A stretch of DNA of 64,000 bases from Selaginella moellendorffii (Eukaryota; Plantae; Lycopodiophyta): the NCBI RefSeq assembly GCF_000143415.4, contig NW_003314302.1, positions 1,203,921-1,267,920 on the forward strand. Reading direction: 5' to 3'. Below are positions 1 to 64,000 of the stretch, piece after piece. Position 1 is the stretch's first letter, and each line of letters starts with the position of its first letter. The notes under the pieces were generated by a model. The model did no database searches, was not told the origin of the DNA, and saw nothing but the letters and a program-made list of their open reading frames with translations. Made by a program: the position numbers and the translations under genes.

Positions 1-1101
1 GCTGGCAATGAATATGTTATTATTGCTTCTGATTATTTGACTTGTTGGGTGGAAGTTGGTGCTCTTGCTAATGCCTCTGCAATTGCTGTTGGATATTTCC
101 TCCTCAATTGAGTGGTGTTCCAACATTCTTGTTTGGAGCGGATTCTTTCGGATAATAGTCCCGTATTTATGGCTGAAGCATTTCATGTTTTGACGTCTCG
201 GTTGAGGATATGCCATGCTTTCACAAGTGCTTACCATCCACAGTTAGACGGTTTAGTGAAATGGCTCGTTCGGACATTCAAAGGAATGATCACGAAGTAT
301 ATGAACTTTTAGCATTTGGATTTAAATGGTTATTTGCCGTCTCTTCGGTATGCATATGTCATAAGGGTGCAAAGTTCTGTTGGTGCTTCACCATATAAAC
401 TTCTATATAGTCATAATCTAATATTACCAATGAAGCTGGGTTTACCTTCGCAATTACCACGAACTGCCGATACTAGGTTGTGGGATCAGTATTTGATGAG
501 CACTCTTCCACATGTTCGAGCAGAGTCTATTAAACACTTAGGCCGCGTACAAGTGGGACAACAATGGCGCTATAGCTCCCATCATCGTCCACCTACAGAG
601 TACAAAGTGGATAATTTGGTGTTAGTCTATTTTCCCTATCTTACAGTATATGGTTTATCTAAAGGGCTCTTTGCTCAATGGAAAGGACCGTATCGGGTAT
701 TGCGGCAAGTTGGACCAAAAGTTTATGAGGTTTAACATGATATCCAACAGGCTAATCCTCTAGAAATTGTGCATATGCAGTGGTTGAAACACTTCATATA
801 AAGGGATCAGAAACAACCGATACCACCTATAGATCCACTGAGCCTCCTTTTGACGTTCCTCCAAATCCCAGCCCATCTACAAGAGAACTTTGATAGTCTT
901 CCATTATTCCAAGAGGAGGGGATGATGTGAGGTCCAAGTGTACGGCTATGATGCTGTATATTAATATTAGCGTAGTGGAATTTTGGTAGCCGTCAGATTG
1001 GTTTCAATTTGGACCACTCACTTCTCTATATAAGCTAAGGTTTTTGGGCTAATTGATATGCACATTTTTTGTATTCCCTTTCCATATTTCATGCACTCAT
1101 A
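1..1101 (+). mobile_element. 3' end of a Ty3/Gypsy element (family F): decayed integrase, PPT and short 3' LTR
   Basis: ORFs 112-312 (ILSDN..., SAYHPQLDGLV) and 316-735 (WKGPYRV, GPY/F motif) are integrase remnants. PPT aagaggaggggatga at 911-925 is followed by an LTR starting TGTGAGG. Confidence 0.85.
926..1101 (+). repeat. About 176-bp LTR (family F) with TATATAA at 1027-1033
   Basis: TG start right after the PPT. Its 3' end (tccatatttcatgcactcata) resembles the ends of LTRs 43380-43553 and 45528-45678. Its 5' part matches 48832-48947 (minus). Confidence 0.7.
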
Positions 1102-1285
1102 CAGAATAAAATCATTTAAAATGAATTTTTTCAATGGATTAGCTATGTTAAGAAAAGTAAAATTTGAAGATAGAAGAATTATAATCAAACTTAGAAATTT
1201 GATATGGTTTTCAAATTTTATTATTTCTATTTTAAAGTGTATTTATATAAAATTTATATTATATAATAAAATATATAAATCAGAT
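1102..1285 (-). pseudogene. 5' remnant of the AT-rich lectin gene (copy 1), cut by the family F insertion
   Basis: Aligns by eye with 48575-48830 and 6450-6680. Upstream flank 1355-1500 matches 6690-6840 and 48955-49090. Confidence 0.7.
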
Positions 1286-2802
1286 ATAAATCTTTTATTT
1301 CAGAGGAAAAGTTCAAGTTCTTTTCTTTATGTCTAATTTAGGAGAAATATTTAATATTTATATTTTAATGGATGATAACTTCAAAGTTATTTAGAAAAAC
1401 TATATAACATAAATTTATGCTAAAAAAATTTTAAAATAACATATTTATAAATTTTTTTCTTTTCTGTTAAGACAAATAATAAATTAAAATTTATCTTAAA
1501 ACATAGTTTTATAATATTTTGTGTAAATATATTTATAATTTATAGAAAATTTAAACACCAAGTAATTTTAATCTTTTTTTTATAATTTATATGAAGTTTG
1601 ATTGGTTTAAATCCATGTAACTAGTCATATCATTATGATTTTATCCATTTATATTTTTAATTTAAATGATTTCTTGTGATTATACACTTAGTCAGCACTT
1701 GCAACCATGACTAGTTTATTCTTGAAAGAAGAGAAGATTAGAACTATTAAAATATTAAATAATAAAAAAGAAAAAATGAATTTATGTTGGATACCTTTAA
1801 ATACTCTTTTTTTTTGTTAAAAAGTCCATAACACATATTTTTAGCCCTAAAAGTTGACAGTAAGAAATTCGACTTTAGGGTTTTATAATAAAATATTAAA
1901 GCAGAATATTCTACCTGACCGTTGACTTATATAAAGCTTTGCCGTAACAAATGCATTTCCTAAGTGTCCACAAAGAGGCGTTCGTAGTGAAGCAGTAAAG
2001 TTTGAGATTGTATAAGAAATTCAAAAGAATGATTCACATAAATACTTTGCCATGATGGAGAAGGCCAAGAGAAGCTCTTCAGGATGGTGTGCACCGATCC
2101 AATATCACTGATTGTGATCTTCGCCCCAAGGACTTGGGCAAGACCATGATCTGCGAGAGCTCTGTGATATTGTTCCTGTTTTCCTGATGAACCTGACAAC
2201 ATTCCTCTGCTCACCGTATGGATTTGTTTTAGAGATGCAGGATCAGGAGACCTGGTGCTGTGAGGACAAGGAAAGTGTGAGGATTTCAGAGAGGCAACTG
2301 TAGCTTGTTTCATTCTTCTGCAAGTTTGTCCAGAAGAAACATCATCGATCAGGCAGATGGGAGAAGCATTATTAGACAGATCTCACTTTGTGTGGCTGAT
2401 GAAAGAGCAGCACCTCTCTCGCATGGTCTTTTGTTCATCTGATAGCTATTTCCGGAAGTAAGATGAGTGGAAGCTCCAGTACTGTATCTTGGGTTTGGGA
2501 CGCTGCAGCCAAGGAGTTCTCCCAGAATCACTGGAGGCCATGGAACCTTGGGAGAGGGAGACCAATGTCTTGACGATCTCCTAGCCAGATTGCTCAATTG
2601 GCTGTGGAGTGCCAGGTGGTTGATGCTGTTGACGTTTTGGAAAGCTCCAAACCACAACGAGAGGAACCTAGTTAGTGAAGAATGGATTCGTAGCTCTGTC
2701 GAAAGTTGATATACAGGTTTATAATTGAAATTTATTAATATTATAAGGATTTAGGAAATGTAATAATCATATCTGAAAATTAGGTCAAGCTGTATTGCGT
2801 AG

Positions 2803-4746
2803 GAAAGGCGCGCATTCTTTGCGACCAATGGCGTCGCTGCTACCACAGGCGCTTCTCATTCGACTGTTAGCATCACACTTGTCGGGGAGTCCGGTGATCT
2901 TGCAAAGAAGAAGATATTTCCAGTCCTCTTTGCATTGTTCTACGAGGGCCATCTTCCCCAGGTAAGAACGAATCCATCTTTTTTACTTTCACAAGGCTTT
3001 GTGGCTACGCCAGGAGCAAGATGACCGAAGAGTTGCCATTGAAATCAGTGGCAATCTAACTTGCCGGACCGATAGAAGGTTTGCGTGAAGTGTTTATCTA
3101 AAACGACTTGTTTTTTTTTCTTTCCTACAGTGAAAACTGTGGAGACAAGATGGAGGAATTCTTGAAACGCTGCTTCTATCACCCTGGCCAGTACGACTGG
3201 CTTGAGAATTTCGCTCAACTACATGAAAAGCTCAAAGGCCACGAGGTATCTAGTTTTTTCGTGCTGTTACAACTTACCAGGATTACAACTTATTCTCTGT
3301 TTTCTTTTTCTTTGCTGCAGCAAGGAAGAATTGCACACCGCTTGTTCTACTTATCAGTTCCTCCCAATGTCTTCGTGGCCGCAGCAAAGTGTGGCAGTCT
3401 TGCTGCCTCATCGTCAACAGGATCGACTCGTGTGATTGTGGAGAAGCCATGATTCGGAATCTAGCGCACAGCTAACAAGTGGACTTAAGCAGTACTTGAA
3501 TGAAGATCAAATATATCGTAAGAAGGTATTTCTCTTACTTGGCTTGATAGTCTCTTCTTTTTTCGTACAGCATCGATCACTATCTTGGAAAGGAACTTGT
3601 TGAAAATCTCTCGGTTCTCCGGTTCTCCAATCTGGTGTTTGAACCTCTGTGGTCGAGAAAATACATTCGAAACGTGCAGATTGTTTTCGCTGAGGACTTT
3701 GGTACCGAAGGACGAGGAGGGTGTGTAGGCTTCACACATCTTTTCTGTTTGTAAAACGACTTAACATTTCTTCCAGGTACTTTGATCGCTACGGCATCAT
3801 TCGAGACATCATGCAAAACCACTTACTCCAGATTGTAGCCCTGTTTGCAATGGAGCCTCCAGTAAGCTTAGATGCGGAAGACGTGAGAAACGAAAAAGTA
3901 AGCTAAACTTTTGCCTCGGTATGAAGAGATTTTACTCGTTTTCTCCAGGTAAAAGTTGTAAGGTCTATGAGGCCTCTAAGTATCGAAGATACTGCTGTTG
4001 GTCAGTACAAAGGTTACTCCAAAGACGGTGTGAGATTCCCCGGCTACACAGACGATTCCACCGTGCCCAAGAACAGAATCACTCCGACATTTGCAGCGGC
4101 AGCTCTCTTCATAGACAATGCTCGTTGGGATGGCATGCCATTTCTTATGAAAGCCGGAAAAGCTTTGCAAACCAGACGGTACGTAAAATTGCTGCATTCT
4201 GGATTCCGCAAAGTTTCATATTTTGTTTCGTGTGTGGTTCACAGGACCGAGATTCGAGTTCAGTTTAGACACGTCCCTGGAAATCTTTTCAAGTGGAACC
4301 TCGGTATTCTTTTCAAGCGGAATTCGGTACGGAATTAGACAAAGCCACAAATGAGCGAGTGATTCGAGTCCAGCCAGACGAAGCCATTTATCTCAAGATC
4401 AACAACAAAGTCCCAGGGCTGGGAATGAGACTCGATCGAAGCACTCTGGACCTCCTCTACGCAGACAGGTAGAACGAGCTAACAGTTTATTCTTTTTTAC
4501 GAGCTAAAGTTCCTATGTAACAGATACTCGAAAGAAATCCCTGATGCTTACGAGCGATTGCTGCTGGATGCCATCGCTGGAGAGCGCCGTCTCTTCGTCA
4601 GGAGCAATGAACTGGACGCGGCGTGGAAGATTTTCACTCCTCTTCTCAAAGATCTCGAGAGAAAGAAGACGGCGCCCGAGTTATACCCGTACGGAAGCCG
4701 GGGTCCCGTGGGAGCTCACTATCTCGCGACCAAGCACAACGTGAAG
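2803..4746 (+). pseudogene. G6PD: Plastidic glucose-6-phosphate dehydrogenase pseudogene with short introns
   Basis: Exons encode [38 protein letters not shown] (plastid redox Cys pair), [46 protein letters not shown] and [11 protein letters not shown]. Lesions: frameshift near 3040, deletion in EKPFGRD at 3450 giving TGA, duplication with frameshift at 4284-4330, no transit-peptide exon, truncated C-terminus. Confidence 0.93.
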
Positions 4747-5574
4747 TGTAGAAAAGCGCTAATTTTGAAATATTCAAATTTGGAGATCCAACGTGGATGC
4801 AATGTAAAGACCACTTCCCAGACCAGCGCGGCCGTTTGGCAATGGCGATCAATGCTAGGGCAGGGGGAGCTTTGATTGGAAGTTCGCTTGGAGAATTTTG
4901 CTTGCCATGGCATTAGATTAGTCAGAGGAAAGGTTGTTTCTTCGAAAGAGAGGCGAATGATACAGATGCTGACGAGATTGAAGAGCATGGTTTGGGACTT
5001 TGGTAATTATCCTCAAAGATTCACAGAGGTTTTGGGGTCTGGATAGTGAACATTGTACATTAGTGGAATATAGTGGAGTTAGTGGATATTCAATGGATTT
5101 CCCACAGGTTTTTACACAAGAGGTTAGTGACTGTTGTAGAAGTCAAGAAGTTGTTTCAGGATTTGCTGACCAAGGTATAAAGTTCAGAAGTGTATGTGTT
5201 TGATGTCTTGATAAGTCCTCTTGCTAAAAATTTCTTGAATTGGTCAAATGAAGATGTAATGAAATAAATAAAGCTTTATTGCAGAAGTAATACTATAAAT
5301 AAAGATGTTTTGATCATGAATTTAAGGCATAATTTAAATTTTATTATGATGGTTTTCTTGATGGTAAGAATAAGTGGAAATTTCTCTCAGCAAATATAAA
5401 TTTTTTTCTAACACACTTCCCAAACTTGAATTTATCTATGGAACTTTGCTAATATCTTGTTTTAGTTGTTTTCTCCCACATTAATAATGACATATATAAA
5501 AGTTAGTACTGAAGAACAAAAGCCACTCTAAAGTTTTGGATTGCCACTATTAACAGTGTTATTATTTATATAAC

Positions 5575-5700
5575 TGGCACTTGACTATTAGCATATGTTA
5601 ATGTTCAGGTAATCTTACAAAGAAGAAGACATTGTTCTATGAGGGACATCTTCCTCAAGTAAGAAAGAATGCATTTTATTCTACTCACATGGTTTATATA
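5575..5700 (+). pseudogene. G6PD: Highly decayed second G6PDH exon remnant (GDLAKKK...FYEGHLPQ plus donor site)
   Basis: ggtaatcttacaaagaagaagacattgttctatgagggacatcttcctcaagtaagaaagaat matches 2893-2975 with an internal deletion. Confidence 0.75.
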
Positions 5701-5794
5701 CACTAATTAGAACTTTTCTCAAAAGTAAAATATTTAAAATTTCAAATTATATATAAATACAAGTACATGTTATAGATAATTTTCAGAAATTCAT

Positions 5795-6630
5795 TGTATG
5801 CATAATTTATTATTAGCAGTATTTGTTGCTCATAAAGGATCATTAAGAAATGTTGCTAAAGAGATTACTAAATCACAATCATTTTAATTGTTAAATATGA
5901 AGGTACATGATACTGATCTTTACAATATTTTCTTGTTGAATATACTAATTCTTTATTATTTTTTAAAAATAAATTAGCTTTATTTTCTAAAATTAAAATA
6001 CAGTTAAATATATATATATTTTACTATAGGCCTAACTCGCAAAATTTCTAATTTTTTTAAAAATAAAATTACATGACAAGACAAAGTCAAATAGAGTATA
6101 ACCTCAAGAGTTTGGAGAAATTAAAAAATCTCAGAATAAAAATCTGAACCATGATATAAATTACTATTAGTAAAATAGGTATTACCTAAATTTTTCAATG
6201 TAGTATACTTTTTATAACTGAAATATAATGAATTAGAATTAGAATTAGAAATTAAGGGTTTCATTCTTGAAATAGCTAGATAACTTTTTTTTAAATAATT
6301 AATTTTTTTTGAAGAATATTTTCTAGCCCATATATAATATTCTTTTCTTTGATATCTTGTGTAGATCTAGAACATATATCTTCACATTTAACAATTATTT
6401 CAATATTTCCTGGTGAAGTCAAGATAATTTTTGAATTTGAATAAGTTGCAGGATAAAATTATTTTAAATTAATTTTTTCAATTAATTTCCATATAAGTAG
6501 AATAATTTATCTCATGTCTTCTGGTTGTAAAAGATGAAGTTGTTAAAGATTTAGGCTTAGCAGTATTAAGGAAAGATAAATTTAAAGACAGAAGAATTAT
6601 AATTAAACTTAAAAGTTTGACATCATTCTG
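5795..6630 (-). pseudogene. Disrupted full-length copy (copy 2) of the AT-rich bulb-type lectin gene
   Basis: Colinear with 47892-48764 but with in-frame stops and indels; no ORF in the supplied track. Confidence 0.85.
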
Positions 6631-7463
6631 AAATCTGTATAAATACTTTTTGTTATATAATAAAATTTATATAAATCAACGATTATTATTTATATTTTAA
6701 TGGATGAAAACTTCCAAAGTTATTTAGCAATAGTCCATACACATAAACATATGATCAAATAGATCAATAAAATATTAATAAATTTTTTCTCTGTATTATT
6801 ACGAGAAAAAAAAAATTTAGCTTAAATTTTTATTTGCTTAAGAAAACATATAGAGGGTCTGGAGTGGTAATGGTTATACCTAGAATATACTTGGATATTC
6901 TACAATATTCTAAAATCTAGTGATTGTTATTCATTTAACTTAATCTTGTATTAATAATTTATAAACTATTTTAAACACTTTCTAATATATTCTAGTTTCT
7001 TCTACTATCTAATAGAGCATTGGCAGGCCTCAGTCATCTACTATGATAACTTGCACAACAGCCACCACAAGGTAATTGCTGTGCAAGCTAAGCTCCTATA
7101 GAGAGTTGGTGCTAGTGGGGGCTTAATTTGAGGAGTTGGCTCGAGCCATTTAAGTCAATCACTGTCTCTTTGATTCACTTGCCTACTGACAGAAGTGTAG
7201 GGGCAAGCCACTTTGTTGGCTTCCATCTAACAAACTCTCAAATACAATCATTAGAAGAACACCTAAGCCAATTGACCAAATGATATAGTTTTCAATATTG
7301 TAACTTCAAAACTTTTGCTCATTGCTAATAATCTAGGGATAAAAAAGGGCATAATAATATTCTAATAAAGAAACATAGAACATCATAAGTAATCCCATGA
7401 ATGGTGGAAAATTGAGTTACCATAAAGGTGTAAAGAAAAAACTCAATATAAATAACTAAAGAG

Positions 7464-8973
7464 TGTAATCTATAATTTTTTCCTTTCCAATTTGAGAACT
7501 TACTTGGTCTATTTAACCAGCTTTGCTTTGGCTTCAATTAAGTTCCCTTGCGAAGGTTTCCACTTATGTATTAACTTCTATTTGGTCTTACTTGGATCTA
7601 ACTACTCACTACATGAACAATGAAGTGTTATCCATCTATGTATAGATTTTTAAATTCCCTTCCAATCCTTTTTCCCAAGTTAGGCTAGACTTAAGGTTTG
7701 GATACACTACCTATAGGCACAAGTAGCCAAATATATCAAGCCTCCAAGTTCTTAACATTTTTTAATACAACAAAACTTGATTATACGACATTTTAAATCC
7801 CAAGCTTTAAATGCATCTTTTACTTCGAGACCCTAGCGGGAAACACCGTGGCCTAATAGCTTAATATGGGTACCTTTACTCCCCCACTCTTGTCCTAAAG
7901 GGAAGGCATAAGCCTCTAAGAAGGAGCGAGGACCAATAAGCTATATAATACTTAAGTGGGCCACCACTCTAGATGAGGTAAGAGCATTGTAGTAGATTTC
8001 CTTTCTAAGAGTGGGAGCTATTGTTAAGCATTTTCTTGTGTGGCCTCTTTGGCACCTCCCAAGTCTATGCTCACTCCCATTTAAGGCTACTAACCCCTAA
8101 TCCCAACCCCAATTCGGTTTGGAAGAACCATTGAAGCATTCCTTCAAAATTGGGTCTTGGACCTTATTATCCCTATTATACTTTTGAAAAGCCCTACTAC
8201 CCCTTGCCCCCACCCCCCATAGAGACGATTGCTTTGGGCTTTCACCCCATAACTTGTATTAGTATTTGGACTTGGTTTCAGACTCGATCTTGGACTTGGT
8301 CTTCAACTCGATCTCAAACTCAATCTTGGACCCAATTTTGGATCTCAGACTCGGTCTTGAACTCAATCTTAGACTCAATTTCAAATTTGGCCTCATTTGA
8401 TGAGCTCTTTATCATTTCAACTTAAGACACCTTAAAGAGTTGGTTCCATACAACTCCACCACCTATAGATGAAATTTGATGCCCATATCAAATGTATCTA
8501 TTTAATCTTATGACTTGTTGACCATGCTTTAGGGGCATCCCCCCATTTAGCGATGTGCTTAAGTCAACCTCCTCAACTAAGAACCCATGATAACAAGATA
8601 TAGGTGTTTTTATACATATCCCTTCACCTCGCCCTCGTAGAGGGTTGGGACTTGAACCTAGCCTTGCTTTACTAAGGGGTTGGGACTTGAACCCAACCTT
8701 TGTAAAATACATCTATAGATTTGACATCCCTTGGAGAGTCGAGTGTAGCTCTCTATGCTTAGTTGACCTTGTTGAACCCATACTAATTAGTTTATCTTTG
8801 GTGTGCCTTCTAATCTTAACATATGTCATTCCTCAATTTTATAAATGAATACTTTAATTAAACTTTGCATAAGTACATAAAGTTTTACTTTGCAAAAATT
8901 TCTCTACTATCTTTTAAGTGTTTGCTAAGTTTTCCTCCAGTTCCCATATTGCTTCATAGAGTGGAAATCCTTT
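7464..8973 (-). mobile_element. Old truncated family A chromovirus: chromodomain remnant, 3' UTR, PPT (8453-8463) and 3' LTR (7464-8452)
   Basis: Reverse complement aligns with 26290-27945. Confidence 0.85.
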
Positions 8974-11498
8974 CTTCATGGGTTGCCTCCATTATGAGGT
9001 GTGGAGTATGGGATTATATTAGAGCCGAGGACACGGCTAATTTACCAGCGTCCATTTTGGTTAAGTTATGTGGAGGAGCAAGAAGTCCAACGACAAGTTA
9101 AAGAGTTACTTGAGTTTGGATTTATTTAGCCAAGTAAGTCTCCATTTGGTGCTCTAGTTTTGCTTGTGAAAAAGGATGACTCAATATGGATGTGTATTGA
9201 CTATCGTGCCTTGAACAAAAAGACAGTGAAGGATAAAATGCTGATGCCGCGTGTGGATGATATCTTATATAAGTTTGGTGAAGCACGAGTGTTTACCAAG
9301 ATTGATCTAAGTAGTGGATATTATCAGATTGCAATGGATGATGCATTTATCTCCAAGACAGCATTCAACACAAATTTCAGATATTTTGAGTTTACAGTTA
9401 TGCCGTTTGGTTTGACAAATGTATCAGCCACATTTACTTGGTTGATGATGGAGATGTTTAGGTGTTATCTTCATGAGTTTATAGAGATTTTCTTGGACGA
9501 TATTTTTGTTTTCAGCAAGAATATGGAGGAGCATAAAGTGCATTTGTGCAAGGTATTTTTGTTACTTTATGACAACAAACTTTATGCGAAGAAGAGCAAA
9601 TGTGAGTTTACAAAGTCAGAGGTGGAATATCTAGGCCATATTATGACATTTAAGGGTGTCAAGATGGATCCAAGGAAGGTGGTTGCAGTGGAGAATTAGC
9701 CTACATCAACTTTAGTGGTCGAGTTACACAGCTTTCTTGGTATGGCTAATTACTACCAATGTTTCCAACATAAGTTTGTGGAGGTGGCTATTCTTTTGAC
9801 ACGATTGTTACACAAGAATGTATCATTCAAATGGAAGAAGCCACAAAAGGAGAGTTTGTGGTGTTGAAACGATTGTTGAGCAAGACTCCAGTGCTTCGTA
9901 TTGTTGATCCATCAAAACATTATAAGGTGATATGCGATGCGAGTGGTTATGCACTAGGAGGAGTTCTCATGTAAGAGGGATAGCCTATTGCATATGAGAG
10001 TCAAAATTTGAATCTTGTAGAACAACACTATTCCACATATGAGCAGGAGTTACTCTTTATTATTCATGTTTTGCGGACATGGCAACACTATTTTTATGGT
10101 GTAGTGTTCGTGGTGTTGATGGATCATAAATCACTTGTGTATTTTTTCACACAAAAGGATATGAGTTGATTAAGTGCAAAGGCTGATATCCTTGAGTATT
10201 GTAAATCATGCGAGCTTTGTCAGCAAGTAAAGGTGCCACGAGAGAAGCTGGGGGGACTTTTGCAACCTTTACCTATTCCTTAGAGCTATTGGTGTAGTAT
10301 CTCTATGGACTTCATTACTTGTTTGCTATAAACACAAAGGCAAAAGGAGCAAGTATAAGCTATAGTGGATCGTTTGACGAAGTATGTGCAGTTGTTGGCT
10401 CTTCCGAAGATTATCATTGCCTCAGACTTGGCTATAGTCTACTTGGAGAAGGTTTTTCCTAATTTTGGTTTGCCAGAGGATATCATTAATGATTGAGATT
10501 CAAAGTTTACAAGTGGATTTTGGAAGAGCAATGGACCAAATGGAAGCCCCTTTCTCATTGGTGGATGGGATTCTCTACTATAATGGTTGTGTATATTTGC
10601 CACGAGTGGAAGTGTTAATTACTCAAGTTTATTCCACTATCATGACCATCCAGAGGCTGATCATTTTGGGGGGAAGAAGACATATGAGTTGATTAAGTGC
10701 AATTTTTATTGGAGGAATATGAAAGCTGATATCCTTGAGTATTGTAAATCATGCGAGCTTTGTCAGCGGGTTAAGGTGCTACAAAAGAAGCTAAGGGCAG
10801 TTTTGCAACTTTTATCTATTCCTCAAAGTCATTAGTGTAGTATCTCTATGGACTTCATCACTTGTTTGCCATGAACACAGAGGCAAAAGGAGTAAGTATA
10901 GGTCATAGTGGATCAATTGATGAAGTATTTATGGTTGTTGGCTCTTTAGAAGACTGTCACTGCACCAAACTTAGTTGCAATCTACTTGGAGAAGGTTTTT
11001 TTTTTTTTTTTTTGATTTTTGTTTACCGGAGAACATCATTAGTGATCGAGATTCAAAGTTCACAAATGGATTTTGGAAGAGTTTTGTGAAGGCTATACAA
11101 GTGACTTTGAAACTCTTGAGTGGAGATCATCTTTAGACAGATGGGCAAACCAAGCATGTGAATCAGGTGGTGCAGGATATGCTACATTGTAGCATTGGCC
11201 AAATGCAAGGACAGTGGGATTTAGGTGTTACATTTAAGTAAGGATATTCAAGATAAGCTTGATTCTGAAGCGACTGATCTAGCCATAGAACTTCATGAGA
11301 TTCTGGTGGTGTGCAAATGGAATTTGTAGGTAGCTCAGGATAGAGTGAAGAAGTTTGGTAATGAGCATTGCCAATTCCGGGAATATAAAGTGGGTGATCT
11401 CATCTTCATATGAGTGATCTTTTCATCAAGTGAGCAGTAGAACACCTTAGTGCCTTTACGGATAGGGAAGAGTGATAAAATTTCCCATCGATATGCTA
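8974..11498 (+). pseudogene. Family E Gypsy pol remnant (RT, RNase H, integrase with internal duplication), inverted relative to its gag
   Basis: MCIDYRALN, KIDLSSGYYQI, VMPFGLTN, FLDDIFVFS (9160-9699); YHDHPEADHFGGKKT and CKSCELCQ. Segment 10160-10525 is repeated at 10683-11075. Confidence 0.9.
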
Positions 11499-13278
11499 GA
11501 GGCAACCCATGAGGAAGTTTAGATGGAAAAAACATCAGAAAACTCTTTGAGTACATCTTATACTACTGCTTCTCCCCCACACGTGCCTTGGTCCCCCTCA
11601 CAAACAAACAGTAAGTAACTCGAAAGTGTTCTTCCATTATGACAAGCTCACTTCAAAGATGTAGCGAAGAGTATAACAACTAGAGGTTGAATTCCCTCTC
11701 CAAACCACACATCTTTAATGCCACCATACTCTAGTGAGACACACTTAATACTCCACTTTATCTCCGGATCCACCTTCACCAACCATGGCATCCCAAGAAT
11801 GAGATCCACATAATAGATATTTGCGAGATAAAAAGTTTTTATAAGTGTGGTTTTGCCAGCAAACACTTCCAGCCTCTCTATATAAGCATCGAAATGTTGA
11901 GCAAAGGTAGTTGCACCTTTCACCATGTATGGAAGAACTCCTCATGTGATCAAGCTATACTCCGCAACAAACTTTGTTGAAACAAAGTTGTCATCACTCC
12001 TACTATCTAGTAAAATCTACATTGGATCGCCACAGAACATGCCCTCTAGCATTAAAGTTAATTCATGAGTGTCTTTGAGCTCTATCTTGTTCCACACACA
12101 GTTGAGTTGACGAGCAATGATCAAAAGCTTCTTCCTTCGACTGGAATGGATGTCCCCATCATCCTCAGAATGCAAAGTTTGCAACTTTTTAGTATCTAAC
12201 TTACTGTCAGTAGAAGATTGGCCATTCTTTTTGCCCTGCTGCTTGTTCTGACAACTTTGTCTATAATTCTTCACAAAGAACTTCTGCTTCTTTGACCCCT
12301 TTGCATCTGAAGTAGTCACCACAAACTTCAACTTGTGGTGCTTGTTCCCATCCTTATATCCATGGCAATCATCATGATGATTCTCGACAGAAGGACTCCA
12401 TGAATGCTTATGAGACTTGTGCTTGTCATTGTCAAGCCAACGAGCCACATCAAAGAGATCCTCCAAACTCTTTGTAGGCTGAGAATGATGCAAGTGTTCC
12501 CACATGCTCTCACTATAAAGGCTATTAATGAAGTAGGACTTGTTCTGATCTAGATCCTTTGGAACACGAGTAATCAAATGAGTAAGCTTCTCAATATAGT
12601 CTGTAAGCATCCTTTTCCCTTGCTAAAATAATCAAAGTTCTATACGAACATTCTCCATGTTGTAGTGAGGGGCAAAACATAAATGAAAAGCAGCTTCAAA
12701 CTCATCTATGGTTAACACTGGTGGTTTCTTATCCGCAACACAAGACTCCTCAAGCCAATTCCACCATCGAAGACCTGCATCATGCAAAACCATTGAAATA
12801 ACCATTAAAGCCTCTGCATCCAGAGTTCCCCTAACAGCCAATAACTTCTTCACATTGGCTAGCTAAGCAAGACACTTGTCCATACCACCATCACTAGAAA
12901 GGTTGGAATCTTGAATTGATCTACCAAGGAAAGCTTACTTGGAGCGCTACCACGTCCAACCTTGAGTGCCTCAACACGCCCACACATGATATCCATCATG
13001 CCATCTCGTCTTGCATCTCTTACTAATTTTGATTAAAGGCTCATAACTCATGAATAACATCTTTAATGGTCCAAACCTCCGCAACTCCATTAGCACCATC
13101 ATCAACACCACCATCAACAATAGGATTTTAACATTCAGCTTGGTCAGCCATTGCAACTAACTCCTTTAAATACCAATGTTCCCTTAAACCCTAAGCCAAT
13201 TGGCTAAAGGGGTGATCACTTGATTGCAAGGCCCTTTCTTTATCATATTATCATATTATCATGACCTGGTGCTTAATA
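11499..13278 (-). mobile_element. Family E 5' part: short LTR (13177-13278), degenerate tRNA-Met-type PBS (13164-13175), decayed gag and protease
   Basis: Minus ORFs 12632-12853 (LHDAGLRWW, gag), 12017-12610 and 11648-11926 (DLILGMPWL, protease). The LTR matches 32339-32442. Confidence 0.8.
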
Positions 13279-13655
13279 GTCTTGGTCTTGATCTCGGTCT
13301 CGGTCTTGGTCTCAGTCTTGGTCTTGGTCTTAGTCTTGGTTTAAGTCTCGGTCTCGGTCTTGACCTTAGACTCCATCTTGGGTCTATCTCGGATTTGACA
13401 TCAGACTCCATCTTAGATCTATTTCGGACTCCATCTTGGGTCTATCTCAGACTCTATCTCAAGTCCATCTTGGGTCCATATCAAACTCCATTTTGGACTC
13501 CATCTTGGGTCCATCTCAAGTCCATATCGAATTCCATCTTGGACTCTATCTCGAGATCATCTTCTCAAATTCCTTCTTGAACTCCTTTTCAGAATCCATC
13601 TAGAACTTTTTTTTGGACTCCTTTTTAGACTTGTTCTTGACACTTCCATGTGTCA
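13279..13655 (-). repeat. Decayed family C LTR fragment (6/12-bp repeat array)
   Basis: ggtctc and gactccatcttg repeats ending in ttccatgtgtca, matching 56910-57420. Confidence 0.75.
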
Positions 13656-16600
13656 CAACACTCTCCATATGTTAATATTTCTTGTGTCCACTACAGATAT
13701 CATATCAAACACCTCACTTAAGAGGAGTTCTGTGATGAAATTTATCATAAGACATTTTCATGGATGATTGGGGATTGGGAGGCTTTGAAAGAAACCCCCA
13801 CTATCTTTCATTACGACCTTCACCTATTGATATGTTAAGGATGTCTTTACATAGTCTTGAACATTTTTATCTATGTTTGGCTAGTGATACTTTCTTTTGA
13901 GTAAGCCTATTGTTTTGGGCATTTTGTTGTGTCCTATTAAAGGTATATAAAAGATTAATTTTTCCATTTTATTTTAGTCACTTAACCATGCTTTGGACCT
14001 CTTGAAGAAGTCTCACTCACAACCTCTATAGATCCTTATCTGCCTTGGGATATTTGCCTACCCCTAGATATGATCTCAAGACCATATCAGCTTCGTATTG
14101 AGTCCAAGTGCTCTATGTGTTCAATTTCACTCCTAACAGCCCAAAGATACCATTAACATTTTAGTATATTACACTAAGGTTATATCCATTTACCCTTGTT
14201 TCATTGGTAATCCAAGACCACCCACAATATGGTTCTATCTCTTTGACACTAAGCCATCTATCCATGAGTGATCATTTCATGACTACACCTTAACATTTTC
14301 AGGATGCCCCAAGATACGGGGAATACCATCCCCCAATATCCTTCCTTTAGTCCCTATCAAGTCCCTCTATTTATGACAGTGCTTGCTAACACCACCACTA
14401 GTTTAGGGCCCAAAGGCCTATCCACTAAGCCTCATTCACCTTTGGGACTTTCTTACCACATAACCTTACCCTTGGTCACCAAGCAAGAGGACGATTCTTT
14501 TTTCTTTCCATGGTCCGAGACTTTGGGATAAGATTTCAAAACATTGCAGCCTAGTATAAGTTTCATGTGTAATCCTCCCACCTTTCACCACTAGGGTGTT
14601 GCAGCCATATGGCTAGAGTGACGTTCCGATAAGCCATGCAAGGTATCTAAGTAAATAGTGCCACCCACACTTGGATTGGGAGTATTGACCATCTGATTTC
14701 CCAGAGGAGCTAGAGCTAACTTTGGAACACCTCACCAAGTTACCCATTTGTTCATCCATGTCGGTTTCAGGCTTTATTACAAACTCCATCTTGGGCTCCA
14801 TCTCAGGTTCCATCTCAAGCTCCATCTTTGACTCTATTTCAGACTTCTTTTCGGACTCGATCTTGACACTTTTATGTGTCATAACACTTGTCATGTGTTG
14901 GTCCTTCTTGTGTCCTTTTCTAGATACTCACTTATTAATCACTTCATATTTATTCCTTAAGTATTTCATTGGGAGTTCTACTTTTGCTCTTGACTTTCTG
15001 AGCTAAAGCTTTTTATCCAAATATATTACACTCATTGAATCTTCACTTTTGGCCACTACTATATAGCACACTTTCAAACCGACATTAAGGCTTAGAGATT
15101 TGTGTTTCACAACACCACCACCCATAAATGAATTTTGATATTATCATCGAATGATAAACTATTTTCTGAAGTAACCCCTATCATAGATTACCATTTCTAT
15201 CTTTTGCACTAAACAATTATTCATCAATGGTTTAACACCGAAGGGAAATCATGCCTTGCATGTCCTTGATGAAGTATAGACCCTCCAACTTAGGGACTTA
15301 TTAAATCCTTTATTTTGGTCTTCTCACTTTGTTGGATTAGATCCTACTAAACCCCCTAGAGACACCTTCTCTATCTCAATCTTACTATTCATTCTAGAGT
15401 AGTTTCAAACCATATCATTATAACCATCACCTTTTTGGAACTTTAATATTGCGGAACCTAAACCCTCTATGTGCCACGTGTCATATGCCACATGTCCAAA
15501 AGATAGTGGTGTGGAACCTCGAGTTTCAGAGCCTTGGGCCATTGATGTCAAACTCCTAAGCATGGAGTCAAGGAGTGACAGAACAGAACCATGGAGTAGC
15601 TCCCGAGCATATAGCCAAAAGAGCAAAGGGTAAGGAGCATGGAGTGACTTGGAACAGTCCTAGAGCAACCAGTATCCCAATGCCAGGACCAACATGCAAA
15701 ACGGAGCTAAACAGAGTCTGGCACTATTTCAACATACCAGTGCCTTAACATGAGGGTATAGGTACTCCACTAGCTAGCATGGTGTGGAACTTGGGCTTAG
15801 ACCCAAGCCAAATGCAAAACAAAAACAGGCACGCAAGCAAAAGTTAGATTATGCCTTAGGTTGGTCAGCCATACCCAACCTACCCACTATCCCTATTATA
15901 CATTTGGAACTCCCTATAGCCCCTCCCTCCCCTTTGAAGAACACACACTTTAGGCTTTGACCTAGTATCAGGAGTTAGTCTCTAGGACAAACTTGAAACT
16001 TACTAAATATGGAATGTCCTTAGATTGTGAATTTAGACACGGGATAAACACTATTGTGTTCAGGACAATCTCTACATTCCATAAATATGCTAAATAAGAA
16101 AATCTAGACACTTTTCATAAATAGCATTTGAAACCGAAATGAGACTAACACAAAGGGCATGATAGTGAGGGTGTTTGGCAGACACAGTAAGCTATCATTT
16201 AGCAATATTGAGGGATCAAACTCAATATTGCGGGGGTTCTTGACACTAGCAAGTGCAAGCTAATGACAAACCAAGCTAAGTATACTCAACAAGAAACACA
16301 TAGAGTTCTTACCTTATGTTTATCCAATTTAAGTGCATGTTTATTGACCAGTTTCTCAACTAGCTCAAGTGGGAATTGATAACGGGTCCAATAATACTGA
16401 CCTTCTACCGTCATGGTAGTAAGGAAAGAATATCTGAAAGGACTAGCTGACATATAAATTTTGATACCCGAAGTCACATTCACAACACTCTCCCCCCCTT
16501 AGGGAAGATCGACGTCTACCGGCAAGGAAACAACTCTAGAAAAAATTCACGGTGATCATACTATGTGAGAAATGCACCAACCCTAAATGAGTTAGGGTAA

Positions 16601-19600
16601 CTTCTTTATTTAACGCAAATGCACTACTAATATAGACACCTTTTGGCTATTATTGACAAGGAAATGACCAATGGAGTTAGCCACCTTTATTGCTTTGGGT
16701 GTCATCTAACTTACAAAAGTGTGATATGCTCTTGCTTACAATGATATAGAGAGAGAAGTTAAAGGCCTTAACCCTCATGAGCAAAGAAACCAAACCTGTT
16801 GGTAAGGTTTAGATAAACTACTATAAACAGGTAGTTAAAGTTGTTTACACAGTCACACCCTTTTACAATGAAATAAGGAATATTGACAAAGAGGCAGGTG
16901 ATGAGACCAGTCGATAGTAACTACTCTATGATTAGAGATTTCACCATGCATACGAAGCACCAAAGCCAATCTGTCTATACTGGCCCAAATTCAATGATTA
17001 ATAGATGGATAATATTAAAGTCAAAGACAATGATATTTGAGAGACTTAATTATCAGTGAATAAATCTTAGTTTAGAACACGAAAGTATTCCAAGTAAGTT
17101 ATCATTCGATAAACGAGGATTAGAATATAGGAACCACCAAGATCATCATAATTGGAAAATATAGGATTCACCATCTAATAATATTCAATAGCTAGTGTAT
17201 CATTAAGAAAACGTAATGATAAAACTTAACTATTAAATATTTAGATAGCATACTAAACAACTTACGTAATACGACTAAAAGAACACAAAGTATTATTGAC
17301 TGGTAAGCAAGATGCTCGCAAATGTATCACCAAAGGAAATAACATCCTAATCTATCAGAACTAACATGAGCAACAATCAACAGAACAGAATGAATGCCAC
17401 AAAACCAACAAATATTCGTTCATACCAACTATCGCACTAGCCAATTTGAATAAATCCCAACTAACAACACCAAGGAACTCAAGTTGCTTAAGCAAGTGTC
17501 AGCAACATCCCATTGATGTCTCAAACCCAAGAGACCAATCCAAAGTAAACCACAAAAAACATGTGGTATTGCTAAAGCTAAAAGCCATCAAAGTGAATAA
17601 CTAACTACCATGAAAGATCATCAATCATCCTATCAACAAAAAGATGCAAAATCATCATCAAAAAAAGAATCTACCATCCTGAAGGACGGCAAATCATTCT
17701 ATATCAACAACACTCAAGCAAAACCTTTTGATAAGGATAATTAACTAATCTAGATGATAGTCAATCATCACTAATGATTGTGAGATGCAAAAGCCAATTT
17801 TAACATTGAAGCTAACAAGCTAAAATGCCTTCCCTAACAATTTTTAACAAATGGAACAATGAGTATGAAAACTCAAAAAACTAGAGCTTGAAGAAGTTTA
17901 GAATTAAGTTTTGCATAATAATGATCACGAGTTTCATAAAAACTCACTTCAATATTAAAGAGAAATCACGGTACAGCCCACAATATCCTCCTCAACACAT
18001 CCATAAGCCAACCAAGACTCAATGAAATCCAACACTACTAATTAAATGCAACCAAATGATATCGACAAAGGTAGAGTCAACATGCCAACATAGAAAACCC
18101 ATGTAAGCCCACGACATGATCCTCCGCAACACCAACCGGTAAAACAAGCCTATCACTGCTAAATCATCATCGAGTAAAACAAGTGTCAACAGTTCTTGAT
18201 GAAGTTTACAAGTAATCACTGGTCGCAAAGCAACTAACAATCACTCTTTAACTTGCTTTCACAAGACCCAAACATTAAACTCATGTTATCAAGTCATATG
18301 CTTGTCCAGTATGAATGTAATACCCTAGACATGAAATAAAGGTTCATGGACAAGCACGAACTAAATGACTACTTGAATCCAACTCAACAGCAGTAAGCTC
18401 ACCAATGCGTTTATGAGCATACCTTGAAGAAGCCTCCTCATAGACAAACCTATAGTACGGGTACCGACATCTCAACCTCAAACAACTAAGTTGGACATGA
18501 TTCACCATTATCAACTAAGGAGCAGGGCCACCAAAACCAAGTCAAGATCAGTGAGAGCTCATTACTCTCATAAAGTCTAATGAAATGCAAGGTGCAACTT
18601 GCCACTAAGTATAACGCTACAGAAGAAAGGCACAAGGGTCACCTTTCTACATCAACTCGAGATTCTATTCAACTCAATTGCTTTAACCCCAAAGGTTAGC
18701 ATCCTTTTCGGTTTGTATTATAAAAACTACTTATTAAGGTTAAGTTAACCGAAGTCAACTCCAACCCCTTCATTGGTTTGTACTGACTTACAAAAATGGA
18801 ATGGTTTTCAAACAAAGTGATCAACAAATTAACCATTGGAAAAATCTAAGAAAATTTGTGGAAATTTTTCCATCCTAGAGAAAGAATGACTCTCAGTCCA
18901 AGAATGCAAACTTTCAAGACTCAACTAACTTCCTCTTACTAACAACTTCACATAAATTCACTTCAACACAAATTCTCATGACCTAATAGCATGCTTAATT
19001 ATCAAACATCTTTGCCCATTTTTCTGATATCCAACACCGACATCCGCAAAAATGCAAAATAAACATTTAAGGCTTGATTATGAAGACCACATCTTTGGAT
19101 ATCTATATTGCACTAACACTCTTCTTCAACCACCTTCAAGATCCAATGTGAAGTCAAAATACTAATAAAAAAAATGACATGAAAAATCAAGTTCTAAGGA
19201 AAATTCCTCATCACTTAAAACAATAATGCCACTTCCACTAATACAAGTGCTAACGATGTTAATGCCTTAACTACACACCTTCTCCATCCAACAATCTACT
19301 TTTAGTGTTAATAGATCAACCGACAAGAAATAGCAAATGAATGCCATAACCCTTTCCACAACCTTATGGGCAAACCCTTAAGGAAAAAATGTACTAACTC
19401 AAATTTAGCATAATGGACCACAATTGAGAATCCAGTCAAAGTTACTATAATGTTACTACATGTAAGTAGACTAGCTTCACCATCAACCACTTTGGGGTTG
19501 ATCATCATTAACCAAGCAATTTCGTAAACACATTTCTCATTATCACATGGATATTATAAAAGTATCACAATGACTTGATCATCCATTGAGCAACACTACG

Positions 19601-22600
19601 AGCAATGCCCATGTTATTACTTTAAATGTTTATGTGAATATCAAGTGCTAACTCGATTTGATAAAATGCAACATAAATGCCACACTCCACTGATAGAGAT
19701 TTACAACACCCAATACTAGTAACTTTTGTTCACAATACGGACAAGCTCATGCCACTCTCTTTCTGACCAAACTCAAAACTAATCTAACACCAAGCTATTC
19801 AAAGAGCAATAGCAAAGTTCCCCGGAAAAAGAATTGAGCATTGTCTTCAATAGCAAGTCTAAACAAAATGGTATAACACTTTATGGTTATCCATTCCACA
19901 ACTCACCACTTGCAAAATTATCACTTCCAACATGCATCAAAGTAGGGACTCTTGATTGCATGATATGAATATGAGCAATGAATTAACATCTCATTGCAAA
20001 TCATCTCTCCAAGAAGAGAAGATAATTTATGTGTTTGATCTTTCGTCCCTGACAACTCTCTTTTCAGTCTCATCTTTGACCAAACCTCAAGCTTGCTTTC
20101 GCACTGCCTTTAGTCCAATCCAAGAAAAGTTTATGAGAGAGCATGGCAATGACTACTTGAACTAATGGACTATAATCTTGATTGGTTCACTTATAATCAT
20201 GCCTAGAAAAGATCCACTAGTGCCATGCTAAACAGCTATAGACTAGCTTATTTGCCACTCATAGCAAACCCAAGGGAGGTTTACTTTTACCTGGTAACCA
20301 TTGATAGGACAACATTAATCCTACCAACTCAAATTGTAACCTCGAGTTGTTAATGTACCTCACTTATGAGCCCAAGTGCAAACTCGTGCAAATGGAACAA
20401 CTCAGTCCATCCTATGAGCTCAATATAAGGAACCGACTCCCTGAGATATTGTAGGCTAAAGGATCCCCGAAAGCATGACCGAAATGACAAAAAGTTCATC
20501 GGATGGGACCGAGTCGAAGATCGAGTCCAAGACCGACTCTGAGACCAAGTTCGAGATAGAGTTCAGGATCGAGCCCGAGGCCAAATCGGAGACCGAGTTC
20601 AAGATCAAGTTCGAGACAGTGTCCGAGATCCAAATCGGGTCTGAGACCGAGTCCGAGGTCGAGTCCGACATCAAGTCTGAGATCGGGTCCGAGATCGAGT
20701 TCGAGATCGAGTCCGAGACCGAGTCCGAAGTCAAGTCCGAGATCGAGTCCGAGTCCGAGATCGAGTTCAAGACTGAGTCCAAATACTAATACGGGTCAAG
20801 GGGTGAAAGCCCAAAGCATGTGTCTCCCAGGGCGGGGGGGGCGGGCTGCAGGGGGTTCCAAAAGTATAGTAGGGATAGTGAGGTCTAGGAACCAGTCTTG
20901 ACGGAACTCTCCAGTGGTGCTTCCAAACCGACTTGAGGTTAAGACTGGGGCTGAGGGGCCTTGGGTGGGAGTGAGCATGGGCTTGGGTGGTGCCGAAGGG
21001 GCCACCTAGGGAAGTGCTCAAGAGCAACTCCCACTCCTGAAAGGGAAACTGACTGCGGTGCTCCCGACTCATGTGGAGTGGTGCCCCATTTGAATACCTT
21101 GTGGCTTATTGGTCCTCGCCCTTCCTAGGGGCTTGGGCCTTCCCTTCGGGATAGAAGTGGGGGGCGTAGAGGTACCCATACTGGGCCGTTAGGCCATGGT
21201 GTTTCGCCCCGATGTCCCGAAGCAAGTGTTGCACCCAAGACTTGGGATTTAGAGGGTCCCATGATCAAGTCTTGTTGTACCAAGGGGTGTTAGGAACCTG
21301 GAGGCTTGGTGTGCTTGGCTACTTGTGCCTATGGGGAGTGTAGCCAAACCTTAAGTCCAGTCTAACCCGGGGAGGGGGATTAAGAGGGATTTGGGAATCC
21401 GTGGATGGATGGCTAATGCTTCGTTGTTCGTGCAATGAGTAGTTGAAACTAAGTAGGACCAAGTAGGAGCTGGTACAATAGGTGGGAACCTTGGCAAGGG
21501 AACTTAGCACAAGCCAAGGTAGTGTTGGTCGGATAGACGAGGTAAGCTGGCAAATTGGAAAGGAAAAATTTGTGGTTTACAATTTGGTATTGGAGCCTTT
21601 TCCTCAATTCTAGCGAAGGATAGAGGCAGATTGCTGGGAGATGGCAAAGGCAAGGCGGAAACGAACCAAGGCGGAGATGGAACCTCCTCCAGAGCTAGAG
21701 CCTCCGGTCGAACAAGAGGCTATGGTTGAGGAATCCTTGCATGAGGAGGACTCTAGTGAGGAAACTTCCAAACAGGAGTCCGGTGGTGAGGTTCGGTCGT
21801 CCAAAGCTTGATTGGACATTCTAGAAGGACAATTAGCACAAACCAATGCCCTGCTAGAGACTCTCATACACAAGTTAAAGTGTGACGAGAAGCGGAAGAA
21901 AAAGCGAAAGACTGCGGATGCTGGCAGCGCAGAGGGTGCGGACCCTTTGGTAGGGACTGAGGCAGAACTAAACAAGGTCGAACAAACCGAAGTGGAATCA
22001 GTCCCTCAGGTAGTTCCCAAGCACAAACCAAAGCCCCCACCGGTCTTCAAGGGAGTGAATGATTATAAGGTGGTGGAGGATTGGTTTTACAATATGGAGG
22101 ACTATTTCCGAGCGTTGCGGTTACCAAGCTCGGAAAAGGTCCCATGTGCAAAACCATACTTGGTAGATAATGCCAAGTCTTGGTGGAGAACGACAGAGGC
22201 CAACGAAGGACCGGTGGCCACTTGGGAAATGATGAAGGCGAGGATCCGTGCGACTTACATTCCTCCGAATGCTACTCTGCATCTAAGGGACGAGCTAAGT
22301 AGGCTGAAGAAAACCGGAACCATTCAGGAGTATGTAAATGGGTTTATGGCAAAGAGGATACTTGTCATGGATATGGGAGATATGGATGCGTTCCATGCCT
22401 TCATATTAGGTTTGCAAACCTGGGCTCGTGGTGAGGTGATGCGTTGGAACCCAACCAACTACAAGGAAGTGTTGGATGTGGCCATCAAGGTGCATTTCAA
22501 TGATAACCTGCGAAAGGGGTACACGATGGGGTTGGGGTCCACGTTTAGCAAAGGGGTCAAACCAAGGGGAACGTATAGCAGAGGGAAATTCAAGAAGAGT

Positions 22601-25513
22601 TTCTCTAAGAATGAGTCCTTGGGGTTCCGGAAAGGCAAATTCGGCGGCCAGCGAGCAAATACGTGGGGGAGTCAAGCAAAAAGAGACACACCTACAGATA
22701 AGAAGGTCAAGTCGTATAGTAGCATGGGAAACAACGTATGCTACAATTGCGGTGAAGTGGGACACTTTTCGAGGGAATGTCCTTACCTGAAGAAAGCTAG
22801 AGCCAATATGGCCATCAAGTCGGGTGAAGTCCAAATTGAGGTATATGATCCAGTCCCTAACTCAAAGTTACTCATTACATGAGAAACTTTGGTAGAGAGT
22901 CGTTCGCGACATCTACTAGCCCTCCGAGGGAAGCTCGGAGGTAGCTTTGTTAAGATCCTTATTGACACGGGTGCTTCAGATAATTTTGTGGCTGCAAACA
23001 TAGTCTGGCAAGCCGGACTAATGGTGTAGCGGCTAGGTGAACCAAGGACTATAGAGTTTGTTCAAGGTAGCCAAAGCACCGATGAGGTACTTCGACAAGC
23101 AAGAGTCGAAGTAGGGATATGGAAAATAGACATGGATGTCACCATGTTGGACATGGCGGGATTTGATGTGATCTTCGGAATGGATTGGTTCAATTGGTTC
23201 GTGGTAGCCGTGCATGGACAAGGTAGAAACCTTGTGGTACTAACAAATGCCCAAGGAAGAAGATCTAGGGTGGAGGCCCAGGATCTAAAGGTAGGGCAAA
23301 GCAAGGCCAAAGATTCCCACTTAAACCTGGTTTCCACGAGAGGACAACTCACTAAAGTAACTAAGGCAGTGTTTTTGTGCTTACTCTCGGTGAAGAGTGA
23401 TAAAAAGACAGGAATGGAAGAAGTACCTTTAGTGATCTAGCGGGTGTTAGACCAATTCCAGGATACCATGCCAGAGGAGCTACCAGCGGGGTTGCCCCCC
23501 GCACGACTGATAGAATATAAGATTGAGCTGGTTGAGGGTGCTGAGGTGGTGGTTCGTCCCCCTTATCATTTGAACGAAAAAGAACTCGAGGAGCTCAAGC
23601 ACCAACTAAAGGAGTTGGTGGACAAAGGGTATGTTAGGTTGATCAAGTTGTCGTATGGGGCGCCAGTGTTATTTGTGAAAAAGAAAGATGGATCTATGCG
23701 CATGTGCATAGACTACCGGTTGCTCAACAAGTATACAAAGAAGAATAAGTACCTTTTGCCAAGGATTGAGGACCTGTTCGATAGGTTGGGAAAGGCAAAA
23801 TAGTTTTTGAGGATTGACTTGAGGTCAGGATACTACTAGAACAGGGTAGCAGAGGAAGATGTCGAGAAGACAACCTGTCTAACCAGGTATGGGAGCTTTG
23901 AGTTTCTGGTGATGCCCTTTGGGCTGTGCAATGCACCGGCAACTTTTTTGGCGTTGATGAACCATATCTTTGTACCCTATTTGGATCACTTTGTGGTTGT
24001 CTATATCGATGACATCTTGATCTATAGCGAGACACTAGAGGAGCATGCCGAACACTTGGCGAAGGTGTTTGAGAAACTAAGGAACACAAACTATATGCTA
24101 AAGAGAGCAAATGTGACTTTGCTCAACAAGAGGTAAAGTTTCTCAGGCATGTGGTGGGCCAAGACGGACTCAAGGTGGACCCGGAGAAGGTCCAAGCGAT
24201 CCAGGAATGGGAGCGACCATCGAATGTACATGAGTTGAGGGCGTTCTTGGGGCTATGCAACTACTACCGAAAGTTTATCAAACACTATTCGAGAGTAGCC
24301 CTGCCCTTAACGGACCAAACAGGAAAAGGGAAGATGGTATGGACAGCGGAATGCGAAGCGGCATTCATCCACCTCAAAGGGAAGTTGAGGACGGCTCCCA
24401 TGTTGGCATTACCAAACTTTGGTAAGGACTTTGAGGTAGAAATGGATGCTTCAGACTTTGCGCTGGGTGCAGTTTTGAAGCAAGACAACCATCCAGTAGC
24501 GTTCTTCTTGAAGAAGTTGGACAAGGCTCAACAAAAGTGGCCTGCCCACGAGAAGGAATTGTTTGCAGTGGTCAAGGCACTCAAGGAGTGGCGACACTAC
24601 CTTGGGAGACACTTCAAGGTTTACACGAACAATGTAGCAACGAAACACTTTTTGTCACAGCCCGACCTGAGAGGGAAATAGGGTCAGTGGGCCAATGCCT
24701 TGGCCGAGTTTGATTGTGAGATTCTGTACAAGCCCGGGAAGAGCAACATTGTGGCGGATGCGCTAAGTCGAAAAGCGAGCTTGAGGTTGGCGATATCCAG
24801 CATAACAGCAACCTTTTGGGACGATGTGTGGACAGCATATAAGAACGATGGTCTAGCACAAGAAGTGTTGCTGAGGAATCTAGAGGCACGGGAAGCTCAC
24901 CAGAGAGGTGAGCTGCCAACGGAAGAGAAAACGGGCTATGCGGAACGCAACGGACTCATCTATTACAAGCAAACGAGGGTGTATGTTCCAGAAGGGGAAC
25001 TAAGGAAGGTAGCCTTAGAAGAGTGTCATGACGGACCTCTTGCGGGACACGGCGGAGTGCCCAAGACGATGGGCTTACTCAAGAGGAAGTACCATTGGCC
25101 AGATATGGCTAAGGAAGTCCAAGACTATGTAAAGACATGTCCAACATGTCAGCAGGTCAAAGCCGTGACTAAGGCTAGTGGGGGCTTGTTGCAAAGCATC
25201 CCAATTCCAGATCGCCCGTGGAAATGTCTTACAATGGACTTCATCACGGGACTCCCCCCAAGCGAGGGGTTTGATGCGATATTCGTGGTGGTGGACCGAT
25301 TTTCAAAAATGGCACATTTCATACCCACCACAACGGAAGTGGATGCGGAAGGTGTGGCGAAGTTGTTCTTCGAACAAGTGGTTCAAGTGCGGGGAAGGCC
25401 GGAAGAGATCATCTTAGATCGAGATAAGATCTTCACTAGTAGGTTCTGGAGGACTCTCTTGGAACAGTATCGCACCAATTTAAAATTCAGCACAGTCTAT
25501 CACCCACAGATAG

Positions 25514-25560
25514 GTATTGGGTATTAAGTCAAGTTTGATGGCACTAACACTTCTTGACAG
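25514..25560 (+). other. Putative 47-nt spliceosomal intron in the integrase core
   Basis: GTATTG...CACTAAC...TTCTTGACAG. Removal gives HPQIDGQTERVNRQLEDYLRCYV in frame. Confidence 0.8.
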
Positions 25561-25978
25561 ACGGACAAACGGAAAGGGTGAATAGGCAGTTGGAGGATTA
25601 TTTGCGATGCTATGTCTCGGGAGACCAGACCGATTGGGTAAGTCATTTGGGACTTGCAGAAATGTGTTATAACAACTCACCACATTCGAGTATCGGGGTG
25701 AGTCCATAGGAAGTCATCAATGGGTGAGCTATTGAAGGTCTTGTGGAACTCGGCGTGCCCGAGTATCATGGAGAGTTACCCGCAGTGGAGGCATTCACGG
25801 CGGAAATATTCAGCATTTGGAATCTAGTGAGGGATTCCTTGGAACGGGCTCAACAAAGGCAAACCAAGTACGCGAACCAGAAGCACCGGGATGTAGAGTT
25901 CCAAGCTGGGGAGAAGGTGTGGCTGAACACCAAGAACCTCAAGCTACCAAGTGGGATCAGACAGAAGTTGACCCAAAG

Positions 25979-26030
25979 GTAAAAATGCATATATTCCTGT
26001 AAATGAATTGATCTTGAGTTCCTTAAGCAA
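25979..26030 (+). other. Putative 52-nt intron in the integrase GPY/F region (acceptor reads CAA; alternative AG ends at 26027)
   Basis: AG|GTAAAA donor and AT-rich body. Removal gives KLTQRFAGLYEI; using the AG at 26027 gives KLTQSKFAG, also in frame. Confidence 0.65.
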
Positions 26031-26505
26031 GTTCGCGGGGCTTTACGAGATTGAGGCACGAATCGGTAAAGTGGCTTACCATCTCTGACTTCCTCGAGAG
26101 ATGGGGAAGATGCACCTAGTGTTCCACGTGAATTTACTCAAGCCGTACTTTGAGGATCCGCTTTGCAAGGACCAAGTAAGACCTTTACTTGAGGTTATCC
26201 AAGGGGAAAAGGAATACAAAGTCGAGGCCATCCTCAATGCGCGCAAGAGCAAGTGACAAGGACGCAAGGTGAGAGAGTTCCATGTGAAGTGGAAAGGATT
26301 TCCACACTGCGAAGAAACATGGGAACTGGAGGAGAACTTAGCGAATGCGCGAGATCTAGTGGAGGAATTTCTGCAAGGCAGAACTCTATGTACTTATACA
26401 AAGTTCAATTAAAATATCAATTTGTGAAGTTGAGCAATGGCATATGTTGGGACCCGAAGGCGCGCCGAAGGTAAGCTAATTAGCATGGGTTAGCTAGGTC
26501 GACCA

Positions 26506-26625
26506 GGCATAGGGCACTACGCCCGACTCCCCATGGGGATGTCAAATCCGTAGACGTATTCTACGGAGGTTGGGTTCGAGTCCCAACCCCCTAGTAAAGC
26601 AAGGATGGGTTCAAGTCCCGACCCC
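26506..26625 (+). other. Structured 3' UTR element: hairpin chain with two T-loop-like hairpins
   Basis: tccgtaga/tctacgga stem; GGTTGGG-TTCGAGT-CCCAACC; GGG-TTCAAGT-CCC. Homologues at 8640-8765, 30405-30520 and 59099-59205 (all minus). Confidence 0.55.
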
Positions 26626-29600
26626 ATACTAGGGCGTGGTGAGGTGAGGGGTATAGGGACACCTATATTCCGTTGTCATGGGCTCTTGGCCGGGGAGGCT
26701 AACTTAGGCACACCGCTAAGTGGGGGGATGCCCCCGGAGACATCGTCAACAAGTCGTAGGATCAAAAGAGATGTTCGATGTGGGCATCAAACTTCTTCTA
26801 TGGGTGGTGGAGTTGTAAGGAACCGACTCCCCGAGATGTTGTAGGCTAAAGGATCCCCGAAAGCATGACCGAAATGACAAAGTGTTCATCAGATGGGACC
26901 GAGTCGAAGATCAAGTCCAAGACCGACTTTGAGACCGAGTTCAAGATAGAGTCCGGGATCGAGCCCGAGGCCGAATTGGAGATCGAGTTCGAGACAGTGT
27001 CCGAGATCCAAATCAGGTCCAAGACCGAGTCCGAGGTTGAGTCCGAAGTCGAGTCCGAGATGGGGTCCGAGATCGAGTTTGAGATCGAGTCCAAGACCGA
27101 GTCTGAAGTTGGGTCCGAGATCGAGTTCGAGATCAAGTCCGAGACCGAGTCCGAATACTAATACGAGTCAAGGGGTGAAAGCCCAAAGCATGTGTCTCCC
27201 AGCGGGGGGGGTGTAGGGGGTTCCAAAAGTATAGTAGGGATAGTGAGGTCCAAGAACTAATCTTGAAGGAACTCTCCAGTGGTGCTTCCAAACCGACTTG
27301 AGGTTGAAATTGGCGCTGATGGGCCTTGGGTGGGAGTGAGCATGGGCTTGGGTGGTGCCGAAGGGGCCACCCAGGGAAGTGCTCAAGAGCAGCTCCCACT
27401 CTCGAAATGGAAACCAATTGCGGTGCTCCCGGCTCATGTGGAGTGGTGCCCCACTTGAGTACCTTGTGGCTCATTGGTTCTCGCCCTTAATAGGGGCTTG
27501 GGCCTTCCCTTCGGGATGGAAGTGGGGGGGTAGAGGTACCCATACCGGGCTGTTAGGCCATAGTATTTCACCCTAATGTCCCGAAGCAAGTGTTGCACCC
27601 AAGGCTTGGGATTTAGAGGGTCCCATGATCAAGTCTTGTTGTACCAAGGGGTGTTAGGAACTTAAAGGCTTGGTGTGCTTGGCTACTTGTGCTTGCAGAG
27701 AGTGTAGCCGAACCTTAAGTCCAGTCTAACCCGGGGAGGGGGATTGGGAGGGATTTGGGAATCCGTGGATGGATGGCTAACGCTCCATTGCTCATGTAGT
27801 GAGTAGCTGAAACCAAGTAGGACTAAGTAGGAGCTGGTACAATAGGCGGGAGCCTTGGCGAGGGAACTTAGCACAAGCCAAGGCAGTGTTAGTCGGATAG
27901 ACGAAGTAAGCTGGCAAATTGGAAAGGAAATATTTGTGGCTTACACCCAAAAGCAAGCTCACATAATACGGTACAACAAGGTAACCAAACCCATACCCAA
28001 GGAACCATTGCAAAGCCTTTGCACCCAAATGTGTACCCACTTGGATTATTGTTTTCATCTCTGCATATATAATGAGACTAGTTGCCCAATCTCATTAGAT
28101 AGTACTCACTGAGACTCATCCTTTGATACGAAATGTAGCGCACATGGTTTTTACCCTTTATCCTATGGTGATTTACCATAGGATAACCATGGAATGGAAC
28201 CTAAACCCTCCATATGCCATGTGTCATATGCCATGTGTCAAATGCCATGTGTCTAAAGAACAGTGGTGTGGAACCCAAGTTTCAGGGCCTTGGGCCACTA
28301 AACGAAGGAACAGTGCCAAACTCCTAAGCATGGAGCCAAGGAGTGACAGAACCAGACCATGGAGCAACTCTAGAGTGTACAGCCTAAGGAGCAAAGGGAC
28401 AGGAGCATGGAGCGACTTGGAACAGTCCTAGAGCAACCAACATCCTAATGCCAAGACCAGTATGCAAAATGGAGCCAAACGGAGTCTAGCACTATTTTAG
28501 CATACCGGTGGCCTAACACAAGGGCATAAGTATTCCACCAGTTAGCATGGTGTGGAACTTAGGCTTAGACCCAAGCCAGATGCAAAACAAGGATAGACAC
28601 ACAAACGAGAGTTAGACTACGCCTCAGGTTGGTCGGCCATGCCCAACCTACCCACTATCCCTACTATACATTTAGAACCCCCCATAGCCCCTCCCCCGCC
28701 CCCCACCCCTCAACCCCCTCCCCCTCTTGAGGAATACACGCTTTGGGCTTTCACCCCAAGCCTCCCTTAGTATTAGGAGTTAGTCTCTAGGACAAGCTCG
28801 AAACTTACTAAATATGGAATGTTCTTAGATTGCAAATTTGGACACAAGATGAACACCATTGTGTTCAGAACAATCTCTACATTCCGTAGATATGCCAAAT
28901 GAGCAAATCTAGACACTTTCCATAAATAGTTTTTGAGACTGAAATGAGACTAACACAAAGGGCATGATAGCGAGGGTGTTTGGCAGATACAGTAAGCTAT
29001 TATCTAGCAATATTTAGGGACCAAGCTCAATATTGTGGGGGTTCTTGACACTAGCAAGTGCAAGCCAATGACACAAGTTTCTCAAACTATGCCAAGTATG
29101 CTCAACAAGAAATACATAGGGTTCCTACCTTATGTTTATCCAATTTAAGTGCATGTTCATTGACCAGTTTCTCAACTAGCTCAAGTGGGAATTGATAACG
29201 GGTCCAGCAATATCGACCTTCTATTGTCATGGCAGTAAGAAAAGAATATCCTAAAGGACTAGCCGACAAGTAACTTTCGATACCTAAAGTCACATTCACG
29301 ACAAATATTAATTTTTTGAGTCAATTGCTTAGGTGTTTCTGACACCTTGTATTGCACATGTTGTGCAAACTCCACTTCCTCATCTTATGAAGTTTTATAT
29401 TAGAGGGCACTATTATCCCCTCTTTTATCTTATACCACCCTAGGCATTAAGTTCCACTTATTCATAATTTGTGCTAAAGTTGTCCATGACTTGGCTATCT
29501 TGTTACTCCATTTATTTGAGTTTTCACTTTTTACTAAATTTGAGCATTTGGTAATCCTATCATGGGAAATATATTTCCTTTTTCACAATCCATTAGCATC

Positions 29601-31753
29601 CACCACACAATAATTCTTTATCTAACTTATCATTTGGATTCCTTCCAACAATTTTCAAAGGTTAGTCTTGGTTATTAATCTCTTGCTTTTATCCTTTAAT
29701 TGTTACACCAAGCAATATAAAATCACTAACTCTATCCTTAGGGTATTTTTTTGGTTTTTGAGAAAAGGCTATATTTTGCTAAGTCCAAGGGGTGTTCATC
29801 CCTATTAAGTCTCATTAACATTTTCCATTGCAAACACTATTTATAACCTAATTTTATGATCTTCCTATGGATCTTTACTTGGAGACTACTTTCTTAGACT
29901 CATAGTACCATTATATTGTTATACATCATTTCACCTAAGTGTTTTTCCCACTTAGTCCTCTTGACCAAGTCACACTATACCACTTGTTTAAATCACCACT
30001 TTAAACTAAGAATTTTGATCTTTAACCTAGCTAGAAGTTTTTCCTTGATTCTAGTGATCCTATATAGATATTATAACAAATTTACTAATAGATACTAGAT
30101 TTCTCTGACTTTTGAGTTGTTGACCATGACCGTAGGGCATCTTTCACACTTGGTAGTGCACCCAAATCAGCCCTTCTGAATAAAGGTCTATAACAACCAA
30201 TATTAGGTGTCTCCATTTCATTTATCACGTCCTCGGTGCCACTTGCACTAAAGTGTTCAAGTTAAATATATTGACCTTTCACACTAAATATATTAGCCAT
30301 GCATCATAACTTTGGGCTATCGTTGTGTGCCCAAGACAATCTCTTTACTAAAAGTTTATGACCACTAAAAATTGTATCCTTATATTCCAAACCATCCTAG
30401 TGTATTGGGACTCAAACCTAAGCACTAGAGGGTTAAGACTTAAACACAATTTTTGTATATGCATCTACAGATGGCTTCAACTAGGATGCTTAGCATGACT
30501 CCTTATGTCAGTGCACCAACTTATATCCAACAAACATTATAAATCATAGTTTAGGAACCTAGTTCCTCTGAAGTCTTCCAAATCCTTTTGACAAGCTAGT
30601 TGACTAACCTATGATCATGTATAAACTTCTCTATGTTTGGCCGTATAGGCCACCCTTTTGAAGTCATTACTTTCAATTAGGGTCTTTGTTTCTTTGATTT
30701 GAAAATTTTGCTTAACAAGTCATCTAACCAACATAATATGGTTCTATACATAAACTTGAAAGCTTTGACTCTTGTTCAAAGCCATCTCTTTGAACATACA
30801 AAAACTACTTCCTCAATTTTGATAGTATTGCCTTATAGCAAGCTTCAAGACCACACCACTTTAATTTCATGTATTTCTATGAACCATTTACACTTGTCTT
30901 TCTAAATATCAACTTATCTAAAATTGTCTTTGGGAATATTTGAAAGGACTCCATCTTTTAGGTTGCTAAGATCTCTCCCTTTGCAAGCTTCTTGATTATT
31001 TTATGGTTTAATATAGGCAATTTCATACTTTAGACTCCCTATGATACATAGTCACAAATAGCACACTCTTGAGCATATGCTTGATTCCCCACTTTTAGTT
31101 TGTATAACCACTCTTAGTTATGCCCTTTAATTCTTATAGTTTGGTTCTATCCTTTTATTATTTGCTCTTAGCCTTATACATTCCCTTTAATTATTCTCTT
31201 CCAGGCTAGGAGGGTAGCTTAACACTTTCTACAATACCCTTAACAAGTATTCTTAGGATATATATCAGATGAACCTACTTAATGGCCTAAAAAGTGGTTT
31301 CTCATATTCTACACACCAAAATTAACATGATTACTCATAAGCCTTCATATACCTGTTGCTAGCAATGCTAAAATCCTTTTGGCTTTATTCACTTAAAATA
31401 GACGAACCTACCCCATCTTTATCTTTTGTCAACCCTGGACATTAGATAACATTTCTTAATACATTATAACCTAGGGACTTAGACCTTTGGGCCTTATCTA
31501 CTGCCTTTATAATACCAAACACTACTTCTTTGGTATTTTAAAGTGCCTATATATTTCAATGATGGACTTCCCAGGTAATGGATATTTTCTATTATAACAC
31601 TTAACCCACTATATTGCAAAATAAGCACAACATCCCTTAAGGGATGTAACTAACTCCCATATTCCATCAAAAAGTCATAGGAAGTTAAATCTTACTAATC
31701 CAAATAATTACTCTAAATCTTTACTTAGTTGCCTCATAGTTATGATGTCCTAC

Positions 31754-32338
31754 TATAGCATATGTGGTTTTTACCCTTTATCCTATGGTGATTTATTATA
31801 GGATAACCACAAAGCAGAACATAAACCCTCTATGTACCACATGCCACATGCCATATGCCATATGCCATGTGTCCCAAGGATAGTGGAGCAGAACCTGAGT
31901 TTCAGGGCCTTGGGCCACTGAATGAAGGAGCAGAGCCAAACTTCTAAGCATGGAGCTAAAGAGCGAAGGAACTGGAGCACAAAGCGACTCCTAAACATTT
32001 AGCCCAAGGAGCAAAGAAACTAGAGCATAAAGCAACTCCTAAGCATTTAGCCCAAGGAGCGAAGGGACAAAATAATGGAGCAACTTGGAACAGTCTTAGA
32101 GCATCCCACATCCCAATGCTAGAATTAGCATGCAAAATGGAGTTTAACGTTATTTTAGTATACTGGTGGTCTAATACAAAGACATGGATACTCCATCAGC
32201 TAGTATGGTGTGGAATTTGGGCTTAGACTCAAGCTGGACACAAAACAAGGATAGGCACGCAACCAAGAACTAGACTATGCTTCAGGTTGGTATGCTATGC
32301 CTGACTTACCCACTATCTCTACTATATATTTGGAACAT
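31754..32338 (-). repeat. Partial family B LTR with an internal ~48-bp duplication
   Basis: Aligns with 28134-28680. Confidence 0.85.
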
Positions 32339-34945
32339 TATTAAGCACTAGGTTAAAATAATAGGATAAAGAAAGGGCCCTACAATCAAGTGATCACCCC
32401 TTTAGTCAATTAGTTTAGGGTGTAAGGGATAGGATCTTAACAACTAGAGTGACATCTTAGGGTGTTAAGACGAATCCAAGGAAAGTGGCTGTGGTTTAAA
32501 TATGATTGTGGACGATCATTCCCTGACGAGGGGAGGATTGTTAGGCACCAAGTTAGGATAATAGGATAAAGAAAGGACCCTACAATCAAGTGATCACCTC
32601 TTTAGCCAGTTGGCTTAGGGTGTAAGGGATAGGATCCTAATAGCTGGGGTGCACTAGAGCTTCATTCAACAATCGTTTCAGCGCCACAAAACTCTCTTCT
32701 TGTGGCTTTTTCCACTCAAATGGCATGTTCTTGCATAACAATTATATCAAAGGAATAACCACCTCCACAAACTTATGCTGGAAATGTTGGTAGTAACTAG
32801 CCATACCAAGAAAACTACACAACTCAGCCACTGTAGTCAGTGTAGGCCAATTTTCCACCATAGCCACCTTCCTTGGATTCGTCTTGACACCTTGAGATGT
32901 CTTCACATTGCTGATCCATCAAAACCTTATGAAGTGACATATGATGCAAGTGATTATGCATTGGGGGGAGTTCTCATGCAAGAGGGACAGCCTATTGCAT
33001 ATGAGAGTCAAACTTTGAATCTCACAGAGCAACACTATTCCACATATGAGCAAAAGTTACTCTCTATTGTTCATGCTTTGCAGATGTGGTGGCACTATCT
33101 TTATGGTGCAATATTCATGGTGTTGATGGATCACAAACCACTTGTGTATCTTTTCACACAAAAGGATTTGAACACTAGGCAAGCTCATTAGATGGTTAAA
33201 CTTATGGAGTTTAGGGAGTTTCCTATTGAGCATCGTCCGGGAAAATCAAATGTGGTGGTGGATGTTTTATCTCATGTTTGTCATGTGACGGCATTCTAAA
33301 CACAATTTTGTCATCATTTGAGTAAAGTGGTTAGCGAGTTTGGGTAGTTGTTTAAGCATGCTCGGGCTTAAGATGCTGAGGTGGCCTCTTTGTGAAACCA
33401 AATGGAAGCCCCTTTCTCATTGGTGGATGGGATTCTCTACTACAATGGCTGTGTATATTTGCCACAGGTGGATGCATTAATTACTCAAGTTTTATTCCAC
33501 TATCATGATCATCCAGAGGCTGGTCATTTTGGGGGGAAGAAGACGTATGAGTTGATTAAGTGCAATTTTTATTGGAGGAATATAAAAGCTGATATCCTCA
33601 AGTATTATAAATCATGCGAGCTTTGTGAAAGGGTTAAGGTGCCACGGGAGAAGCCAGGGGGACTTTTGCAACATTTACCTATTCCTCAAAGCCGTTAGTG
33701 TAGTATCTCTATGGACTTCAACACTTGTTTGTCATGAATATAGAGGCAAAAAGAGCAAATATGGGTCATAGTGGATCGGTTGACAAAGTATGTGTGGTTG
33801 TTAGCTTTTCAAAAGATTGTCACTGCCTCAAACTTGGCTGCAGTCTACTTGGAGAAGGTTTTTTCTGATTTTGGTTTGCTAGAGGACATTATTAGTGATT
33901 GAGATTCAAAGTTCACAAGTGGATTTTGGAAGAGTTTTGTAAAGGCTACGCAAGTGACTTTGAAACTCTTGAATAGAGAACATCCTTAGATGGATGGGCA
34001 AACCGAGCATGTGAATCAGGTGGTGGAAGATATGCTACGCTATAGCATTGGTTAAAGGCAAAGACAGTGGGATCTATATCTTCCGTTGGTGCAATTTACT
34101 TACAACAATAGCCAATACAATGGAACCAAGTCCTTACTTTGCCATGTTTGGAAGGCATTCCCGAACAGTGGTGGAGTTGGGATTGCATTTGAGTAAGGAC
34201 GTTCAAGATAAGTTTGATTCTGAGGTGACTAATCTAGCCATAGAACTTGATGAGATTCTGGTGGTGTGCAAACAAAATTTGCAGACAGCTCAAAATAGAG
34301 CGGAGAAGTTTTCTAATGAGCATTGCCAATTTCGGGAATATAAGATGGGTGATCTCATCTTCATGCAAGTGATCTTTCCATCAAGTGAGCGGTAGAATAG
34401 CTTGGTGCCTTCACAAATAGGGAAGAATGATAAACTTTTCCATCGATATGCTAGTTCATATGAAGTGCTAGAACACATTGGTAAAGCAGCTTATTAGGTG
34501 CAACTGTTAGCTAAGGTGAAAATTCATTCGGTATTTTATTTTAGCCAGTTAAAAGGTGTACTATCTCGGAGTGATGGGCCCAATGCCTCCTTGATGTATG
34601 CAGCTGTGGAAAATAGACTAGGAGCTTGAGCAAGGTTCCCTAGAAAGGGTGATCACCAGTATAACTCGTCCTTGGGACAAGGACTTTGTTGGGGGGGAAG
34701 AATTGTTAGGCACCAGCTTTGACCATGTGGTTAATGTGGGTCAAAGGGAGGGTCAAGGGTATATTAAGGCATGTTAGGGTAAGGGACTTAACCTACCCTA
34801 GGGCTCACAGTAGAGTGGTGGCACAGTGGATCTTTTGAGGTAGCTCAGGGGTGGGTGGGTGGTGAGGAACCTCAAAAGGTAGTGTAGTATGGTTTAGGGT
34901 GACTAGATCTCTATCTTTTTGTGCCGGATCTATCTTTTTGTGCCG
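32339..34945 (+). mobile_element. Rearranged family E element: two 104-bp LTRs (32339-32442, 32539-32642), inverted RT piece (32651-32898), RNase H-integrase remnant, PPT and third LTR start (34704)
   Basis: LTR ends TGTTAGG...CCTAA(C/T)A; PPTs at 32525-32538 and 34691-34703; YDASDYALGGVL and YHDHPEAGHFGGKKT; similar to 9650-11498. Confidence 0.8.
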
Positions 34946-37700
34946 GTGTCACCTAGCTTACAAAAGTGTGATATACTCTTGCTTGCAGTGATATAGAGAG
35001 AGAAGCTAGAGGCCCCAACCCTCATGAGCAAAGAAACCAAACCTATTAGTAAGGTTTAGATAAACTACTGTAAACAGGCAATTAGAGTTGTTTACATGGT
35101 CATGCCCTTTTATAATGAAATAAGGAACATCGACAAAGGGGCAGGTGATGTGACCAGTTGACAGTAGCTACCTCATGACTAAAGATTTCATTATGTATAT
35201 GAAGTGCCAAAGCCAGTTTGCCTATACTTGCTCAAACTAAAAAATTAATAGATGGACAATATCAAAGTCAAAGACAATGATATTTGAGAGACTTAATTAT
35301 CAGTGAATAAATCTTAGTTTAGAACACAAAAGTATTCCAAGTAAGTTATCATCCAATAAACTAGTATTAGAGTACAGAAACCACAAAGATCATCATAATT
35401 GAAAAATATAAGATTCATTATCCAACAAAATTTAATAGCAAATGTACCATTAAAAAAACTTAATAATAAAATTTAGCTACTAATGTAGTGCATGTGATCA
35501 TAGGATGAGATTTGGATATACTGTCACCGTGGATCCTTGGAACCTTGGGGGATAAATGGGGATAAAATAGCCACTAAGGGCTCTCTCATCAAGCAATTGC
35601 CCCTTTTCCAATTGGCTTAAAGGGAGAGAGATAAGGTGCGCTACAACTAAAAATTATAGATATCATGCCAAACAACTTATGAAAAACAACTAAAAGAACA
35701 CAAGTATCATTAACTTGGTAAGCAAAATGCTCGTGAATGTATTGCCCAAAGGAAATAACATTTAATCTATCAGCACCAGCTATAACAACAATTAATAGAA
35801 TAGAATGAATGTAGCGAGACTAAGAAACACTTATTCATGCTAACTATCATATTATCTAATCTGAATAAATCCCAATCAATAACATTAAGGAACTAGAGTT
35901 TCTCATGCAAGCATCAATAATATCCTTTCAATATCTCAAACCCAAAAGACCAATCTTGAGCAAAATACAAAGAATATATGATAATGCAAAAAACCATAAG
36001 CTATAGAAAAAACAACTAACCATCATGAAAGATCATCAATCATCTCATTAAAATAGAGATGTATAATCATCATTGAAGGAAGAATTTACCATTTTGAAGA
36101 ACGGCAAATCATTCTATCAACAATAATTAAGCAAAACTTTGACAAGGAAATCAACTATCCTAGATGATAGTCAATCATCATTAATGATTGCTAGATGCAA
36201 CTAACTTTAATTTGAAGCTAATAAGCTAGAAATGCCTTCCCCAACAACTCCTAACAAATGGAATAATAAGTATAAAACCCAAAGAACCAAAAACTCGAAG
36301 AAGCCTATAGCTAAGTCGTGCCTAACAATGATCATGAATTTCGCATGAACTAATGTCAATGCAAAAGAAGAAATCATTGTATAACCCACAATATTCTCCT
36401 CAACATATCCAAAAGCCAAATTTCGTAATGCAAAAGCTAATAAAGAGCATGTCTGCATTAATCCAAAAACTAAATATAATGAAGCTATGCTCAACAAGTG
36501 ATCACGAAACTAATCCTTTATGAATCCATCTTTATAACAAGACATAATTCACTTTATAATAAGCATAAGAAGAATTATCAATAATTAATATATCCCCAAC
36601 TCAAATCCAAAAAAGAACCAACATCTTCAATATCAATCACTAACTCTTCCTCTTATATAGCTAGTTTAGTTCATGATTAAATCACTTTTCAAGGAAAAGC
36701 TCAAAGCTCAACCCCTACTAAACAATATTATCTAGAACATATCTAATCTTAACTTGCCACTCAGCTCATTTAAATGTTAACACAATTGCTAACTAGCAAT
36801 TGTACAAATGTCAATAACATAAAACTACAACCAAACTATCAACACTATTTGTATCGAGACTAATGAAACTCAATATCAATCCTATAAAGAGACATTTTAT
36901 CTCACTCAAATCTCAACAACCACAATATCAATGATAAAACATCACTTCAATGCCATTAGCATCAGAATAAAGCTAGAATAAAGCAAGAGTGAATTACAAC
37001 TCAAAGCTCTCTAGCAACCAAGCTAACCAAAGTCAAAGATACCTTAGCCAGTATTTGAAACTAATCCTTCAACAATACTCAATTACAAATAACACATTAT
37101 CAAGGAGTGATTCACCATGTCCAAGACTCAATAAAATCCAACACCACGGACTAAACACAACCAAATGATATCGACAGAAGTAGAGTTAATATACTAATAT
37201 GGAATAAACCATACAAGTCTAATGACATGATCCTTTACAACACCATTTAGTAAAGCAAGCTCATCATTAATAAATCTTCATCAAGTGAAGCAAGTATCCA
37301 CAGTCTTCGACAAAATCTATAAGTAATCACTAGTTGTAAAGTAACCAACAATCACTCTTCAACTTACCTTTCACAAGACTTAAACACTAAACTTATACTA
37401 TTGAGTCATATACTTATCCAACATAAACGTAATACCCTAGGTACAAGATAAAGGTTCATGGATAAACATAAACTAAATGACCACTCAAATCCAACTTAAC
37501 TATAATAAGCTTACTAATGCATTTAGCCAATAGTTCTGAGTATGCCTTGAAGAGGTTAATTATGCATGATCAACACTTAGTTGAAACTAAAGTGAAGATC
37601 ATGAGATGGACTCATATTGGTACACAACCTTCTCATAAAAAAATCTATAATACAAGCATTAACACTTTAACTTCAAACAATTAAACTAGACATCACCATA
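34946..37700 (-). mobile_element. Second copy of the family B internal region
   Basis: Colinear with 16699-18505, with extra internal sequence. Confidence 0.85.
35484..35645. repeat. 162-bp solo LTR with TSD ACTAA
   Basis: TGTAGTGCA...TGCGCTACA termini; ACTAA on both sides; absent from the paralogous site near 17230. Confidence 0.88.
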
Positions 37701-37707
37701 CTCAAGA

Positions 37708-38014
37708 TGATGCTGTAGGAGTTCTTCTAGAATCATTGCTTGCTTAGTTTGGATCCCATAGAATCTTGGGAGAGTTTATGGAAGGATATCTTTCGAGTTA
37801 TAGGTAAGCCTTTATCGAAAAGATGGAGATCAATGTTTTGATGATCTAGCCAGATTGCTCAATTGGCTATGGGCAAACATAAAGTGCCTCATGATTGTTG
37901 ATGTTTTGGAAAGCATGCTCCAAACCAAGTTTAATAGCAATGAGAGAACCTAGTTCTCAAGTGATTTATTATTAATATAAAGATTTAATAAATATAATAA
38001 TAATAATAAAAACA
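37708..38014 (+). repeat. Paralog of 2499-2770 (region upstream of the G6PDH pseudogene)
   Basis: Shared ctagccagattgctcaattggct, ttgatgttttggaaagc and gaacctagtt. Confidence 0.75.
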
Positions 38015-38974
38015 TCTATATATCTATATATATAAAGTGATAAGGCAGAGGCTTGATAGCTGTTAGATCCTAGGTATATTGTTTTTTAATGTTAAATTGA
38101 TTGCCTCTTTTCATTGTAGGTTTTAGCATGGAACTACCATGCTCTCTACCACTACTCTTGCCATTACAGTAGTACATAAGTTGATGAGTGTGTAGGTTTG
38201 GCATTGCTAAGATATGATAGCTCAACAGATATCATCTCAAATGTCATTGACGAGGACCATCACATAGAATTCCTCTAGAGTGATTGTGCTTGACGCTATA
38301 GTAGCTTTTGGTTTGATGGTATTAGCAACTAAAGAGACTGGCCATGCAATTTTTGCACTAGAAAAGGATAGTGCATTTAAAGGTGTTCTTGGGACATTTC
38401 ATAAATAAAATATAAATTTCTCATTATAGTAATTCCATCATGGTTATGTATATTAAGTGGATTGATGACATGGGCTATAATGTGCCATGTTATGCAAAAG
38501 CACTCATATACAACAAGAGCCCACAGTTAGAGAGCATAATACTATACAAACTCCTCCTTTTATAGATGTGGATGCCAAGGAAGGCTAAGTTGTTTTTTTT
38601 TTAGTCGAATTTTTTAGTGGTATTATAGAGTTTCTTCTTTGACTCATGATATTTATTTTCTTATTAGACTTATATTATTTAGTTTTTTCTTGGATTGAAA
38701 ATATGTCTTAAATTTTGAATAGAATTGTTGATTTGTCCTTTTGAACATTAACGTTTGTATTTAGTGGACTATATTGACTTTCATTGACTTGAGCTCAGCT
38801 CAAAAACTACCCAACCCCCAATACAAGCATTTAACATGTGTTCAGCAGTGTTTCTTACCCCCAAAGTAGTTGTTCCCATTCTTTAGCTCACCCTAGATGC
38901 CTAGCTAAAGTTTGCTTGCTGGATTAGTGGCAATTGCAATAATTGCACTTCTTCCTACAAAGATCCATGTCAGC

Positions 38975-39885
38975 ATTTGATTGGCAATTGTTAATTTGGC
39001 CCTCAATTTTTGGAGATATGTTCCTAAGAAGAGTCAAAATTATATTTTGTTTCAAAATTATTTTGAATAGCAGTAGTTCTGATAGAGTGATTGAATTTAA
39101 AAATTCAATTAGAAACTCTTCAGGATGACCTGAGTCAACCATATCAATGCTCAAGTAAATATATGAATTACTTCATAATTTCCAACAATGTTATTATTTA
39201 TTCTGAATGTGTTGTCATTGAATGGGGTGAGAATAACCTTTGATGCAGCTTTATAAATATATTTAATGTCATTAATAACAAAGTTTATAATAAAGGTAGA
39301 GATAGATAGTGAATATAGTATTTTGATAATATCTGGTGGGAGACATGGCAACTAAAAGCTACTATCACCATTGCCAAGTTTGAGAAGCCATTCAAAAAAA
39401 GAAACACTACTTATCTTTATTAGTGTTAGTGTTTTAAAGAGTGACTATTGTCTATTCATTTTAATTGAGCTTGAAATAATAAAGGGTTTATGACCATGGG
39501 GAACAATAGGAAGGGTTTGACAAAAGTCACTACTTATAAATATTATAATGCCTCTAAATGGTTTAGAATTAAATTTGAGATACTTTAAATATTTATCAAG
39601 TGCAGAAAAATCATGTTATTAACTTCATCCTATATGAGAACATTTGATTATTTAATGGTTTTTCCAGCAACACTATTAATTGTTAAAGTAGAGATAGAAG
39701 TTTCATATAAAAGAACAAGCAGCTTTAAAGTTGTTTATGGAGTTTGACTATATTTTAGCAAAATGCATACAATCTTAGTCTATGCCATATTGATTTTTTT
39801 AATTTTTTATTGTAATACTATAATAATGGTATTATGTAGAAAATCTTTCCCAGACTAGGTCCATCAATAAAGAAACATTGATTTT
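38975..39885 (-). pseudogene. Helitron Pif1-like helicase remnant (N-terminal and central motifs)
   Basis: FFIDGPSLGK (Walker A), KPFRGIIIFISSDFCQTLPIVP, ILTPFNDNTFRINN, EFLNSITL...LTLLRNI. Confidence 0.85.
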
Positions 39886-40004
39886 AGTTAGAGTCAATGG
39901 CATTCATAATAAGCTAAAAAATATAGCATTATTAGTGATTGAATTTATTTATATTTGCATTGATTTAGTCTTATGATGGATCAAGGATCTATGTATTAAG
40001 CATG

Positions 40005-40200
40005 TGTTCAATAATGTCCTAATGTAGAGAATGGGCAGGAAGATCAAGCTCTCAAGTTTTTGAACAGGACAGAGGATGAAGGAGGCAATTGTGTAGCAGA
40101 CTATACAAGCTATATTGCTGATTTCAAGGCTTGCTCACCCCTGGTGGCTTGAGAAGAAGGCAAGGAGCTCAATGGGAAGCTTGTCAAAATTTTGGAGAAT
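40005..40200 (+). pseudogene. PPR gene fragment
   Basis: ENGQEDQALKFLNR...DYTSYIADFKACS...EEGKELNGKLVK resembles PLS-class PPR motifs. Confidence 0.5.
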
Positions 40201-40489
40201 ACAATGATGCTTGAACTGTGAGAGGTGGATGAGGTTTGCAAGATATGGCTTCGAGAACTCATCTTGAGCTTGTTCTCTCTCACAAAAGAACAAAGACTGC
40301 AAACTCTTTGATGGTTTTGGCTATTGAGGGTTGGCTCCAGCTCTATTGCTCAATGGACCACAACAATCTGGTTGTGTGTGCTATAGAAGTCTAAGATGTG
40401 TTCATTTGGGTTTGCAAACATGGTTTATACAATGGCACTCCTCTTATTCTTAAACAAGCATCTCAAAATGTTTTAGATTATGAAATTAT

Positions 40490-40790
40490 CACAAGATAAT
40501 TCCACGGATTGCCTGTCTTTATTCCACATATTACTCTTAGTGATAAAATCCTTTTTAAGATGTCCCAAAGACAATTGCCAGTTTGTCTGAATTATTTCTT
40601 AATTATTTCTAAATCCCAAGTCCAAACTTTTGACCATGTTGGCATTTACCTACCCCAACCTATTTTCGCACATTATGCTCTCTCAAGGTGCAGATCATTT
40701 GAGCAACTTCATGTTCAAGTGCTCACAATCCTCCTTCAAGGCAATCTTATACTACATGATCAACACTTTTACACTGTGAAAATAGTCTAT
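40490..40790 (+). pseudogene. Helitron helicase C-terminal remnant
   Basis: VFIPHITL, RQLPVCL..IISKSQVQTFDHVGIYLPQPIFAH, YALSRC. Confidence 0.88.
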
Positions 40791-43277
40791 ACTAAACTTC
40801 TTAAATACATCTCACAATTGCAAATCCAACCATGATTCCACAAAGATATCTACTCAACCACCCTTGACTTGCAGTTGCAAGTTTTAAGTGCACACCACAG
40901 GACAATTAGCATTGAGTGGTATGCCATTTTGGTTATGGCAACATGCTGTCAAAGTTCTAATAGTAGAGGTAGATTTCTTATCTTGTTGCTTCCTGAGTGC
41001 AACTGTCATTGCAGTGTAATGGTTTCTGGCTCATCTCAGGAGGAATTTCTTGAGTGCCTGAAGGGGGCTTTGGAGCAAGTAGCAACAGCTGAGCCAAAGA
41101 TGGACTTGGAAGCAATCTTTTGCCTCTTTGTGTTCAGAATGAAGGAATGCAACTCAATACTGATTTGATTTGGCTTATGCAATGTTTATAGAGTTTGCAA
41201 ATTCCAGCATAGGAAATTTGGATGTGAGAAGTTTAGACAAAAATCAAGTATAGTAAGTGCATTACTATTTTATGATTATTGTGTGGCATGATGAGCATGT
41301 GAGCAATAACCACAACCAGCATGCCCGGGCTGGGGGAGGAAGGGTGAGCAACACCTGTTTGTTTGCATGGCCTAGGAGGGATAAAACTCTCCTTTTACTG
41401 CAGCTCCTCTCAGATGTGAAGTTTCCAAGGGAACTGGGAGAGGAGCAGCTGCTGACCAGACCACCCAGCACCAGAGATGGAGGCCTAGGAGATGCCACTT
41501 GAGCACAGGGATGTTCATGGTACACATGTGACCAGGTATGTGCTAAGCATGATAGCTTAGACCATTAAAGAATGAGCAGCTTGCTTGTACACTGGATTGA
41601 CATTGCTTGGTATTGTGAGCTGAAGCAATTTGCAAGTCTTATGGCTCTACTTTGCCTAGGCTTTTGTGCAACTCAGCTCAACATCCAGAAACTTTTCAGT
41701 GGGTCACAGCAGCACAAATGTATGTGCTTGTGCTAGGTATCCAAAACTTGGATGGTGGCTAGTAAAGGGAAGGATTGTGCCAGTCTCCCCCTGATGTCCT
41801 AGTAGAAGTGCATTCTTTACAATGTCTCTCCAGCTGAGATGATCTTGCACAATAGCAACTTTATGCATATGCTGTGTCTAAGGTCTTATCCATCCCTTTT
41901 GTGCTTAGGAAATCGATTGATCTAGTGTGCTGTTGGCACTCCGATTGTCATGCCCAATGCCAAGAGGATCATGTTGGGAATTACATTGAAGAACTACTTG
42001 AGTTTCTCTGCTGGCAGCGGAGGAGGGGAATTCATGGCTCACCTGCTCCTCAATGTGGCAAATCCACACAGTCATTAGGATGGTTAGTTTTTTACTTTCT
42101 CTACTAGGTGAATTCATGGGTGTAGAGATTGGGACACTGGATGCTGGGTGCTGGCTAAACTCTAACAATAGTTAATTGTGCTGCCCATGATGATGGGAAG
42201 TGTGGTATCAAAAGGTCTTGGGTTATCCAGGTGGCAATGCATGGTGCTCTTTCTAACCGAACCATGACAAATTGTACCCATGAGATGTGTATGTATGTCT
42301 CTAGTGCCATTAAGCTTTCTCCGGCCCAGATCAAAATCCAAAATTGATAGAGATTTACATTTTGTTTAACAATTTTCGTCAAGAGAGTTTTGCTGATTGA
42401 GGATAAGTCCATTGTCAGACTCAGATGATTGTCCTTCCAATCCTTCATGCAAAAGTATCTAGCAGCTCTTGAAAAGCTGTCCAAAGAAGTTTGCAATGAG
42501 AGAGGATGATATTGAGGATGCATCTACTTAGTTGTTTAGTAAGAGCTCTCCTGTATTAGTACTGATACAAAATTAAGTATAAAGCGATATTCTTTATTTT
42601 TAATGTATTTTATTGCTCCAAATATACATTAATAGCTTGTTAACGTGTTTGTTACTTTCACATTACACTTGCTTTTTAGAAATGTTAATATAATAAAGTA
42701 CTTGAAACAGCCAGTTTAAAATGTTTTAAATTGAATTCTATTTTCAATTTATCATTTACACCAGTTTTTATTCTAATAGCTAATTCAATGATTTAGTACA
42801 GGTGTATAATACAGCTAGACATAATTACTGTTACACAGTTAGAGCTATATTTTATTTATAATTCTTATTTTTTCATGTATCATAATTTTCATAATATTTT
42901 AATTGTACCCATCTCATTAGTATTTTTACTTTGTTTTTAATTCTTATTTTTAATGCTTATAATAAACTCTACCTAATATTATTATTTTTTAGGTCAAAAT
43001 TAACTTTTAGAAATTGATTGTAACAGCATTTAAATATATAATAAGAAAACTATATTCTATATAGATGGTCTATCTAGATATCTCTAAAATATATAGAACC
43101 CAAACACTAGGTGATGGTCAAGGTTGCTAATGCTCAAGTGGCTAAATCTGGGATGGCTTAGTTTTATGAGTGTGTAAGTCCATAATCAAAACTCCAATTA
43201 TCAACACTGAACACCAACAACTTTGTTCACAACACGGATAAGCTCATACCACTCTTTATTTGACCAAACTCAAAATA

Positions 43278-43377
43278 NNNNNNNNNNNNNNNNNNNNNNN
43301 NNNNNNNNNNNNNNNNNNNNNNNNNNNNNNNNNNNNNNNNNNNNNNNNNNNNNNNNNNNNNNNNNNNNNNNNNNNNN
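43278..43377. other. Assembly gap (100 N)
   Basis: Run of N. Confidence 1.
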
Positions 43378-43379
43378 AT

Positions 43380-45678
43380 TGTAAGGTTTGGAAATAGATG
43401 CATGTATGTATATATATATATATTACCCTACCTAAGTAATACACTTATTATAGTACTAAAGCATATGGACTGTCCATTTGGGATTGAATCTGGTCCATAT
43501 AGTCTTGTATAACCCCAATTAAGAAACTTATTCCTATATCTCGAGCATTCATATTAGTGGAGGTGAGGGGCATTGCAATTTGTCCTTGAAAAACAAAGCT
43601 TTTTAATAGTGCTTTACTATAGTGTTCAAGATTGTGCTTTTTGTTTTTATTTCTTCATTCTCTTTTAAATCTAGATCTATATTAGCTTTTTGCAAGATCT
43701 AAAATTTTAGCTATTGCTGTGCTTAGATTTGCTTTTTTTTATTTATCTTCATTGCATTCTTTTCTTATGCTATCATTGATCAAAGAGTATATCACTTAAG
43801 ATTGCTAATACTATTTTGTTGGAGCGAACTTTTAGTGCTGTAGGGTGTGATTATATTAGTGTTACACCTATCCTTAGTGTGTTGCCATCTCTAACTTTTA
43901 TGGGATGTGATTACACTACTTATTTTGTTCTTAGTGTTCTACTATCTCCCATTGATGTAGAGTGTGATCGTGATATTGATTGGTGAGCTATGGATAATGT
44001 AGTCCAATTCTTGTAGAATGTTCAAGAATCAAGTTTATGGAAAGACTATGTGTACAAGCTGGAGTGGATTCTAGAGTGTGATGATGAGTTTGATTATTAT
44101 GGAGATAACTTTAGAGATGAAGTGGAGATTTTATGGGATAGGTGTCAATCTTTCAATCTGCTATTTGATCCTTTTTCTTTCCCTTTTGCTCTTTCCCAAC
44201 TTTTTCTTATTTTTCAACTTGAGCCACCTTCTTATGTTCTTAGTATTTCTTCCTCATTTGCAATGTTTTCTTCTTTTGACACGTCAATCATTTATGACTC
44301 TCATGATACTCATTCTCAGTTCGGTGTTGAGTTGAGTGTTTTCTGTCCTCTTTATACTAATCTGGATGTTAAGTGTGTCCATGAAGTTGAGAATCTTACT
44401 TTTGTTTCATTGGCAAAATCTTTGATTAATTCTGGTATTGGGTATTCCTTTGTTCTAAGGGTTGAATCACTTTGGCTAGAGTTTCAGGTTGAATGCATGT
44501 CTCTATTTGTGAATGCTATTGAGAGTTTTTGTTTTTATCATTGTTACTGAGGAGTTTATGTATTCCCTTGAGAGTGTGGATGTTACTGTTGATTTTCCCA
44601 TCTCAAGTGTTGAGTTGTGTGTCAAGGAGGTTGAATGGTATGAATCTTTTGTTTATATTGTGGCGGTTAAAATATTTTTTCAAGCTTTAAGCATATGTCC
44701 TTATTTTGATTTCCCTATTTTTGTATTGCCAATTGTTGCAAATTCTTCTTTCAATGCGTTTTTATCCACTTTTTCTTCTTTCACAATTATTTTTCCTCAA
44801 TTTTTCTCATTTTCTCTTTTTTGCCCTAACACTTAAAAAAAAAATTTCTTCAGAGGAGGGGGTAGAAGGGATGGACGGGAGTTTGGCATAATGAATGAGG
44901 ACAAGTGAATATGGTAGTGGAGCGAGGACAAACAACATAAATTGTGGAATGAGGATAAACATAGCGACTCCAAATGGAACATTTAACCTCAACATAGTGA
45001 AGCCAAATGGATGTGATAGTGGAGTGAGGATGAGAGTAGTGAATCCAAATGGAGTTAGTGCTTCAAAACTTTTTTTCCTTCGAAGAGGGGATAAAGAGGA
45101 TGAATAGGGTGAGTTCGACCTCTTATGTGTAGTGCTGAACGAGGATGATGGTTTTACTTATGGTTTTAAATCCAAGTTAATGGTGGTCTTGGAGGATTAT
45201 CGACATATAAACTTAGAGTTGGGATGTATTGCTTGTTACAATGGTGTTTTATAGACTATAGTGACTCTCAAAGCCCTTTGCTTCGATTCAAAATTATGAT
45301 TGTATAGTTGATTTGAGCATTTGGGAACTATATCCAAAGTTGCAATTAGTTCACCAGGATTCCATAGTTGGTTGATACTTATATGATGGCTTTGGGTTTT
45401 ATTTCAGTCATGGTGGTTTTGTGAGGGTTTAAGATTCTTGTAGTAATTTATAATCAGCTGACAGAAGCTTTAAATGTTCCACTTTACTTATTATCATAAC
45501 ATTTTCATCTTTCAGAGGGGAGGATGGTGTAAGGTTTGTAAATACATATGTGTATATATATGTATTGCCATTAATTATAGTACTAAAGCATATAGACTGT
45601 CTAGGATTGAATCTGGTCCATCCATCCGCATATATAAGCACAATTAAGAAATCTATTCCTATATCTTGAGCACTTATA
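43380..45678 (+). mobile_element. Non-autonomous short-LTR element (F-like): LTRs 43380-43553 and 45528-45678
   Basis: LTR pair starting TGTAAGG; tRNA-Ala-like PBS tagtggaggtgagggg at 43555-43570; PPT agaggggaggatgg; T-rich interior without recognisable domains. Confidence 0.78.
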
Positions 45679-46060
45679 ATATCTAATATTTTTAATAATA
45701 AATAATTATTTTTACTTATGCCTAGGAATACATTAATATTCATATTATGAAGTTCACAAGAGTACATTAAGAGTACATTGATATTCACCTAGCATTTGCT
45801 AGGTAATACTAGTCTATATATGTGAACTAATGGCCCAGCCTCCCTCCCAGGCCTGGGCCATGGTCAGTTTGCCATAAAACTTTTATGGATGTTTGCTTTG
45901 GCCAATTAGAAATCTGTATAGCTTAGGTAACAATTGACTGGAGAGAAATATGTTCTCCTCTGCTTTTGCTCAATTTTTCTCAGAGCGGATAGCAACACAT
46001 GTCACATTATCCCTCCCTCTGATTTAGCAATTCATAGTGGACCTCCCTTGGTTCAGAGTG

Positions 46061-46330
46061 CTAGCATCGCAATGGGCAACTCTCCCAAGAGCTACTCCAC
46101 ATCTCCTGGAAAAACTTCAGGCCCTGCTCGACCCATTTCACAGCACTGCACCCCATGATAACTGAGAGGAACATAAATCCATCAAGCTCAAGGCCCTCCT
46201 CTAGCAGCTTGCCAAGGATCTCCACCACTTTTGCTGCATTGCCTTGCCTGCTATCAGTGTGTTCCACTAAACCTCATCCTTGGCACGGTAGAATTGAAGA
46301 TGTGGTGAGCAACAGCTATACTTCCACACT
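46061..46330 (-). pseudogene. PLS-class PPR gene fragment
   Basis: GNAAKVVEILGKLLEEGLELDGFMFLSVIMGCSAVKWVEQGLKFFQEM. Confidence 0.7.
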
Positions 46331-46404
46331 TGCTGTAGAATTGATGACACTGTTTGTGATGCTACTACACTCTTGCAGATCCCAGGATGGAATTCCTTCC
46401 GGTT

Positions 46405-46740
46405 TCCAGATCCAGAAGGCATTTATCTCAAAATCAACAACAAAGTCCTGGGGCTGGGAATGAGACTTGATTGAAGCACTCTGGACCTCCGAGCTAACAG
46501 TTCTCTTCTTTTTCACGAGCTAAAGTTCCTATGTAACAGATACTCAAAAGAAATCCCTGATGCTTACAAGCGATTGCTGCTGGATGCCATTGCTGGAGAG
46601 TGCTGTCTCTTCATCAGAAGCAGTGAACTGGACACGGCGTGGAAGAATTTCACTCCTCTTCTCAAAGATCTTAAGAGGAAGAAGATGGTGCCCGAGTTAT
46701 ACCCAAACGGAAGCCGGGGTCCCGTGGGATCTCACTATCG
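46405..46740 (+). pseudogene. G6PD: 3' fragment of the G6PDH pseudogene (duplicate of 4370-4725)
   Basis: [31 protein letters not shown]. Duplication continues colinearly from 4370-7460 to 46405-49748. Confidence 0.9.
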
Positions 46741-47669
46741 TGGGGCAATGTTTAGAAAAGTGCTAATTTTGAAATATTCAAATTTCCACGTGGACGCAAT
46801 GTAAAGACCACTTGCCAGACCAGCACGGCCGTTTGGCAATGGTGATAAATGCTAGGGCAAGGGGAGCTTTGATTGGAGGTTTTCTTGGAGAATTTTTCTT
46901 GTCATGGCATTAGATTAGTCAGAGGAAAGGTTGTTTCTTCAAAAGAGAAGCGAATGACACAGATGCCGACAACAAATGGCTACAGCAATTCTCACTGTTG
47001 CATAGCCATGACATGAGTATATAAGTCTTGGGAAAGGTTTCAGAGTCTGGATAGTGAACATTATACATTAGTGGAATATAGTGGAGTTAGTGGATATTCC
47101 CACAGGTTTTTACACAAGAGGTTCTTGACTGTTGTAGAAGTCAATAAGTTGTTTCAGGATTTGCTGACCAAGGTATAAAGTTCACAAGTGTATGTGCTTG
47201 ATGTCTTGATAAGTCCTCTTGCTCAAAAATTCTTGAATTGGTCAAATAAAGATGTAATGAAATAAATAAGGCTTTATTGCAGAAGTAGTACCATAAACAA
47301 AGTTGGGTTGCATCAAGATCTGGTACATCACTACTTAAAATAAGAGTAGAAGATGCAAGTACTTAGTTTGCTAAAATAGGCATTCATTGAATCTTCCCTG
47401 TTTTGATCATAAGGCATAATTTAAATTTTAACATTGTTAATTATGATGGTTTTTTTATGGTAAGAATAAGTGGAAATTTCTCTCAGCAAATATAAATATT
47501 TTTCTAACACACCTCCCAAACTTGAATTTATCTACAGAACTTTGTTATTATCTTGTTTTAGTTGCTTTCTCCCACATTAATAATGACATATATAAAAGCT
47601 AGTAGTGAAGAAGGAAAGCCACTCTAGAGTTTTGGATTGCCACTATCAGCAGTGTTATTACTTATATAA

Positions 47670-47800
47670 CTTGCACTTGACTATTAGCATATGTTAATGT
47701 TCAGGTGATCTTACAAAGAAGAAGATATTGTTCTATGAGGGACATCTTCCTCAAGTAAGAAAGAATGCATTTTTATTTTCTGTTCACATGGTTTATGTAC
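47670..47800 (+). pseudogene. G6PD: Decayed G6PDH exon remnant, duplicate of 5575-5700
   Basis: ggtgatcttacaaagaagaagatattgttctatgagggacatcttcctcaagtaag. Confidence 0.75.
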
Positions 47801-47891
47801 ACTAATTAGAACTTTTCTAAATAGTAAAATTCTCAAATTTCAAATTCTATATAAATACAAGTTCATGTTATAGATAATTCTCAGAAGTAAA

Positions 47892-48764
47892 TTATATGCA
47901 AGATTTATGATTAGCAGTATTAGATGCCCATAAAGGATCATTAGGAAATGTTAAAAAATAGATTACTAAATTACAATCATTTTGAATTCTTAAATATGAA
48001 GGTACCAAACACTTATTTTTACAATATTTTCTTGTTGACCATAATAATTTTGTATTATAATATAAAACTAAATTAGCTTGATTTTCTAAAATTAAAATAC
48101 AGTTAAATATTTTTGTTTCTATAGGCCTAACTCTCCAAATTTCTAAATTTTTGTAAAATAAAATTAAATGACAAGACAAAGTCAAATAGAGTATAACCTT
48201 AGAGTTTGGAGAAATTAAAAAGTTTTCAGAATAAAGAGCTGAACCATGATATAAATTACTATTAGTAAAATAGCAATTATCTAAATTTTTTATTGTAGTA
48301 TACTTTTCATAACTAAAATATAAAGAATTAGAATTAGAATTAGAATTATCTACTAAGGCATATCTTATATAATACTTAGGAGATTCATTCTCAAAATAGC
48401 TAGATAACTTTTCATTTAAAATAACTAAGTTTTTCTGAAGAATCTTTTCTAGCCCATATATAATATTGTTTCCTTTGATATCTTGTGTAGAACTAGAACA
48501 TGTTTCCTTACATTTTATAATTATTTCAATATTTCCTAGTGAAGTTAAAATAATTTTTGAATTTGAATAAGTTGCAGGATAAAACTTTCTTAAATGAATT
48601 TTTCCAATTAAATTCCATATCCCTTGAATAATTGTTCTCATGTATTCTGGTTGTAGAACACGAAGCTGTCCAAATTTAGGCTTAGCTGTATTAAGGAAAG
48701 TAAAATTTAAAGACAGAAGAATTATAATTAAACTTAAAAATTTAATATAGTTTTGAACATTCAT
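47892..48764 (-). CDS. Secreted 290-aa protein: signal peptide, unrecognised N-terminal region, C-terminal bulb-type (GNA/B-lectin) domain
   Basis: First ATG at 48764 (MNVQNYIKFLSLIIILLSLNFTFLNTA). Three lectin subdomains TLSCHLILF, ENQANLVLY and QNDCNLVIY (QxDxNxVxY), plus LWST and LWASNT. Intronless; two sampled 60-nt lines are 20-22% GC. Confidence 0.8.
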   Translation of the reverse strand: MNVQNYIKFLSLIIILLSLNFTFLNTAKPKFGQLRVLQPEYMRTIIQGIWNLIGKIHLRKFYPATYSNSKIILTSLGNIEIIIKCKETCSSSTQDIKGNNIIYGLEKILQKNLVILNEKLSSYFENESPKYYIRYALVDNSNSNSNSLYFSYEKYTTIKNLDNCYFTNSNLYHGSALYSENFLISPNSKVILYLTLSCHLILFYKNLEIWRVRPIETKIFNCILILENQANLVLYYNTKLLWSTRKYCKNKCLVPSYLRIQNDCNLVIYFLTFPNDPLWASNTANHKSCI

Positions 48765-48831
48765 TATTTTTATTTTAAAGTAAATCTGTAAATAAAAAGT
48801 TTTGAATAAAATAAAATTTATATAAATCAAT

Positions 48832-48947
48832 GACTTAGTTTATATACAAAAGCAAGTAGTCTAGATTGAAACCAATTCGATGGCTACCAAAATCCCACTA
48901 TATTAATATTGGTATATGGCATTGTAACCATACACTTGAGTCTCACA
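48832..48947 (-). promoter_or_regulatory. Family F LTR 5' fragment with TATA box, upstream of and in the same sense as the lectin gene
   Basis: Reverse complement tgtgagactcaagtgtatgg...ttttggtagccatc..ttggtttcaat...tatataaactaag matches 926-1040; absent from copy 2 near 6680. Confidence 0.7.
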
Positions 48948-50602
48948 AAGCTTTATATTTTAATGGATGACAACTTCCAAGGTTATTTAGCCATAAATAT
49001 ATGATAAAATATATCAACAAAATAATAATAAATTTATTCTCTTTGTAATTACGACAAATAATAAAATAAATTTAATTTAAATTTTTGTTTGCTTAAGCGT
49101 GTCTGAAGTGGTAATGAATATACCTAGAATATACTTTGATATTCTATAATATTTTCCCATTTAATGATTGTTATTCATTTAGCTTAATCCTGTATTAATA
49201 TGATAAACCATTTTAAACACTTTGTAGTATATTCTAGTTTCTTCTACCATTTAATAAAGCACTTGAAGACCTCAACTATCTACTGAGATAACTTGCATAA
49301 CAGCCACCACAAGCCAATTGCTATGCAAGTTAAGCTCTTGTAGAGAGATGGCACTAATAGGGCTCAATTTGAGGAGTTGGCTTAAGTCATTGATAAGTCA
49401 ATCACTTGTCTCTTTGATTCACTAGAGATGGAAGTGTGGGGCCACTTTGTTGGCTTCCATCTAACAAACTCTCAAGTACAATCATTAATCAAACATCCAA
49501 ACCAATTGACCAAATAATATAGTCTTCAATACTGGCACTTTGAGTCAAGGATGATAACAACCTCAAAACTTTTACTCACTACTAATAATTTGAGGTGGCC
49601 GTGGAATATAAGTGGGATAAAAAAGTGCATAATAATATTCTAATGAAGAAATATAGAATATCAAAAGCAATCCCATGAATGGTGGAAGATTGAGTTACCC
49701 TAAAGGTGTGAAAGAGCATAAGAAAAGACTCAATACAAATAACTAAACAAAATGACATGAAAAATGATTTGTAAAGGTTTAAATATAAAGGGAAAAAACC
49801 CATGAATAAATGTTTTTCAAAATAGTGAAGGGTCTTGAGATACTTGGGGTTAAATGTCTTTATGTTTGAGTAATACTAACATCTAGAAAAGTCTAAGTTT
49901 AAAAGATTATATTTGGTATTAAAAGGGGGTTTGAGTCCAGACCATATGTTAAAATTAATATTTGGTAATCTAGTTTGGTTTGGTTAGGGTTGACTTGAGG
50001 GGTAAGGTGTCAAGAGAGCGAGGCTTTCAAGAAAGTTATGACTCTTAACTTCAATTCATGAGGGTATAAACTTGCAAGGAAGTATTGTGAATTATAAACA
50101 ACTAAAATGAATAACTCAAAAAATGATCTATAAAGATTTAAATATAAAGGGAAATAGCTCATAAACAAAAGATCCCCCTTTTCTAAATTAATAAGGTATA
50201 CTTGGAATACTTAAGGTAATTAATAATAGTAATCAACATCTTTAGCATAAGAAATGTGATGATAAACTTCCTTATCTAGTAATTTGAATAAACTTATGAT
50301 GAGAAACATACTTCCAAAAGTTAACATCTCAACAATCATCAAGTATATGCTTCTATACTTCACTTGGCATAGGATTTTGAGATAGTGAAGTATGAGAAAT
50401 AATAAAAGAGGCTAAGGGAATAATATATTTGGGGTAAACTTTTAGATTTGGACTTTCCAAGAGCCCAATATTACTGAAACCCAAAGACACTTAACCATAA
50501 ATACCCCAAGACTTTTAACCAATTAGAAAAGGGGGTGCACTCTTATTCATAAACCTTATAAATCATTTCTCAAATTATTCTCTTTGGTTACTTACACCCA
50601 AA

Positions 50603-50742
50603 TGGCCCATTGGCAAAGAGTTAATGCCAACCTAGAGAGTATTAAACTAACTAGGATCAGAATTATGTACCTGGGCAGCCCATTGGGCAAGGAGTCAATG
50701 CTAACCTAGAGAGCATTAAAGCAACTAGGATCGGAATTATGC
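50603..50742. repeat. Two-copy tandem repeat of about 73 bp
   Basis: gcccattgg...aacctagagag...aactaggatc.gaattatg occurs twice. Confidence 0.7.
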
Positions 50743-53011
50743 CAACTATTAAAGAAATGGATCTTTACTTGAGGTCTTAAAACCATAGCTTGCAAACCCC
50801 ATTCACCTTTCACAGCTCAAGCATCATTATATTCTCCAAAACTTTGACAAGTTTCCCATTGTCACAAATGTGACTTCAGGTATTGAAAGATATTTGTCAG
50901 CCAATCTTTATGGGCACTTTTTCCTTACTGCCATGACGGCAGGAGGTTGGTATTGCTAATTTGTTTTATTAGCCCCTCTTGTCCATTGTATATTTGGTAT
51001 TAGAGGAATTGTCTTAGTAATTCCTATCCAACTTTTGTCAGATTTTCTAACTCAAGTTGCATATGCAGAGAATTTTTTAGTAGATCCAAAGCGACCTGTG
51101 TAAGATTAGTTGGATTGCACCATTCAGTAAGAACATTGTATGCATATTCAGTTACTAATAGAGGCATGTATATAGCTAGCAAAATGGTGAAAAGGAACCA
51201 TGCTGATGATGTTGAAACCTCTAGAGGGGAAAATCAAGAGGAGGAAACTCTTGCTAGAGATGCTGCGGAAAGGGCTAAGGTTGAGTCAAAAGAGAAAGAC
51301 CCAGATGCTACGGCACTACAGCATACAGCTCAGGAAGTCAAGATCAAGAATTTGTGAAGGGAAGTTCGCAAATTGAAGAAGGAGAACAAGAAGAGGAAGA
51401 AAGAAGTTGAGGCAACTAAATCAATTAAATCTAAGCAACCAGACTCCTCTTCAAGTTTTAAGGACGATGAAGTTCTACAATCGCCCCCAGTTGCACGAGT
51501 TTCAAAGTTCAAGCCTCTAAAACCACCCAGTTTTAGAGGCATGTGGGACTATTAGGTTTTGGAAGACTAGGTCTATGATATGAAAAATTATTTCATAACA
51601 GTAGATATAGATGATCATACGAAAGTTGGGTGTGTACAATCCTTTCTTATTGATCATACCAAAAGTTGGTGGAGCCAGGTGTGTGCTGAAAAAGGGCAGA
51701 CTAGAAGTCAGACCAAGATGCGGTCTCATATCCGTGAAGAATACTTGCCGGATGATCTTGGTCTGAGATTTCATGCGGAGCTGTGGTGGTTGAAGCAGCA
51801 AGGGGACCTCATGCATTACGTTAATGAGTTTGCTCAAAAGCACATTATGATTGCAAATATGAGTGACGAAGATGGTTAAAGTTATTTCCTGGAAGGTTTA
51901 AATTCACTTTCTCACAATGAGATTTTGAAGTTTAAGCCAAAGACATACCTGGAGTGTAAGGAGGCAGTGCAGCAAGTTGCCTTTAGTCACTCACTCATGG
52001 AACAATATCAACAGCCATATGCTGGTACCTCGGACAAGAATAAGAATTCTAGGAATATGCAAGGTGATTGGAAATAAAGGGTGGAAGGAAGGTTCTGCCC
52101 TGGAGGCTCACAAGCAATGGTTAATAAAGGTGGTGGTGGTTGGAGACCACCAGTAGCTTCTTCTGGTCCTAGGCCCTCGGTTCTTCCTCCTAGTGGGTAC
52201 AAGTAGCAGCAACCTATAAAACCTATTCCTAATGGAATGGGTAGTATGGGTTATTACTTCCATTGTGGAGAGTCAGGCCATAGGTCCTCAGAATGTCCTA
52301 ACAAGCATAAGACAAAGTCTTGTGTTAATGTCATGAGGGAAGATGGTGGTGGTGAAGTTGAAGGGGTTGACAAGTTGGTCAATGCAGACTATGAGGAAGA
52401 GGAGGTGAGTTACTTTCGTTGCTTTCCACAAGCTTTTCTCACAGTCAATACAAACACTAATCTATTGATGTATTTGGTAGGCTTTGTCTGTGGACACTGA
52501 ATTCAAGTGATGATTGACATAGGAGCTATGCACAGCATGATATCTGAAGACTTAGTTAAGTTGTTAGGATTGAATGCTAAGCAAATATCACCCATACACT
52601 TCCAGTTTGTAGAAGGTGGACAAGTAACTAGAAAATTTGTAAGTGATGTTTCAATAAAAATATCCAAGTAGAAAGAAAGAGTGGACTTGGTAGTGTTGAA
52701 GATATCAGATTTTCAAATAGTGTTTGGTATGGATTTTTTCAACAAATATATTAAAGGGATTTATAGTGCTGGACAAAATTGTATCATGTTGAAGTTAGAA
52801 GGACATCCCGATGTGTCCTTCCAGTTGCAAAAGCGCTCCTCAAAGGATTGGGATACTAAGTTCCTATCTCCGAGAGCTACTCAAAAAGTAGCTAAGAAGG
52901 GATGTTGGACCTTTTGGGTTCAAGTGATGGAAGCTGAGGGTATAGGTGACTCAGTTCGAATTGGTGACGAGGTTGATCTTGTACTAAAGAAGATATTGGA
53001 GTTGTTGGTGT

Positions 53012-53613
53012 AATATCGGGATAAACTATACACATGTGCATAGAGCCATCTTTCTTTTTCATAAATAACATTAGCACCCATATAAATACTTGTGTAAGTG
53101 ATTAAATTTTCCATTCTATTTTAGTCATTTAACCACACCTTTGAGCACTTAAGGGAGTCTCACTCACCACCTCCATAAGTCTCAATCTTGACTTGGGGAC
53201 ATACTAGCCCCGTGAATGGCATCTATACCACTCAACCTTTATATTTGGCCCAAGTGTTCCATATGTCTGATCCTATGACAAACACCCAAAGGTACCATTG
53301 ACATATCATCCCATTATAATAAGGTTATGTCCATTCACCTTTGTCTTATGGGTAGTCCAAGACCACCCGTACTTTGGGCTTTCACCTAAACCTCCTTTAA
53401 TACTAGGACTAACTCAAAACTTACTAAATATGCAATAATGCTAAATTACGAATTTGGATATAGAACCAATACCATTGTGTTCAAGCTAATGTCTCCATTT
53501 CATAGATATGCCAAATTAGCAAATTTAAACACTTTCCATAATTAGCCAATAGAACGAAATGAAACCACTACAAAGGGCATGATAACGAGGGTGTTTGGCA
53601 GATAGTAAGTTAT
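53012..53613 (-). repeat. Insert in D: inverted RT scrap (53012-53085) plus chimeric C/B LTR fragment (53093-53613)
   Basis: LFMKKKDGSMHMCI on minus; 53093-53345 matches 55841-56092; 53370-53613 matches 28740-29002. Confidence 0.75.
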
Positions 53614-56600
53614 TACTACCTCCTATCTGTGAGGTTGATAATTGAATTGAGGTTATTCTAGGCTCTAAACCATCTACGAAAGCTTCATATCATTTGAACA
53701 TTAAGGAGATGGCTGAACTCAAGAAGCAACTCATGGAGCTTCTTGACAAAGGTCATATCTGACTAAGTAAGTCATCTTATGGAGCACCAGTCCTTTTTGT
53801 TATGAAAAAGGATGGAACCATGAGGATGTGTATCGACTATTGGGCACTTAACAAGATCATAGTAAAAAACAATGATCCTTTGCCTTGCATTGATGTCTTG
53901 TTTGACAAACTCTTAAAGGCTAAGTATTTTATGCAGCTTGATTTGTGGTCCGAGTATCATCAGATACGGGTAGCAAATCAGGATGTGGAGAAGACAGCCT
54001 TTAAGACTCGGTACAGCTCTTATGAGTTCCTTGTCATGCCATTTGGGTTATGTAATGCTCTGGCAAAGTTTAGCACTATAATGGATTGAATATTTAGAGA
54101 TTATTTAGACACAGTTGTCTTATATATCGACAATGTTCTAGTCCTCAGTGAAATGTTGGAGGGTCATTTGAAACACTTGGAGCTAGTGTTTCAAAAATTG
54201 CGTGAACACAAATTGTATGCTAAGGAAAGTAAATGTACTTTTAGACAATTGCAAGTAAAATTTTATGGACATATAGTTGGTGGTGGCGTAATTAAGGTAA
54301 ATCCAAAGAAGGTGGAAGCAGTGAAGTCTTGGGAAGTCCTGATTACTGTATCAGATGTTCGTTCCTTTCTCGGTTTAGTAGGATACTATTGCAAATTTGT
54401 CTGTAATTTTGCAAGAATTGCTCTTCCATTGACTGAGTTGACGAAGAGTAGTATACCGTTTCATTGGACACTAGTTTGTTAACGTGATTTTGTATGATTG
54501 AAGGAGATTTTGACTACGGTTCTTGTTCTCAGGATCCTAGATCTTGATAAACCCTTTGAAGTGCATTGTAATGCATCTGGCTATGCTATTGGTGCCATGT
54601 TGCAGCAAGATTGCGACAAAGCGGTTGGTGTCAAGCTAAGGCGACATGGTTGTCCTGTTGCATTCTATTCCAAGAAATTGGATGAAACCCAATGAAGATG
54701 GCCAACACACGAGAAAGAGATGTTTGCTATAGTGTCAGTGTTGGAACACTAAAGACACTATTTGGGTGGACATACCAAGGTTTATACAGATAGTAACACA
54801 CTGAGCTACTTTGCTATGCAGCCTAAGCTTATGCTGAAGTAGGCCCATTGGCAAGAGAAGCTTGCTAGATATGATATTAAAATCATATATAAGCCTAGTA
54901 AAGACAATATTGTTCCAGATGCATTGAATTGTCAAGCTCAATTCTGGGCAATATCGGCAATCAGTTTGGACTGGTTAGAGGACATTTGGGCTTCATATGG
55001 AAGTGATCCATTGGTGAAGGTAATCTTATGCCGTGCGGAGTTGTCAAAGTAGACCCTGGTAGCGAAGCAGTGAAAGTTGCTAGTCGCACCAATATGAACG
55101 ATCACTTCTCAGTTCAAGATGGGCTTATATTTTATAAGCAAGAAAAATTATATCTTCCCTCTAAGGATCTATAACAGTTGTTTCTGCAGGAACATCATGA
55201 TGTTCTGGCAGCGGGACATGATGGAAAGCAAAAGACTCTAGCTTCATTGAAAAAGGGATTTTTCTGGTCTGGTATGAAAGGTGATGTTGCAAACTATATC
55301 CGTTCCTGCCCTATATGTCAGCAATGTAAGCGCAGAATTGAGAAGCAAGCTCAAAAGTTGCAGTGTATTCCAGCACCAGCATGGCTATTTCAAAGTGTGA
55401 CACTTGATTTCGTCACTTGCTTGCTGAAGTCTAAGAGTTATGATACTTTGATAGTGGTTGTGGATCAGTTGTCAAAGATTGTACACTTTATTCCAACTAT
55501 GGGAATAGTTTAATTTGAAACAAGCAACAAAACTCTTTTTCCATGAAGTAGTATGAGTTTGTGGTCTTCCCAAAAAGATGATCTTGGATAGAGATTCAAG
55601 GTTTACGGGGAAGTTTTGGGGCACACTATTCCAATTGTTTGGTACCAAGTTGAAGTTTAGTACGGTTTATCATCCTCAAACTGATGGGTAAACCAAACAT
55701 GTGAATGCTCAAGTTGAGGATTATCTACAGTACTATGTTGCAATAGACCAACGCAACTAGGTTAAGCATTTGAACACAATAGAAATCTATTACAACAATA
55801 CATTTCACAGCACTATTAGCTATTTTCCATGGGAGATGCTTGTAAGCGACTAAATTTTCCATTCTACTTTAGTCACTTAACCACACCTCCGACCACTTGG
55901 AGGAGTCTCATTCACAACCTCCATCAATCCAATTCAGGACTTGGGACTTGCTAGCCCCAAGAATGGCATCCATGCCACTCCACACTTGCACCTGGTCCAA
56001 GTGCTCCACGTGTCCGGCCCTGAGACCGACACCCAAAGGTACCACTGACATCTCGGCCCGTTATGCTAAGGCCATGCCCATTCACCTTTGCTGCACTAGT
56101 GGTTCAACACCACTTGCATCACCACCTCGTCTCTCCAAGACTGGGCCATGTGTCCACGAGGGGTCATCCTAGATCCACTCCTTAGCATCCTTAGGATGCC
56201 CACAGACCTGGGGAATTGCCTTCCTCAAAGTCCCTTTGTCAGTTCCTACCAAGTCCCTTTCTGCCCCTGGCCGTGTTTGCCAACACTGCCATTGGATCGA
56301 GGCCCACAGGCCCGACCCCTAAGTCCCACGGTCCTCTGGGACTTCCTCACCACATGACTGTGTCCTTGGTCACTACCCCAGAGGACTGCTCCTCTTCCTT
56401 TCCACAGTCTGGGCCTTTGGGACAACATTTCGGAACACCGTGGCCTTACACGAGCCACCTGGGTACTCTCCCCACCTATCGCCTTTAGGTGCTCTAGCCA
56501 TGGGCTTAGAGCAAGGTTCCGTTGAGCCACGCCTGGTATCCAAGTAGGTAGTGCCACCCACACTTGGACTGGGAGCATCGGCCAGTCGATCTCCCGGGGG

Positions 56601-56844
56601 AACTAGAGCCGGCTCTTGAACACTTCACCAAGCTACCCCGCTTGTCGGTCCGTATTCACTCTAGTCTTGGACTTCCCAGTGGTCAGTTCATCACCCAACA
56701 CTGGGTCTGGCCTTCCTGGGCCAAACTGGCCTTTCCTGGCCAAACTGGCTCCACTGCAGTCCTCCCCCTACTATACTTTTGGAGCTCACCAAACCCCCCA
56801 GGGTCTGGGAGACGAACGCTTTGGGCTTTCACCCTCTCAGGCTC

Positions 56845-57405
56845 CAGACTCGGACTCGGACTCGGACTCGGACTCGGACTCGGATTCGGACTCGGACTCG
56901 GGCTCGGGCTCGGTCTTGGCCTCGGCCTCGGTCTCGGTCTCGGTCCCGATCTCGGTCTCGGTCTCGGTCTCGGTCCCGGTCTCGGTTCCGGTCTCGGTCT
57001 CGACTTCGGACTCCATCTCGGACTCCATCTCGGACTCCATCTCGGACTCCATCTCAGGTCCATCTCGGGTCCATCTCGGACTCCATCTCGGACTCCATCT
57101 CGGGTCCATCTCGGACTCCATCTCGGACTCCATTTCGGGTCTATCTCGGGTCCACCTCGGACTCCATCTCGGACTCCATCTCGGGTCCATCTCGGACTCC
57201 ATTTCGGGTCCATCTCGGGTCCACCTCGGACTCCATCTCGGACTCCATCTCGGACTCCATCTCGGGTCCATCTCGGACTCCACTTTGGACTCCAACTCGG
57301 GTCCATCTCGGGTCCACCTCGGACTTCATCTCGGACTCCATCTCGGACTCCATCTCGGGTCCATCTTGGACTCCATCTCGGACTCCATCTCGAGTCCATC
57401 TCGGA
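56845..57405. repeat. 6/12-bp tandem array (CTCGGA, CTCGGT, CTCCATCTCGGA) in the family C LTR
   Basis: Directly visible. Confidence 0.95.
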
Positions 57406-60400
57406 CACTCCCACGTGTCATGTGTTGGTCCTTTTGGGTCCCTTTTTGGAGCCTTGCCTTTTGCTCGCTTCGTGCTCGTTCCTCGAGCACTTCGTTGGGA
57501 GTTCCACTCCCGCTCTTGACTTTTCAAGTCGGAGCTTTTGGTCCAAACGTGTTACGCTCGTTTGGCTCTCGCTTCGGCCACTACCATGTGGCGCCCTTCC
57601 GGCTCCACTTTGGGGCCTAGGGATTTCGTGTCTCACAACTCCACCACCCATAGACGAAGTTTGATGTCCTCATCGAACGGTAAACCCTTTCATAAAGTAA
57701 CACCCACATGTGTTACCATTTCCATCTTTGGCACCTAGCCAATCTTTGTCTATGGTTTGACATCAAAGGCTCACCATGCTTTGTCCATCCTTTAAGGAGC
57801 GTAGTCTCTCCAATTAAGAGACTGATTGGAACACATGTAATGGTTCATCCTTTTATTGGTTTAGTTCTCGCTAAACCTCTTAGAGACCCTTCTCTAAGTC
57901 AATCCCACTACTCCTTCTCGAGTAGTCTCAATTTCCATCGATATAACCTTTGCACTTTGGAACTTTGAATTTTTGACTTCTTGGAGTCAATTTCCTAGGT
58001 GTCTCCGACACCTTGCCTTGCACCTTTTGTGCAACTCCACTTCCCATCCTAGGAAGTTCTCTACTCGAGGGCACCATCATCCTCTCTTCTATTTCGTGCC
58101 AAAGTTCCAGTTATCATGCTTTGTGCTAGGGCTGTTCATGGCCCTATCATTTGGCTACCTTACCGCTCCCTCCCTTGGAGCTTCCACTTTCGCCAACTCG
58201 GAGCATTTCGGAATCCCTCCTTGGAAACACACTTCCTTTCCCGCAACTTGTTAGCGTCCAACACATTAGTGTTCCTCGCCTAACTTTGTCACTTGGATTC
58301 CTTCCAAGGGATTCCACGGCCCTATCTTGGCCACTCATCTTTTGCTCTTATCCGTTGATTGTTGCACCAAGCAACATCGAATCTCTACCTCCCTCCTTGA
58401 GGTATTGTTTCGGTTCCATAGCAAAGACTCTTCTTTGCCAAGTCCGGAGGACGTTCACCCCTAGTACGTCTCTTTAGCATCTTCTGCTATGGGCTCTATC
58501 CACGGCCCAACTTCGTGACCCTCCCATGGGTCTTTTATAGAGACTACTTTCCTCGGACTCACTATGCCATCGCACGGACATAGTTTATTTCCCTTAGGTG
58601 CTCTTCCCACTTGGTTATCACGACCAAGCCACACCACCTTAAACAGTCAATTTCAACATTTTGAACCAGGAACTTCATTCCTTAGCCAACCAAGGACCTT
58701 GTCCTTATCTGGCCATAAGATCACCTAGTGATCTCACCTTGGCACCTTAACAGAGTTGCCAAGAGGTACTTGGTTTTCTAGACTTCCAAGTTGTTGACTA
58801 TAACCCCGGGGGCATCCCCCACACTTGGCGGTGCACCCAAGCTAGCCCTTACGGCCAAGGGTTCATAGCAACTGAGATTAGGTGTCCCCATCTCACTCAC
58901 CACGACCTTGGTGCCACTTGCACCAAAGTGTTCAAGTTAGATATGCTGAGCTTTCACACTAAGCAATCTAACCGTGCATCACGACTCCGAGGCATCCCTC
59001 ATTTGGCGGTGTGCCCAAACCAGTCTCCCCACTGAGAGTCCATGACCACCGAAATATGAGTGTCCTCATATTCCAAACCATCACCACGCCCTAGTGATTT
59101 GGGACTCGAACCCAAGCACTAGAGGGTCGGGACTCGAACCCAACCTCCGTATATGCATCTACGGACGGCATCACACTAGATGCCTGGCGTGACTCCCCAC
59201 GCCGGTGCACCAACTTATTTTTAAAGCGCGCTACAGATCACAGCTTAGGAACCTAGTTCCTCCACACTGCCAAGTCCTCTCACTTGACATGTCTGTGATC
59301 ATGCATGGACTCCTCCATGCTCGGCCCCATGGCCCACCCTTTTTGAAGTTATCACCTTCAACTAGGGTCTTTGTTCCCCCGACGTGCCAATCTCACTTGG
59401 CAAGTTCTCCGACCATTGTAACATGGTTCCTGCATAAGCGTGAAAGTCCTTGACCATCGACTTTCGTTCAAAGCCCTCTCTTTGAACACTCGAGAACTAC
59501 ATCCCTAACCTTGATAACCTTGCCTCATGGCAAGCTTCAAGACCACGCTTCTGCTGCGCCACTCTGATTTCGCGCGTTCCATGAACCATTTACACTTGGC
59601 CTTTCTAGGTACTACGCTACCTAGAATCGTCTTTGGGAACCTTGAAGGAACTCTGTCCGTCAACTTGCTAAGGCCTCCCCTTTCGCAAGCTTTATAGTTG
59701 CCATATAGTCTAACATGGACAATTCCATATTTTAGACTCTCTATGGCATCACGGTTGCTAGCAACAACATCCTCGAGCACCCTCTTGATTCTCCACTCCC
59801 AGCTGGCATAACCAACCTTGGTTATGCCCTTTGATTCCTATGGTTCGGTTCTATCCCCTTACTTCTTGTTTTTTGGCTTCACACCTTTCCTTTGGTCATT
59901 CTCCTCCAGACCAGGAGGATAGCTTTGCACTTTCTATCATGCCTTAGCAAGTATTCTTAGGGATGAACCTACCCAATAGCCTAGGGAGTGGTTCCTCAAT
60001 TCGGGTATGCTCACCTTATAATCCAACACACTGGGATTACATTGTTGCTTATGGGCCTTTACATGCCCATCACTAGCCTTGCCAAAATTCCATTTTTGGC
60101 TTTGTCCAACTCGGGTAGACAGTCCTCTCCTGTCTCCGCAACCTTGGACATTTGGATAGCACCTTCTATCCATCATTCGCTAGGGACTTAGTCCCTTGGG
60201 CTTTATCCATTGCCCTCGCGACATCAAACACCACCTTCTGGTGTTCTAGAGTGTTCGGGTGTCCCAATGATGGCTTTCTTGACAATGAGTATTTCCTTTT
60301 ATGACATTGACTTACTATATCGCAACATAAGCAACTTATCCCCCGTAAGGGTATATCCGACTTCCCTATACTAGAAGTCTTGGGTAGCTACCTTCTACCC

Positions 60401-62669
60401 GTTTAACCAGTTATTTTGCACCTCTTGCTTAGTTGCCTCATGGTTGTCAAGTCCTACAACTCATTGCTTGGTGCTTGCACACCTCCATCATTATCTGGGT
60501 CACCGCACTCCAATTGCATGCTCTGCCGCTTAGGCTATGCCATTCCCATTCCAATTGGGATTTCTTTGGCAAGGGGTTCTCATGAACCCACCAACATAGC
60601 CTCAAGGTATCACACCTTGGCACATTTGGTGTCTCCACACCATCAGCTCCACGAGCCTACCTCTATGACACTTCCCCTTCGTGTTTAAGTCTTTGCCAAG
60701 ACCAACACCGCTCTTTCTCATGCCAACCATCCGTTAGCACTACACTATAGAGGTCACACACAACTTTGTGTCAAAGTTGTTTTCTTCTGGGAACACCTTT
60801 CCCATAACTTTAGCATGGCATATTTTGCCATCGATGAGATACCCTCCGTTCTCATCCTTGGATCCTATGATCCCCCCCCATCCTTTGTGGGGTACAACAC
60901 ACCTCAGTCCAAATGCTTCCATCAGTCCTTTTAGGACCATCCGTTGACTCTACTTGAGTCATCTAGCAGTTTTGGACTTGGTTAATCCACAGACCCGTAA
61001 GGTTCTACTTGTGAGGCACTAGCTCACTGGAATACACTTCTTGCATTCCTGTCCTACTCAAAAGGACTATTTTCACAAGTGTTACTCCGACACTTGATTT
61101 TGTTCTCTGGGGGCAACCTTTGCCTCTTAGGACTACTTGTCCATGTGATGAGAACACCAACTCATCCACTTAATACACCCCCAACTCCTGGGGTTGTTCC
61201 AGCATTTATTAGAGGTAGCCGAGGCTACCTTTTCAAGGACTTGAGTCCTCTTCCGTATTTGACCTCCCACGGTCATTACTTCTGGTCTCACATTCATGAG
61301 CACCAACCTCAACTATATGAGGAAAATCTTGTGACTCCTTTATTGCTTTGGAGTCTTTATCTTTCCCGTGATCCCAACTGTAATTGTTTACCACAACTAC
61401 ATTAGCCAGTTTGCTAAGTCAAACGCTCATCTGGATCACATCCTCAACTCTTTGAGGAAAACCATATACTGTTCCCAAGATCCCAAAGTCGTTCCATTAT
61501 TGGCCCTTTTCTATCCACCACCTCGTCTACAAGTTCACACATGAACTGTAATGGAGAGCCATGTCTTCCCGACTTGCTACTCCTCAAGGATAGGCCCACT
61601 CCTTGGACCTTCCGATGCCAACACTAGTGGTGATATACTTGAGCACCAATAAAAGTCAGACTAAGGAACAGCTCCGATACCAAATTGTAAGCGACTAAAT
61701 TTTCCATTCTACTTTAGTCACTTAACCACACCTCCGACCACTTGGAGGAGTCTCATTCACAACCTCCATCAATCCAATTCAGGACTTGGGACTTGCTAGC
61801 CCCAAGAATGGCATCCATGCCACTCCACACTTGCACCTGGTCCAAGTGCTCCACGTGTCCGGCCCTGAGACCGACACCCAAAGGTACCACTGACATCTCG
61901 GCCCGTTACGCTAAGGCCATGCCCATTCACCTTTGCTGCACTAGTGGTTCAACACCACTTGCATCACCACCTCGTCTCTCCAAGACTGGGCCATGTGTCC
62001 ACGAGGGGTCATCCTAGATCCACTCCTTAGCATCCTTAGGATGCCCACAGACCTGGGGAATTGCCTTCCCCAAAGTCCCTTTGTCAGTTCCTACCAAGTC
62101 CCTTTCTGCCCCTGGCCGTGTTTGCCAACACTGCCACTGGATCGAGGCCCACAGGCCCGACCCCTAAGTCCCACGGTCCTCTGGGACTTCCTCACCATAT
62201 GACTGTGTCCTTGGTCACTACCCCAGAGGACTGCTCCTCTTCCTTTCCACAGTCTGGGCCTTTGGGACAACATTTCGGAACACCGTGGCCTTACGCGAGC
62301 CACCTGGGTACTCTCCCCACCTATCGCCTTTAGGTGCTCTAGCCATGGGCTTAGAGCGAGGTTCCGTTGAGCCACGCCTGGTATCCAAGTAGGTAGTGCC
62401 ACCCACACTTGGACTGGGAGCATCGGCCAGTCGATCTCCCGGGGGAACTAGAGCCGGCTCTTGAACACTTCACCAAGCTACCCCGCTTGTCAGTCCGTAT
62501 TCACTCTAGTCTTGGACTTCCCAGTGGTCAGTTCATCACCCAACACTGGGTCTGGCCTTCCTGGGCCAAACTGGCTCCACTACAGTCCTCCCCCTACTAT
62601 ACTTTTGGAGCTCACCAAACCCCCCAGGGTCTGGGAGACGAACGCTTTGGGCTTTCACCCTCTCAGGCT

Positions 62670-63243
62670 CCAGACTCGGACTCGGACTTGGACTCGGACT
62701 CGGACTCGGACTCGGACTCGGATTCGGACTCGGACTCGGGCTCGGGCTCGGTCTTGGCCTCGGCCTCGGTCTCGGTCTCGGTCTCGGTCCCGGTCTCGGT
62801 TCCGGTCTCGGTCTCGACTTCGGACTCCATCTCGGACTCCATCTCGGACTCCATCTCGGACTCCATCTCGGACTCCATCTCGGGTCCATCTCGGGTCCAT
62901 CTCGGACTCCATCTCGGACTCCATCTCGGGTCCATCTCGGACTCCATCTCGGACTCCATTTCGGGTCCATCTCGGGTCCACCTCGGACTCCATCTCGGAC
63001 TCCATCTCAGACTCCATCTCGGGTCCATCTCGGACTCCATTTCGGGTCCATCTCGGGTCCACCTCGGACTCCATCTCGGACTCCATCTCGGACTCCATCT
63101 CGGGTCCATCTCGGACTCCACTTTGGACTCCAACTCGGGTCCATCTCGGGTCCACCTCAGACTTCATTTCGGACTCCATCTTGGACTCCATCTCGGGTCC
63201 ATCTTGGACTCCATCTCGGACTCCATCTCGAGTCCATCTCGGA
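62670..63243. repeat. 6/12-bp tandem array in the other family C LTR
   Basis: Directly visible; unit counts differ from 56845-57405. Confidence 0.95.
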
Positions 63244-63584
63244 CACTCCCACGTGTCATGTGTTGGTCCTTTTGGGTCCCTTTTTGGAGCCTTGCCTTTT
63301 GCTCGCTTCATGCTCGTTCCTCGAGCACTTCGTTGGGAGTTCCACTCCCGCTCTTGACTTTTCAGGTCGGAGCTTTTGGTCCAAACGTGTTACGCTCGTT
63401 TGGCTCTTGCTTCGGCCACTACCATGTGGCGCCCTTCCGGCTCCACTTTGGGGCCTAGGGATTTTGTGTCTCACAATGCTGCAAGGGAATGTTCATGGGG
63501 TCCCTCAACAGATTGTTATACCAAAACCAATGTCTGAAGTGTTGGTCCTGGCCATTGAGACTTATGCGAAGTAGCTACACCAAG

Positions 63585-64000
63585 TGTAGCACACGTGGTT
63601 TTGACCAATTATCCTATGGTGATTTACCATAGGATAACACCATGAAGCAGAACCTAAACCCTCCATGTGCCACATGTTCCATGCCATGTGTCACATGCCA
63701 CGTATCCAAAGGACAGTGGTGTGGAACCCAAGTTTCAGGGTCTTGGGCCACTGAACGAAGGAACAGTGCCAAACTCCCAAGCTTGGAGCCAAGGAGTGAC
63801 AGAATTGAACCACGGAGCAACTCCCGAGCATATAGCCCAAGGAGCGAAGGGACAGGAGCCTAAAGCGACTTGGAACAGTCCTAGAGCAACTAGCATCCCA
63901 ATGTCACGACCAACATGCAAAACGGAGCCAAACGGAGTCTGGCGCTATTTCGGCATACCGGTGGCCTAATGCGAGGACATGGGTACTCCACCAGCTAGCA
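63585..64000 (-). repeat. Family B LTR inserted in the D integrase, running off the window
   Basis: TGTAGC terminus; aligns with 28134-28547. Confidence 0.9.

Follow-up and report, generated by a model that had tools for sequence, protein, structure and literature searches.

Two intron-like inserts within the integrase of a high-copy chromovirus, most likely SM1-Galahad, of Selaginella moellendorffii

The window analysed here, a stretch of 64,000 nucleotides of the Selaginella moellendorffii genome (contig NW_003314302.1), contains a complete but dead LTR retrotransposon of 7,522 bp at positions 20424-27945 of the forward strand. The encoded domains are arranged as gag(CCHC)-PR-RT-RNH-IN-chromodomain. 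The element is bordered by a target site duplication whose left copy, CTCAA (20419-20423), matches the right copy in the flank sequence, CCCAA (27946-27950), at four of five positions, the difference being one transition. The 5' LTR (20424-21581, 1158 bp) starts with TA, mutated from TG, ends with CA and includes 12-nt tandem repeats as well as a poly-G tract. The 3' LTR (26814-27945, 1132 bp) has TG...CA ends, and the purine-rich tract GGGTGGTGGAG lies upstream of it. Three nucleotides past the 5' LTR is a primer-binding site of the tRNA-Met type, TGGTATTGGAGCC (21585-21597), which we take to match the 3' end of this tRNA. The two LTRs are 90.9% identical (K2P 0.099; 91 transitions and 12 transversions), which at commonly used plant rates, assumed here and possibly not those of this lineage, would date the insertion to a few million years ago. 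Imperfect arrays of a 12-nt repeat (GAGTCCGAGATC-like) are found in both LTRs at 20447-20834 and 26861-27212, with the poly-G tract coming after them. They read SEIEFEIE... in one frame, and similar repeats are located at about 56800-57400 and 62600-63200. The window also has a 100-N assembly gap at 43278-43377.

The coding region can be laid out as three exons on the plus strand, separated by two intron-like inserts of 47 and 49 nt. Exon 1 (21641-25513) extends from gag with its CCHC knuckle through protease, RT and RNase H into integrase, of which it encodes the zinc finger and the core as far as HPQI. Several stops and the loss of one nucleotide after 24080 mark this exon as decayed; its Pfam matches are Integrase_H2C2 (1.6e-21) and rve (5e-11, full model, ending at the junction). 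Exon 2 (25561-25978) continues the integrase core from DGQTER to KLTQ and has point stops at 25707 and 25725. Exon 3 (26028-26412) completes the GPY/F (SH3-like) region and adds the chromodomain (Pfam Chromo, 1.5e-11; SH3_Tf2-1, weak), with point stops at 26086 and 26254 and the final TAA at 26410-26412. The G missing after 24080 causes a frameshift in RT/RNase H of this copy; an extra G at this place is present in 25 DNA contigs of the family (a minority, about 4% of depth) and in a further contig, X20. Many family contigs diverge just past 24082, which suggests subfamily variation there.

The first insert, with the full sequence GTATTGGGTATTAAGTCAAGTTTGATGGCACTAACACTTCTTGACAG, occupies 25514-25560. 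It begins with GTATTG, includes CACTAAC, with the CTAAC motif about 14 nt upstream of the 3' end, and terminates in CTTCTTGACAG, the acceptor side being GACAG. When it is retained, ...KFSTVYHPQI reads on into GIGY and then meets an in-frame TAA at 25525-25527; past the insert, reading resumes one frame over (DGQTERVNRQLEDYL). Joining 25513 to 25561 gives CAG ATA G/AC GGA CAA ACG GAA, translated as Q I D G Q T E R V, and rebuilds the canonical gypsy-integrase motif HPQxDGQTE (HPQI/DGQTER). The codon split by the insert is followed, four codons on, by the catalytic Glu (the E of D,D35E), and exactly 35 residues lie between the first D of LDRDKIF and this Glu. The first-pass annotation had described a 47-nt GT...CACTAAC...CAG insert that splits HPQxDGQTE shortly before the DDE glutamate, restores the frame when removed and introduces a TAA stop when kept, all of which is borne out by the sequence and its translation. 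Continuity across the insert is not seen in the Pfam matches, the rve model itself ending at the junction.

The second insert (25979-26027) interrupts this integrase again, 418 nt further downstream. Its borders are AAAG/GTAAAAATGC...GTTCCTTAAG/CAAG (AG/GTAAAA...CCTTAAG/), and a TAA follows at once when it is retained (25980-25982). Its removal joins KLTQ-S-KFAGLYEIEARIGKVAYHL (KLTQ-S-KFAGLYEIE), that is, the GPY/F (SH3-like) region ahead of the chromodomain. A branch-like motif, TTGAT, is found about 16 nt from its 3' end. Both inserts are poor in GC (38% and 29% for inserts 1 and 2, respectively) and rich in T (34% and 37%) compared with the flanking exons (47-50% GC, 21-24% T).

We passed the 5.2-kb internal region through a crude intron filter (GT..AG, 40-90 nt, GC at most 40%, T at least 30%, YTRAY near the 3' end), which picked four places, inserts 1 and 2 among them. 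A match inside the RT motif YIDD was discarded as an obvious false positive. The filter also picked a candidate third intron-like stretch at 22841-22883 (or to 22895), GAG/GTATATG...CCCTAAC...ACATGAG/, which lies directly 3' of the gag CCHC knuckle and 5' of the protease DTG. Removal of its 43 or 55 nt would shift the frame, with a stop 3-7 codons on. A splice at 22841, if it takes place, would thus yield an mRNA for Gag alone, comparable to those of BARE1 and copia.

Both inserts thus combine GT/AG ends, a branch-like motif, U-richness, a length in the range of host introns and restoration of the frame; insert 1, as far as its letters tell, bears every hallmark expected of a host-type U2 intron. 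By our own estimate, GT plus AG would occur in a pure insertion with a chance of about 1/256 for each insert and about 1.5e-5 for both. For the host, the window offers a small sample, a G6PDH-like gene at 2890-4800 whose exon spacers measure 41-81 nt, with one exact intron of 51 nt (GTAAGC...CTCCAG, 3898-3948); the closeness in size of insert 1 to these introns, pointed out earlier, holds. This gene has tiny introns and apparent frame breaks within exons, one near ISGNLTCR and another, a stop plus frame shift, at VIVEKP-stop-FG / DSESSAQ. It may be a pseudogene or contain sequence errors.

With regard to the origin of the inserts, a 4-bp flank duplication left by intron gain had been proposed for insert 1 by the first-pass annotation. 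A perfect duplication is not what we found: ATAG/...ACAG/ matches at three of four positions, and two of the four bases are forced by the AG/GT...AG/ consensus. Had base 25511 been C at first, encoding the common HPQT, the flanks would form the repeat GACAG...GACAG. The flanks of insert 2 are AAG/...AAG/, with two bases likewise forced by the splice consensus. These repeats argue only weakly for intron gain, with chance values of about 1/64 (insert 1, if 25511 was C) and 1/4 (insert 2). Nothing in the window points to a mobile intron of the introner type: insert 1 occurs once in the 64-kb window, insert 2 has no other copy there either, and the two are mutually unrelated.

To identify the family, we compared the element by its anatomy with a published description. 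It is most likely SM1-Galahad, a retrotransposon of S. moellendorffii of about 7.5 kb whose LTRs (1076/1146 bp, 90.2% identity) have TG..CA ends and poly-G tracts and are associated with a 13-bp tRNA-Met primer-binding site (PMC3350952). Hundreds of copies that are about 95% alike were reported for it, and none was found intact (PMC3350952). In the consensus, ORF1 measures 3885 bp (1295 aa) and terminates in the core Int; two short ORFs come next, one of 316 bp and one of 309 bp, and it is the latter that contains the chromodomain (PMC3350952). Counted from the ATG at 21641 through the TAA in insert 1, the present copy has 3887 nt; restoring the missing G brings this to 3888 nt, which corresponds to 1295 codons plus stop. 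The ATG at 25662 opens a frame of 321 nt, stop included, that closes at the TAA in insert 2, and the one at 26101 opens a frame of 312 nt, stop included, that extends to the final TAA and covers the chromodomain. The likeness thus includes the size of about 7.5 kb, LTRs of more than 1 kb with corresponding ends, poly-G in both LTRs and about 90% identity, the tRNA-Met primer-binding site and the three-ORF layout with a 1295-codon ORF1 and a chromodomain in the last ORF. Since its ORFs end and start where the inserts predict, the published SM1-Galahad consensus seems to carry both inserts. The original paper, in which the word 'intron' has 0 occurrences, reads the ORF breaks as the lack of an intact copy (PMC3350952). 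The two inserts would create this three-ORF layout. The related SM2-Galahad is intact, with one ORF of 4731 bp (PMC3350952).

Logan contigs from one DNA run were placed on the internal region of the element. The 55,489 pieces have a summed depth of about 800,000, so the family is very abundant. A 208-nt DNA contig that is 12% diverged from this copy covers 25483-25684 ungapped, and a 614-nt contig, obtained in another run and differing by 6%, extends over 25375-25983, again ungapped. Insert 1 is therefore present in other, diverged copies. A third contig covers the region of insert 2 (25932-26163) with three gaps somewhere along its length. Among the best-supported DNA joints listed (depths 170-470), none removes 25514-25560; Logan contigs lose rare variants and the counting of joints is incomplete, so an insert-less DNA form of the family is at best very rare. 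The insert is not private to one decayed copy: diverged contigs span it ungapped, and the published consensus ORF1 ends inside it. These two lines, which are partial evidence, indicate an intron that is kept family-wide, as in the Ogre elements discussed below.

Other elements lack insert 1. Among the gypsy elements of the window, element D (about 55670) reads HPQTDG-stop-TKHVN and element E (about 33980 and about 11130) reads EHP-stop-MDGQTEHVN and DHL-stop-TDGQTKHVN, without an insert at the homologous site, confirming the earlier observation. Of 270 database protein relatives, all with at most 55% identity, 153 are uninterrupted through HPQxDGQTE at the site of insert 1. Given the uninterrupted state of the other gypsy families in the window, of these 153 relatives and of the single-ORF SM2-Galahad, the inserts are a derived trait of the SM1 lineage. 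Several relatives terminate at HPQTDG, which likely reflects decay of CAA/CAG to a stop or the end of a contig and not a shared intron.

Relatives of more than 55% identity were found neither in a homology search with the 271-aa ORF nor in an exhaustive search of representative proteins, and an exact-product look-up of the protein gave no match; the family is absent from the protein collections searched. Metagenome contigs and viral contigs were likewise without a match to a 38-nt pattern, tolerant of transitions, that represents the end of exon 1. The window contains two further fragments of related chromoviruses on the minus strand, at 7463-8974 and 13680-13943. One holds a chromodomain, 3' region and LTR (73-79% nucleotide identity), the other an N-terminal piece of integrase (61% amino acid identity); neither includes the region that would hold the insert sites. 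About 4.7 kb lie between them, with a plus-strand gypsy element (10185-11130) within, an arrangement that looks like a nested insertion plus a deletion.

At the RNA level, two RNA-seq runs, about 12% of each being read, yielded 12 and 1 reads that mapped at a likeness of at least 85%. No splice joint reached the listing threshold among these 12 + 1 reads, and the binned depths around both inserts are equally compatible with spliced and unspliced reads. X20, which is the sole long contig from a run guessed to be RNA, retains insert 1. Since this copy is dead, its own splice signals carry no weight as evidence of function.

What are these inserts? We consider it probable that the family has two genuine U2-type introns in its integrase, with integrase being made from spliced RNA only and copying proceeding from unspliced RNA. 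It is hardly credible that insert 1 is the private debris of a single decayed copy, or an assembly artefact. This copy is indeed full of stops and has a frameshift, but contigs from independent runs, representing diverged copies, carry the insert ungapped, which rules such an origin out, and the published consensus ORFs end where both inserts predict. A rather improbable explanation is that the inserts are unspliced, disabling insertions inherited from a master copy, so that an integrase-defective family would be mobilised in trans, e.g. by SM2-Galahad. Non-autonomous high-copy LTR families are common, and the 12 + 1 mapped RNA reads hold no junction, both of which count for this explanation. 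The lack of any intact SM1-Galahad copy and the one long ORF of SM2-Galahad fit it as well (PMC3350952). It would, however, leave to chance, at about 1e-5, that both inserts have GT...AG ends, host-intron length and U-richness and that the removal of each restores frame and motif exactly.

Alternatively, the introns could be spliced and the spliced RNA be packageable, their persistence being due to inefficient splicing, with rare intronless copies remaining unsampled. LTR elements can copy spliced RNA, as learnt from the yeast Ty intron experiment (PMC12786077), and rare intronless copies might hide among the variants that Logan contigs lose or among 72 weaker joints beyond those listed. On the other hand, no 47-nt skip is seen among the best-supported joints listed at a summed depth of about 800,000, and an autonomous intronless copy should spread, yet the three-ORF layout persists in the consensus, which represents hundreds of copies. 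We regard this possibility as unlikely.

Under the preferred reading, that of two genuine introns, the unspliced full-length transcript would be the template for reverse transcription, since the DNA copies keep the introns. This RNA would encode Gag-PR-RT-RNH and a stump of integrase. The stump would comprise the zinc finger and the two Asp residues and stop short of the catalytic Glu, so that GPY/F region and chromodomain are missing as well. Only RNA spliced at both introns would give the full polyprotein and a complete integrase with GPY/F region and chromodomain, and splicing would set the integrase dose. Since we see no evidence of a form that lacks the insert, spliced RNA probably does not enter particles or is seldom copied. 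Splicing itself and the keeping of spliced RNA out of particles are what we infer from the DNA. A more far-reaching version, which we put forward tentatively and hold to be somewhat doubtful, is that SM1-Galahad has an obligate split life cycle, in which active integrase comes from doubly spliced mRNA only and spliced RNA is actively barred from packaging or reverse transcription. If this holds, two introns of 47-49 nt would have come through hundreds of rounds of retrotransposition spanning millions of years. Should the Gag-only splice at 22841 be real as well, the stoichiometry Gag : RT : IN would be set entirely by host splicing.

A similar strategy has been demonstrated experimentally for the intron of Ogre elements. 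This intron separates the PROT ORF from the RT ORF, and its removal from part of the transcripts allows the rest of the polyprotein to be translated (PMC6317226); genomic copies keep it (PMC6317226, PMC12786077). The Selaginella element shares with Ogre an intron within the polyprotein coding region that is kept in genomic copies. In contrast to Ogre, a Ty3/gypsy element of legumes from the Tat/Ogre group with its intron at PROT/RT, we are dealing with a lycophyte chromovirus and introns within the integrase. These are two and tiny (47 and 49 nt), one of them within the D,D35E spacer; RT would need no splicing and integrase alone would be gated. The chromodomain makes the element a chromovirus, and this, together with the location of the introns inside integrase, places it outside Tat/Ogre. 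By analogy, it is best read as a new variant of the Ogre strategy, one that would work like Ogre without being an Ogre.

Other LTR elements use splicing differently. In copia (Drosophila), BARE1 (barley) and EVADE (Arabidopsis), which are Ty1/copia elements, the ratio of the proteins depends on how the RNA of the element is alternatively spliced (PMC3735527, PMC12786077), and BARE has separate RNA pools for translation and replication (PMC3735527). A protein ratio adjusted by splicing and replication from an unspliced RNA pool would be common to these elements and ours. In copia, BARE1 and EVADE, however, pol is spliced out or frameshifted so that the mRNA encodes Gag alone, and all proteins are encoded by unspliced RNA, whereas the unspliced RNA of the element described here cannot encode an active integrase. 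Penelope-like elements are retroelements that likewise retain spliceosomal introns in genomic copies, but they represent another class without LTRs and integrase and with another mechanism of keeping introns (PMC4209133). Ogre and EVADE are the only intron-bearing plant LTR elements named in a 2025 review (PMC12786077). The literature that we searched, with incomplete coverage, yielded no report of introns inside the integrase of an LTR element, in agreement with the earlier remark that the known splicing cases lie elsewhere.

In textbooks, LTR retrotransposons serve as proof that introns are removed when an element passes through RNA. The present window adds a copy that is old, with a divergence of 9% between its LTRs, and already has both introns; the fit of its ORFs to the published consensus is nearly base-exact. 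ORF-based pipelines will call such intron-bearing families dead. If our reading is true, the published view of SM1-Galahad as a family without an intact copy would need correction, and this high-copy chromovirus would represent a third type of exception in plants, mechanistically distinct from Ogre and EVADE. It would also raise a testable question, namely how the element separates the RNA that is translated from the RNA that is copied.
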